Source: Felis catus (Eukaryota). From it: a stretch of 64,000 nucleotides of DNA. Where the stretch lies: the NCBI RefSeq assembly GCF_018350175.1, contig NC_058380.1:91946001-92010000 (forward strand). The letters run 5' to 3'. How positions within the stretch are numbered: the first letter of the stretch is position 1; each line of letters begins with the position of its first letter. Position numbers and translations under genes: made by a program. The notes under the pieces were generated by a model, which worked only from the letters and a program-made list of their open reading frames with translations, did not search any database and was not told where the DNA came from. Positions 1-64,000 of this stretch are shown piece by piece.

Positions 1-277
1 CCCGGGCTGGGGGCCGGCGAGGGCCTGGGCCCAGGGCGGGCGGGCAGGGTCCTGACGGGAGCTGGCTCCGTGGGGGTGGTCCCCGGTGGCCTCGGAGCCC
101 CCACCCAGGGCTCTGGGCCGACGGGCCGATCACACAGGGTGGCCGCAGGTCAGTGCGCAGAGAGGCCCGTGTGGAGGCCGGCCGGTCAGCTGGGGCTGGG
201 GCCCTGGGGGCCTGGGCGGTTCCTGCCATGAGGGATCACAGAGAGGACAACTCAAGTTCAGTGTTACCACCTTTTAG

Positions 278-2266
278 GGAGGACAACAGGTGTGTTGAGA
301 AGAAGGTCTTAGCAGAGAAAACGGAGTGTGCGGCCAAGTTCAACATCAACTGTAAGTGTCCCCAAGGGCCGAGTGGGAGTTCCCCGAGGGCCGGGTGCGA
401 GTGGCAAGGCTGGTCACAACTGTCCCTGGGTGGTGGCTGTCCTTGTAGGTGGGGATGAGGTGGGAGAGTGCCGGTCCAGTCCCACTCTCGGGGCTGCCTG
501 GAGTGGCCGGTGGGGTGCTGACCCGTGGGTCTGTCTACGCCCTGAGCCATGAGACTTTCAGGCGTGGTTACCCAGCCCGACCACAGAACCGGGGCAGGGA
601 GAGTTTCCGGCACCACGACTGCGGTCAGTGCGCAGCTGAGCTCCTGGACTCTGCTGGAGTGGAGGGGGGGGGGCGGGTTTAAGGATCTTCTACCGAATTC
701 TCTATCACTAACTGCAACATTTAGAGGCTTTTGTGAATTATAAAAAACCACAAATGGAGAGCTAAGTGCTAAAATTTAAACAAAGGAGGTACAGAAACTT
801 CTTGTGGGTTTTCGGTCGGCAAATTCCATTTTTCTCTCACGCTGAAGATTTGCTCTGGGCCACCCTGACCCTCCTCCTCTCTCTCCTTCTTTCATGCCTC
901 ACCCCCACCTCACCCCTACCTCCGGCCCCTCCCTGCCAAGCTGCCAAGCCTGAGTGCTTGGTCAGCAGCTCTCCTGCTCACAGCCCCGGGCACAGCTCCG
1001 ACCGCTGTGTGCGCGTCTGACTGTTCTGTCCCCGCCACCTGACCCATGACACGCCTGGCCTAGGGGACACACCCGGCTCTGTGCTCCCCACTTTCCACTT
1101 CCTGCTGCCGATGGCCACGCTTGCACGTGGGCAGCACCCTGGGAGCTGCAGGACAAGGAACCACACCCGTAGGGGGCTCCTGCTGGACAGGATTTCGTCT
1201 CCCCTTTGGCTCTTCTCCTCTCCCCAGATCTGGATGAGAATGAGCTCATCGTGCTGGACACCGACTACGAGAACTACCTGTTCTTCTGCCTGGAGAACAC
1301 CGACGCCCCCGGGCAGAACCTCGTGTGCCAGTGCCTGAGTACGTCACTGAGCAGGCCCGGGGTCCCTCTGCGGGGCAGGGGGGGCTGAGGACCCCCGGTG
1401 GGGGCCAAGTCCCCTGACATTGCCTCGGGAATCGGGGATCCAGGATCCAGGCCGAGGGGCTGGGCTTAGTGTTCCTGCCTCGGCCCGAGGATGACTGCTA
1501 AGTAGAAGCTTTGCTTGGGGGTGATGTTCCACAAAAGCACCATTAAACCTGTCACGTTCTGAACGGAACGCAAGCCGGTAAGATCTGGTAGCAGGAGGCT
1601 GAGACGCGGCCGCTTTGCCTGAATGAAGCGCTTTGTGTGCGGTTAGAGACGCATTCTTGGCCAGCACATCAGCCCTGCGGGCGAGCCCCAGCCGCCCGGG
1701 GATGTGGGTCCTGGCCTCGTGTCCCTGCAGGGCCCCCGGCGCCGTCCTGGGAGGGCGGGGCGGGGACCCTGGAGGACAGGGGGGCTGAGCCCCGGAGGCC
1801 ACCCCGGGGGCTGACCTCAGGACGCCAGTGTGTCCTTCCTGCTCTCACTCCCTGGACGGGGCTCCCCGAGGCCGTCAAAGCCCCGCGGCCCAGGGACTGA
1901 CCCACCGCCCCCCACAGCCAGGACCCTGAAGGCCGACAACGAGGTCATGGAGAAATTCGACAGAGCCCTCCAGACTCTGCCCGTGCACGTCCGCCTCTTC
2001 TTTGACCCGACCCAGGTGGCAGGTGACCGCCTCCACACCCCGCGTCCCTGCTCTCACCCTGCGTGCGGCTCACCCGTCGGACAGCCATGAGCCCGGGGCG
2101 CGTCCGTCTCCCACGGTGGCCCCCATTCCCCGGGTCCCCGGGGGAGGGGGTGCAGAGCCCCTGGGGTGGGGTCCCCCTCCCACCCCTCTGGGCCCAGGGC
2201 TGCCCTGGTGACCTGTGACCTCTCCCCCTGGCTCTCTCTCCTCCCGCAGAGCAGTGCCGCATCTAG
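278..2266 (+). CDS. LGB1: Beta-lactoglobulin I (PAEP/LGB family lipocalin), 5'-partial; exons 1-2 lie upstream of the window
   Basis: Coding exons 278-351 (74 bp), 1228-1338 (111), 1918-2022 (105), 2250-2266 (TAG), all with AG/GT and consistent phase. Translation: [104 protein letters not shown] motif and BLG cysteine pattern present. Bases 1-230 match intron 2 of the two downstream paralogues. Paralogue number assigned from the recalled feline BLG-I sequence. Confidence 0.92.
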
Positions 2267-2894
2267 GTAGGTGAGCTCCTGCCCGACCCGCCTCTTGGGG
2301 TAACGTAGCAGCCCTGCCCCTACGTCCTGGGCACGTGCACGGGTGGGGGGCGTCCCAGGGGACCCCCAGCTCCCCTCCGTCGGGCCCTGGCCCCTCTGTG
2401 GGAATGGCTGGAACCCGGCGTCTCTCCTGCTGACCGCGGAGGCCGGGCTGGCAATGCCAGTCAAGTGCCCGGCTCTGTCCTAGAGCCTGTTAGGTCCAGG
2501 CATGTGCCCCACTCTGGGACCTCGTGCTTTCTTTGGGGGTCAGGTTGTTGTTTGAAGGAGGTGGGGGGGTGAACTGGACTGGGAGGGGGTTGGGTCGTGG
2601 CTGGGTGGCATTGAAGGCTGAGAAGTTGCAGGCCTGGTGCCACATTACTAAGGGGGATGTCCTTGGCCCCACCCGGTCCTCTGTCCCCAGCAGCACGCTG
2701 CTCTGCCTTCGTCTGTGTTCGTGACCTCATTGCTCACCTCCCACACAGGAGCAAGCAGACCTTTCGGTCCCCTCCTCCAGAAGGCAGACGTCTCCTTGTC
2801 CTCTCAAAGAGGAAGCCAGAGACCTGGTCCCGTCCCCTTCCTCCTTCCTGGTCCCTGTGCTTGGGGGCCGGGCACCTGCTCTCTGAAGATTCTA

Positions 2895-2900
2895 AATAAA
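2895..2900 (+). terminator. Polyadenylation signal of BLG-I (probable terminal exon ~2749-2920)
   Basis: First AATAAA after the stop codon; preceded by a pyrimidine-rich acceptor ...ccacacag ending at 2748. Confidence 0.65.
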
Positions 2901-4989
2901 GCCGCATGACCTCTGCTCCTCGAAGTGTGTCATTGGGAGTGTGTGGGGACACGGGCTCTGTTGGCACTTCTGGGCAGCATCTGGGGGGGGGCAGGTTTCT
3001 CATCAACAAAACAGGAGAAGCTGATTGTGCAAAACTTGTCAAATATGCGCAAAGTATCAGAATCGATGGGCCAGGAGGAGTCCTTAATCCTTACGGTAGT
3101 TAGGTAAAAGAAGCTAAAATAAATGAATCTACAATCAACTCAAGTTAGAAAGAAAGCATTAAAGTGAGGAAAATAAAGGTGCCTGCGCCCCACGGTGAGG
3201 GCGGGGTGAGGCTGCACCCGTTCAGTTAGCTCACCTGTCAGAAATAGCTGGGGAAAAACCACAAACTCCAGAACAATCAATGACCACAGATCGGGAGAAA
3301 TTTCATTAAAAGAATCATAAGGGATTTGGCTATTTGGTTCTAGCCTAATATACTTGAAACCCCAAATGGATGACTTCCACAGCAAATGCAAGCGTCCAAA
3401 ATAAATCGAAGAAGACCAGAGAAAAAGTAGACAGGTCCCTCCGCCAGGCAGACAGACAGACAGACCGATAGGTGCAGAGCTCCGACCCGCTCCCCCGCCC
3501 GGCCACCAGCATCAGGAGGGGACAGACAGGTGCTTCAGGGACAGAAGGTCAGCAGTGGGCAGCTCCATTACCTCACACGTGACAGAGACTGGCAGAGACA
3601 GCACAGTGACAGAAAGCCCTACCAGGAATAGTGCCCTTGCACGGCACCAAGGGGCTCCTCCCTGCTCTGTGTTCACAGATGGTTAGTTCACCCGTGCAGG
3701 GGGCAGGCACCAGGTACGCCTCCCGATCCACCTGCCCGATGGGTCAGCTGGCCCGGCGTCAGTGCACACAGCCACCCAGGACACCCCACGCCTCAGCACG
3801 AAGCCCCTGAATGGCATAGTCGCCCCTGGGATCTAACAGGGGGGCATCGGGGTGGATTTCATACCCAGAAGACATCTCTGAACAAACTATATGTTCAGAT
3901 AACAGAAGGCGAAGGGGAATGGCTTCTCTGTAGGTGGTGAAGTCTGTTAAAACTCCTTCCTGTAGATTCTCTAAATGGACGTGGGGAGGTTTCTAGCGGC
4001 TGCCGTCACGTGCTAACCTCTGCGTAGGAAAGGACAGCCATGAGCACGTACGCAGGAACTGGTGAGAAGACACTCAGGAAGGAGCACACATCAGTAAGTT
4101 AGTGATCTACCGCGAGGAACGCAGGTGTGCAGGCAACGAATTGGCGGGCGCCGCTTTTCATGCAATTTTAAGTTTCGAACCAGTTCACATCTTAAATATT
4201 TTAAATGTGAGACAAGAATAAAAACCGAAAGGCAGCAAGCCATAAAACGATAAACAAGCAGAAACAAATGAATCTACCTTCTATAAATTGACCATTTCAG
4301 AGAAAAATTCCCAACTTTTTTTTTTTTTTTTTTTTTGCCAGTGACATGTTTTAATGCCATATGGAGATCGATCTGCCATGAGGCGTGGTCAGTTCCAATA
4401 TTAGGAAACATGGACAGTGATGGAGTGAGTAGCCTCATCGAGAAATCTTGGCCAGATGCCACACTCTCTGGTCACCCCACGTTCACTGTGCTGTGTGCCC
4501 ACCCGGGGGTCTCGCCCCTGCGATAGTGCCCCACTTACTCGTACTCAATCTTGTGTGGACTATATTCTAGGGAAAAAGAAATCTTAACATCAGCCTAGTA
4601 GTAACATTTGTGTTGGTGACAATATGGGTGTTCTTATCAGCTGGAATCCAATTTGAAACAGATGGAACTTTAGGTGTGGGTTTGATCGAGGACTCATTTA
4701 GAGCGATCTGGTACCAGGGAAGGAAGGAGGGGGCTGGGGACAGCGGAGCCAACCTCTTGCCACGCACAGTCACGAGGACAAGGGACAGGGAAGGACTCAT
4801 GTTGTCATTGGAATAAATGAAAAGGTCAGTGGAGCAAAGTAGACTGGCGGGAAATTTGTGAAGAAATTTAATGGAAGGTAAGAGAGTGGCATTTCAACTC
4901 GAAGGAGACTTAAGTCTTCTTTAGTGAATGGCACACAGCCAGCTGGAATCTGTGTGGTACGAGCCTCATAATGTGAGTTGGGGAGTCAC

Positions 4990-6720
4990 CCCTCGGCTTG
5001 TGGTTTCTGGAAGAGTTTTGCAAGATTCACGTTACTGCTTTCTTAAATGTTTAGCAGACTTTAACAGTGAAACCAACTGTGGGTTGAGATTTTGATGGTG
5101 GGGGAGATTTTTATCTATAAATTCAATTTCTGCAATAGATCTACGTCAATTCTGGCTATGCATTGCTTCTCTAATAAGCGTTGATACTTTGCATCTTTCC
5201 AGGAATTTATGCAATTGTCCAAGTTATCAAAATTATTTCCATAAAGTTACTCAAAATGCTCCCTTGATATTCTTCTAGAGTCCATAGGATCTGTGCTGGT
5301 GTCACATTCTTCATCCCTAATAGTGATATACACCAGCTATCTGGGTTTTCCTGATTAGTCTGGCTAGAGGTTTATCCATTTTCCTCATCTTTTCAAAGAC
5401 CAAGCCTGATTTGGGTTAATTTTCTATATTGGTTTTCTGTTTTCCATGTCATCGATTTTTGCTATTACTATCATTTCTTTCCTCTTGCTTACACTGGTTT
5501 TGACTTGTTCTCCTAGTTACTTAAGCTACAGACTTAGATTTTTAAATTGAGCATGTTATGTGGTCTAATTCTGGAAGCCGAGCTATCCCAGCCTGAGTGG
5601 CAGGGCCCGGGCTGTGGACGGATTGGTGACTGCAGGGTGGCCCGCCGACAGTGAAGCTTCTTATACTCCCGCTTTTAGGTAATTTGGTCTTAAAAGTACC
5701 TGAGGTGTTGTCTGTTGGGGAATCGTCCTCGACAGGCCCTCTGGGAAAAGAACCATTACGAAAGAAAATAAAGTTCCGCAAGAAATTGTGCGGCCTTATG
5801 TTTAGCCCTTGCCATCTCCCATGGAGACTCCTCTACTTACAGGAAGGATAGGCTCATGCATTTGCCAGCAAAGGCGGCCAACGAAGCAGAGAGCCCCACT
5901 CCGGTAACTAAGGAGTGTTATCTATGGACACAGGTCACTCTGACCCCTAGGCCCGCTTGGCCCCAGGAGGCATTCCAGATGATGATTGAACCTCGTCGGT
6001 TAAAGTACAGAATGGTTCATTGGTTCCTAGGTGCATTGTCTCTCTGAGAATGTGTAAGGTGTGGGTTTCTAAGGCCCTCTTGGCCCCCTTCCTGGCACCT
6101 CGGACCCAGGCGAACGCTTTTGTTCTTCAAAACCACGAACGGTTCAGGGAAACAACTAAGAGGTCGTGTCCCTGTAACTGTTCCACTTGAGGTGTTGAGA
6201 GATAAATGACCTTTCATGGAAACAGCAAAGCAAATACTTTATAAATTATAGATAAACATAGGTACATAATAAAAACAAGAAAAGAAATTAATCAACGAGC
6301 AAAGGGCAGGAGGGAACGTTATGATAAAACAATCATGTTATTCCTTATTGGGTGATTATACAATGGAACAATTTTAGAATTGGGTAATGTTAGAAAAACA
6401 TAGATGACGTACGTTACAAGGAAATCACTAGTATATATAATGCCACATTTACCGCGATAAATTGGCCAGTTCAACACACTGCTGTTGACTGTGTCCGTTT
6501 TTATTTTAGTTTTTTATTTTCCAGTTTTTTATTTTAGTTTTGTTTTATTTTCGCCGACACCGTTCTTCCTTCGGGAACCCCTGGCTGCTGGAGCTGGTCT
6601 CCGGCAGTCTACTAATAAGCATCAATGCCACAAATTCCCTTCAAAGTGCTGCTTGAGCTGTGTCCACATATTGTAATAGATTTCGTTCTCGTTTTTACTT
6701 AATTCAAAATACTTTTCTGT
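4990..6720 (-). mobile_element. Old L1 (L1M-type) ORF2 fragment, interrupted by an LTR
   Basis: AT-rich antisense L1-like sequence 4990-5550 that resumes at ~6607 (aagcatcaatgccacaaattcc...). Recognised by pattern, no repeat search run. Confidence 0.6.
5552..6606 (+). mobile_element. Probable long solo ERV LTR (ERVK-like)
   Basis: ~1.05-kb insert splitting the L1. TATA-like tatatataa near 6433 and a U5-like end ...gctggagctggtctccggCA. The 5' end and TSD are not resolved. Confidence 0.5.
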
Positions 6721-7034
6721 GAAGGAGCAAATCATATCTTTTGTCTATTGAGTTCTTGGTATTTCTCTATTGATTTGTAGGAGCTGCGTATGTATTAAGG
6801 AAATTAGATTTTATTTGTGCTATCAGTTAAAAGAGTTAAACATAATTTTTCTCAGTTTATCATTCCTTTTCTTGCTTGGCTACTGGTGTCATTTTAATGT
6901 GTTTCCTCTATGTGGCTAAACTCACCAGCGTTTCCTTTTGTGGCTTCCGATCGCTGTCACAGGGCTTCGATCATCTTTAGAGAGGCTTTTCATATTCTAA
7001 AGTTGAATTCCTGGATGTTCAATATTTCATCTTT

Positions 7035-7800
7035 TGTGCTCAACATCACTCCTCATCAGGGAAATACAAATCAAAACCACGTTGACATATCACCTCACAC
7101 AGCGTGGCTAAAATGAANNNNNNNNNNNNNNNNNNNNNNNNNNNNNNNNNNNNNNNNNNNNNNNNNNNNNNNNNNNNNNNNNNNNNNNNNNNNNNNNNNN
7201 NNNNNNNNNNNNNNNNNNNNNNNNNNNNNNNNNNNNNNNNNNNNNNNNNNNNNNNNNNNNNNNNNNNNNTAGCACTGCTAGGAATTTACTCAAGGGATAC
7301 AGGAGTGCTGATGCAGAGGGGCACTTGTACCCCAATGTTTATAGCAGCACTCTCAACAATAGCCAAATTATGGAAAGAGCCTAAGTGTCCGTCAACCGAT
7401 GAATGGATAAAGAAATTATGGTTTATATACACAATGCAATACTACGTGGCAATGAGAAAGAATGAAATCTGGCCTTTTGTAACAACGTGGTTGGAACTGG
7501 AAGGTATTATGCTAAGTGAAATAAGTCAGGCAGAGAAAGACAGACACCATGTGTTTTCACCCTTATGTGGATCCCGAGAAACTTAACAGAAGACCATGGG
7601 GGAGGGGAAGGGGGAAAAAAGTTACAGAGAGGGAGAGAGCCCAACCATAAGAGACTCTTAAAAACTGAGAATAAACTGAGGGTTGCTGGGGGGTGGGGGG
7701 GGGAGGGGAAAGTGGGTGATGGGCATTGAGGAGGGTACCTGTTGGGATGAGCACTGGGTGTTGTATGGAAACCAACTTGACAATAAATTTCATATTAAAA
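7035..7800 (+). mobile_element. 5'-truncated young carnivore/felid L1 (ORF2 C-terminus, 3'UTR, polyA)
   Basis: ORF ...GTCTPMFIAALSTIAKLWKEPKCPSTDEWIKKLW...; G-rich 3'UTR; AATAAA plus A-tail; perfect 14-bp TSD AATATTTCATCTTT at 7021-7034 and 7801-7814. Confidence 0.93.
7118..7269. other. Assembly gap (152 N) inside the L1
   Basis: Run of n. Confidence 0.99.
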
Positions 7801-8018
7801 AATATTTCATCTTTCATATTTGCTTTAATTCATGAGTTAGCACCCAAACAGTATTTTCCAACTATCCACCCTGTTCTCCCTAAACCGTCTGTAACTACTG
7901 AGTTCTCCCACATTCGTGATTCTCATGTGTATTTTGGTCTGTTTGGAGGCTTCTCATCCATTCTCCTGGGCTGTCCACGTGCCAGAACCCCAGTGGTTTT
8001 GTTCTGTGTGTTGCCTTT

Positions 8019-8285
8019 TGGAAGCACAGCTGACCCACAACATTACGTTAGGTTCCGGTCAGGTGCACAACATCGTGATTCAGCGTCTCTGCACGTTGTA
8101 CTGTGCTCACCACGAGCGTGGCCACCATCTATCACCATACACACTATGGCAACATCACTATGTCCCCCATGCGTCCCCCATGCTTCACCTATCATCCCCG
8201 TGACTTATCCGTTCCGTAACTGGGAGCCTGTGCCTCCCACTCCCCTTCACGCATTTTGGGCACGGCTGCCTCTCCTCTGGCAGAA
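8019..8285 (-). mobile_element. L1 3'UTR fragment
   Basis: Similar to the antisense L1 3' end at 27965-28608. Confidence 0.6.
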
Positions 8286-8522
8286 AACGCTTTTCTAGAA
8301 AATTGTCTGTTTCATCCAACTTTTCATTTCTTCCGTGAAGTTAAATAAAAATTTCCCTTCTAACGGTTCTTTACTTTTTTCTCCTTTTGTGGTTATTTCC
8401 CATATTTGATGTATTTTTTTCTTTTTCCTTTTTGTCTTGACTAAGGCACCTAATGGCTTCCCCATTTTATTGATATTTTTCAAGAACCACCACTTGACCA
8501 AGTAATGGTTTTTCTATTTTCT

Positions 8523-8647
8523 TTAAGTTTCTTTATTATTTACGTATTATTTTGAGAGAAAGAGAGAGAGGAAGAGAGCGCAAGTGGGGGAGGGGCAGGG
8601 AGAGGGAGAGAGAGAATCCCAAGCAGGCTCTGTGCTATCGGCACAGA
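8523..8647 (-). mobile_element. Can-SINE, partial (3' half)
   Basis: T-tail, (GA)n tract and gaatcccaagcaggctc core. Confidence 0.8.
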
Positions 8648-9689
8648 CACCTCCCCTCCCATTTTCCTATTTGCTAATTCAGTGATTTCTGCTTTTATGT
8701 TTGCAGAAATGTAAATATTATCTTCTTTATCCTTTATTATGGTTATGTTGTTTTCACCCCTAATTTTTGAGTGGTATAGCTAACCAGTTCCTTTTCATTC
8801 TTTTCATTTATGAACATCATCTTTAGGACAATAGATTTTCCCAGATCCCTCAGAATCTGATGTGCTATGTGTTCATTTTTATTTTCTAAATACTCTGTAA
8901 TTTTCTCTTCCACTCAAGAGTTGCCCTACAATCTCTATGTTCTTGCTGTAAAAAGAACCGTTGATAATCCAATTTTGGAGGGGAAAATCGAATTTTGATC
9001 GCCCTAAAACATGAAGGGTCCCCTGGTTTGTCCTCTGGGTACCAAGCGGACTCTGGGTACACTTACTCCTCTGGGTAAGTGGAGAAAGCCTGGGAATGAC
9101 AGGGACCAGTTTAGGACTCTGAGTCCTACTTTGACTCTCTCCTTGTAAATATTTATCAGCACCAGCTGAAAGCCCTAATTACCACTTGCAGCCCTGAGAC
9201 TGAACTGGTGTTCACCTCCTTCCTGCCCTACTCAGTTAATGATCAGACCCGGCTGTCACTCAGGGTTACTGGGAAGTCTCAGAAGGGGCCAAAAATGGAG
9301 CCAGCAAGACACAAAGACCCATTATGAGGAAGTGCCTGAGGACTCTGCAGAACCTGGCAGGTGTTGGGCTCACTCTGGGTTCAGGCGGATGGCCCCGCAC
9401 CGGGTCCAGGAGGGCCCTGCGAGCTGGAAGTGATGTTGGTTCCAGAACCTGCTTCTGGCTGACCTCAACAGCCCTGGACTCTAGGCCAGCCTTGGCCACT
9501 AACTGTGGGTCAGTATAGGTCAGGCACTTGGCACATTAGATCTCGTTCTTGACATCTGCAGAGGAAGCTGGCTGGGAGGTGTCAAGAGTGACAAAGGACA
9601 CGAAAGCACCTTGGAGAGTTGGAGGAATTGTGAGAATGAGAAGCTAAATGTCCTGTCCAATAGGAGTTAAGGAAGCCATTCGTCCATTT

Positions 9690-9822
9690 TTCTACCATCC
9701 GTCTATCCACTTACCATCCAACCATCTATCCACCATCAGTCTATCCATCCACCATCATCCATCCATCCATCCATCCATCCACCATTTATCCATCTACCAT
9801 CCATCCATCTACTTAACATCCA
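9690..9822. repeat. Degenerate (CCAT)n tetranucleotide microsatellite
   Basis: ccatccatccat... run. Confidence 0.9.
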
Positions 9823-10874
9823 TCACTCCTTTTCTCAAACACCATTTAGAGTGCTGTGTGACCTGTTTTGGGAATCTTTGCTGCCTCAACACTACCTCAG
9901 TAGAGCCCCTTGAACAGTCAACCCTGGGATAAATACTGCAGAGGTTTCCTGTGTAGAGTACAGGTAACTTTCAAAATGCAGAAACAATTGTTTCTGCTAC
10001 ACAAATGTGGATTCATTAGTGTTATTGGTGACGTGACAGATATACATATCAAGCGAGGCTGACAGATTCCGCTGGTAAAGAAACAATGAGCCCTTTTTAG
10101 ATTCAGAAACGGTATTACTTACACAGACAGCAAAAGCGAAATCAGAAAGAGTGCCAAGTCCCAGGTCCCTGCCCTTCCCTGCCCACCGCGTCCCCACGTC
10201 CACCTTCCTCTCTGGAGTTGGTCAACTTGCCGGCCTCACACTTGTCCACCTGGGCCCAGGGACCCGAGCCCCCCTCTCTGCCTACCTGAATTCCCACTCC
10301 CATGACAGCCTCCACCCCACCCCCAGACCCGCAGAGGGGGCGAAGGTGAGCTGACTGCCCGTGCTTCAGGGGCACCTAGAACCTGCCTGAGGGGTGGCTT
10401 TGGGAGGGGGCAGGGTCCTCTGGGCACTCTGTGTGCCACTGGCCTGCCCAAACATCTGGGACTGCAGCCTTTGCCCCCAGAATGATGAGCTGTGAGCCCA
10501 GGTGGCCACGCAGGAGCGAGGTGGCTGTGGGGTCCTCATGGAGCACAACAGAGCACGTGGCCATGTCCGGCCCAAGGGCACGCAAGCTCAGAACAACGGT
10601 GTGAACTGGGCATCACACAGGGAGGAGACCAGGAATGTGACAAGGTGGGCCCCTTGTGCTCGACAGTCAGCCACCCACGGGCATGATGTCTACAGACCCA
10701 GGGGCTGGCATAGGGATCTCTGGCCATTGGTGGAGCCCCGGGGCCCACCTTCCAGGACACAGCTGTCCTCAGTGCTGACTCTGACCTGTTGTTGCCCAAG
10801 ATTGAGACCTGGGAAGTGTTCCTGGTGCTGGCGACCAGCCTGGACCCACACCCCAGACCTACTCCTCTGGGGCC

Positions 10875-11078
10875 TACCAGGAACCGTCCAGGCCTCAGGG
10901 ACACAGGGACCTTCCTGTTTGGACTGGAGTGGGGGAGTCAGTGGCACTGGAAGAGGGCCTCAGGCTGTCCTGGAAGATGATGTCCTCGGGACCTTGAGGA
11001 TAAGCCACGGGGCATTCGGGGAACCGCATGGCTGGGGTCCCAGAGGTCCTGACTTGCAGGCCCCCGGCCCCCGTATAA
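10875..11078 (+). promoter_or_regulatory. BLG-II proximal promoter: STAT5/GAS site and TATA box
   Basis: TTCGGGGAA at 11015-11023, imperfect TACCAGGAA at 10875-10883, TATAA at 11074-11078. All three are conserved in the BLG-III promoter. STAT5 control of BLG promoters is established in ruminants. Confidence 0.8.
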
Positions 11079-11142
11079 GGGCCCGAGCCCGCGGCCTGGC
11101 CTTCCTCAGTCCCGGGAGCTCAGCGCCACCCGAGCTGCAGCC

Positions 11143-14100
11143 ATGAAGTGCCTCCTGCTCTCCCTGGGCCTGGCCCTCGTGTGTGGCCTCCAGGCCGCCA
11201 CCCTCCCCCCGACCATGGAGGACCTGGATATAAGACAGGTGTGGGCGTGTGGGGTGGGTGCTGGGGGGCCTACAGAGGGCAGGAAGGCCTGACTGCAGAA
11301 ATCTAAGGGAAGACCAGACGAGGCATAGAGCTAGGCCAGGCCTTTGTCCCCCCAAACGCTGGCTCCGACCACCTGCCTGTTTCCCTCTCACTCCCGGGCG
11401 GAGTCACCCATGACTCTGCCACACTCCGGAAAGGAGCTCACCCAGGACAGCGCTGGGGGAGAGGGCAGCTATTGCAAATATGCAAGAACCCCTTGGGGTG
11501 TTGGCACACGGTAGGAGGTCCTCAGATGTGCCCTGAGTCCTGACGCACCACAATCGCGATCCCACTCGAGAAACCCCGGAGTGTAGGGGACAAACCAGCA
11601 GGCGGGTCGGAAGGAGAGCCCGCTGTGGGGCCGGGGCCGCCTCCCCGCCCCCGATGGCAGCTCAGGCCCCCTCCCCAGGTGGCTGGGACGTGGCACTCCA
11701 TGGCCATGGCGGCCAGCGACATCTCCCTCCTGGACTCGGAGACCGCCCCTCTGAGAGTGTACGTCCAGGAGCTGAGACCCACGCCCCGGGACAACCTGGA
11801 GATCATTCTGCGCAAACGGTGGGTGACCGAGGCCCCCGGGCTGGGGGCCGGCGAGGGCCTGGGCCCAGGGCGGGCGGGCTGGCGGGCAGGGTCCTGACGG
11901 GAGCTGTCTCCGTGGGGGTGGTCCCCAGTGGCCTCGGAGGCCCAGCCTATGGCTCCGGGCCGACAGGCCGATCACACAGGGCGGCCGCAGGTCAGTGAGC
12001 AGAGAGGCCCGTGTGGAGGCCGCCGGTCAGCTGGGGCTGGGGCCCTGGGGGCCTGGGCGGTTCCTGCCACGAGCCCTGTCTGCCCTGGAGAGAGGGCCGG
12101 GGACCCAAGGAATTCTCACTATGATTGGTGATGAGATCCTTAGAGGCGCTGTGACCAATCCCCCCGCGGACGGGGTCAGTTCTGAGCTAGCCCCCGCCCC
12201 CCACCCCCAGCAGCTTTCTGGGCTGGCTTCGTCTACCCCATTGTCACCTTGTCCGAGTCACCTGCTCAAGGCCACAGGGCCACTCACATTTGGGCCAACA
12301 GCTCATGGCCTTGCTCACAGCCGGCCCAGGGCTGGGTGTCCTCAGGGTCTGTGGACGCTTCCTGGAGTCCAGCTCCTGTCCCTCCACTGGGGTTCGGGGG
12401 TGACCCCCACCGCTCTGGCTTTTCAGGGAAAACCACGCATGCATCGAGGGGAACATCATGGCCCAGAGGACCGAGGACCCAGCCGTGTTCATGGTCGACT
12501 GTAAGTGCCCCCACCCCGTGCCCGTGGGGCCACCCCCTGGTCAGCCCCCCTTAGGTGCCCGTGGACAGAGTGCTCCCTCCCGCTCTGAGCCCCCCACCCC
12601 CGACCCCCGCCACGTCCTGACGGCAGGGAAGAGTCAGATGGGTGTGTGGCCTGCCCTGAACGCCAGGCCCGGCTTCTCCTAGCCTACATCGCAAAGGGCA
12701 CTCCCGGGGAGGGGGGGTGGATGAGGCCTGGGGACCAGCCCCCCGCCTCTGGGGCTCAGTCTCCTCCAGGCCCCTTGGCTCCCTGCTCAGGTAGGAAGAC
12801 GGCGGAGAGGCATCTGGTTCCCTGCGAACCCGGGCAGGTTCGGTCCTCGCAGGGAACGCCTGAGGGCAGGCCTGCGGCAACTCCCCTGCTCAGGGACCAG
12901 CGGCCTGTGGCTCCTTAAAAATACCCAAATAAACCAGACCGGTGGGCAAACACCCTGTGGATTTGCCGGTCAATCCTGGAACCTACTTCTGGAACGTTCT
13001 GGGCCTCAACTCCAGCCTTTCTGCCCGGGCCCTGTCTCCTGGGCCTAGAGGCCTCATCCGGGGCGGGCCCCGGGCCCACCCCCTAGCTTCCAGTCCTCCT
13101 CTGCCACCAAGGACGGCCACCGAGCACCCACCCCAGCACCTCCCGTTCTTAAGCTATGAGCAGGCTTTCCAGCAGGACCTCGGGTCATCCTGGGAAGGTG
13201 ACGGGAGCCTCCGAAGAGCTGGGCGGTGCCCGGCAGGGACACTGCTGGCCCACCCGCCGCTGTCCTGCTCCGAGCCCTGCCAGGCCCACGGCCCCACAGA
13301 CTTGGGGTCCCCACACGCTCCCGTTGGCTCCCCACCTTTGAAAAACAGACACCACGGCCCTACCCACCGCGATAATTCTCCATTTCCTTCTGCCCATTGA
13401 TGTCCGCCTAGAGCCGCGACTCCAGTGGGGCTCCGGTTCTGGATTATTTTGTCATCGCTCCCAGGACCTGGGCACCTGTCACAGGAATTGGGGGGGGTCA
13501 CCTGGGTCTTAGCGCCTGAGCGTGTGCACGAATATCCGAAAGGATGAAGGGCACAGCCAGAAGTGGGGACGAGCCTTGGGCCAAGCAGGGCAGAAAATCC
13601 CAGAAGGCCTGGCTGCCGTGCGGATTTTGAAAGACATGCCCGCGGTCTCGGCCCAAGTGCAGGGGTGCCGGTCCGGCGCAGCCAGGGCCGCTCGGAGGGC
13701 CCCCCGCGGGGTCCCTGCCAGGTGTGGGCCGTGGAAATGCACGGCAGGTGAAGGGGAGGCCCGAGGTGGCCAGGCGGGTCGTGGGCCGGATCTCAGGTCT
13801 CTGTTCTGGCCTCTTCTCCAGACCAGGGGGAAAAAAAGATCTCCGTGCTGGACACTGACTACACCCACTACATGTTTTTCTGCATGGAAGCCCCAGCGCC
13901 CGGCACGGAGAACGGCATGATGTGCCAGTATCTGGGTGCGTAGCCGCCACGGGGCCACCCTCCAAGGCGTGGCTCGTGAGCACCCCGGGGGCCCCGGTGG
14001 GAGGAAGGGAGCAGGGCTGCCTCCTGGCCTCCATGGCTCACGTTAGCAAAGGTCCTGGGGTGTGATCCGATGTGGAGTCGTCCACACGGGGAACCCTACC

Positions 14101-14822
14101 ATTGTTCTCAGGTGCTCTCTCCCAGGGCTCCCGAGGGGACCGTGGGCGCTGGGCCAGCAGGACGCTCCCTGGCCAGTTGACTCACGGTGTCCTGATGCGG
14201 CAGGACAGCTGACGGCCCGGGGGCTGTGGGCCCTCTTGTCCTGTGTCCATGCAGACCCCCCGGTGCTATCCTGGGACTGGGCCGGGGGAGGGGCAGGGAC
14301 GCTGGAGGGCAGGGGGGCTGAGCCCCGGAGGCCACCCCGGGAGCTGACCTCAGGACGCCAGTGTGTCCTTCCTGCACTTGCTCTCTGGACGGGGGGGACC
14401 TCGCGCTCCCTAGTGTCATCAAAGCCCCGCGGCCCAGGGACTGACCCACTGCCCCCCCCACGCCCCCCCAGCCAGGACCCTGAAGGCAGACAACGAGGTC
14501 ATGGAGAAATTCGACAGAGCCCTCCAGACCCTGCCCGTGCACATCCGGATCATCCTGGACCTGACCCAGGGGAAGGGTTAGCTCTGCCCTCGGTCGCCCC
14601 CTCCTGGGCTTGCTGTCCCAGCTCTGGGACCCATCAGTGGTTCTGTAGAAATCAGGACAGCGTCATCCTTCATCATTGGTCCCCATTCCCGGGTTGGGGA
14701 GGGGGTGCAGAGCCCCTGAGGCGGGGTTCCCCTCCCACCCCTCTGGGCCCAGGGCTGCCCTGGCGGCCTGTGACCTCTCCCCCCCGGCTCTCTCTCCTCC
14801 CGCAGAGCAGTGCCGCGTCTAG
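11143..14822 (+). CDS. LGB2: Beta-lactoglobulin II precursor, 181 aa
   Basis: Exons 11143-11238, 11679-11818, 12427-12500, 13822-13935, 14472-14576, 14806-14822 (546 bp, all GT-AG). [181 protein letters not shown]. GxW and TDY motifs; 163-aa mature chain typical of type II. Confidence 0.95.
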
Positions 14823-15382
14823 GTAGGTGAGCTCCTGCCCGACCCGCCTCCTGGGGTAACGTAGCAGCCCTGCCCCCACGTCCTGGGCACGTGCACGGGT
14901 GGGGGGCGTCCCGGGGGACCCCCAGCTCCCCTCTGTCGGGCCCTGGCCCCTCTGGGGGAATGGCTGGAACCCGTAGTCTCTCCTGCTGACCGCGGGGGGC
15001 CGGGCTGGCTGTGTGTCCACTCTCTCGAATGGCCTTTGTGGGATGGCGTTCCTGTGTCCCGGTCGAGCCCCCACGCGGACGTCCCCATGGGCTCTTCTGG
15101 GCAAGGGCGTGGGGTGACCAGCACTCAGCCTGAGGTGGAGAGGCCGTCCCTCACCCCCAGGCTGGGAGGGGCCGGCGAGGGTCTGACAGGCTCCCCAGGA
15201 ATCACAGGGGAGCCCTGGTCCATTTCAGGGCCCAGAGAGGATGACACCCCTTCCAGCCCCGTCGTCGTCGGGGGGTACTCAGGAGGGACCGGACCTGCCG
15301 GACCTGTTCATCCAGCCCCTAGGCTCCTGGGGGGGGGGGGCCCAGCCTGGGGTCTCCTGCTCTGAGCCCCTCCCCCTCCAGC

Positions 15383-15396
15383 AATAAAGAAATAAA
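15383..15396 (+). terminator. Tandem polyadenylation signals of BLG-II (non-coding exon 7 from 15229)
   Basis: AATAAAgaAATAAA; acceptor catttcag ends at 15228. Confidence 0.85.
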
Positions 15397-17731
15397 GCAG
15401 GGAACAGTCTGTCTGGGTCTTTCCTGGCCTTGTGCGTGTGGGGATGGGGGGGGTCCCCGCGGGGTGTTAGACACGATGTCCCGTTACCACGTGTGGCGTC
15501 TCTGGTCACACGACCGTGGAAGCTGTACGTGCTGAGGGGGCCGTGCAGCTGGGGTTCCAACTGCTCCGTTGCCTTTCCTGACACAGAAACGTCTCAGGGG
15601 TCTCCTTGGTGCCTCTTGCCCTCCCGCCAGCCTGAAGGTCGGGGTTGGGGGGGCGGTTGGAGCTCCAGGGCCGAGAGGGCACACGGCCTGCGGTGTGGAC
15701 GACAGGCCCACAGACACCAGCATCAAAGAGCAGAGCCCCTCCGCCCCCCTTTTAGGGCTCTGGGGTCCCCCAGGGAGCCACTGCAGAGGGGACCTGCCCC
15801 CCCCCGCCCCGGACAGAAACGGGAACAGGAAATGGGCCGGCCTGTGGTCACCCTGAGCCCCTGCCTGGGGGCTGAATGTAGGCCTTCCTTCCACCGTCAC
15901 CAAGGCCCTGGAAGGCAGCCACTCCCGTCCACACCGAGGGAGGGTGTCCCAGCAGCAACTAGCCTCCAGGTCCACACAGCCCGGTCAGAGGGGGACCTGG
16001 ACGTTGACCCAGGCCGTGTGGCTCCAGCCCAGCTCTGAACTCGACACAAAGCCCCATCTCAGGGCAACACTGGGTTCGGGCCCGGAGACACCACTGATGG
16101 GATCCGGCCCACCCGGGGCGGGTGGAAAGGAAGTGAGCTGGCTTCTGGGGGCGCCGGGCACGGAACCCGTGTGCCACACGCGTCCGCGGTCACCAGGGCC
16201 ACGTGCTGGCGAGGCGCGGGTGCTGGAGTCAAGAGGGCAGCGCAGGCCAGCCCGCCCGGCCCCTGCCGTCCATTCCGCGTCTGGTCTCGTCCGTAAGTGG
16301 AGACGGCTGAAGGAACAAATGCAGGGAGTGGGAGGTAGGACACAGGGGAGGACAGCTCCTGCACCCTGAGCTCGGCTGCACACCCCGCGTGGTGCTGTGG
16401 CCCCGCTGCCGTGACCACAACTCTGACACCCCTCGGGCCTCAGGCCCCAACCTCAGGGCCGGCTGCCCCTCCCGCCGGGCCCCTCCAGCCACCGCCATGG
16501 TTACCTGGAAGCCAGCAAAGTAAGCACCACGATCACGAGCCCTGAAAATAACATAAACTCCAAAAAGAGAGCCCTGGAAGGTGGGCGAGCAGGGCGGTCT
16601 GGTCTGGGACCCGGGGATCCGAGGACAGCGCAGTGGCAGCTAGTTCTGGGTCCCCCCCAGGACAGAAGGCAGCCCAGGGTGGCTCACTGCCCACCTGGAT
16701 CAAACCGGAGTCCCCCCATGACACCAGGCTAGCCCAGTGCCTGTGGCCAGAAGGACCAACGGGGGCCCCTCCAACCGCGAGCTGCCGGGACGGACTCCCC
16801 TTCCTCGGGACACCGGGCCTGAGACGACCCTCCCCTGGGGAGCCGGGCCGTGGCCTTGAGCTGGAGAATCGCTCCTGTCCCTCAGGCAGCGCCGGCCCGT
16901 CCCTCAGGCAGTGCCGGCAGGGCCACGGGAGTCCCACGCCAGCCACGCCGGCAAAGGCAAGCTGTGAACGTCAGACTGGCGGGACCGCGTGCTGCCCCCA
17001 AACCGGAAGCCGCCGCCGCTGCTGCTGCCTGGGACACTTTCAACAGGACCCGGGGTCTCCGACAGAAGAGGCAGAGTGACCGGGGAGCAGCCGGAGGTCA
17101 CCCGGCACACGGGACACCAGGAGCATCACAGCCCGAGGGAGAAGACGACGAGAGGGCGCCCCACGGACATTCGCGGGACGGCTACCGCAGCACCAACCAC
17201 ACCTCCTCGGGCAAAGGAAACTGCTCTGATGACAGGTCCCTGAGCACGAGGCCACCCGCTCACCAGACACACGGCAGTCCCAATGGACGCGCCCACACAG
17301 CGCGGCTGCAGAACGCCCCCAGCGAAGGCTGACAGGCCTGAAAGGGGGAAGGACAGACAGACACCCCAGGCTCCGAGCCGGGGGCTTGCACCTGCCCTGA
17401 GTGGCCGAGGGATGCGGGAGGCCGGGGGCGGTAAGTGCAGAAAATGGAGCCACGCGGTCAGCCACGGGCGGGTACAAACCTGCTTACACAGAGCGCAGCC
17501 CCAACGGCCTCAGAGCCGGACGGCTCTCACCCCCGACGTCCAGACCCCGGGACGCCCCTCTGCAGACGCCAGGCGAACCCCCCGTGGGCCCCGCGGGCTC
17601 TGACGGCCCGGCTACCGAGCGCAGGGGAGGGGTGGGGCCAGGAAATCTCCAGAGCAGCTCACAGAACTCAGAGAAACACGAAGAAAGGGCCACCAGGACA
17701 GAGCGCGCCCACGTGGCCTGACCCTGGGACC

Positions 17732-17925
17732 GGGGGCGCCTGGGGGGCTCGGTCGGTTCAGCATCCCACTCTTGGTTTCTGCTCAGGTCGTGATCTCATG
17801 GCTCATGAGCTGCACGGTGCGGAGCCTTCTTGGGGTTCTCCGTCCCCCCCTCTCTCTGCCCCTCCCCTGCTCGCGTGCGCGTGCACGCGCTCTGTCTCAT
17901 CAATAATAAATAAATAAATAAATGA
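17732..17925 (+). mobile_element. Can-SINE
   Basis: ggggcgcctgg head, CT-rich tract, (AAAT)n tail. Confidence 0.85.
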
Positions 17926-18807
17926 AATCTGTGATGGAGACAGACAAATTACATGTAAAGAAACACAAAGAGAAGGACGGCGGCATTTGTAGGAGCGAGA
18001 GATTCGTGCTGGGGACTGGGCGCTCGTGTGCGTTGTTAGGTCAAGGGACGTCCCTTCCATTCCTGTTTCGCTGAAAGGTTTTACTTCATTGTCCTGGGCT
18101 GTCCTGCCCTGCCCTGTCTTGTCCTGTGCCGGGCTGTGTTTTTGAGCCAGAGTTGCTGGTAAACTATAAGCGGTGTGATTTCTGCGTAAGCTAAGCTGAC
18201 CAAGTCCTCTTTCTTCTTTAGCCTGTTGAGGTCACAAACGGCACCGGTGTGCAGTTTGCAAGGTCAGAAGGTCCTCACGGTTCCGATTTCGTTCCGATGC
18301 TCTGTCCGCTGCTGGGTGCCACATTCTGCCCTTTAGCCGAGGGCGTTTTGCACTTACTTCCGGGGGAGGCTGCCGCTCCCTGTCTTGCTGTGACACGGAG
18401 GTTGAACGGGTCCGTGGGACGGGCTGGGAGTACCCTGCCTCCCGTTCTGGGTTTGGACCCTGTTCTCGATGGGTTATACAGAAACCATCTATGGAAGCCG
18501 GCAAGGCCACGGTGCCTCCTTGGGCGCTGACTGTGTGCGCTCCTGGGGCCGCTGGCAGCTCGCCCCGTGCCCCGAGGGCTCGTTCACAACCAAGCTGCAC
18601 GAGCACCGGGCACTGAGCTTTGGTGCAAACCACAGAATGTTCCAGATGGAGGCAGCAGGCCGCATGGCCTTTCTGCGGAAGAGCAGGGGCTCAGGCGGCC
18701 TCCGAGGAAACAAGAGTGACACCCCCTCCCGAGATGGATGCTTCCAAAAGGATGGGGAGCACGCTGGGCGGGGGGTGGGGGCGGGGGAGGCCGTGCGTGG
18801 CAATTAG

Positions 18808-19800
18808 ACTTTTTTTGTTAATTGCAGCAAAATACACGTAGCGTGAATCACAACAGTTAGCACTTTCGAGGGCACCGTTCGGGGGCGTCAGGCGCATTCA
18901 CGCGGTCGTGCAGCCGTCCCCTCTGTCCGTCCCCAGAACGTGTCTATTTTCCCAGACTAGACTCTGTCCCGTTACGCACTGACCTCCCCCCAAACCGTGC
19001 AGCCCCCCGCCCCCCTCCCGCTTTCTGTGTCTGTGGGGTTTTTTCCTCCTTTCTCTCTCCCTGAGACGAACCGTTCTGAAGTGCGCAACTCGGTAACGCT
19101 GGGGGCAGTCACACTGCCGTAAAAACACATCTCCAGGACTTTTTCATCTTGCAAAATACAAACTCTGCACCCATAGAACAATACCTCTCCTCCCCCAGCC
19201 CCTGGCCCCCCCCCCCTTCCATCTCCACGGACCTGACTCCTCTGGGTCCCTCACGTAAGTGGAATCCTACGGGATTCGATCTGTCCCGTCTGGCATATCT
19301 CACTCGGCATAATGTCCTCAAGCTCCGTCCACGTGGTCTCAGCTGTCAGGATTTCCTTCCTTTTGAAGGCGGAATAATTTTCCACGGTATGGACGGACCG
19401 CGTGGTTTATGCCTCCATCCGTCGATGGACACGTGGGCCGCTTCCCCCCTTCGGCCGCGGCGAAGACGCTGCCGTGAACAGGGAGGCACAAATATCTCTC
19501 CGAGATCTGCTCTCAGGGGCGCCGGGGGCTCAGTCGGTGGCGCGTCTGACTCTTGGTTTCGGCTCAGGCCGTGGTCCCGCGGTTCGTGGGATCGAGCCCT
19601 GCGTCAGGCTCCACGCCGAGCGGCGTGGGGTCTGCTTGGGATTCTGTCTCCGTCTCGCTCTTTCAAAGGAAGCAAGGAAACTGAAAAGAAGAATGTGCCT
19701 TCAGATCTTTTGGGGTCTGTGGCGGAGCTGTGGGATCACACGGTAATTGTGAAATCTGCTTACTGTCTTGAGGAACTGCCATCCGGTCTTCTATGGTGAC
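18808..19800 (-). mobile_element. Old L1M 3'-end fragments (GC-shifted) with a Can-SINE inserted at ~19516-19690 (+)
   Basis: Antisense L1 3' end motifs (e.g. ggaataattttccacggtatggacggacc), split by a SINE head ggggcgccgggggctcagtcgg. Confidence 0.65.
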
Positions 19801-20474
19801 AGTAATTTGGCCACACCGTTGGTGACACATTTGAGACTATTTTGGCGACTTGTGTTTTACCTGCTGTGCTACTGACGTGAGTAACGTTAGTGAGTGCGGG
19901 CACCTCAAGTCCCCGGGGCTCTGGAGGCTCAGGGAGGCGGCGTCCGGGACCCAGCGGTGGTGCCGGTGTCGGGGGTGGGGGTTGGGTTGCCTAGGATTTG
20001 TGCAGGGAGGGAGCCCCCGCCGGGAGAGGTGTTCTTTCCAGATGGAAGTTAACCCACGAGGGTGCATGCTTGGGGACACCTGGTGCCGGCCACCACACTC
20101 GTGCCCGGCAAAACTCAGACTCGCCCTCGTGGTGCCACGCTGCCCACTGGTCCCACTGACGCCCAGCTGCAGGGACAGGTCCCGGGGAAACAGGGCGGGG
20201 CATCAACGCAGGTCCTCAGCTGCGTGAAAGCCCACTGCCCCTCCCTGGCCCCAAGAGTTCATCCTAAGAAAAGTAATGTCCTGCTTCTGCCGTCACAGGC
20301 TTGCCCTCTGGCCACTTCTGAAGACCTCGGGGTCCCGACAGGAGGGCAAGGGCCTGGAGCCAGTCCCCTCCCACGTCCCACTCACTGGGGCAGCGATCTG
20401 GGAAAGTTGGATGCCGGGGCCTGGGTCTCCCCTCAGACTGGACAACGCCAACCGCCTGAGGCCAGCGATCACTT

Positions 20475-20705
20475 TTTTTTTCCTTTTGTGTGTGTGTGTT
20501 TTAAGTTTATTTATTTTTGAGAGACAGACAGAGCATGAGCGGGGGAGGGGCAGAGAGAGAGGAAGACATAGAATCTGAAGCGGGCTCCAGGCTCTGAGCA
20601 AGCGGTCAGCACAGAGCCTGATGTGGGGCTCGAACCCGTGGACGGTGAGATCATGACCCGAGCCGAAGTCGGACGCTCAACCGACTGAGCCCCCCAGGCG
20701 TCCCT
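20475..20705 (-). mobile_element. Can-SINE (felid type)
   Basis: Full antisense body ending ...gactgagcccccaggcgtccc. Confidence 0.92.
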
Positions 20706-20994
20706 CTTTGTGTTTTTTTAAATAGCATTCTGAGGAGTATTCTGGAAATTATGACCAGGTGCATCCCAAACAGCACGCTTTGCAGCACCATGTTGGCAGG
20801 GACGCGGCAGAATCTCCGAGAACGCGAGAGGGATGTCACCCGCAGAGGGCGGGGCCAGCGCTTCCCAAACTCACCAGAAAACGGGACATCTGCTTTCTGC
20901 AGGCTGACACCCCCACGACCCTGTCCTGGAAGCCAAGTACGGCCTCGCATCTCGCAGCCGGGTCACCGCGGACACGGTCGAAGCTGCTGGAGCT

Positions 20995-21401
20995 AGTAGC
21001 CAGGGCCACCGTCGCAAAGGACCCCCCGCTGGTGGGGACTGCTAGCCACAGAGGACCACTCTCCCAGTTCCCAGGCCCGAAGTCCAGTCAAGGGGTGGGC
21101 AGGGCTGTGCTCCCTCCGAAGGCTGCAGGGGAGGCTCCTGGCCTCTTCCAGCTTCTGGAGCTGCTGGGTGTCCCAGCATCCCTTGTCTTGTAGACACATC
21201 CCTCCCAAGTTCTGGCTTCGTGGCCACAGGCCTTCTCCCTGGGTCCCCTCTCTGCCCCTGTTTTCTCTTAAAAGGACATGAGACAGTAGCCCCCACTCCC
21301 ACGTGGGCCTCATCCGCAGAAATCACATCTGTAGAGTCCCTGTTTCCAAATAAGGTCACATTTGGACGTGAGTTTTGGGGGACACCATTCAACCCAGTGC
21401 A
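20995..21401 (-). mobile_element. MaLR solo LTR (MLT1-like)
   Basis: Diagnostic tttccaaataaggtcaca and gggggacaccattcaaccca motifs. Confidence 0.75.
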
Positions 21402-22917
21402 TTCCCTGCTGCTCCCCGGAAAACAGGAAAACGCTGAACCCCGGAGGCTGTCACGGGGACTGCGGGGAGGGCGTGGGGAGGGCCCGGAAGGGTCACGGTG
21501 CCTGGCGCACGCCCCACAGAGGTGCTGCTGGACGCCCACCTCACCCGGACCGTTCCAGATCCTCCACCGACAGGCAGCAAGAATGTCCACCCCACCCCAC
21601 CTGGCTTCAAGGCCACTCCTCAGAGTTTCAACAGACACCCCACGTCCAGGGTCAGAGCCTCCCCCGGGAGCGGCAGCCACACTGAGGCCGGCCACCTGCC
21701 AGGGAGGATCGTGGACACCGAGAGGCAGGTCTGCACAAGCTGCCACAAGAGGGCCACACCGGCCTGACGGCCTGAGCCACCGCCTCTCCCGCCCTTAGAA
21801 CCAGAGCCCCGTGGCCCGGGACCTGCCATCTCTCTGCGGGGTGGGCTCTTTCCTGGCACAGTGACATGCAGTGACATGCGGCCTTTCCAGGAAAGAGAGC
21901 AGAGCCCTGGGCCTCCACCCGAGCTGCTGCTGCTGCCCGTGGGTCACCCGGATGGGCCCCACCTGTGGGGGAGGTGCCCTCCAGATGCCCCATCGGGAGA
22001 GGGCACAGGGCAGGTGGCTGTCCCCCTCCGCGCTCCTCCTCCATCCTGATGCCCGCCTCCCAGGGACGGGCAGGTTGACCGTCTGAATGTCAGGTGGTGG
22101 CCTTTCACCCCCTTGGCTCAGCGCACGGGGCTCGCGCGTCCCCCTGTGGGTGCTGGTTTGCAACCTGATCGGCGGGACACGTTCTTTTGTAACCGCTCGA
22201 CTCCCCTCCGCGCCCGCACACCTGGAGCTCCCGGGCACGAGGGGCCACAGGAAGTGCTTCGGGCGATTTCAGAGGTGCGGCCTGGCAGACCCGTGGGCTT
22301 CCTGATGGCACGTACCCATGGACGCCCCTCGTGCTGCCCCCACGCGCGCCCCACCCTGAGAAGGACCTAGCCCGTGGGCTGGGTGACCCTGCCGATCACC
22401 GTGGTCCCCGACCACTCCTGTGACTCGGCAGAACGCCCACTGCCGGCCAGGCCCGTCCTCGGACCCCACCTGAACCCGCGGCACCTTCCCCTTCTTGCAG
22501 GTGGTGGGGTGACCGGGAGGAGAACCCATCCTCCCAAGGCCGTGGCCGTGGGTCGTGGAGTCTCTGATGCCCCAGGAGAGAGAATGAAACCGAAGGAGAA
22601 AGACCTGGGAGGCCTTGACCAGCCGGGCACGTGGGGGCACCGGGAGGTGGTGGGCGCCTGCAGGAGGAGAGGGGTGAAGGGGTGATGTCTGTTCCTCGTG
22701 TGGGACAGACAGCCACCCGCAGTCACAATGTCCCGGACCCTGGGGCTGGCGTGCGGCCCTCCGGCCATTGGCTGGGCTCCGGGGCACACCCTCCAGGACA
22801 CAGCTGTCCCCAGTGCTGACTCTGACCTGTTGTTCTCAAAGATCGTGACCCAGGAAGTGTTCCCGATACTGGCGACCAGCCTGGACCCACACCCCGGACA
22901 CTGCCCCCTCGGGGGCC

Positions 22918-23080
22918 TACCAGGAACTGTCCAGGGACACAAGGACCGTCCCGTTCCCACTCGCTCTGCAGGAAGAAGGCCTCCCATTGTGCGGGTGGAG
23001 GAAGCCCCCTGAGGGCCTGGGGATGAGCCAAGGGGGATTCGGGGAACCACATGGCTCGCAGGCCCCCGGCCCCCGTATAA
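22918..23080 (+). promoter_or_regulatory. BLG-III proximal promoter: STAT5/GAS site and TATA box
   Basis: TACCAGGAA 22918-22926, TTCGGGGAA 23038-23046, TATAA 23076-23080. Homologous to the BLG-II promoter from ~22700 (vs ~10660). Confidence 0.8.
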
Positions 23081-23144
23081 GGGCCCAGGCCCGCGGCCTG
23101 GCCTTCCTCAGTCCCGGGAGCTCAGCGCCACCACAGCCGCAGCC

Positions 23145-26100
23145 ATGAAGTGTCTCCCGCTCGCCCTGGGCCTGGCCCTCGTGTGTGGCCTCCAGGCCGC
23201 CACCGTCCCCCTGACCATGGACGGCCTAGACCTGCAGAAGGTCTGAGGACGGCTGGGGGAGGGGGCGGTGAGCTGCAGGGTGGGCGGGAGACGGGGCCTC
23301 GGCCGGCTGAAGAGTGTGGGTGGAAGCCAGGACCCTGGGAGCCCCCCCCCCCTGCACCCTGTCCTCAGGGCGGCTTTCCTTCGCTTGCCCAAGGTCCAGA
23401 TGGTTCCACGGAACTTGCACAACCTGTCCTTTAAGGCCACCTGGGAACCTAAGATGTCATTTCAAGTGTGGGGGCTCCCAGAGGGGCGTCTGGTCGGTGG
23501 CGGGGGGGTCGCCCAGAGCTCACTGGCTACCACCCCACTTAGACCGGGCCCCCGGCCGGGGTGGGAGGGAGAGCGCGCTGTGGGGCCGGGGCCGCCTCCC
23601 CGCCCCCGATGGCAGCTCAGGCCCCCTCCCCAGGTGGCTGGGACGTGGCACTCCATGGCCATGGCAGCCAGCGACATCTCCCTCCTGGACTCGGAGACCG
23701 CCCCTCTGAGAGTGTACATCCAGGAGCTGAGACCCACGCCCCGGGACAACCTGGAGATCATTCTGCGCAAATGGTGGGTGACCGAGGCCCCCGGGCTGGG
23801 GGCCGGCGAGGGCCTGGGCCCAGGGCGGGCAGGCGGGCGGGCGGGCAGGGTCCTGACAGGAGCTGGCTCCGTGGGGGTGGTCCCCGGTGACGTCAGAGGC
23901 CCAGCCTATGGCTCCGGGCCGACGGGCCGACCACACAGGGCAGCCGCAGGTCAGTGCGCAGAGAGGCCCGCGTGGAGGCCGGCCGGTCAGCTGGGGGTGC
24001 TGGGGCCCTGGGGGCCTGGGCGGTTCCTGCCACGAGCCCTGTCCGCCCTGGAGAGGTTGTGGGGGTACCAGAGAGAGCTGGGTCAGTGTGGGGGGCAGAG
24101 AGGAGGACACAAACCCCACAATTGTCTGCTGACTGCTGGGGCGAGGGCGCTCCCACCCCCGCTCCCTCTGGCTCCCTCCGCCCTCTCATGGGGTGGCCCT
24201 GTCCCACCGGGTCACCTGCCGAGTGCCGCCCAGGCCTCCCAGAGCCGGGCTTCTGCTCCCCACCCGCAGCTCGGCTCTGTCACGGGAAGGTCTGTGCAGG
24301 CGGCCCGCAGACACGGCCTTCTTTCAGGGAGCATGGCAGGTGTGTGCAGAAGAAGGTCTGGGCAGAAAAAACGGAGCTCCCTGCTGAGTTCAAGATCAGC
24401 TGTAAGTGCCGGGCCCCCGGCCCACCCTGGACACCCCCGCTGGCGGCTCCCGGGCAGCACGGCGGGGTCCGTGCTCCGGCCCCAGGGTGCTGACAAGAGC
24501 GACACGGTCCTCAGTGCCAGCTCTCACTGCCCTTCCCGCCTTCAGGGCCGTGGGCAGGTCCCTTCTGGCCCTCCCTGACCCCCACGGCCATGAGACCCAG
24601 CTCGCTGTCTGTGGGCCGGGCCTGGGAGGCACCCGCACCCGGCTGTCCTCTGCACCGCCTCCCAGGCCGCCTGCACCAGGACATCTCCTGCTTCCCACGG
24701 GTCAGGGCGCCCCATGACGCCCGGCCTGCCCCCTGGTTCCTGCACTCCTAGACCCCCGTTGGGTCATTCCCTCCCGTGCTCGCTCCCGCATTCCTCACCA
24801 GGTCCAGAATGAGAAGGCCCCGTGGGAGGGGCCGCTTCCTCCACGGCCGTCCCCAGCGGGCAGCCTGGGCTGCGTCCCACTTTGCCCCCCCTAGGCCAGC
24901 CCTCCAGCCTGGCTTCGTGCGACGGCTGCCGACCGGCCCCAGGGGCTCCAGCACAGAGCTGCGTGGGTGGGGGTGTGGCACCGAGCTGTGCAGCTGGCAG
25001 TCCCCACGGCCGCCGAGGGCCACCGTCACCTCCGGCCCATACTCACCCCCACCCCCCGTTTCCATGCATCCCACGGCTCCGCCCTTCTTCTCCGAGGTGC
25101 CCATTCATTCAAGATCAGTGTGGAACCCCGCTTCTTAACCTCTCTGGGCCCCAGGACACGGGGGTGGGGGGTCCGGGGTTGAGTGCTGAGTGAGCCCATC
25201 TAGCAGGAGGCACGGCATTTCTGGCGGGGGGTCCACAGTTAACAGCCAGGGCCTCGCAGCCCCCTGTGCCTTGTGGGGGTGCAGGAGAAGCCCCCCACCC
25301 CGGCCTTGCCATGGGGCCGCCCTGAGGAGACCCATGCTCTCCCTCCTGTGGAGGGAAGACCCGGGACTCTCTCTCCCCAGATCTGGATGAGAACGAGCTC
25401 ATCGTGCTGGACACCGACTACGAGAACTACCTGTTCTTCTGCCTGGAGAACACCGACGCCCCCGGGCAGAACCTCGTGTGCCAGTGCCTGAGTACGTCAC
25501 TGAGCAGGCCCGGCGTCCCTCTGCGGGGCGGGGGGCTGAGGACCCCCGGTGGGGGCCAAGTCCCCTGACATTGCCTCGGGAATCGGGGATCCAGGATCCA
25601 GGCTGAGGGGCTGGGCTTAGTGTTCCTGCCTCGGCCCGAGGATGACTGCTAAGTAGAAGCTTTGCTTGGGGGTGATGTTCCACAAAAGCACCATTAAACC
25701 TGTCACGTTCTGAACGGAACGCAAGCCGGTAAGATCTGGTAGCAGGAGGCTGAGACGCGGCCGCTTTGCCTGAATGAAGCGCTTTGTGTACGGTTAGAGA
25801 CGCGTTCTTGGCCAGCACATCAGCCCTGCGGGCGAGCCCCAGCCGCCCGGGGACGTGGGTCCTGGCCTCGTGTCCCTGCAGGGCCCCCGGCGCTGTCCTG
25901 GGAGGGCGGGGCGGGGACCCTGGAGGACACAGGGGCTGAGCCCGGAGGCCACCCCGGGGGCTGACCTCAGGACGCCAGTGTGTGCTTCCTGCTCTGGCTC
26001 CCTGGACGGGGCTCCCCGAGGCCGTCAAAGCCCCGCGGCCCAGGGACTGACCCACTGCCCCCCACAGCCAGGACCCTGAAGGCCGACAACGAGGTCATGG

Positions 26101-26416
26101 AGAAATTCGACAGAGCCCTCCAGACTCTGCCCGTGGACGTCCGCCTCTTCTTTGACCCGACCCAGGTGGCAGGTGACCGCCTCCACACCCCGCGTCCCTG
26201 CTGTCACCCTGCGTGCGGCTCACCCGTCGGACAGCCATGAGCCCGGGGCGCGTCCGTCTCCCACGGTGGCCCCCATTCCCCGGGCCCCCGGGGGAGGGGG
26301 TGCAGAGCCCCTGGGGTGGGGTCCCCCTCCCACCCCTCTGGGCCCAGGGCTGCCCCGGCGACCTGTGACCTCTCCCCCTGGCTCTCTCTCCTCCCGCAGA
26401 GCAGTGCCGCGTCTAG
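23145..26416 (+). CDS. LGB3: Beta-lactoglobulin III precursor, 180 aa
   Basis: Exons 23145-23240, 23634-23773, 24328-24401, 25381-25491, 26068-26172, 26400-26416 (543 bp, all GT-AG). [180 protein letters not shown]. Confidence 0.93.
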
Positions 26417-26963
26417 GTAGGTGAGCTCCTGCCCGACCCACCTCCTGGGGTAACGTAACAGCCCTGCCCCCACGTCCTGGGCACGTGCACGGGTGGGGGG
26501 CATCCCGGGGGACCCCCAGCTCCCCTCTGTCGGGCCCTGGCCCCTCTGCGGGAATGGCTGGAACCCGGCGTCTCTCCTGCTGACCGCGGGGGCCGGGCTG
26601 GCTGTGTGTCCACTCTCTCGAATGGCCTTTGTGGGATGGCGTTCCTGTGTCCCGGTCGAGCCCCCACGCGGACGTCCCCATGGGCTCTTCTGGGCAAGGG
26701 CGTGGGGTGACCAGCACTCAGCCTGAGGTGGAGAGGCCGTCCCTCACCCCCAGGCTGGGAGGGGCCGGCGAGGGTCTGACAGGCTCCCCAGGAATCACAG
26801 GGGAGCCCTGGTCCGTTTCAGGGCCCAGAGAGGATGACACCCCTTCCAGCCCCGTCGGGGGGACTCAGGAGGGACCAGACCTGCCGGACCTGTTCGTCCA
26901 GCCCCTAGGCTCCTGGGGGGGAGCCAGCCTGGGGTCTCCTGCTCTGAGCCCCTCCCCTCCAGC

Positions 26964-26977
26964 AATAAAGAAATAAA
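26964..26977 (+). terminator. Tandem polyadenylation signals of BLG-III (exon 7 from 26822)
   Basis: AATAAAgaAATAAA, same arrangement as in BLG-II. Confidence 0.85.
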
Positions 26978-27639
26978 GCAGGGAACAGTCTGCTTGGGTC
27001 TTTCCTGGCCTTGTGTGTCTGGGGATGAGTGGGGATGGCGGGGGGTGAGGCGCAGGCCGGGGCGGGGTTCGGGCTTCTGCACCTGAACAGCCCATCACAT
27101 TTGGGGACCAGCACACATGATGGGGGGCTCTTTTCAACCTGAAGAAGGAGATAAGAGGGCACAGGGGCAGCCTGCCAGTTCATACTGTGGGGCAGCACCC
27201 AAACTCCACAAACGACAAGAAATGAAAACTCGCTGGTCATGTCACCTAGTCAACATTGACAGAAAACCGTAAGTTACTTTCCGATCCAATTCCATGCTCT
27301 CTGCAAAATGCGGCCCGTGACCCTCCAGGTCGTCTTTCAGGAACTTGAGCACATCGCTACCACCGGGAAGTCCTGGGGCTTCAAGCGTCACGTGCCTGTG
27401 AGTGTGTGGCTCTGCCCTGGATGATACGACAGAGATTTCCCCCGGGTCGTGGTCTGGGCGAAGGCAGCAGAGGTGGAAAGAAACTTGTTTTCCACTGACT
27501 TTAACGTACAGAGCCACAGAAACAGGGATTTTCAAATAACAAAGTTTACATATGACAATATATACACATGTTTATATATGTGCCCAGTTATATATAAATG
27601 TTATATGTACATGACAATTTATGTATGATATTAAGTTTT

Positions 27640-27865
27640 CATTTATTTATTTATTTATTATTATTTTTAATGTTTATTTTTAGACAGAGAGAGACACAGA
27701 GTGAACAGGGGAGGGTCGGAGAGAGGGAGACACAGAATCCAAAGCAGGCTCCCGGCTCCGAGCTGTCAGCCCAGAGCCTGACGCGGGGCTCAAACCCACG
27801 AACCGCGAGATCACGAACTGAGCTGAAGTCGGGACACTTAACCGACTGAGCCACCCAGGCGCCCC
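27640..27865 (-). mobile_element. Can-SINE (felid type)
   Basis: Full antisense body; TSD ttaagtttt at 27631 and 27866. Confidence 0.92.
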
Positions 27866-27964
27866 TTAAGTTTTTAAAATATAGATGGAACGGAACATTT
27901 CTAGAAAAAGATCGATTACCAATATTGGCTAAAAGGAAAACTTGAACAAAATTTGTAAAAAATG

Positions 27965-28608
27965 TTTAATTGAGGAACAGTTGACATAATGCTATTAGGT
28001 TCAGGGGTACGCTGTCGTGATTCAGCAGCTGTACCCTACAGAATGCTCACCACCTGTCACGGCACAGGGTTGTTACAGGATTATGGGATGTATTACCTGT
28101 ACTTCCCATCCCGTGACTTATTTATTTTATAACCGGAAGTTGGCACAGCTCAACCCCCTTCCCCTCTTCTGCCCAACTCCCTCCCGCCTCCCCCTCTCTG
28201 GGAACCACCAGTTTGTTCTCTGTATTTATGCCTTCGTGTTTTGCTTCGCGGTTTGTTTCTTCATTTGTTTTGTTTTTTAGATTCCACATATGAGTGAAAT
28301 CAAATGGTGCTTGTCTTTCTCTGTCTTTCAGTTATCATAATACACTCTAGGTCCATCCACGTTGTCACGAGTGGCAAGATTTCACTCTTTTTATGGCTAG
28401 GTACTATTCCATTGCATACACACCCATCTTCTTCATCCGTTCGTCTATGGAGGACATTTGGGCGGCTGCCGTATCTTGGCCATCGTAAATGGTGCTGCCG
28501 TGATCGTGGGGTACGTGTATCTTTTGGAATTAGTGTTTTCATTTTCTTCAGATAAGTACCCACAAGTGGAATTTCTGGGTTGCATGACATCTCTATGTTT
28601 AATTTTTA
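27965..28608 (-). mobile_element. L1 3' end (carnivore L1)
   Basis: Minus-strand ORF remnants PEIPLVGTYLKKMKTLI and ILPLVTTWMDLE. Confidence 0.85.
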
Positions 28609-29017
28609 CCGAGAAAACTTTAAAAGAACAATAACTATAGAAAATAAGAAACAGTTCCAGATCTTCCGAACGTATGGGTGAGAACCAGCACGCTGCCATC
28701 AGATGGCTCCTGGATCACGCAGTCGTTCCAGGGTGTAGACACAGATGGGTGGGAAATTGCTGGATTCTCCTATAACAGAGCTGGGGGACGAGGGCACAAG
28801 AGAAAAAAGGAGAGGACAACCATCCTTTTGCAACAAAGACAAATGTCTGAATAATTTATTAGCAGGCTGAATCCAACAATGAATTCAATACATCATGATT
28901 TAACCCAGACAGTGAAGGACATTTCCATATTAGGAAATATCAAAAACTCACTGGCTGAGAGATTAAGGGTGACATGTGCATATAAGCACTTTTAATTGAT
29001 TTTTTAAAATATATTTC

Positions 29018-29236
29018 GGGACGCCTGGGGGGCTCAGTCGGTTGAGCGTCCGACTTCAGCTTAGGTCATGATCTCTGGGTTCGTGAGTTTGAGCCCCGTG
29101 TAGGGCTCTGTGCTGACAGCTCGGAGCCTGGAGCTGCTTCCGATTCTGTGTCTCCCTCTCTCTCTGCCCCTCACCTGCTCGTGCTTTCTCTCTTTGTCCC
29201 GAAAATAAACATTAAAATATATATATATACATATTT
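29018..29236 (+). mobile_element. Can-SINE (felid type)
   Basis: Full body; flanking repeat atatttc. Confidence 0.92.
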
Positions 29237-30044
29237 CAAAAATATCATACCCTGTCATGAGGCAAAGTTCTCACATATCAAGAGAGTCATTCAACAGAAG
29301 CTGGTTTATGCTGCATTAACAAATGAACTTAAAATCTCAGTGGCTGAAAACATCAGATTTATTGATTGTTTACGTGCAATTCCCGTCACAGGTTAGCAGG
29401 GATATTGCACCTCAGGGCCACTCAAGGATCCAGGTGATCAAACAGCCACCCCCAGGAGGTTGCTGGTCACCACGCTACAGGGAAAACACAGACACCCACA
29501 GGGCCCCAAACCGTTGTTCAGTGCTCCACCCTGAAAGGCACACACATCCCACCCGGCACCCCCTCCCCCCCTCCCCCACCCATTGGCCAGAAGTCACTCA
29601 ACGAGGAAGCCAAAAATGCAACCCTTAACATCCCTAAACGGATCATTAACAAAACAAAATGAAACAAAACAGACAAAACCAAAAAAAAGTAAGCAGCTGA
29701 CATCATTCTTAATGGTGAGAGACTAACTGCTTCCCTCTAAGATTGACAGCAAAGTAAGGTCGGCCTCTGCCAGTTTTCCTCTTCAACATCATGCTGAATG
29801 TCTTAGCGCAGTAAGACAATCATAAGAAAGGAAAAGCATAAACACTGGCAAGGAAACATCTAGCATGACTGACAAAGCGCGAAGGAGAGAAGATACAAAT
29901 TTTAACTCAGGAATGAAAGAAGGGATATCATCACAGCCACTGCAGGAATCAAAGGGTAATAAGGCAATACTATGAATGCTTCTGTATACACACATTTGAC
30001 AACTTAGATGCAATGGACCAGTTCCTTGAAAAATACAGACTACC

Positions 30045-30675
30045 CAGGAATGCAAGCTGGGGCAGCCGCTCTGGAAAACAGTCTGGAGGTTCCTCAAAAA
30101 ACTAAAAATAGAACTACCCTATGACCCAGAAATTGCCCTACTAGGTATTTACCCAAGGGATACAGGTGTGCTGTTTCGAAGGGACACATGCACCCCCATG
30201 TTTATAGCAGCATTATCGATAATAGCCAAAGTATGGAAAGAGCCCAAATGTCCATCGATGGATGAATGAGTAAAGAAGATGTGGTCTATAGATACAATGG
30301 AGCATCACTTGGCATTCAAAAAGAATGAAATCTTGTCATTTGCAACTACATGGGAGGAACTAGAGGGTATGTGCTAAGTGAAATTAGAGAAAGACAAAAA
30401 TCATATGACTTCACTCATATGAGGACTTTAAGAGACGAAACAGATGAGTATAAGGGAAGGGAAGCAAAAATCATATAAAAACAGGGAGGGGGACAAAACA
30501 AGAGACTCATAAATATGGAGAACAAACTGAGGGTTACAGGAGGGGTTGTGGGAGGGGGGATGGGCTAAATGGGTCAGGGGCACTAAGGAATCTACTCCTG
30601 AAATCACTGTTGCACTATATGCTAACTAATTTGGATGTAAAATTTAAAGAATAAAAAATAAAATAAAATAAAAAA
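30045..30675 (+). mobile_element. 5'-truncated younger L1 3' end nested in the old L1
   Basis: ORF2 C-terminal sequence and A-rich tail; TSD aaaataca(g/a)actacc at 30030-30044 and 30676-30690. Confidence 0.88.
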
Positions 30676-31671
30676 AAAATACAAACTACCGCAACTCATC
30701 CAATAGGAACTAGATAATTTGAATAGCCCTACACCTATTGAGAAAATTAAATTCCTGATTTTAAAATTCTACAAAGAGACATTTCCAGGTCCAGGTGATT
30801 TCACAGGAGAATGACACTAAATTTGTAAAGAATTCGTGTGAATGCTACAAAACCTCTTGCAGAAAATAAAAGAGGACAGAACATTTTCCAGTTCATTTTA
30901 TGAAGCTGATATTACTCTGATACCAAAAGCCCACAAAGATTTTTTTTTAAAAAAGGAAAACTACAGCCTAATGTTTCCTATCAATATAGATGCAATTCTT
31001 AACAAAATATTAACAAATGGAATTCAGCAAGGTAAAAAAAAAGAATTATACACCATAAAAAAGTGGGATTTATGCCAGGGATGCAGGGCTCCTTCAGCAC
31101 TTGAAAACCAATCAGTGTAACCCTCTGTATTAGTAGGCTAACAAGGAAAAATTATATGGTCACATCAATCAACATAGAAAAAGCATCTGACAAAATTCGG
31201 CATTCCTTCACGATTTATTTTAAAAACTCAGAAACGTAGGAACAGAGGGAGCTTCTTCAACTTGATCAAGGCATCTACATAAAACTTAGAAACGTGGTAC
31301 TTACCGGGCAATGATGAAGACTCTCATCAATGATGAATGGATGGTGAATACTTAGGAACGTGGCAAGGACACCTGCTCCCAACTCTTACTCATCAGAGCG
31401 CAGGAAGCTCTAGCCAGGGCAAGAAGTCAAGAAAAGGTAATAAAAGACATACAGATCTTAAAGGAAGAAACGAAAGTATCTCTATTTGCAGATGACACAA
31501 TTATTTATGTAGAAAATCTTAAGGAATCAACGAAAACAAAAAGAAAATCTCCTAGAATTAATGAGATCACCAATGTGGCCGGATACAAGATAAACATACA
31601 AAAATCAATCACATTTCTACATACTAGCAATGCACATATGGACACGGAAATAAAAAACCAGCACCATTTGT

Positions 31672-31851
31672 AGGCGCCTGGGTGGCTCAGTTGGTTGAGC
31701 GTCTGACTCTTGATTTCGCCTCAGGTCATGATCCCAGGGTCATGAGATGGAGTCCTGAGTCGGGCTCCACGCTAAGCATGGAGCTTGCTTAAGATTCTTT
31801 TCTCTCTCCCCACCTCTGCCCTTCTACCCTGCTCATGGTCTGTCTCTCAAA

Positions 31852-31898
<47 letters not shown>

Positions 31899-31908
31899 TA
31901 TATATATA
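31672..31908 (+). mobile_element. Can-SINE with (TA)n microsatellite tail
   Basis: SINE head ggcgcctgggtggctcag; (TA)n at ~31857-31908. Confidence 0.9.
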
Positions 31909-32729
31909 GCACACCATTTATAATCACTCCCAAAAAAGTGGAACACTTCAATGTAAATCTAATGAGACATATACAGAATCTGTATGTTGGAAACTATGCA
32001 ATCTTGCTAAAGGAAACCAAGGAAGATCCAAATAAGCAGACTTACTGTGTTTATGAGTTGAAAGGCTCAACATAGCAGAGATGTCAATTCTCCTCAAGTT
32101 GATATACATTTTTTAGTACCATTCCTATCAAAATCCTAGCAGGGTGTTTTGTAGACATAGTTAAGATTATTCTAAGATACATATGGGAAGGCAAAGTACT
32201 AGAGCATCTAAAATAACTTAGAAAAAATAATAAAATGGAAACAGTCTGTCAAATTTTAAATCTTATGATACAACTCAAACAATCAAGACTGTGGTATTTG
32301 CAGAGGCACAGACCCACAGATCAGTAGAACAGAGCAAAGAACCCAGAAATAGATTCGCACAAATACACCCAACTGACCTTGCTGTCTGGAGATATTTTAA
32401 AACTCCAGTTTTTAAAATCCAGAGTGGGGCATCCCTAAAACCATGCTAAACCCTTCCTAATTTGTGATCAAGCCCAGGCAAGGCTCCCAGCACACAGTGG
32501 CCTCTGCTTGTCTCATTCTCCACAGGTTCCTCCTAGGAAGGAGCCTTTTTTCCCTCTAAATCACAGCCCAGCTCTGCTCGACTAGCCGGGGGGCACCTTG
32601 GAGATTCTGCTACTGCCCACTTTCCGCCTAATTGTCAGCTGCTCCCTTAGAAACCCTTCAGCTGAGCTGCCTGGTCGGGAGTTGGGTGGGGAGCTGTGAC
32701 AACGGGACACCTGTTCCACTCCAGTAGGA

Positions 32730-33306
32730 TGTGGAGATATTGGGGTTCAGAGCAAACAGTCGCGAAACCCTGTGCGACAAAAAGTCTCATGAAAGAATTC
32801 TTGAGACATCTTTGGTGCTTTATTAAAGCACGCGGACAGGTCCGTGGGCAGGAGGAGCTGTGAGAAGCGACTGCTTACCCACCGCCAAGTCGGGAGGGGG
32901 CTGGGGACAGCACAGGCCTCCAAGGAATTTGGGAGCAAGGTTTCCAGGGCCCCGAGAGGGCTCACTATTGTTGGGAAAAGGTCACGTATTACCGTATTAC
33001 CGTTTAGCAAACCCTCAGTCATGAGACCTTTCAGATGCGTATCAGGGGACTTTACGCTTGGAGTCTGATTGCTACCTTGTATCTTGGGGGGTAGAGGTGA
33101 AGGACGTTTCCGAAGGGATTTTTACGCGATAAGGGACACTTACAGGATCCCAGAGGTCGGGATGAGGTCAAGCTAAGATCGCCTTTTGCCCTTAGCGAAG
33201 TGTCATCATCGAGGCAGCTGGGCTCCCAGAGGGCGGTGACTCTGCCTGTCCCAGGGACTTGTCCAGGGGCTGGACGCAGTGAGGAAATTTAAGGTTTCCC
33301 ACATCA
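32730..33306 (-). mobile_element. Probable carnivore ERV solo LTR
   Basis: TG...CA termini (tgtggaga...acatca) and antisense AATAAA at 32819-32824. Resembles common carnivore LTRs (recall). TSD not clear. Confidence 0.6.
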
Positions 33307-36206
33307 CAGAACACCAGTCCCCACGACCCACACTCCCATAGACAGCCCTGTCGTGGTCCTTTCCGTGGCCCGTCCCTATCTTTTAAAAAATTGAAGTCTG
33401 TTTCCCGCCTTAAGCGCCAAGCTCGGGAGCAGCCCAGGGCTGTGTCTTCCGGGGCCTCAGGGGGCATGTGGCTCCGGGACCTCACGGGTGGAGTCACCAG
33501 CCACACTGATGACAGATCGGCTTCCAGGGTTTCACGATCTGGTGTCGCCGCAGAGGGATGCCTCGCCCTCTCTGTTACCCTAACGCAAGAAGGAAATCAG
33601 TGACTTACCAGAAGCATCGGCAGGACTGGAGCTGAAGCGCGCACAGAATGAGTAGTTTCAAACCCAAGGGGAAAGTGTCAGCTCACTGCTAAGCAAGACA
33701 TCTCGTGGGTTTCCTCACTTCGAAATCGGAAAGATTGAACTCAAATGCAGAGACTTGCTCCCACAGAAGGAAAAGATACTGGTGGTTCCATGGGGACGGG
33801 CGTTGATGTCCCCAGGATGGCCACTTGGTGGCACCCGAGCCCTCTTAGTGCGTAAACACACCCTGGGCCGAGCTGTACAGAGACTGGCGGGACACTCTAC
33901 CCGAGTGGCTCAAACGTCCTGCGGCACCTTAACTCGGGAAACTCTAGGCCACCCTCGAACCCTCCCGTAAGCAGCCACTTTGGACTATCACTCTCATTAG
34001 ACTCCTTCGGTGGCTCCCACAGCGTGGGCTTGATCTCCAGTCTGCCAGGATGTGTCAGCCACGCGTTTAAGCCAACCAGGGCTTTCTGGGTTAGCCTCCG
34101 ACATGGCCGTGACGGTCCCGGGGCCACCAAGGCCAGGCGTGCACGGTGACCATCGTGTGTGAGCACAGAATCACCTGCCCAGGTGCCTGCCGTCCTGTCC
34201 AGCACGGCCGTCCTGTCCCCAAGACCCACCCCAGGATGCACACCCTACACCCCTCCCAGGGCAGAGGAAGGCCCAGAGGAGCTGTGGGCTGTCACCTGAG
34301 ATCCCAGGGCCCAGCCGGGGTTGCCCGCAGGGACACTCCTTTGGTGAAGGCACGAGTGAGCTCTCTGTGGTCAGGAGCTGGTGGTCTCGCTGTGTCTGTG
34401 GGTGATGGCGGGCCCCAGAAAGGCAGGGCCGGGCAGCACCTCCCCCGTCAGACACAGGTGGGCATCATGATGGTAAGAGCAGCTAGGCCTGTCCACGGGG
34501 TGGGGGGCTGACAGTCCTGCGGCTCCCAGGGCAAGAGAGGAGGGGGCGACAGGAAAGGGCAGCCTCGGGGCGGAGTCCGAGCTCACCTCCCCCTCCCCGC
34601 CAGCCTGGCCTTGGGGAGAGTGGGTGACCCCCACAGCCTCATAGCCCAGGAACATCGCCAGAATGTCACCCCGCTTGTGTCCCTCCACCAGCCGCCACCA
34701 CGCAGACAAAATCCACATTATGCACGTGGTCCAGGGGCTCCTGTGACCTGGCCTCGGTGACCTCACGGAGCATCCGCACCTTCAGCAAACGTCCGCGTTC
34801 CCACGGGCCTCTCCTCACTCAGTCGGCCGTCCCCTGCCTGCCTCAGGGGTCTCACCCATGCTGTCCCACCCACCGGAAACTGTTCCCTGCTCCCTTCACC
34901 CAGCCCCACCCCCAGCGCACAGCTTGGCGGCCAACCCTTTCCGACGGACGGGCAGCATGTGACCTGTCACTTGCGTGGCTCTGTGTGGAGCCCCCAGACG
35001 GGAACTAAGTTCCACAAGTCTGTCAACCTCACAGTCTCCATCGCCCTGTGCCCGCGGCTGCCTGCAGGGTGCCGGAGGCCCGCTTGGTGACAGGCTGTGG
35101 CCCGCAGCTGCGCCAGCCCCTTCATGGTCAGGGTTTCTGGGCCGTTCTCCTGTTTCTCCTTCCGATGGACACAATCGCTGTCCTTCAGGCCCTCGTCCGG
35201 CTCCAGAAGCTTCCCGCCTTTGGGGTCTGGGGCTCAGTGGTAAAGCCTGTCTTTGGCTCTGTCACGAGGTCAGACGCTCCGAGGCTGCTTCCGTCGGCCT
35301 GGCTCCGGGCTCCGGGCCCTGGGGTCCAGCTCAGCCTGGGACGTGCTCCCCGCAGGCCTCACACCCGCCCCCCGGCCGCCCGGACCACGGCTCTCCCCCG
35401 GACCCCAGCGCCCGCTTCGGGGGGGGGCGCATTCCAGGACGATTTCTGGGAGCGGGACTCTGGCCCTCCCGTGTGACTGGGAGGTCCTAACCCCCGAAAC
35501 AACTCAATGCCACCTGGGGGTGGAGACCAGGACCGGATCCAAGGGTGGGACCCCAAGTTACGGAAGGAGTTCCCACCCACGTGCTGTATCTGACATCAAA
35601 CCCCTGGAAAACTACAGCTGAAACATCACATCCCCTGCCCCACCAGCCACCTGGCTCAGCCCGGCCGTGTCCCCAGAAAGCCCAGGGTTGACGGGTCTCC
35701 TGGCTTTCCTGCCGCTCCTGGGGCATCCCCTCACAGCCCCGGGATGGGGGTGCCCGTCTGCGTGGCCTCTGCTCTCAGAGGGCGGATGGAAGGGGATCCC
35801 GCAGCCCCACCTGCGAAACCCAGGCCGACCGGTTCCCGTGCCGGCCGTGACCCACATAGGGCCTGACTCCAGCAGGCACAGCTCCCTGAAAGGCTGTTTT
35901 CTTCTTAGAAAAAGCGGGGAGGGCATGAAAGAACCCCACATTGTGGACTGGACTGAGGGGGGTGGCCATCGGACAGCATCCAGCCAGCTGGGTCGTGCAG
36001 CTCAGAGGGTCCCAGGAGAGGGGGGTGGGCGGCCTGGTCCGAGTGGCCATGGGGTTGGAGAGGGGGTCCTGGGTACGAGACATGCTCGTCATGAATAGGA
36101 ACAAACGTTGCCCGGAACTGGTTTCTGGCAGGCGTGCTGAGCGCTGTCCTCAGGGATTATGTGCCTTCCAGCTCACTCCCCACCACACCCCCTGGGACAG
36201 TGGGAG

Positions 36207-37194
36207 GTGAGGAGGGAGGACTGAGGGGTGGGAGCCCCCGGGGGAAGCACAGGCTGGGAGGAGGGAGGACTGAGGGATGGAAGCCCCCAGGGGGAGCACA
36301 GGCTGGGAGGAGGGAGGACTGCGGGGTGGGAGCCCCCAGTGGGAGCACAGACCAGGAGGAGGAAGGAATGGGAGGTGGTAGCCCCCAGGGGGAGTACAGG
36401 CCAGGAGAAAGGAGGACTGCAGGGTGGGAGCCCCCAGTGGGAGCACAGACCGGGAGGAGGGAGGACTGCAGGGTGGGAGCCCCCAGTGGGAGCACAGGCC
36501 AGGAGGAGGGAGGAATGGGAGGTGGTAGCCCCCAGGGGGAGTACAGGCCAGGAGGAGGGAGGACTGCAGGGTGGGAGCCCCCAGTGGGAGCACAGGCCGG
36601 GAGGAGGGAGGAATGGGAGGTGGGAGCCCCCAGTGGGAGCACGGACCGGGAGGAGGGAGGACTGGGAGGTGGGAGCCCCCAGTGGGAGCACGGGCTAGGA
36701 GGAGGGAGGACTGGGGGGTGGGAGCCCCAGGGGGAGCACAGGCCGGGAGGAGGGAGGAATGGGAGGTGGGAGCCCCCAGGGAAACACATGCCGGGAGGAG
36801 GGAGGACTGGGGGGTGGGAGCCCCCAGGGGGAGCACAGGCCAGGAGGAGGGAGGACTGAGAGGTGGGAGCCCCCAGGGGGAGCACAGGCTGGGAAGAGGG
36901 AGGACTGGGGGGTGGGAGCCCCCAGGGGGAGTACAGGCCAGGAGGAAGGAGGACTGCAGGGTGGGAGCCCCCAGTGGGAGCACAGACCGGGAGGAGGGAG
37001 GACTGCAGGGTGGGAGCCCCCAGTGGGAGCACAGACCGGGAGGAGGGAGGACAGCAGGGTGGGAGCCCCCAGTGGGAGCACAGACCGGGAAGAGGGAGGA
37101 CTGGGGGGTGGGAGCCCCCAGTGGGAGCACAGGCTGGGAGGAGGGAGGACTGCGAGGTGGGACCCCCAGGGGAGCACAGGTCGGGAGGAGGGAG
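36207..37194. repeat. G-rich minisatellite (VNTR), ~20 copies of a 49-bp unit
   Basis: Unit gggaggagggaggactgcagggtgggagcccccagtgggagcacagacc; anchor gaggagggagga recurs at 36209, 36258 ... 36454, 36503, 36552, 36601. Confidence 0.97.
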
Positions 37195-37476
37195 CCGAGC
37201 CCTGGGGTGACCCGACGCCTCCAGGAAGCCAGCAATGTAGGTAAACTGCTCTGACAGCACCCGCCCCCCGGGTCAGATGACACCCTTCACGCCCTTCAGA
37301 CACACGTGGGTGTCGGGAGGCCACGTCCTCCTGTGGGAGGCATTCTGGGTGCTCAGGGGCCCGGGCCAGACGGCAGGACTGGCCAGGGCAGCTGTCCAGA
37401 CAAGCAGCCTCTGGAGGACACATACAAGGAAGGGATGGGAGCTGCCCGGCCTCTCCCCGCTCTGGGCCCTGTGGTC

Positions 37477-40400
37477 ATGGTCCCCCAGAGAGGGCCACTC
37501 CTGCTGCTGGCCCTCAGCCTGGGCCTGGCTTGTGCCCAGCAGACGCTAGAAGAGGTGCCCGTACAGCCAGGCTTTAATGCCCAGAAGGTAACCGAGCCGG
37601 GTCGGGTCCCAGTTCGGCCCTGGGACGGGGATGAGGGTCCTGGTGTCTCGTGGTGGCACTCAACCAGCAGGAGCCGAGGAGAGAGGCCACGTGAGGGGCA
37701 GGGGTGTCCCCAGCCCAGGCCCAGCATCTGCTCAGGCCACCGGGCACCCAGCTGAGCACTGTCACCCTTGGGACGGGAAGGGACCTGCCCATTGCCCACC
37801 ACCGCGGGGGTCGTGGCTGGTGCTGGCTGGCAGGAGCAACCCCGGGCCTCAGTGGTGGCCCCAAGACAGTCCCCCCCCCCGCCCAGGTCCAGGGCAACAG
37901 AGGACGGAGCCTGGACCCCACACGGGAGGAGCTGAAGGGGGCAGGGAAGGGAGAGGCAGCAGGAAGGGGCCCAGGGGACCCAGAGGGCAGCCTGACAGGG
38001 AAGGGCATTTGCAACAGGGACGGGCCACTTGTCCCCCACGCTGACCCCCCCTTCCCGCACACCCGCAGGTGGAGGGGCGCTGGCTGACCATCCAGCTGGC
38101 CTCTAGCCGTGCACACCTGGTCTCCCCAGCCGACCCCCTGAAGCTCGGCCTCCATTCCATCTGGACCCGGGATGAGGATGTGACGTTCGTCTTGTTTTGG
38201 ACGTAAGCGTGGCCCCTGCAGCTCCTCACGGGGTGGTCTTCCCAGGGGCCTCCCAGGGGACAAGGACCAGGGGTTAGACCCGGAGGGACACGGGGCACCG
38301 AGCTGCAGGCTCGAGACCGTCCTGAGAGGTAGGAGGTTTCACCTCGGAAGCCCCCAAAGCTTTACGACAGGGGCCGTGGGGAGACACACGGGGCCCGGTC
38401 CTTGGCCGCCGGCGTCCCTTCCCGCCTTGTGAGCTGGAGGGGCCGGGGCAGCACCGCGGTCAGTTGGTCAGGAACATCTACGGCGGTGACGAGCCGTGCT
38501 GAACCCAGAGACACAACACTCTGCACTGGTGGCCTTGATGACAGTGAGAGCCACGTCCTTGCCTGCGCTGGGCCACAGACACCACGGCGCTGGCCTGTGC
38601 AGCCCCAGGGTCTGCTGGTACCCAGCCCACCCCCGCCCACCCCAGGTGAGAAAGGAAGACCGGGGGGAGGGGGGCAGGTCTTCGTGTGGAGCCCAGGTGA
38701 CCGGGGACGGCCAGGACCAGGCCACCCACCCAGAGACCTGAGGCTCCGAGCCGAGGACAGACAGGTGCAAGTCCTCCCGGGGGCTTTGGTTCCGTTCCAG
38801 AAACCAGGAAGCCCCTGGTTCCTCACTCCTACCCTCTAGCCCCGTCCAGGCACCTCAGGGGCCCACCCTCTTCCTCCCTGCTGGGTGACCCTCGGGAACC
38901 CAGGTAGCCGAGGGATTCAGGTGGACACCCGGGACCTCAGCCAGGGCGCCTCCGATGCCCCCGGGGGCAGAGCCCAAGCCGGCACCGTCCGGTGCCAGTA
39001 GACAGGGAGAGGCCGTGACCCCGGAACGCTCCCTCCTCTTTCCCCAGAGGAGAGGGCGTGTGCCAAGGAGTCAACGTCACCGTCCACCCGACTGGTCTCC
39101 AAGGCCAGTTCCAAGGCTCCTGTGAGTGGCCCAGGCCCCCGGCCAGGGTGCCGTGCTGGGCGAGGGGAGGGCAGGGGACGCCCGATGCCCTGCACCAGGG
39201 TCACGGGGGAAGCGCCGTGCCGGAGGGAGACGCCCTCCCGGTGCCCAGCGCTGCCCCGGGGGTGGGTCTGGGGGCGGAGGAGAGAGGGCTCACCTGTCAC
39301 CGCCCGGGGTCTCCCACAGGGGAGGGAGGCAATAGTATGCACGTCTGCTTCGTTGGCACCGACTACAGTAACCTCGTTCTTTACGTCCGCCTCGAGGACG
39401 CCGGCGAGGTCACCAGCCTGTGGGCGCTGCTGGGTAGGTGGTGGCTCTCCCCGACCCCGGGGCGTCTGCCGGGCCCCGTGCTTACTCCCGGCGGCTCCCT
39501 GGCCGCTCAGAGCTGCACCCCTGTGGGCGGCCCTCAGGTCGGGCATCCCTGCCCGCACCGCTCAATCCCTCAGGAATTCATCCAGCCCATCTCCCGCCTG
39601 CTTCGCCTGTGTCCTGGGAGCGGGGACACTGCACCAGAGCAGAAACCCTCCCCTGTCTTCGCCGGGGAGATAGCCTGTGAGCCTAAAAGCCACTGAGTCA
39701 CATCAGGCTCCAGAAAGTGGAAGTGCCACGTGCAGAAGACCGGGGGTCACGGGGGGAGGGTGTGGAGGGTGGGCTTCGTGGGGAGGGGGGCGCGCCTTGT
39801 CCTCCAGACCAGACGGAGGGGAGGGGCTGTCCCGGGGATGGGCCCCACCAGAGCCAGAGCCCAGGGGGTGGGCAGCGGGGAGGGGGCGGCCAGGTCCTGC
39901 AGGCAGCAGGCTGCGGGGCGAAGGGAGGACCCCCGGGGACCCTCCCCCGAGGGGCTAGGGCTGCACCTGGGCTGCCCAGGGTGGACCTGCTTTCGGAGGG
40001 GGGAGGCGGCCCAAGGCTAGACCGCGGCAACCAGCCAGACGGTAGGAGGAGGGGCGCCCTGAGAAAGGTCGGGGCCCGTGGGCTCTCGGCGTCCCCCCCA
40101 CCCGACCCTGTGATTCCAGCCAGAACGACGCCCGGGGACCCCACGTGGCTGGGGAAGTACCTGGAGTACATTAGGGAGCTCCGGCTGCACAAAGCCCCGG
40201 TCTTCAATCTCGATGGTGAGTGCGTGGACGCTTCCCCGACGCCAGGCCGCGTTGGGAGCATAAGACCAGGGCACAGAAAACCACGGCCAGCCTCTCCGGG
40301 GCCCATGTGGGCGGGCCTGCGCTGGGCGCCCTGTAACGTGGTGACCCGGGCACAATATCCGTCTCCATTCCGTGGGTTCAGACACTGAGGCTCAGAGAGG

Positions 40401-40904
40401 CTTAGAAATAAGGCCAAGGCCACACAGCAGGGCCCCTCACCCTCCCTTCCCTGTGCGTCATTCAGTCCATCGACAAACACAGGCCAGGCTGTTTGGGGGG
40501 CACGGTGCATGTAGATGGAATGAGACAGACACGTTGTCCAGCCCTTGTGCGGTTTCACAGGGACAGGGCAGCGGGGACAGGGCAGCGGGGACAGGGCAGT
40601 TCACTGATCTGCTGGGAAAAGAGAGCCCAGAGCAGGGGAGCACGGCCGAGCTGTGGGTCACCCACGAGGGGGGCTGGCTGAGGGGCAGGCGGGGTCGTGG
40701 AGTCTGGGGGTCAAAGTGAGGGCCCCGGGACCGTGGCAGGACGTGGCTGCCTTGGGTGCTGGATGGCAGAAGGCAAGGTGATCCCAGAGAGGGACGGGCT
40801 GCGAGCTGTGTTTGCATGATTTCGAAGTGGACGGACAAAGCCTCGGCGTATCCCCATCCTGTTCTCTTCCCTCCACAGCCCGGTGTCCCCCAGCTGAAGC
40901 CTAG
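37477..40904 (+). CDS. Unnamed secreted lipocalin, 184 aa, intact
   Basis: Exons 37477-37587, 38069-38202, 39048-39121, 39320-39433, 40120-40215, 40879-40904 (555 bp, all GT-AG, phases 0/2/1/1/1). MVPQRGPLLLLALSLGLACA-QQTLEEVPVQPGFNAQKVEGRWLTIQLASSRAHLVSPADPLKLGLHSIWTRDEDVTFVLFWTGEGVCQGVNVTVHPTGLQGQFQGSWEGGNSMHVCFVGTDYSNLVLYVRLEDAGEVTSLWALLARTTPGDPTWLGKYLEYIRELRLHKAPVFNLDARCPPAEA. Signal peptide plus GxW, TDY and LxR motifs. Confidence 0.9.
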
Positions 40905-43253
40905 GTCAGGGCCGCCCGAGGCTTCCTGTCCGGCCCTCCTGCCCCCTGCCCTCGCCTCTCCCCGCTTCCCCCACCTTGCTTGCTCCGGTGCCTCCCAACC
41001 CCCCCAGGCAGCCCCTCCAGCCTGGGCCTGGCCCCCACCTGTCCGCCTCCCAGCCTCTCCCGGCCCGGCCCAGGGGCGTGAGAACGCTCTAGGAGGGGAC
41101 AGGTGGCCCCCGGAAGTCTGGGCCACAGCGAACACAGCACTGCAGTCTGGCGGATGGGGCCACCCGTGGAGTCCTTTCATGGACACGACCCTGCGAGGGG
41201 CTGGACTGTACCCTCTGACCTGCTCCCGCCACCTGGGTCCTGCTAGGATGACTCCAGAGAGGTGCCCTGGGCCCCGTGAGCCGATGCAACGAGTCCCCGC
41301 CCAGGTCAGAGGGCGCCGAGTGAGCGCAGCACCAGTCCGTGCTCCCCAGAGGAGCCAGGTCAACACAGGCCCGTGCGCCTGCGCCACAGATGAGACATGC
41401 CGGCGCCGTCCCCTGGAAGTCAAGGCCACTACGAGGGCAGTGCCCGGACGGAAGGCGTCCCCCTCTGCCCAGGTGAGCCGGGGACCACCCGCTGCAGGGC
41501 AGGCTCTCAGGAAACGGGGTCAGGGGCCTCCATAGTTACCGTCCGGAAATGCCAGAGACAGGTATGACCGGATCCCGCCCCAGACACGCCCTGGGCAAAG
41601 ACAGGGCCTCCCAGACCCACGCCTCGCAGCAAGGCAACATCCACGGCCACGTGAGGCCGGCACGACGCCGAGCTGGCCGCCGGTGCGGATGTCTGGCTGT
41701 GGCTCCCTCAGCCCCTGGAGACGAACAGGTGCTCAAACACGATGCTTTCCTGCCCATTCGGCAAGAAATCTGCAGAACGTACGGGGAGAAAAAAAATTTT
41801 AAATCCTTACTCTGGGACGCTGAAAAACGACTTGAGTAAATGGATATGGGATATTCCCGCAGAGTCCTTCAACGTCATAAATATCTAATAATCTTCAAAT
41901 TAACCTATCTATCCGAGCAATCCAGTCAACGTTCCAGTGGGATCCTTACCCCAAACTGCAAACCAGAATCTAAAAGGAACAAAAGTTTTGAAATGTTTGT
42001 CAGAGGAGTCATGCAAATACTGTGTTATTCTAACAAAATATGAACGTACAGCGATTCCAATTGTGGGGAGTTAGCTCAGGGACAGAAAGAAAGATCAAGA
42101 AACGAACCCTAACAAGTATAATAACTCAATGTGGTGTACAGAGGGCCTGTCTTAAGGGGCATTATTTATTCAACAAACATTGTTGGGGGAAGTGGCCAAG
42201 ATATTTAGAGAAAAAAAAAAAGTTTTGATATCTAACTCTTTGCATTATCTCAAAATAATTCCTGATTGATTCCAAATAAGCAAGAAACCTTGAGAGTTCT
42301 ACACTGTGTGGAGGAATGGGATGGAACCCCACCCCATGCATCCTACCCTACGGATGGGATGGGATGAGATCCTACCCCACACATAGTAAGGGAAAAGATG
42401 GTAATTATGTTTTCGGCGCATCGAAACCATCCTCGCCAAAATTACGCATCAACCTGAACTCAATGTCGTCGACAAGCTCGATAAAGGGTTCACGTCCCAT
42501 CTGCGAAGATATGTATCCAAGCCTGTGACCGGGGCCCCTATGTGAGAAAAGTGGCACACACACACAGACAGCCCGTCCCTACGGCATAAAAGGAGCTTTG
42601 ACATCATAAGGATCCCAGAGAAAGATACGCTATTTTTACTTACCAAATCGGCAAGATTCCATTTTTTCCACAGCTGAGTCAGCGCCCACTGTGTGGGGGT
42701 GCTCGCGCTTGCTCGGAGAGATGGCCCTGGCCTTTGCGTCCTGTGGACAGACCTGCTCTTGGGCCCGAAACTTTGAGGCATGAACACGTTCACCTGCCCT
42801 TGTCCCAGAGAAGCCAAGGAACTCACGGTGTCTCCAATGCCGTGATTTCATCAGAGGGAGAAGGTTAGAGCCCCTCCAGTAAGACCCCCGGCCTTGCCCA
42901 CCGGTCGGGGAAACGCTTCTGTTTGCTCGAGTCAGGTACTGAACCGCACGGCCCCCTCTCAGGCCTGACCTGAGATCGCTAACGCTAAGCGTCGCGCATG
43001 TGGGGCTTGTGGCTCACAGAACATCTCTTTTCTCCGTTTGGAGACATTCACAGAGTTCTGTGTGAGAGCCACTCGGTGAAACCCAGGAGTGGGTGTGGCA
43101 GGATGCGGTCGAAGGGGCACGGACGGGGCTTGGCCCCAGGTGGACTCGGGGACGAGCCGGCAGCCTCGTGCCTGCCTTCCCGGCCCCCCGCTTCTACTCC
43201 GGGGACCGATCCTCAGGATTTCGGTGTTTTATTTGCCATTGGGGGAACCCTCA

Positions 43254-43603
43254 CTGTATGGCTCACCGGCCGTCACACGGACCCACATTCTGGAGGCTCA
43301 AACCTCAGACGCGTATCCCGCGCGTCCTAGAGGCTGGAGTCCGAGATCCAGGCGGGGCGGGGCTGCTACCTCCCGAGGCGTCCCTCCTGGCGTGCAGACG
43401 GCCGTCTTCTCCTGTGTCCTCACACGGTCGCCCCTCTGTGTGTGCGTGTCCCGATCTCCTGTCTCAAAAGGTCAGGGCCCACCTCGTGGCTTCACCGTAA
43501 CCTCATCACCTCTGTGAAGACCTCGTCTCCAGGTCGTCATGTGCTGGGGTGCTGGGGTCAGGGCCTCCACGTGCGAACTGGGGGACACAATTCAGGCCTG
43601 ACG
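43254..43603 (-). mobile_element. MaLR solo LTR (MLT1A-like)
   Basis: ggaggctggagtccgagatc, gcagacggccgtcttctc and gggggacacaattcag motifs. Confidence 0.7.
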
Positions 43604-43935
43604 CTATCTAACCCTCTTTGTTGTCCCATAAAGAAAAGCTTTGGGCCCTCCAGCCCTCGTAGGGACTCTCTAAGCCCTCCCTGCCCTAAACATACAGTGG
43701 TCTCTTCCACGATGGCATGCCACCACCCACGGGGGCAGTTCCCCCTCCAGAGCCACCCATGTCCCCCTCCAGAGCCGCCCACGTCCCCCTCCTCGCTTTT
43801 AGCACTCCTGGCTACGGAGGCACATGCATATTCTGTGAGCTGATGAATGTTTCCTCTGTATTTTAACCCTTTGCCCTTTGGGGTATGTATGTCTTTTTCT
43901 GGACTACAATCTTTCTCCATTTAAAAAATCATTTT

Positions 43936-44096
43936 GGGGCACCTGGGTGGCTCAGTCGGCTAAGCATCCGACTCTTGATTCGGTTCAGGTCATGAACTTG
44001 CAGTCTGTGAGTTTGAGCCCCGCATCAGGCTCTGCTGACAATGAGGACCCTGCTTGGGATTCTGTCTCTCCTTCGCTCTCTGCCCCTCCCCTGACT

Positions 44097-44139
<43 letters not shown>

Positions 44140-44165
44140 ATGAATAAACTTAAAAAAAAAAATAA
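43936..44165 (+). mobile_element. Can-SINE with expanded (TC)n
   Basis: Full body, (TC)n at ~44099-44136, A-tail. Confidence 0.92.
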
Positions 44166-44251
44166 ATCACTGTATGCCTCAGAAATGACGTCCCGGCTCT
44201 CTACAGTACATGGGTCCCAACGTCACTGTGAGTAGACATTAAATAATCATT

Positions 44252-44257
44252 TTTATT
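44252..44257 (-). terminator. Polyadenylation signal of GLT6D1
   Basis: tttatt on + strand, ~155 bp past the stop codon. Confidence 0.75.
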
Positions 44258-44412
44258 CTTTATCCTGCACGGGCCAAACTGGACAGTTCCAAACGGCAAG
44301 GAGAAACATTTCCCTTGGGTGGTGTGCACGCGCCAGCCCCAGAAGCCAGGAAAGCGTCAGGACGCCCATGACCCCGGGAACCCGCCGCCGGGCGTTCGCA
44401 GGAGCCGGCGGG

Positions 44413-47400
44413 TCAGAAGTACCGGCGGGAGAGCCGCGTGGCCTTGACCGACCAGACCTGTGGGGGGGGCCGGAGTGCAGCGTTCCAGCTGTATTCGGGA
44501 GACAGCAGCTTGGTGGGCTTGTGCGTGAAAAAATACTTGTTCAGGTGCCTCTCGTAGGTGCTGTTCAGCCCATTCTTGTGGTCGTGAGTGACCCCTTGCA
44601 GGTAACCTTCGATGAGGGTTAAGACCTCCAGGGGCCTGCCACCAATGACCGAGCCGTCATAGTAGAAGTCCCCCTGCCCAAACGGGATGCACGCTGCCAA
44701 TTTGGGCCTCCTCTCGTAAGGGATGTCCTTGTTTTTAAAATACCACCAGGCATGGAGCTGAGCCACGGACGCGCCCAGGGTCTCCACCCCAAAGTCGTTC
44801 TGGAAGACCCTGTTGACGGTCATGCTGAACAGAAAGTCGACTTCGTCCTCAATGTGCCCTAGTATGTGCTCGGCCAGGGAACTCATGCGTGTGAGGTGAA
44901 AGTCACCCCACCGGTCTCCTTTGATGGGGAGGACCTTGAAAGTTCGGAGAGGATCTGGCTCCAGGTCCGGCAGCCTGGGCAAGGCGTCCACCATGATGTA
45001 AAAGACAACTCTGTAGCCGCTCATGAAGTGCTTATTCGCCGATCGCATGAATAGCTCCAGGTACTGGTCCGCAGTCCTGCAAAACACACACGCGCACGGA
45101 GGAAGCCGCGCCCCGAACGCTCGCGAGAGATCAACGCGCGTCCCCAAACGTCTAACTTAGGAGTCACCGACGCTCCAGGACCCCCAGCAGGAAAGGGGAG
45201 ACAGGCCCGGTCTATAGTTTCGACGGCACTGGTCAGTGAGAAAGACATATTGACCTGGAGGGTCTGGGAAAAAGGCCTTTAAAGTTTTGGAACGACTGTT
45301 GGGAAGAAAGAAAATGTGAACTCCATGGTATCTGTAAAAAGGCAGCCAAGTGGCTTTAACGACCCAGCTAAGGAAGGAGTCTTTGTTTTTGTTCAGGACA
45401 GCCACATACGGTGGTTGTGGGCAGCTACGGGCAGCCTTTTGGAGGTAGAAGGTCCCGGGCACTCATTCATATATTTTTTTTTTTTTTCAGAATAAAACGG
45501 GGCAAACCGATGGCCCCTACCTGCCAGTAGCAAGGACAGCCAAGCCTATGGTGAGGTTCTGTCTCCCGTAGTATCTCCCCAGGACCTGTCTATTGAAGGT
45601 GCCTTCCCATATGACTGGGGCCAGCCAGTCTGTGATTGTTACAACATCAGGGCGTTTCCTGTTAACAGACGAGAAGCCAGTGAAGCCGGTGCCCCAGCGG
45701 AGGCCGTCCAAGCGACACCGGCTGACGCCTACAGAGCCCTTACCATGTGCCGGGCACTGTGTTGGTGTTCATTCGGTCCTTGCAGTGGTCTGTGCGGGAA
45801 GCACAATTATGGTCCTTGTTCTTGGTGTGCAGAAACAGAGGCACAGATCAGTGGAGCGAGCTGCCTAATACCGCAGAGCTGACACATGTGGGTCAGTATG
45901 CGAGACCCAGCACCTGCTGCTTTTGTCACCACGCCACCTGCCTCTGGGCCCAGGGGCAACCTCTTCTGAGCTCCGGCTCAGCTGAACGGAGGCAGCTCAG
46001 AGTCAGAACGCCCTCTGGTATCGCCTGAAGCCAGGGCTGCACGCACACTACCTCTGCGTCCCTATGCTTTATCTTCCCTTCCTCCTCTTTTTCTCTCCCT
46101 CCCCTTTCCCTAGAAGATCCAGAAGGTGCTTTCTCTAAACTTCCCCCTCTTGCATTAGGTCCATTAGTGCAATCTGGCAGAAATAAAAAGTCTAAAAAGG
46201 AGAGAGACGTTAGATGTGCTTTCAATAACAGCACTTAAAGCATGCAAAGCTGGTTCAATATGTGAAAATCGTTTGATGCACCTGCCATAGCAGGAAATTA
46301 AAGAACAGTCGGATGCCCATACCAGTTGACGCAGAAAAAAACATTATACAAAGTCCAACACCCATTCATGACGAAAAAAAAAAAAGAAAGAAAAGAAAGA
46401 AATGAAAAACTCCCAGAAAAAAATAGAAATAGAGGGGAATTACCTTAACTTGATCAAGAGCATCTACAAAATTCCTGTGGCTAACGTCATACTCGACGGT
46501 GCAAGACTGAATGCTTTCTCACTAAACCTGGGAATGAGGCAGGGATGTTCCCTCTCACCAGCTCATTGTCAGCAGAGTTATGTGAATTCTAGCCATTGCA
46601 ATAAGGTAGGAAAAGGAAATAAAAGCACCAGACTAGAAAGGAGAAGATAATAACATCCCTATATGCAGATGATTTGTTTACATATAAAATCCTACAAAAT
46701 CTACCCAAATCTCCTAGAACTAACAAGTGAAGTCAGCAAGGTTACAGGACACAAGATCAGCACACACACAGAATGAATCCATTTCCGTATACTAACAAGG
46801 AACACGCAGGAACTAAAATTAAAAACACAATGCTATTTGCAGTTGCCTCCAAAAAAAAAAAAAGAAATATTTCGATACACCACTGTACCCACCAGAAGTC
46901 CCTGCCCATTCCCCCCGCTTCCTGTAACCCACGGCAATAACTAATCCATGGTCTGTCTGTGTAGATTTGCTTATACTGGGAATTTCATACAAATAGAATC
47001 ATGCCGCGTGTGGTCTTTGGTGCCTGGCTTCTTTCGCTTAGCCTGCTCGTGGGGAGGTTCTGTATTGTAGCATGGATCAGTAGTTCCTTTCTTTTGTGGC
47101 TAATGATATTCTGTGGCTTGGATTTTGTTTATTCACTTGTCAGTCGATGGACGTTTTAGTGGTCTGCATTTTCCGGCGACTATCAATGGTACCGCTATGA
47201 ACGTTTCTATGCAAGACTTTCTGTAAACATACTTTTTTTTTTTTTAATTCTCTTGGGTGTGTACCTAGAGGGGAAATTTCTGGGTCATATTGTAATTTCA
47301 CGGCTAACTTTTTTAAGAACTGCCAAACGTTTCCAAGCAGCTGCATCATTTTACGTTCCCACCAGCAGTTCGCAAGAGTTCCAAACTCGCTGCTTTCTCA

Positions 47401-50400
47401 CCAACATCTCCTGTGGTCTAACTTTCGGAACCTAGTCATCGTGCAGTCTTTACGCCTCGTAGGGTGTGAAGCGGTATGTCACCGTGATCTGGATTTGCAT
47501 TTCCCAGATAACTAATGATGTCGAGGATCTTTTCGTGGGCTTATTAGCCACATAGTCGAAACAGCTGAATTAAGTCTTGGGGCAACAAAAGCAAAAGCAA
47601 GCAGCTGGGACGACATCAAACTAAAAAGCTTTGGCACAAAAAAGGAAACCATCCACAGAATGAAAACGCAACCTACCGAATGGGAGAAGGTATTTGCAAA
47701 TGACATGCCCGATAAGGGATTAATATCCAAAATAGTTTTAAAAACCCATACAACTCAACACCAAAAAACAATCCATCAAGAAAAAGAGAGGGGTGCCTGG
47801 GTGGTTCAGTTAGTTAAGCGTCCAACTCGATTTTGGTTCAGATCATGATCCCAGGGTCGTGGGATCAGGTTCTGTGCTGGGCACGGCGCCTGCTTACGAT
47901 TCCCTCTGCCTCTCCCTCTGCCCCCCTGCCTCACTTGCGCACACACTCTATCTGCCAAAAAAAAAAAAAAAGGACAGATGGGGGCACCTGGCTGGTGTCA
48001 TCAGTACAGCATGTGACTCTCGATCCCGGGGTTGTGAGCTGGAGTTGGGCGTGGAGACTACTTAATAAAATCATTAAAAATAATAATAATAACATAATTT
48101 TAAAAAGTTAAAAATGGACAGATGACCTGAACAGACATTTCTCCAAAGAAGACATCCAGACGGCCAACGGACACGTGAAAAGATGCTCGACATCACTCAT
48201 CACCAGCGAAATGCGAATCAAAACCAAAACGGGGTATCACCTCACGCCTGTCAGAGTGGCCAGTAGCGAAAAGACAAGAAACGACACGTGTTGGCGAGGA
48301 TGTGGCCCCAAGGGACCCTCAGGCCCTGTTGGTGGGGACGTGAGTTGGTGCAGCCGCTGTGGAAAACAGTACGGAGGTTCCTCAAAAAAGTCTAAAACAG
48401 AATTTCAAAACAGAAGTAATTCCACTTCTGGGTATTTACCCGAAGGCAATGAAAACACTAATTCTAAAGCTACATGCTCCATCATGTTTATAGCAGCATT
48501 GTTTACGACAGCCAGGGTGTGGAAGAAGCCCGGGTGTCCATCAGGAGATGAACAGAGAAGATGTGGTGACGGAAGCAGCCCGGGTGTCCATCAGGAGATG
48601 AACAGAGAAGATGTGGTGTGTTCACACAATGGGGTACTAATCAGCCACAGAAAAGAATGAGATCTTGCTGTTCGTGACGGCACGGAAGGAGCTAGAAGGT
48701 ATTGTGCGAAGCGGAACAAGTCAGAGACAGACAAGCACCATGTGATTTCTCTTATACATGGAATCTGACAAAACAAATGAACAAAGAAGCAAAAAAACAG
48801 ACTCCTTAAATGCAGAGAACAAACCGATGGTTGCCCATGGCGGTGGGGGGGGGGGCATTGACAAAACAGGGGAGGGGGAGTGAGGTACAAACCCCCGGTA
48901 ATACGAAAAGCAAGTCACGGGACGAGAAGTACGGCACAGGGAATACGGCCCACGACACTGTACTGAGTCTGTAAGGGGACGGTTGGGGCCACACGGAGGG
49001 TGGGGGGTGGGCACTTTTATTGTCTTCTCTGGGGGCAATGTCCCCCGTGTACAGGCCATACTGTCTTTTTCTCTGCCTGTCTGGTAATTTCGGGTTGAGA
49101 AACGGATCATTTCAAGAATGTGGCAGTCTAGAAACCTGATTCTTTCTAACTGACCAGGGATTTCAGCGAGACCATAAAGAACAAAGAAAACAGACTTTAG
49201 GGGGCTCCTGGGTGGCTCAGCGCGTTAAGCGTCCAACTCTTGATTTCGGCTCAGGTCATGATCCTGGGGTCATGAGACTGAGCCCCGAGTCGGGCTCCAC
49301 GCTGAGCACAGAGAGTTGCTTAAGATTCTCTCTTTCTGTCTCCCTCTGCCCCTCTCCCCCACTTGTGCTCTCTCTCTCCCTAAAATAATAATAAAAAAAA
49401 ATACAGACTTTATAAAAGTCATTAAACAAAGGACCGTAACGACATAACAAGAAACAGGAAACATACCCAGGGTGGGGGGAGGGAGGTCTGGCTCAAGACT
49501 GTCGCAAGCCAGAGAGAGCACCCAGTCCAGGGCGAGTTATAATGCCGGAACACTTACTTTTCTTACTGAATGTCACCTCTTTTTTTTTTTTTTAATTTGA
49601 GTTGGACGCTTAGCCAATTGAGCCCCCCAGACGCCCCTACGCCTGTCTTCTTTGACCTCATGGCTCTGTCTTGGGGATCCGTCCCACACGTCAACTCGCG
49701 CGACAGTTGAAAAGATCGACGTCCAACGTGGGTCGCTGAAACATCATTGCAAAAGCCCCAAACCGTAGACAATCTAGAACCGGTAGGGAGTAGGTTGAGT
49801 GCCTGAAGTCCAACACTCCTCGGCCATTACAGACGGGGACGGGGCTCCCCGGCGCGGGTGCCAAAATATAGAGGGGCCATCACGGCATCTTCAAGCCACC
49901 CCCAAAGACAGTCTGTCACGCACTACGCCAAGACGCTTAAACCAAGTACCACGTGCCCATATCGACGGCCTTAAAAATTGCAACTCCGGCCGCAGGAAGC
50001 CTCCCGGGGCAGCTATGATTGGGTGATCGGGAGAGGCCTGTGGCTCCAAACTGGGCACTATTACCCTCGTGCGGGGGTGGGCGTGTTCATTCTTACCCAG
50101 GATGAAACCAGTCTGAGAGCCTGAGTTCTTCTGCGGGAGGCCTGCGAGCAAAGGGAAAACCGAGTTATTATAAGTCACCCATCCGTTCGGCAAATATTTA
50201 CGGAGCACCCGCGGCGTGGCGGGTGCCGTCCGGCACTGGTTCCGCGGCTGTGGCCCTACAGCCTTCACACTGCCCTGGGGGAGCTGAGGAGGCGACCAGC
50301 GGCCCCCAGGCTTAGGGGCTGCCGGTGGGGACAGGCTCTGGGTATGTAAGTGGTCCATCCGACCCGATTTGGGGGTCAGCCGAGCCACGCGGAGAGGAGT

Positions 50401-53041
50401 TATCTCCGCGCGTCTGGAAGGGGACACGTGGTCAGGAAGAGGGGCAGGGCGAGGAGGCGATGGCCACAGTGGGAAGGCAAGAAAGGGCTTGTCCGCGTGT
50501 TGCTGACTTGTGCGGATTCAGCGTCCTCGTCCCCCGCGGAGTGGCTTTGCCGTGTTAGTGTGAACGGGCTGGAGAAGGAGTCAGTCGTCGTCTTTGGTTT
50601 TCATCTAAGTACGTGATTCACCTCGAGTTCTGTGGTGCTTTAACGAGCGCATTAGGTGGCTTGCTCCCGTAGTGCTGGGACGTGCTGTCCGTAAGGGAAG
50701 AAGCTCGAGAGGGCACCCCAATTTCATTATCGGACTCTCCAGGATCAGACTGTCAAAACCCAGACGGCCAGTGCCGAGCTGCACTAAAACCACGAAGTGA
50801 CAAACGGCCAACTCACTACAAAGTGGCCTCTCCTTTAGACTGTCGGTGTCACGGGCTCCTGGGGCCGTACCGAGCGTTGGAGGAGTGGAAGACGCGGTTG
50901 GTTGAGGAGGGGGTCCTGACCTAAAGACGCCACCACCCCGGAGAGAGGGGCCCAACGCACGGCGGAGCCGGCCTCGTCCCGGGCGGGCGGGGGAGGGGCT
51001 GAGCCCACGGGACGCAGGGAAGGGCGCCTGGCTCCCTGCCGCCCCCCGTCCCCGCCCGGTCTGGCCCGACCACCCACGCTGTGTGCCTACACACCCAGCT
51101 GCTTGCAATGCGGCCGCCTTTACGGACCCCACGAACCTGCACTGGCGTCTTCTAATCACCGAGCAGCAAACCGTCACACGGACGTGTGGTCCTCCTGGCT
51201 TCCCCACGGGCTCCAGGGACAACAAAGCTTGCGATGCGGGACTGTCATCTCTGTCCTGCTCCCTGAACACCCCTCTCCTTGGACCTGCCCCCACCACACA
51301 CACACACACACACACACATACACACTTGCCTAACAGAGACGCACCGTGTGCAGAATATTCCCGAGCTGGTAGGCAAGAAAGCTGACTTTCTGGATGCCTC
51401 TGGGACTTTCTGTCTCTGGTTTTCCATCCCTTCTGGCTTGATCACCACTGGAACCGCCTGGCTCCTCCTGGCTTCGCTATCAATCTGCAGGGTCTTTTTT
51501 TTTTTTTTTTTTTTTTGGTGAGAAAGAGTGAGTGTGCGCGGGGGAGGGGCAGAGAGCGAGGGAGAGAGACAAAATCCCAAGCAGGATCCATACGGTCAGC
51601 GCAGAGCCCAACGTAGGGCTCGAACCCACGAACCATGAGATCATGACCTGAGCCTAAATCAAGAGTCAGACGCTTCACCGACTGAGCCCCCAGGCGCCTG
51701 TGGGTCTTTATACAACAAAGCTTCTGGCCACGAGATGCTCCTTCTGGAGGGAGGTTTTCCAGACAAGATACAGGACCACCCCCCCCCTACCCCCGCCATG
51801 TGAGTTTAACATACACTGCGTGGCCTTTTCAGATTGGCTTCCTGTTCTTTGTGACCCGCATTTAAGGCTCACCCGTGTGTTCGTGGCTCCGTGGCTCCGT
51901 GGCTCATCTCTTTTTAGTGCCGCATAACATCGCCTGGTCTGGACGCACCGCACTTTATCCGCTCACCCCTGCAGGGCATCTCGGTCGCTTTAATTCTCAT
52001 TAACTGCGAATAAAGCTGCTATAAACACCTTGTGTCGGTTGTTTGTGGACACAGTGTTGAGACCACTTGGATAAGTTCTCAGGAGCATGATTGCTAGGTA
52101 ATTGGAGAGAGACTGTGTTTAGCTCTGGAAGAAGCCGCCAGACGGTCCTCAGCGTGGCTGCCCCGTGTTGCGTGGCCCCTGCCGCGAACGAGACCCCACT
52201 GCCCTGCGTCCTCGCCGGTGCGTGTGTTGTCGGGTTCGGGATTCGGGTCGTTCTCACGGGCGTGTGGCGGGGGCTCCTTGTTTGATCTGCAATTGTGTCG
52301 TGACACACGATGTGCCCGTCTGCTCCCTGCGTAGCTTCTTGGGTGAGCTGTCCTTTCGGATTTGCCATTTTAATTAGTTGTTTCCTTGTTGTTGAGCTGT
52401 AAGAGTTCTTTGCATATTTTGGACACAAGCCTTTTATCAGATGTGCGTTTTGTGAGGGCTTCATGTTTAAACATGTTCTTTCTCACAATATGATGCCTTT
52501 CCAATAGCTCGTGGGGAGAGAGCCCTGCTCCTGAGGCCGTGGTGAGGAGTGGGGAGGGGTCGAGGATCGGGAGAGAGGCGCCCCCTGGGCCACGCCTGCC
52601 GCTGTGGCTCGGACGCCGGTCATCGTGGACACAGGCTGGGACTGTTTGTCTGGAAGAGCAGCCCCGTGCTATCGCCGGCCTTGCTTCCCTTTTCCGTCAC
52701 GACTTTTATTGTGCAAACTCCCGATGGGCGTCTACCTCAAGCCTCTGGACCGTCTGCCTCCCCTCCGTCAAGAATGGAAAAGCTCCCGGGAGCAGGTGCT
52801 TGGGGTCAACGCTGCTCCCTCAGAAACAACCCTTAGCCATCGCACGGTGCTTCGTCCCACGGAGGGAAGGGAACTTTCCAGAGTGTTGTCAACGTCTGGC
52901 CAAAGCCCAGCACCCCACCCCATCTGTGCCAGTCACTACGGGTTGTGATTCCCTGGCATCTATTTACCTGAGACGATGCTCCAGCAGCAGGAAGGAAAAC
53001 ACACATGAAACCAGCACCACAATCTTTCTCTTCAAATTCAT
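44413..53041 (-). CDS. GLT6D1: Glycosyltransferase 6 domain-containing protein 1 (GT6; ABO/GGTA1/GBGT1 family), 306 aa
   Basis: Coding exons 53041-52968, 50141-50097, 45658-45521, 45076-44413 (921 bp, GT-AG, all phase 2). [66 protein letters not shown]...[40 protein letters not shown]...AQLHAWWY...PYERRP...GDFYY...[19 protein letters not shown]. Type II membrane anchor; neighbour of LCN9 as in other mammals. Confidence 0.95.
46240..49000. mobile_element. Intronic L1 cluster: + ORF2 fragment (~46240-46870), - 3' end (~46880-47550), + 3' end (~47570-49000) with SINEs at ~47790-48100
   Basis: ORF remnants [41 protein letters not shown]. Confidence 0.85.
48521..48618. repeat. 50-bp direct tandem duplication inside L1
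   Basis: ggaag(a/c)agcccgggtgtccatcaggagatgaacagagaagatgtggtg at 48521 and 48571. Confidence 0.95.
49200..49400 (+). mobile_element. Can-SINE
   Basis: Full body; TSD acagacttta on both sides. Confidence 0.92.
51294..51325. repeat. (CA)n microsatellite
   Basis: Direct reading. Confidence 0.95.
51495..51699 (-). mobile_element. Can-SINE
   Basis: Long T-tail and antisense body. Confidence 0.9.
51800..52460 (-). mobile_element. Old L1M 3' end, strongly GC-shifted
   Basis: gaataaagctgctataaaca and gttgagctgtaagagttctttgcatattttggacacaag motifs. Confidence 0.75.
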
Positions 53042-56000
53042 CGTCTCCTGGGCGAAAAAGGAGAAGAGGAGGAGATGTCAGATAGTCAACATTCACACGC
53101 CTTTGCCACTTGCAACCATGGTTTACAACGTCTAATCTGCAGACATGGGGACACCAACCACAGCCCCTGCTTCCAGAACGCTCGGCCAGCAGCACCAGGC
53201 CGGCCGGGGTGGGGGTGGGGGTGGGGGGCTCTGTCCTCCCGCAGCTCCTCGGGGCGCCGGGTGCCCTCCCCGGGACCGAGTGCAGCGGCCGTGGTCCTCC
53301 TCGATTGCTCAGCGAATGCCACCCGCGTGGCAGAAAAGAGACGCATGAAATCTCCCCCATGTCACGGCTGGGAAAGTAAAGCGAGGTCACGAGAGGAAGT
53401 CTTCCTGAACTAGGAGGCGTGGTATGTCCCCGGAGTAGATCTCTTGTTCTTTTTTCTCCCACAGATAGTAGGATGGCTCATTTGTCCCAAGACTAAAAGG
53501 GGGTTTAAACAAAAACTACGAGCTCCCGCGAAGGTCGGTGCTTGTAGACAGGGATTAAAGCCCAAAGCGTAGGCCCTACATTGAAATGTGGAGCTCGGCT
53601 CCAGCCAGCCCCCCGAGCTCACACTGGAAGGTTTACGCGGGGTTTCTGTTCACACGTCTGGAGGGTTACGTGGCCGAAGCAGAGCGGAGGCCTCTGATGC
53701 CTCACTTCTGAGCACTCAGTTAACGGGCAAGAGGCTCTCGATCCGCGCTGAGCAGCTCAGTCGCCACCAGCCACGTGCGGCTGCTCTGACCTCAGCTGTC
53801 CCCCGAGTGCACAAAACACACTGAAGGCAGACGCAGGGGAAAGAAAGGAAGTAAGGGATCTCCTTAATAATGTCACATTGGTACGATCTTGAAATTATAA
53901 TAGGCTGGGTCTACCCAACTAAGTGCCGATACGCTGTGAAAATTAATCCACTCGTTCCTTTTAGCTTTGACAACGTGGCCACTAGAAAAGTGGATGCTGC
54001 AAATGCCGTTCTTCCGCCAGACGGTCCGCTTGGACAGCACCGCCCTGGACACGGCTTTCACGCCCGTGACGGGCAACGGGCCACCACTCGAATTCAAGGG
54101 CGTCAGAGATGCCAGGTAGAGGGGGACGGAGGGGTCTCTCTAGCATGTGCCCCGGTGACACCGCTCCAAGCAGGTGCCACTGTTACCACAACCCCTCGAG
54201 TTTTTCCACACCCCCCCCCAAAGGGTCCCTGTACCTCGGCCAGGAGGATGGAAGAGCCCAGGTGGGTGTTTCCCAAGCGTTCTGTCTCCGGGTCTTTGTG
54301 AAATCACAGGCCGGACCCTGTGCCCTGCTCTCGGCGATGGTCAGCCTGCTGCGGATGGTGACGTCGGCAGACCCTTTGATGACGCGGACGTCAGGAAGTC
54401 ACAGTCATAATGATGCACCTGCCAGCGGGGGCTTCTCACGGTTGCCAGACGACGGGACCTTGTCCCATCCGGAAGGCAGAGGACATTTCTGAGTGCTCCT
54501 TTGCCTTTCGCTTCCTCCGTTTTCCCTCCTCGTTCTCTAGGGACCGACCCTTACCCACCGCGGGGTGTCTTGAATGGTGCGTGCGCTCACCCACACGGCA
54601 GAAAGAGCGTGCCCACTTCTCTTTCTTCGTCCTGCAGGTGACGTCCACCCCAGCCCAGGAGCGCGTCCCTCGTGCTCCCCAGCAAGCCTACGCAGGACTC
54701 CCCTCTCCGACCACAGAGGTGACACGTTCCTGTGCCGTGCGGCCTGTCGGGTCCACTAGCGAGCAACGAAATCACAGTCACGCGTGACCCCTGCGTCCTG
54801 ATCTGTGGTCGTAACATGAGTCTTCCTTTACCCTCCCCTTTGGAAATAAAGGCGCCGTTATTACTGGGAAAGTGGCACGTATGTGTGGCGTCTCCACCCC
54901 CCAGGGCTGCGTAACAACTTGTCACCGCAGGGTCGTGTGCCCGCACAGCAGAGGGAGCCCGAAGTGCGGGAAGCAGGTGTGGGCACGGCGTGCTCTCCGG
55001 CCTCGGTGCAGGTGGGGGTCCCCGGCGCCCCCCCCCCGCCCCGCTCCCAGGCTCCTGACTCCGCCCTCCCGTGGAAGCTTCTCCCGTGTGCCCGAGCTTC
55101 CCCGTGGCGCCCCCGACTGCTCACGCCTGTCTCTGCGCACTCTGCCTCTGGGCGGCCGGCCTGGCGTTCTCAGGAGACCCGGGGGAGGGGCCTGCCCATC
55201 CCCCAGGAGAGGCGCCGTCCGGCGCCCGGCCCCGGAGAGCCTGACCTGGGTGGGCCTGCTTCTCCCAGCAGCCACGGCTGGCCTGGAACACGCATCTCCC
55301 CTCTCCTCCACCGGCCCCCGTGACACCGCCTTCACCTGAAAGTCAAGACCAGCTTTGGCTCGTTTTACGTTTTCTCCCAATTTTTCCGTTCGAGCAGGTG
55401 CTGAGTTCTGTGCTAAGAGAAATTTGCGTAGAAAAGCGGGAGACCGAGCTGCACTTGAGGGCGTGCGCTCGTGTGTGAGTGCCGGTATGTGGGTGTGCAC
55501 GTGTGTGATGGTGTGTGCGTGCGTGCGTGTGTGTGAGCACGTCTGTGCCCGTGACCGTCCAGTGTCTGCGGCGCGGAATGTCGATGGCCGTGTCCAGAGG
55601 CGGAGGCGGCCCGGGAGGACAAGGGCAGTGGGCAGAGGCTGAGGCCGCGGGGGGCCGGGTCTGAGTGAGGGAGGCTTCTCTCGTAGAGGGGAATCCGGCA
55701 CATTCCACCGGCCAGCGTCCCCCCCATCTTCAAGGGGGCTTCAGGTCCCTGAGCCAAGGGTCAGAGGGAGTCGCCGTCGTGAACCGAACGCACCCGCCCC
55801 GCCCCGCCCTCGCACTGCCTCGTGTCCCCGCCTGGCCTTTGCTCAGTGATGGAAGGACTCGTACCTGAGACCACGCCGTGGGGGCAGCACCTTCTCAGAG
55901 GAGTCCCTGAGACTGTGGCTGCGGGACTCACCCGGTTTAGGGAATCCCGACTAAGCCCCTCCTCCAAGGACAGCCGGACTTAACATCTTTTAGATCACTT

Positions 56001-57139
56001 TGTACCTGCCGAGGGACCGAGGGAGGCCGGGTTTGGTCGGAGGGAGAAGTCGCTGCCTCGGGGGTGAATCAGACAGGGAAGGGGACCCCTGGGAACCGGA
56101 GCCCGATAACGAACAACGAAGCGGAATGGGGGGCGGGGCGGGGACCCGTTACTTCGGGTGCCGTGTTCCAGAAGCCACACACCTGAACAGGACAGAGGCG
56201 TGGAGACAGAACCGGCCGTAACGGGGGACGGCCAGGGAGGGGGCCCTTCCCCACGAGGGGCCGGCCAGCAGGCTGGAGGGCAGCGAGGCGGCAGGCAGGC
56301 CCCGGTCACCACCACTACCACCTGCCTGGTCTGCCTCCCCCTCTGCCGGGAGAACCCCTGGGACCCGGCAGGTGCTCAGTGAAACAAAAGTACCCCATCA
56401 GTGCATACGCTGAGACCCGGTGTTTTACACAGGATTGGGGGTCCCACGTCCTGCTCAGTCCCGGCCCCCGACCACCAGCCAGCCTTGTGCCCGCACGCAG
56501 CACAGGGAGACGGGGGTCCTTCCACCACTGCTCCAGACCCTGGCCAGGAGGGGGCAGGGTAGGGGTCAGGCCCACATCTGTCTGAACCCCCCTCTCTGTT
56601 CTCCAGACCCCAAACCTCAAAACCTCTGTCTCGTTCCGGCCCCTCTCCTGGGAGTCGGCACTTCCTGGGCTCCGTGGACCTTCACTCCGAGTCCACGGTC
56701 GCATCGTCACGGCCAGGACAGCTGCACAGTGTCCTGTGTGCTTAGCTGCACGGGCACGACGATGCTCTCAGGCCCAGACACGTAGGCCGGGCGGGGACGG
56801 GAACTGCAGGGCCGTCTGCTGCCCAGCCCCCCGGGGCGCGGAGAGGCCAGCGAGGCCCCAGCATCATCGGGGCCTCTGCAGCCCACGGGGGCTCCGGCCC
56901 AGGGTGCCTATCGCCCACCCTGCCCGACCGGACCTCCCTTTGCGGCCTCTGACCTGGCTGGACACTCCGTCCAGGTGGACTCCAGGGCGCTCCCGTCATA
57001 GGCTCTGGGACATCCATGAGGGGCGGGGGTGGGTGGCAGCGGTGGCGGCCTTTGGCTGTGTTCCCGGCACTCAGAGGAAGGGTGGGGAGGACAGGCTGTG
57101 CTGGGCACAGAGGGGTGGCAACCGTGGAGCAGAAAGGGG

Positions 57140-57145
57140 TATAAA
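57140..57145 (+). promoter_or_regulatory. LCN9 TATA box
   Basis: TATAAA starting 42 bp upstream of the ATG. Confidence 0.8.
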
Positions 57146-57181
57146 GGCAGTGGGCCGCAGGTGAGGCCCCCACCAGAGGCC

Positions 57182-59089
57182 ATGGCTCTCTTCCTGCTGA
57201 CCCTGGGGCTGAGCCTGGGCTCCGCCCAGGAGCTCAACCCCCAGGCCATTGTGCAGAAGAACTATAACATGGCCAAGGTGGGTCTGCGGTCTGAGTCTGG
57301 GCCTCCCCTGGGGGCTGGGCTGCGGGGCGTCTGTCCTCCCTCCATCCAGGGTCTTTGACCTGTGACCGGGCCGCTGCTCCTGGGGGCCTGCTTCTCTTCC
57401 CCCAGCTGAGAGGGCAGGGTGGGTCTCTGGGAGGACGGGGAGGTCTCTGGAAAGGCAGAGGGGGACCTCGGAGGACAGGGGCTGTCCCCAGGAGGGAACA
57501 GTGATCTTTGGGAGGATGGGGGTATCCCTGGGAGGGCAGGGGGTGCCCAGGAGGGCAGAGGGGTCCTTGGGAGGATGGGGGGGTTCCTGGGAGGACAAGG
57601 GCGTCCCTGGGAGGGCAGAGGGAGTCCCTGAGAGGATGGGGGGGCTCTGGGAGGGCAGAGGGGGACCCTGGTACGAGGCCACACACCCAGGGCCTGCAGG
57701 AAGGAGTTACCAAGAAGCCCCAGGGCCATGCCACACGGGCTCCTCGTGCGTCTGCGGGGCCTCGCCTGCAGGTTTCAGGGATCTGGTATCCGGTGTCCAT
57801 GGCCTCCGACGACATAAAGCGGATCGAGGAAAACGGGGACCTGAGGGTCTTCATCCGGAACATCGAGAGCCTGGAGGACGGGCGTCTGAGATTCCATTTC
57901 CGCACCATGTGCGTGCTGACCGAACTGGCTGCACCCGTATCGCGGGAGAGAAGGCCGCGCCCGGGGCCGGGTGGGGGCTGAGGGAGGCCGCCCAGCTCAC
58001 GCCCCGCTGGTTCGCAGGGTGCACGGGGAGTGCGAGCACGTGGCCATGGTCTGCGAGAAGGCGGAGAGGGACGGGGAGTACAGCATCAGCCGTAAGCGGA
58101 GGCGGGCGCTGCCCCGTCCGTCTGGCGGCAAAGCGCCGCGTCTCCTCGGGCCCTCGGCCCCTACCCGGGGCCCTAGGGGGGCAGGTGCGCCAGCCCGGGG
58201 CCGGGGGAGGGGGCGCATGCCGCTGCCACCCACGCTGCCCAGGGACCCCCGCCCGGAGTGACACCGCTCCCCCCGCCGAGGCCCACCGGCCCACCGTCCG
58301 CACCCACGGCCGCTCAGCGCACCCGGCCCACGAGCCGTGGGTGCCGGGTGCCGGCGGCGGGCAGGGGCCGCTCTGAGCCGAGTGTCCACACAGATGAGGG
58401 GGATAATACGGTGCTGCTCTCGGAGACCGACTACAGACAGTACATCATCTTCCACCTCCGGAACATCAGGAACGGGACACAGACCACCATGCTGGCGCTC
58501 TATGGTACCGCCTCCTGACCCCTCCCGTCGGGCCTCAGGGTCCCCCTCCTCTGAAGACAGGCCCTAGGCCGGTGGGGGTCTGGCCACGTCCCGAGGACAC
58601 CACCTGCCAGAGCACCCACAGTCAATCACATAGGGTGGGGTTGGGGCTCCCAGGTCCAGGCTTCCGAGCCGCGTCTGGGCCCCCACCTTGCACGCCCCGT
58701 CTGCTCAGGGCGCCCCCCACTTCGGCCTCAGCACTGCCTGAGTCCCCCGCCCCCCCTCCCGAGACCTCCACACACCGTCCCAGGGGAGCAGTGAGGGAGC
58801 CCAGCCCCTGCTGCTGCGTCCTCAGGACGGGTGCCGGACCTGGGTCCCAGCTTCCTGGACAGATTTGAAAAAGTCTGCAGAAAGTACGGACTGGGTCCGC
58901 AGAACATCATCAGCCTCGGCAACCAAGGCGAGCCTCCCGCCTCCTGCGCCAGCAGCCCTGGGCCAGGAGTGTTCCGGAGAGTCCCGGGGCCTCAGGGCTG
59001 GGGGTGGAGGCCCCAGAGAGGCTCCATCTGAGACCCCCCCCACCCCCGGCTCTGTCTCCCCAGATGCCTGTTTCAAATACAGGAGGTAG
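57182..59089 (+). CDS. LCN9: Epididymal-specific lipocalin-9, 181 aa
   Basis: Exons 57182-57277, 57772-57908, 58018-58091, 58394-58504, 58826-58927 (GC donor), 59064-59089. MALFLLTLGLSLGSAQELNPQAIVQKNYNMAKVSGIWYPVSMASDDIKRIEENGDLRVFIRNIESLEDGRLRFHFRTMVHGECEHVAMVCEKAERDGEYSISHEGDNTVLLSETDYRQYIIFHLRNIRNGTQTTMLALYGRVPDLGPSFLDRFEKVCRKYGLGPQNIISLGNQDACFKYRR. The exact C-terminus is less certain. Confidence 0.92.
57426..57671. repeat. G-rich ~20-bp minisatellite (~12 degenerate units) in LCN9 intron 1
   Basis: ctgggagg(gcaga/atgg)ggg... units. Confidence 0.85.
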
Positions 59090-59276
59090 AGACGCCCACC
59101 CAGGCCTGACGGTGCGTGAGCTTGGCCTCAGGGCGGGCGTGGGGGCTGAGGCAGCACTGGGCGCCGTGGAGGAGGCCGGGGGCAGGAGGGGGCCCGCTTC
59201 CCCAAACCCACCCCTCACCCTGTCTGCGGGGTTTCCCCGCCGAGTGGCGGGGAGCCTTCTGGGGAGGAGCCCACCC

Positions 59277-60635
59277 TGTGTCAGTGTCCCGAGGCGGCTC
59301 TAGCCGGTGACCACGGACTGGGGGCACAGAGCCACAGAACTCATTCTTCCCAGCGTGGAGGCCAGAAGTCCGAGGTCCAGGCCAGGCAGGGCCACGCTCC
59401 TGCGGAGGCTCCATCGGGGGGGGGGGGGTCCTTCCTGCCTCTTCCAGCCTCTGGGGCTCCAGGCGTCCCTCAGGCCTCTGTCTCCATGTTCATTTTTTTA
59501 AAGTTTATTTATTTATTTTGACGGGCGCCTGGGTGGCTCAGGCGGTTGAGCGTCCGACTTTGCTCAGGTCATGATCTCGCGGTTCGTGAGTTCGAGCCCC
59601 ACGTCGGGCTCTGCGCTGACAGCTCGGAGCCCGGAGCCCGCTTCAGAGTCCGTGTCTCCCTCTCTCTCTGCCCCTCCCTGTTCACGCTTTGTCTCTCTCT
59701 CTCTCTCAAAAACAAATAAACATTAAAAAAATACATATGCGGCACCTGGGTGGCTCAGTCGGTTGAGCATCCAACTTTGGCTCAGATCATGATCTCATGG
59801 TTTGTGGGTTTGAGCCCCACGTCGGGCTCTGTGCTGACCGCTCGGAGCCTGGAGCCTGCTTCAGATTCCGTGTCTCCCTCTCTCTCTGCTCCTCCCCCGT
59901 TCATGCTCTGTGTCTCTCAAAAATAAATAAACATTAAAAAATTGTTTTAATGTTTATTTATTTATTTTGACAGAGACAGAGAGAGAGAGCAGGGGAGGGA
60001 CAGAGAGAGAAGGAGAGAAAATCCCAAGCAGGCTTCGAGCTGTCAATGCAGAGCCTGACACAAGGCTTGATCTCACGACCCTGGGATCATGACCGGAGCC
60101 AAAATCATGAGTCAGACACCCAACTGAGCCCCCCAGGCACCCCGTGCCTCCATATTCACAGGGCTTCTCCTCTGTGTCTGTGTCTCTCCTCTTCTGTCTC
60201 TGATAAGGTCATTTGTCATTGCATTTATTTATTTTCTTTTTTTTTTAACAGTAGCTGTGACTTTTTTATTTTTTTTTTAACGTTTATTTTTGAGACAGAG
60301 AGAGACAGAGCATGAATGGGGGAGGGGCAGAGAGAGAGGGAGACACAGAATCTGAAACAGGCCCTGGGCTCTGAGCTGTCAGCACAGAGCCCGACGCAGG
60401 GCTCGAACTCACAGACGGTGAGATCATGACCCGAGCTGAAGTCGGACGCTCAACCGACTGAGCCACCCAGGCGCCCCTCATTGCATTTAGAGCCCACTGG
60501 ACAATCCTGGATGATCTCATTTCAAGATTCTTACTGTAATCACATCCGCAAAGACCCTTTTTTCCAAATAAGGTCACACTCACAGGCTCTGGACACTAGA
60601 TTGGAACACGGACATACGTGGGGGACCCCACTCGG
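59277..60635 (-). mobile_element. MaLR LTR (MLT1-like) split by four Can-SINEs
   Basis: LTR pieces ~59277-59492, ~60144-60227, ~60478-60635 (tttccaaataaggtcaca). SINEs at ~59493-60143 (-; hosts two + SINEs at ~59523-59730 and ~59740-59948) and ~60228-60477 (-; TSD tcattgcattta). Confidence 0.8.
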
Positions 60636-63600
60636 CCCCCAGTTTCCTTCTCTGAACTGTCCTTTTCCAGGGCCAGCCGTGTCCCACTGCAGATCGCCCC
60701 CTACCTTCCCAGGGACTGGTCCCCCCAGAGTGCCTCATCTGGGGAGCGAGGGCCTGGGGCACCTCCGGTAGGGGAGTCGGATGGAAGGCGGTTCCCCAGC
60801 AGAGAGGGACAGGTGGTGACCGTCATCCCTCAGAGATCATTAGTTGCGCAGCTGGGACACGCACCCCGTGTATGGCGGATACGTGGAGAGTCCCCACTAT
60901 TCCGTGGTTATTCTGGGGACTCCAAGCGATGGCCCAGCGGGTATTCACCTCAGAGCTAGGGAGGCTCGCACACGAGACCTGGACACAGACGTCCATGGCA
61001 GCCCTGTCCACGTCCCCTGCCTGGAATCGGCCCAGCGGCCGCCCTCGGGAGAAGGGTGACTGAACGTGGCACGGGCCACAGCTCCGCGTGAACAGGCGCA
61101 AGCTGGACGGCCTCAAGGCCGTGGGGTCGGGGAAGGCAGGCAGCCCCAGAAGGAATCCGTGTGTAGAACGGTCTCAAAATGTCAAATCCACAGCAACAGG
61201 GAACCCTCCGTGCCCTCCAGGGCTTAGGGGTGGGGAGGGCCGAGAAGGCAGCAGGTGTGGCTTAAAGGGGCCACAGGAGGGGGTCCCCCCGAATCCGGAC
61301 TGCGGTGGGGCGTGCGGCCTTCCCTGCCAGGGAAGAGCACAGAACTGAGCGCACAACCCACACTCCACGCGCACGAGCAAGTCTGCGGGGGCAGGGCGCG
61401 GAGGGGACGGAGTGCAGGACGGTAGCATCGGGAGGACAGGGGACGGGGCGCCGGGGGTCTCCTGAATCTGTTCTCACAGGTGCCTGTGAGCCTACAGTTC
61501 ACTCCAAATACAAGGTGAAAAAGAGAAAGCGTCTGTCTTTCTTTCCAAGTCAGCCTAGAAAATGCTAACAGGCTCCTTCTGCACTGTCCCCAACCCTGGG
61601 GCCCAGCCCCAGGCCCCACCACCCTCGCTGCCCCCTCGCTGCCCACCGGGCTTCCCCCACCTCCCCTGCTGCCCCTCAGAGCAGAGACCAAACTCCCCAC
61701 GCGTGCTCTGCAGACGCTTAGCCGGCTGCCACACAGCCCCCCAGGGAGGGCAGCCAGACAAGGCAAGGAGGGGGCTCTCCTGGCCCCTCAGCACCCCAAG
61801 TGTCCACAGGTGAGCACAGCCTGACATCTCCCCACAGCCCACTGATCCAGAAATCTCCAGGATGGAGACACGGGCTGGATGGCCCTGGCTGGGGCAGCAG
61901 GACAGGGTCGAAAGTCAGCGGCCACCCTCAGGGGGCCCGTTCTCCGGGGTCGCCGGGGGAGCAGTGTCTGTTCATAACAGCTGAGTCGGCTGCTTTAGGA
62001 CCAGGGCTCAGGCGCTCCAGGCGGCTGACGGGAGAGCTTTGTGCCCCTTTCAAAGGCGCCAGACGCACCCAACCCTCCCACGGCTCGCCCGGCCTTCCGG
62101 CTCCTTGCCCAGAACCTCAGTCCAGCCTGCGGGGCCTGGAGGAGGAGGAAGCTGCCCGCTCACGTGGGAAGTCGCATTTGGGGATCAGAACGGGGGCTTC
62201 CCGGGATGGATGCTAGGACGTGGCAGATAATAGGGCTTGAAGAGACCCCAGGGCCACCACGGAGCCCCGCCCACCCCAGAAGAAGGTCCAGAGGAGCACA
62301 GAGCCCAGGCGCGGTGGGCAGGGAAGCCGGGCCCATGGTCTCGGGGTCGGGGGAAAGCAGGACTCTGTGGGGCATGAAGGAACCACCAACAGACCGTCAT
62401 CGCCACAGGATTTGGGGCAGCTGAGGTCCACCTGCAGTGAGTGAGTGGGACCTGAGGGGTGAGTCTGGCATGATCAAAATGAAGCAGGCTTGTTCCAGGA
62501 GGGTAAGTAGAAAAGTCACCCTGTCACCCCCAGAATGCCAGTGTGATGCTAAGGGGAACGTGCTTGACCCAAAACGACTTTACTTCCAGGGAAAGGCCGT
62601 CCGTAACCATGACGACACCTGCCCGTCGACCGCACCGGTCCCGTCGCGCTTCTAGCGGCTGGCTGCAGAGCCAAGGCGGGGCGGGGCGCCCAGTGGCATC
62701 GGTCAGGACACCAGCAGGGTGCCCCGGGACACCGCTCCCCACGGCGGCACGGATCCCCACTGGAGCAGCCTGTGCCAGCCCAGCGTGTGCATGGGAAGCC
62801 CCAGGACAGCTCCACGGTCCTGCGTCCTAAGGACAGAGGGGTCAGACCGCACGGCCCTGCCGGGGGAGGACAGGAAGGAAGGGCTGCCCCCCCCTCCCGC
62901 CCCACAGTGGTGCACGGGGTGGGCAGAGCTTGCAGGCACGGAGCGGTCTTCTTTCAACTTTGATTGCCCCCACGATTTTCCGGAAGGCTGCATCCTCCTC
63001 TCTCGGCTTCGGAGGAGAGAAGGCAGGAGGTCGGTCTCCTGGTGGGTTTTATCCAGAGCACTGATGTGCATAATGAGGACCCACCGTCTCATTCCTGCTT
63101 CCCCAGAGACCCGGGAGGGGTGGAGGCCCCGGCAGAGGGGACGCTGGGCACGGGGACCCCGGTCCCTGCTCGGGTGAGGCTGAGGGCAGAGGAGACCCCG
63201 AGCCAGGCGGGCAGCCCATCGAACGCTCACTCTTTCCTTTCCAGGAACAGAGCCTCGTGTGGGCTGCTGGGTCTGGACTGGGGACGCTTCTGCTGGAAAG
63301 AGGGCCAGGGAGGAGGGCCAGACACGGACCTGACAGGTCAACACGCGCACGTCCAGGACAAAGGGGGTTTTGGAACAAGTAACATCCGGCGAACAGGTAA
63401 CCTCCCACGCTAGGCGAAGAGACGGCCGGTTCTGTCCAACTGAATCAGGTGCTTGTTTGGGGGATGGGAGAGGGCGGGCGGGGACAGCTCACCGGAGCAA
63501 AGGTCCCCATCCTGTACCAATCATGCCACCCCCAGGCCTGGCACCGCTCCCTCACGCAGCAGCCAGACCCTCCCCTGGCTGCAGGGCTGGGATGGCTCGA

Positions 63601-63656
63601 GTAGGAGTCCCTGCTGGGACCTGCAGCTCAGGCCACGCCTCCCTGAGCCCCTGCCA

Positions 63657-63694
<38 letters not shown>

Positions 63695-64000
63695 ACTGGC
63701 CCGTGACCTCAGGCACCTCCAGCGGCCTGATATCCTGCTTTTGAAGCCCTCCCGAGCCTGGAGTTTTTCAGGTGTTCCCAAGGAAGGTGCCTGGAATCAC
63801 CCCCTCCCTCAGTGAGCCACGGCTGCCACGTGGGGCCGTCCAGAGAGGTCAGCGCGCCGCTGAGCAGGTAGGGCGGGAGCTGGAGGCGGTGGCGGATGGC
63901 ACTGGCCCCCGCTCAGCGCTCCCGGCAAACGCCGGGCTGTGGGGACCAGGGCCAGGCTGGGCGGACGGCACACACGGAAGACGGACCCGGGGGGCCACAG

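What the first reader, a model, noticed from the sequence alone, without database searches (positions are those of the whole stretch)
37477..40904. Intact, unnamed lipocalin gene between the BLG cluster and GLT6D1
Seen: six exons splice to a 184-aa ORF with no lesions. Intron phases are 0/2/1/1/1 and exon 3 is 74 bp, as in the other lipocalins in the window. It has a signal peptide, GRW, TDY and LAR motifs, a likely C87-C179 disulfide, an unpaired C116 just before TDY, an N91-V-T sequon and six Trp. The N-terminus (VPVQPGFNAQKVEGRW) resembles the PTGDS/LCN2/C8G type rather than BLG or LCN9. I recall a similar uncharacterised human ORF between PAEP and GLT6D1 but cannot confirm it. Inference: a conserved, functionally uncharacterised secreted carrier, possibly enzymatic given the spare thiol, lying between lactation and male-reproductive genes. 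As a felid lipocalin it is also a candidate chemosignal carrier or allergen.
Basis: partly seen in the sequence, partly recalled or inferred. Interest (0 to 1): 0.85.

Follow-up and report, generated by a model that had tools for sequence, protein, structure and literature searches.

The report
Orphan cat lipocalin mislabelled as beta-lactoglobulin
This is a real, intact cat gene for a small secreted carrier protein of the lipocalin type that placental mammals share; public databases already hold it under the misleading name "beta-lactoglobulin", and I found no study of its function.

Summary
Six GT-AG exons at 37477-40904 (+) splice to a 184-aa ORF with intron phases 0/2/1/1/1, and every listed motif is present.

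The gene is not undiscovered. The spliced protein is letter-for-letter UniProt A0ABI8ABL8 (Felis catus). It also equals residues 15-198 of RefSeq XP_019672359.3, "beta-lactoglobulin isoform X2", which starts at an in-frame upstream ATG at 37435.

It belongs to an orthogroup whose tree follows the mammalian orders. Members include mouse Gm13539, rat "lipocalin-15 like 1", and a human RefSeq protein clustered with the macaque ortholog. Afrotheria and Xenarthra have it too.

It is not a beta-lactoglobulin. The three true BLG genes lie upstream in the same window and show no detectable similarity to it. Solved BLG, LCN15, MUP/OBP3, Can f 2, C8G and PTGDS are all about equally remote (17-25% identity).

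The "spare thiol" C116 occurs in only 8 of 36 orthologs (Arg or His elsewhere), and by alignment it points away from the cavity, so an enzyme role is not supported. Cavity-lining positions are strongly conserved, including Tyr128 and Arg130.

Most likely it is a secreted, N-glycosylated carrier of a conserved small ligand. I found no functional paper. The scan has no earlier report of this gene on other DNA.

The parts
37435..37437 (+). In-frame upstream ATG, an alternative start giving 198 aa
   Evidence: It lies 42 nt upstream of the 37477 ATG in the same frame. RefSeq cat model P0105 uses it. In Leopardus the downstream Met is Thr, so the upstream ATG must be used there.
37477..37587 (+). 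Exon 1: start codon, signal peptide (aa 1-20, 37477-37536) and the mature N-terminus from the invariant Q21
   Evidence: Donor AAG|GTAACC, phase 0. Q21 is invariant in 36/36 orthologs.
38069..38202 (+). Exon 2 (134 nt): G40-R41-W42 motif, strand A, conserved A-B loop and strands B-C
   Evidence: This exon alone retrieved orthologs at E 4e-21 to 1e-7.
39048..39121 (+). Exon 3 (74 nt): C87 and the N91-V-T sequon
   Evidence: C87 is present in 36/36 orthologs and the sequon in 31/36.
39320..39433 (+). Exon 4 (114 nt): C116, T120-D121-Y122, and strand G with Y128 and R130
40120..40215 (+). Exon 5 (96 nt): R146, W154 and the C-terminal helix
   Evidence: R146 and W154 are invariant. The model has a helix at 152-164.
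40879..40904 (+). Exon 6 coding part: C179 and the TAG stop at 40902-40904, directly followed by GT
   Evidence: C179 is present in 33/36 orthologs. TAG|GTCAGG suggests a further non-coding exon; the 3' end is unresolved.
39122..39319 (+). Intron 3, 198 nt. Retaining it would keep the reading frame, judging from a cheetah isoform
   Evidence: The cheetah 'isoform X2' P0071 maps continuously over 39040-39438 at 96% identity.

Best explanation
This is the cat member of an orthogroup of kernel lipocalins found across placental mammals, whose gene tree follows the orders. Its other members include mouse Gm13539, rat 'lipocalin-15 like 1', and the proteins NCBI pipelines label 'beta-lactoglobulin'. 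The gene encodes a signal peptide and a mature protein of about 164 aa (18 kDa, pI about 5.3). That protein folds as an eight-stranded barrel with a C-terminal helix. It is probably clamped by a C87-C179 disulfide and probably N-glycosylated at N91. It most likely works as an extracellular carrier that holds a small hydrophobic or amphipathic ligand inside the barrel. The cavity-lining positions are nearly invariant across placental mammals, including Tyr128 and Arg130 at sites that line the cavity in BLG. I therefore infer one conserved endogenous ligand, possibly with an acidic or polar head, rather than a species-specific odorant repertoire. It is neither a beta-lactoglobulin nor an enzyme. 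Shown here: the gene model, its identity to public records, the order-following gene tree (single copy is inferred, not checked), the fold class and the conservation pattern. Inferred: secretion, the disulfide, glycosylation, the type of ligand, and the tissue.
For: The exon model is intact and canonical and identical to P0107 and P0105 of Felis catus. Pfam Lipocalin scores 35 bits against a cut-off of 23. The AlphaFold2 model shows eight strands plus a helix at 152-164 (pLDDT 64.5, pTM 0.62). Foldseek matches only lipocalins, at E about 1e-8 and TM 0.6-0.66. Orthologs of 181-190 aa occur in carnivores, bats, primates, rodents, horse, pigs, camelids, Afrotheria and Xenarthra. In a 47-taxon ML tree Carnivora, Chiroptera, Primates and Atlantogenata are each recovered with 96-100% support. 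G40, R41, C87 and R146 are invariant, and W42, T120, D121, Y122 and C179 are nearly so. The fifteen positions aligned to BLG cavity and cavity-entrance residues are mostly at least 30/36 identical, with L65 36/36, Y128 34/36 and R130 34/36; only position 90 is freely variable. Mouse Gm13539 appears in an olfactory-mucosa RNA table next to Scgb2b27, Crisp1 and Dcpp genes (PMC5880952). It also appears in a parotid differential-expression list next to Scgb1b/2b genes (PMC10877373).
Against: No dN/dS could be computed because no ortholog DNA could be fetched. The protein evolves fairly fast: 84% identity to bear, 78% to dog, 70% to macaque and 57% to mouse. The structure model is only of moderate confidence, and no coordinates were available, so side-chain orientation rests on an alignment to BLG at about 23% identity. 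No canonical AATAAA lies on the + strand within 3.2 kb of the stop, so the 3' end is unknown. The mouse tissue hints come from two tables in papers about other subjects. No ruminant, cetacean, lagomorph or marsupial ortholog appeared among 126 hits, so the gene may be dispensable in some lineages.
Confidence: 0.75

Rival explanations
1. It is a chemosignal or odorant carrier and a potential allergen of cat secretions (tears, nasal mucus, saliva). It would work like MUPs, OBPs, Can f 2 or Fel d 4.
For: Can f 2, panda OBP3, MUPs and alpha-2u-globulin are among its closest solved relatives. The mouse ortholog's RNA is listed with nasal and lacrimal-type secretory gene products.
Against: The gene tree follows the mammalian orders and shows no sign of lineage-specific expansions. 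Cavity residues are nearly invariant across placental mammals. That pattern is the opposite of the birth-and-death turnover known for pheromone and odorant carriers (my own knowledge). It is not Fel d 4 (36 bits) and not the Can f 2 ortholog (42 bits). No cat expression or IgE data exist.
Confidence: 0.15
2. It is a true beta-lactoglobulin paralog, that is, a milk whey protein gene, as the NCBI product name implies.
For: It lies 11 kb downstream of three BLG genes on the same strand. It shares their exon phases. BLG is among the Foldseek and HMMER hits.
Against: TBLASTN of the model against the window finds nothing in the BLG genes (best E 0.7). Its exons 2 and 4 give no BLASTP alignment to BLG exons 2 and 4. 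BLG scores no better than LCN15 or OBP3 (45 against 51 bits). The BLG Cys106, Cys119 and Cys121 pattern is absent. Orthologs exist in rodents and in the Homininae cluster, species said to make no milk BLG (PMC8173191).
Confidence: 0.05
3. It is a lipocalin-type enzyme that uses the unpaired Cys116 as a catalytic thiol, by analogy with prostaglandin D synthase.
For: The cat protein has an odd Cys at 116. The N-terminal V-x-V-Q-P-x-F segment resembles the LCN15/PTGDS type.
Against: Cys116 is present in 8 of 36 orthologs and is Arg or His in 28. It aligns to BLG L93, the residue between cavity-facing V92 and V94 (plus established BLG structure knowledge). No Cys lies between residues 20 and 86, the region upstream of the first disulfide Cys where (from my own knowledge) the PTGDS catalytic Cys lies.
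Confidence: 0.03
4. It has an intact reading frame but is functionally decaying or silent in the cat.
For: No expression data could be obtained. No canonical polyA signal lies nearby. Other felids have intron-retaining predicted isoforms. The protein evolves fast.
Against: The ORF is intact in at least 11 felid species, with only 1-5 amino-acid differences from cat, and in more than 45 other mammals. The signature residues are all kept.
Confidence: 0.05

Closest known systems
Orthogroup known only by placeholder names: mouse Gm13539 (UniProt A0A1B0GSM6), rat 'lipocalin-15 like 1', NCBI 'beta-lactoglobulin' XP/NP records (cat XP_019672359.3, UniProt A0ABI8ABL8)
   Same: It is the same gene. The cat records are identical to the spliced model. 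Other species are 57-98% identical and colinear, and the gene tree follows the mammalian orders.
   Different: Nothing differs. The difference lies between the name and the protein: it is not BLG. I found no functional paper for any member.
Human lipocalin 15 (PDB 2xst)
   Same: It is the joint best solved match to the family profile (51 bits, E 9e-13). The alignment starts in the N-terminal E-V-x-x-Q-P-x-F-x-A-x-K segment. The rat curators' name points the same way.
   Different: It is a remote relative only, not an ortholog. The strand-G cavity positions aligned to Tyr128 and Arg130 carry Leu and Ile in LCN15.
Dog allergen Can f 2 (PDB 3l4r) and the MUP/OBP3/alpha-2u-globulin group
   Same: Can f 2 is the best single-sequence match (42 bits, E 7e-10), and both disulfide Cys align. 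Panda OBP3 scores 51 bits against the profile. All are secreted exocrine-type carriers.
   Different: Foldseek identity to this group is about 17-21%. Some dog, fox and horse orthologs are labelled 'Can f 2' or 'Can f 2-like' by pipelines, but the match is far too weak for orthology.
Beta-lactoglobulin / glycodelin (PAEP)
   Same: Neighbouring genes on the same strand, the same exon phases, the same fold (TM 0.61-0.66) and the same single conserved disulfide position.
   Different: Identity is 22-24%. There is no exon-level similarity to the cat BLG genes. The second disulfide and the free Cys121 are absent. The gene is also present in species without milk BLG.
Lipocalin-type prostaglandin D synthase (PTGDS)
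   Same: A similar N-terminal segment and the same fold.
   Different: There is no catalytic Cys equivalent, and profile scores are only 36-39 bits.

Membership tests
Kernel lipocalins (Pfam PF00061) | Pfam Lipocalin profile above the gathering score | tested here: met
   35 bits against a cut-off of 23 for P0107, which is identical to the model. Single exons gave no Pfam hit.
Kernel lipocalins (Pfam PF00061) | Three structurally conserved regions: G-x-W near the N-terminus, T-D-Y at the F-G turn, and Arg at the end of strand H | tested here: met
   G40-R41-W42, T120-D121-Y122 and R146. They are conserved in 33-36 of 36 orthologs.
Kernel lipocalins (Pfam PF00061) | Eight-stranded antiparallel barrel followed by an alpha-helix | tested here: met
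   The AF2 model has strands at 44-49, 62-71, 74-83, 86-96, 102-107, 111-120, 124-133 and 136-145, and a helix at 152-164. Confidence is moderate (pLDDT 64.5). The listed top Foldseek hits are all lipocalins.
Kernel lipocalins (Pfam PF00061) | Disulfide linking strand D to the C-terminal tail | tested here: inconclusive
   C87 (36/36) and C179 (33/36) are conserved, and both align to the Cys of Can f 2. The bond itself cannot be shown with these tools.
Kernel lipocalins (Pfam PF00061) | Conserved gene structure: six coding exons with phases 0/2/1/1/1 | tested here: met
   That this pattern is typical of the 9q34-type lipocalin genes is my own knowledge, not tested here.
Beta-lactoglobulin | Clear sequence similarity to BLG beyond the generic lipocalin level | tested here: not met
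   There is no TBLASTN hit to the three BLG genes in the window. There is no BLASTP alignment of exons 2 and 4. Identity to solved BLG is 22-24%. BLG scores below LCN15 and OBP3.
Beta-lactoglobulin | Second disulfide Cys106-Cys119 and free Cys121 | tested here: not met
   The only Cys are at 19, 87, 116 and 179. The cat BLG exon 4 copies show the C...C-Q-C pattern.
Beta-lactoglobulin | Major whey protein of milk | not testable with these tools
Prostaglandin D synthase-type enzyme | Conserved catalytic Cys facing the cavity, upstream of the first disulfide Cys | tested here: not met
   No Cys lies between residues 20 and 86. C116 is present in only 8/36 orthologs.
Can f 2 (dog allergen) orthologs | Ortholog-level identity to Can f 2 | tested here: not met
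   42 bits, E 7e-10, a remote match. The dog ortholog of this gene is a different protein, 78% identical to the cat one.
Equine uterocalin P19 | Sequence identity to P19 | not tested
   No P19 sequence or paper text was available. The horse orthologs of this gene carry other labels. One naked mole-rat isoform is labelled 'uterocalin-like'.

The most novel reading that the evidence does not exclude
An overlooked secreted lipocalin shared by placental mammals, humans included, that carries one conserved endogenous ligand in a cavity containing a nearly invariant Tyr128 and Arg130. It would be made in nasal or lacrimal-type glands and has escaped study because pipelines label it beta-lactoglobulin.
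Probability: 0.3. Interest if true: 0.5.

Novelty: already known. Interest (0 to 1): 0.3.

Why it matters
The gene is real and conserved, but it hides behind a wrong name. "Beta-lactoglobulin" records for rodents, and one human RefSeq record listed in the macaque ortholog's cluster, belong to this orthogroup rather than to the milk protein. That can mislead work on milk-protein evolution and on allergens. For the cat it adds one uncharacterised secreted lipocalin to the list of candidate carriers and allergens. For lipocalin biology it offers an orphan with an unusually conserved cavity that could be tested directly by expression and ligand screening.

Tried and rejected
- **Exon-by-exon searches.** These were done by reference. 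Pfam gave nothing. PDB gave only a weak Can f 2 hit for exon 2 (E 0.08) and chance hits for exon 4. Exon 2 against the representative library did find the orthologs.
- **The joined model.** It was never sent to a search tool. It was built only inside local scripts. All full-length searches used P0107, a database protein that proved identical to it.
- **Literature.** Searches for A0A1B0GUV8/NP_001362586, Lcn15l1, Lcn18-21 and A0A1B0GSM6 found nothing relevant. Most 'Gm13539' hits were grant numbers. The uterocalin papers PMC1221847 and PMC11146898 are not held.
- **Other checks.** The protein atlas added nothing beyond 'lipocalin'.
- **Human material.** The human-labelled proteins P0123 and P0130 listed were not aligned or searched further, and no human contig was fetched.
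Full report
**Observation.** I read window 37300-41100 and rebuilt the model in a script. The six exons are 37477-37587, 38069-38202, 39048-39121, 39320-39433, 40120-40215 and 40879-40904, all on the + strand. Every intron has a GT donor and an AG acceptor. Exon lengths are 111, 134, 74, 114, 96 and 26 nt, giving 555 nt in total. The intron phases are 0/2/1/1/1, and the ORF is 184 aa with no internal stop.
- Cys at 19, 87, 116 and 179
- Trp at 42, 69, 81, 107, 141 and 154
- N91-V-T, G40-R41-W42, T120-D121-Y122 and L144-A145-R146

**How the searches were done.** The joined sequence was never sent to a search tool; it existed only in local scripts. Single exons gave no Pfam hit. In PDB they gave only a weak Can f 2 match for exon 2 (E 0.08) and chance matches for exon 4. 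Exon 2 alone, run against 1.84 billion representative proteins, found 23 related mammalian proteins or fragments at E 4e-21 to 4e-6.

Cluster look-ups then returned two Felis catus records:
- P0107 is UniProt A0ABI8ABL8, 184 aa.
- P0105 is XP_019672359.3 / XP_044899381.1, "beta-lactoglobulin isoform X2", 198 aa.

A script showed that P0107 is identical to the model, and that P0105 is identical from its residue 15 onward. All full-length analyses used P0107 by reference. So the window is domestic cat, and both public annotation pipelines already predict exactly this gene. The RefSeq model starts at an in-frame ATG at 37435. That adds 14 residues ahead of the hydrophobic core and leaves the mature protein unchanged. 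In Leopardus the downstream Met is Thr, so the upstream ATG must be used there.

**What it is.** P0107 passes the Pfam Lipocalin threshold (35 bits against 23). An AlphaFold2 model built on 36 orthologs has moderate confidence (pLDDT 64.5, pTM 0.62). It shows eight strands followed by a helix at 152-164. Foldseek against PDB returns only lipocalins, all at about the same level: BLG, MUPs, C8-gamma, PTGDS, Can f 2, Can f 6 and Fel d 4, at E about 1e-8, TM 0.6-0.66 and 17-25% identity.

By sequence, the closest solved chains to the single protein are:
- Can f 2, 42 bits
- LCN15, 41 bits
- MUP-I, 37 bits
- BLG, 37 bits

Against the family profile the best are:
- panda OBP3 and human LCN15, 51 bits each
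- alpha-2u-globulin and BLG, 45 bits
- PTGDS, 39 bits

No characterised family stands out. The alignment to LCN15 begins in the E-V-P-V-Q-P-G-F-x-A-Q-K segment.

**It is not a beta-lactoglobulin.** Three genuine BLG genes lie upstream on the same strand. Their exon signatures are at 1257/1953, at 11685/13851/14507 and at 23640/25410/26103. TBLASTN of the model against the whole window finds nothing there (best E 0.7). Its exons 2 and 4 give no BLASTP alignment to BLG exons 2 and 4. The BLG Cys106/119/121 pattern is absent. Downstream, a 244-aa ORF at 44413-45147 on the minus strand matches Glyco_transf_6 at 232 bits. That fits a convergent GLT6D1-side neighbour.

**Distribution.** Searches with a naked mole-rat ortholog and with the 36-sequence profile returned 77 and 126 proteins. 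Orthologs of mostly 181-190 aa occur in these groups:
- felids (11 species), canids, bears, mustelids, seals, hyena and meerkat
- many bats
- horse and rhinoceros
- pigs, peccary and camelids
- New and Old World monkeys, apes and lemurs
- colugo and hedgehog
- many rodents
- Afrotheria (golden mole, aardvark, tenrec, elephant shrew)
- Xenarthra (armadillo, tamandua)

The names are inconsistent: "beta-lactoglobulin", "minor allergen Can f 2", "uterocalin-like", "salivary lipocalin-like", "prostaglandin-H2 D-isomerase-like", "epididymal-specific lipocalin-9-like" and "lipocalin". The mouse entry is "Predicted gene 13539" (A0A1B0GSM6), and the rat entry is "lipocalin-15 like 1". A human RefSeq protein, NP_001362586.1 "beta-lactoglobulin precursor", sits in the same 90% cluster as the macaque ortholog. 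I did not analyse the human entries further, and I did not test their genomic position.

A 47-taxon ML tree recovers Carnivora, Chiroptera, Primates and Atlantogenata with 96-100% support, and Rodentia nearly so. Isoforms, fragments and the human-containing records were left out of that tree. This is the pattern of an orthogroup dating from the placental ancestor. I read it as single-copy, but I did not check copy number species by species, and Tamandua returned two records on different contigs. No marsupial, ruminant, cetacean or lagomorph protein appeared. The word pre-filter limits what that absence means.

**Constraint.** The indirect evidence is as follows:
- The ORF is intact and colinear in more than 45 species.
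- The bear and ferret proteins align to the cat one over all 184 residues without a gap.
- The listed 184- and 198-aa felid models differ from cat at only 1-5 residues.
- Signature residues are invariant or nearly so.

The protein still evolves fairly fast: 84% identity to bear, 78% to dog, 70% to macaque and 57% to mouse. The constraint is therefore moderate, as is usual for secreted lipocalins.

**The spare thiol.** Position 116 is Cys in 8 of 36 orthologs, Arg in 16 and His in 12. In the profile alignment to BLG it corresponds to L93. From established BLG structures, L93 lies between V92 and V94, which line the cavity, so residue 116 should point outward. No Cys lies between residues 20 and 86, the region upstream of the first disulfide Cys where, from my own knowledge, the PTGDS catalytic Cys lies. 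The enzyme idea is not supported.

Other points from the same column counts:
- C87 is present in 36/36 orthologs and C179 in 33/36.
- The N91 sequon is kept in 31/36.
- W42, W141 and W154 are conserved, and W81 mostly so.
- W69 is variable, and W107 is seen only in the three felid rows.

**Likely mechanism.** The fifteen positions that align with BLG's cavity and cavity-entrance residues are far more conserved than the 62% average:

| Position | Conservation in 36 orthologs |
|---|---|
| L61 | 35 |
| L63 | 34 |
| L65 | 36 |
| I68 | 35 |
| F77 | 30 |
| L79 | 35 |
| W81 | 30 |
| 90 | variable (V 19) |
| V/I92 | 35 |
| G105 | 35 |
| V115 | 31 |
| F117 | 33 |
| I/V126 | 36 |
| Y128 | 34 |
| R130 | 34 |

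The A-B loop (L54, V55, P57, D59, P60) is also conserved. The E-F and G-H loops carry indels. From this I infer a secreted, probably N-glycosylated protein of about 18 kDa (pI 5.3). It would carry one conserved small ligand, and the Tyr/Arg pair on strand G may contact a polar or acidic head group. This rests on an alignment, not on coordinates.

The only expression data I found are two tables for mouse Gm13539:
- It is fairly abundant in olfactory mucosa and falls with age, together with Scgb2b27, Crisp1 and Dcpp genes (PMC5880952).
- It is among the top "up-regulated" genes in a parotid data set, together with Scgb1b/2b genes (PMC10877373).

I read this as exocrine nasal or lacrimal-type gland expression, but that is an inference. 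Three Logan contigs of 1.4-2.3 kb encode full-length rodent and bat orthologs. They are too short to be genomic if the introns resemble the cat's, which suggests spliced transcripts. I could not open them to check.

**Open points.** The 3' end is unknown. The stop codon abuts a GT, and no AATAAA lies on the + strand before 44143, so a non-coding seventh exon is plausible. Predicted isoforms in other felids map to retained intron 3 or retained intron 4. Intron 3 is 198 nt, so retaining it would keep the frame. Whether the horse ortholog is equine uterocalin P19 could not be checked. The horse records carry other labels, and a 2017 paper states that nothing like uterocalin is known outside equids (PMC5383852).

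**Verdict.** This is a correct and careful gene model of a real, conserved, functionally unstudied lipocalin. It is already in public annotation under a misleading name. The enzyme suggestion fails, and the chemosignal or allergen suggestion remains open. It is of modest interest, mainly as an annotation correction and as an orphan with a conserved cavity.

Noticed in passing
RefSeq uses it for cat, leopard, leopard cat, jaguarundi and cheetah. In Leopardus the downstream Met is Thr. An ACATACAAGG (TATA-like) string at 37420-37429 lies only 5 nt upstream of this ATG, so if it is a real TATA box the transcript would probably start downstream of this ATG.
   Followed up: partly
window 40902-44143: The stop codon TAG is immediately followed by GT (TAG|GTCAGG). 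No AATAAA occurs on the + strand for 3.2 kb; only AGTAAA at 41835 and CATAAA at 41876, 42585 and 43627. The 3' UTR, polyA site or seventh exon is unresolved.
   Followed up: partly
window 39122-39319: Intron 3 is 198 nt. A cheetah 'isoform X2' maps continuously across it at 96% identity, so retaining it would insert 66 residues in frame. Other felid isoforms read into intron 4 (39434-39693).
   Followed up: partly
window 44413-45147 (-): A 244-aa ORF matches Glycosyltransferase family 6 at 232 bits. It is the large last exon of a GLT6D1-side gene, convergent with the lipocalin.
   Followed up: partly
window 1257-1953, 11685-14507, 23640-26103 (+): Three beta-lactoglobulin genes. The exon 2 peptides at 11685 and 23640 are almost identical. 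The exon 4 peptides at 1257 and 25410 are identical, while the one at 13851 is divergent.
   Followed up: partly
orthogroup: No ruminant, cetacean, lagomorph, elephant or marsupial ortholog appeared among 126 hits, although pigs, camelids, Afrotheria and Xenarthra have the gene. This may reflect lineage losses or the limits of the search.
   Followed up: no
orthogroup: Pipelines give this one orthogroup at least eight different product names (beta-lactoglobulin, Can f 2, uterocalin-like, salivary lipocalin-like, PTGDS-like, LCN9-like, lipocalin, lipocalin-15 like 1). They include a human RefSeq 'beta-lactoglobulin precursor'.
   Followed up: partly
window 62 and 162 of the protein (38141-38143; 40168-40170): Cat has K62 where almost all mammals have R (shared with Prionailurus bengalensis), and I162 where all other felids have V.
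   Followed up: no
window 7118-7269: A run of 152 N (an assembly gap or masked stretch), left untouched.
   Followed up: no
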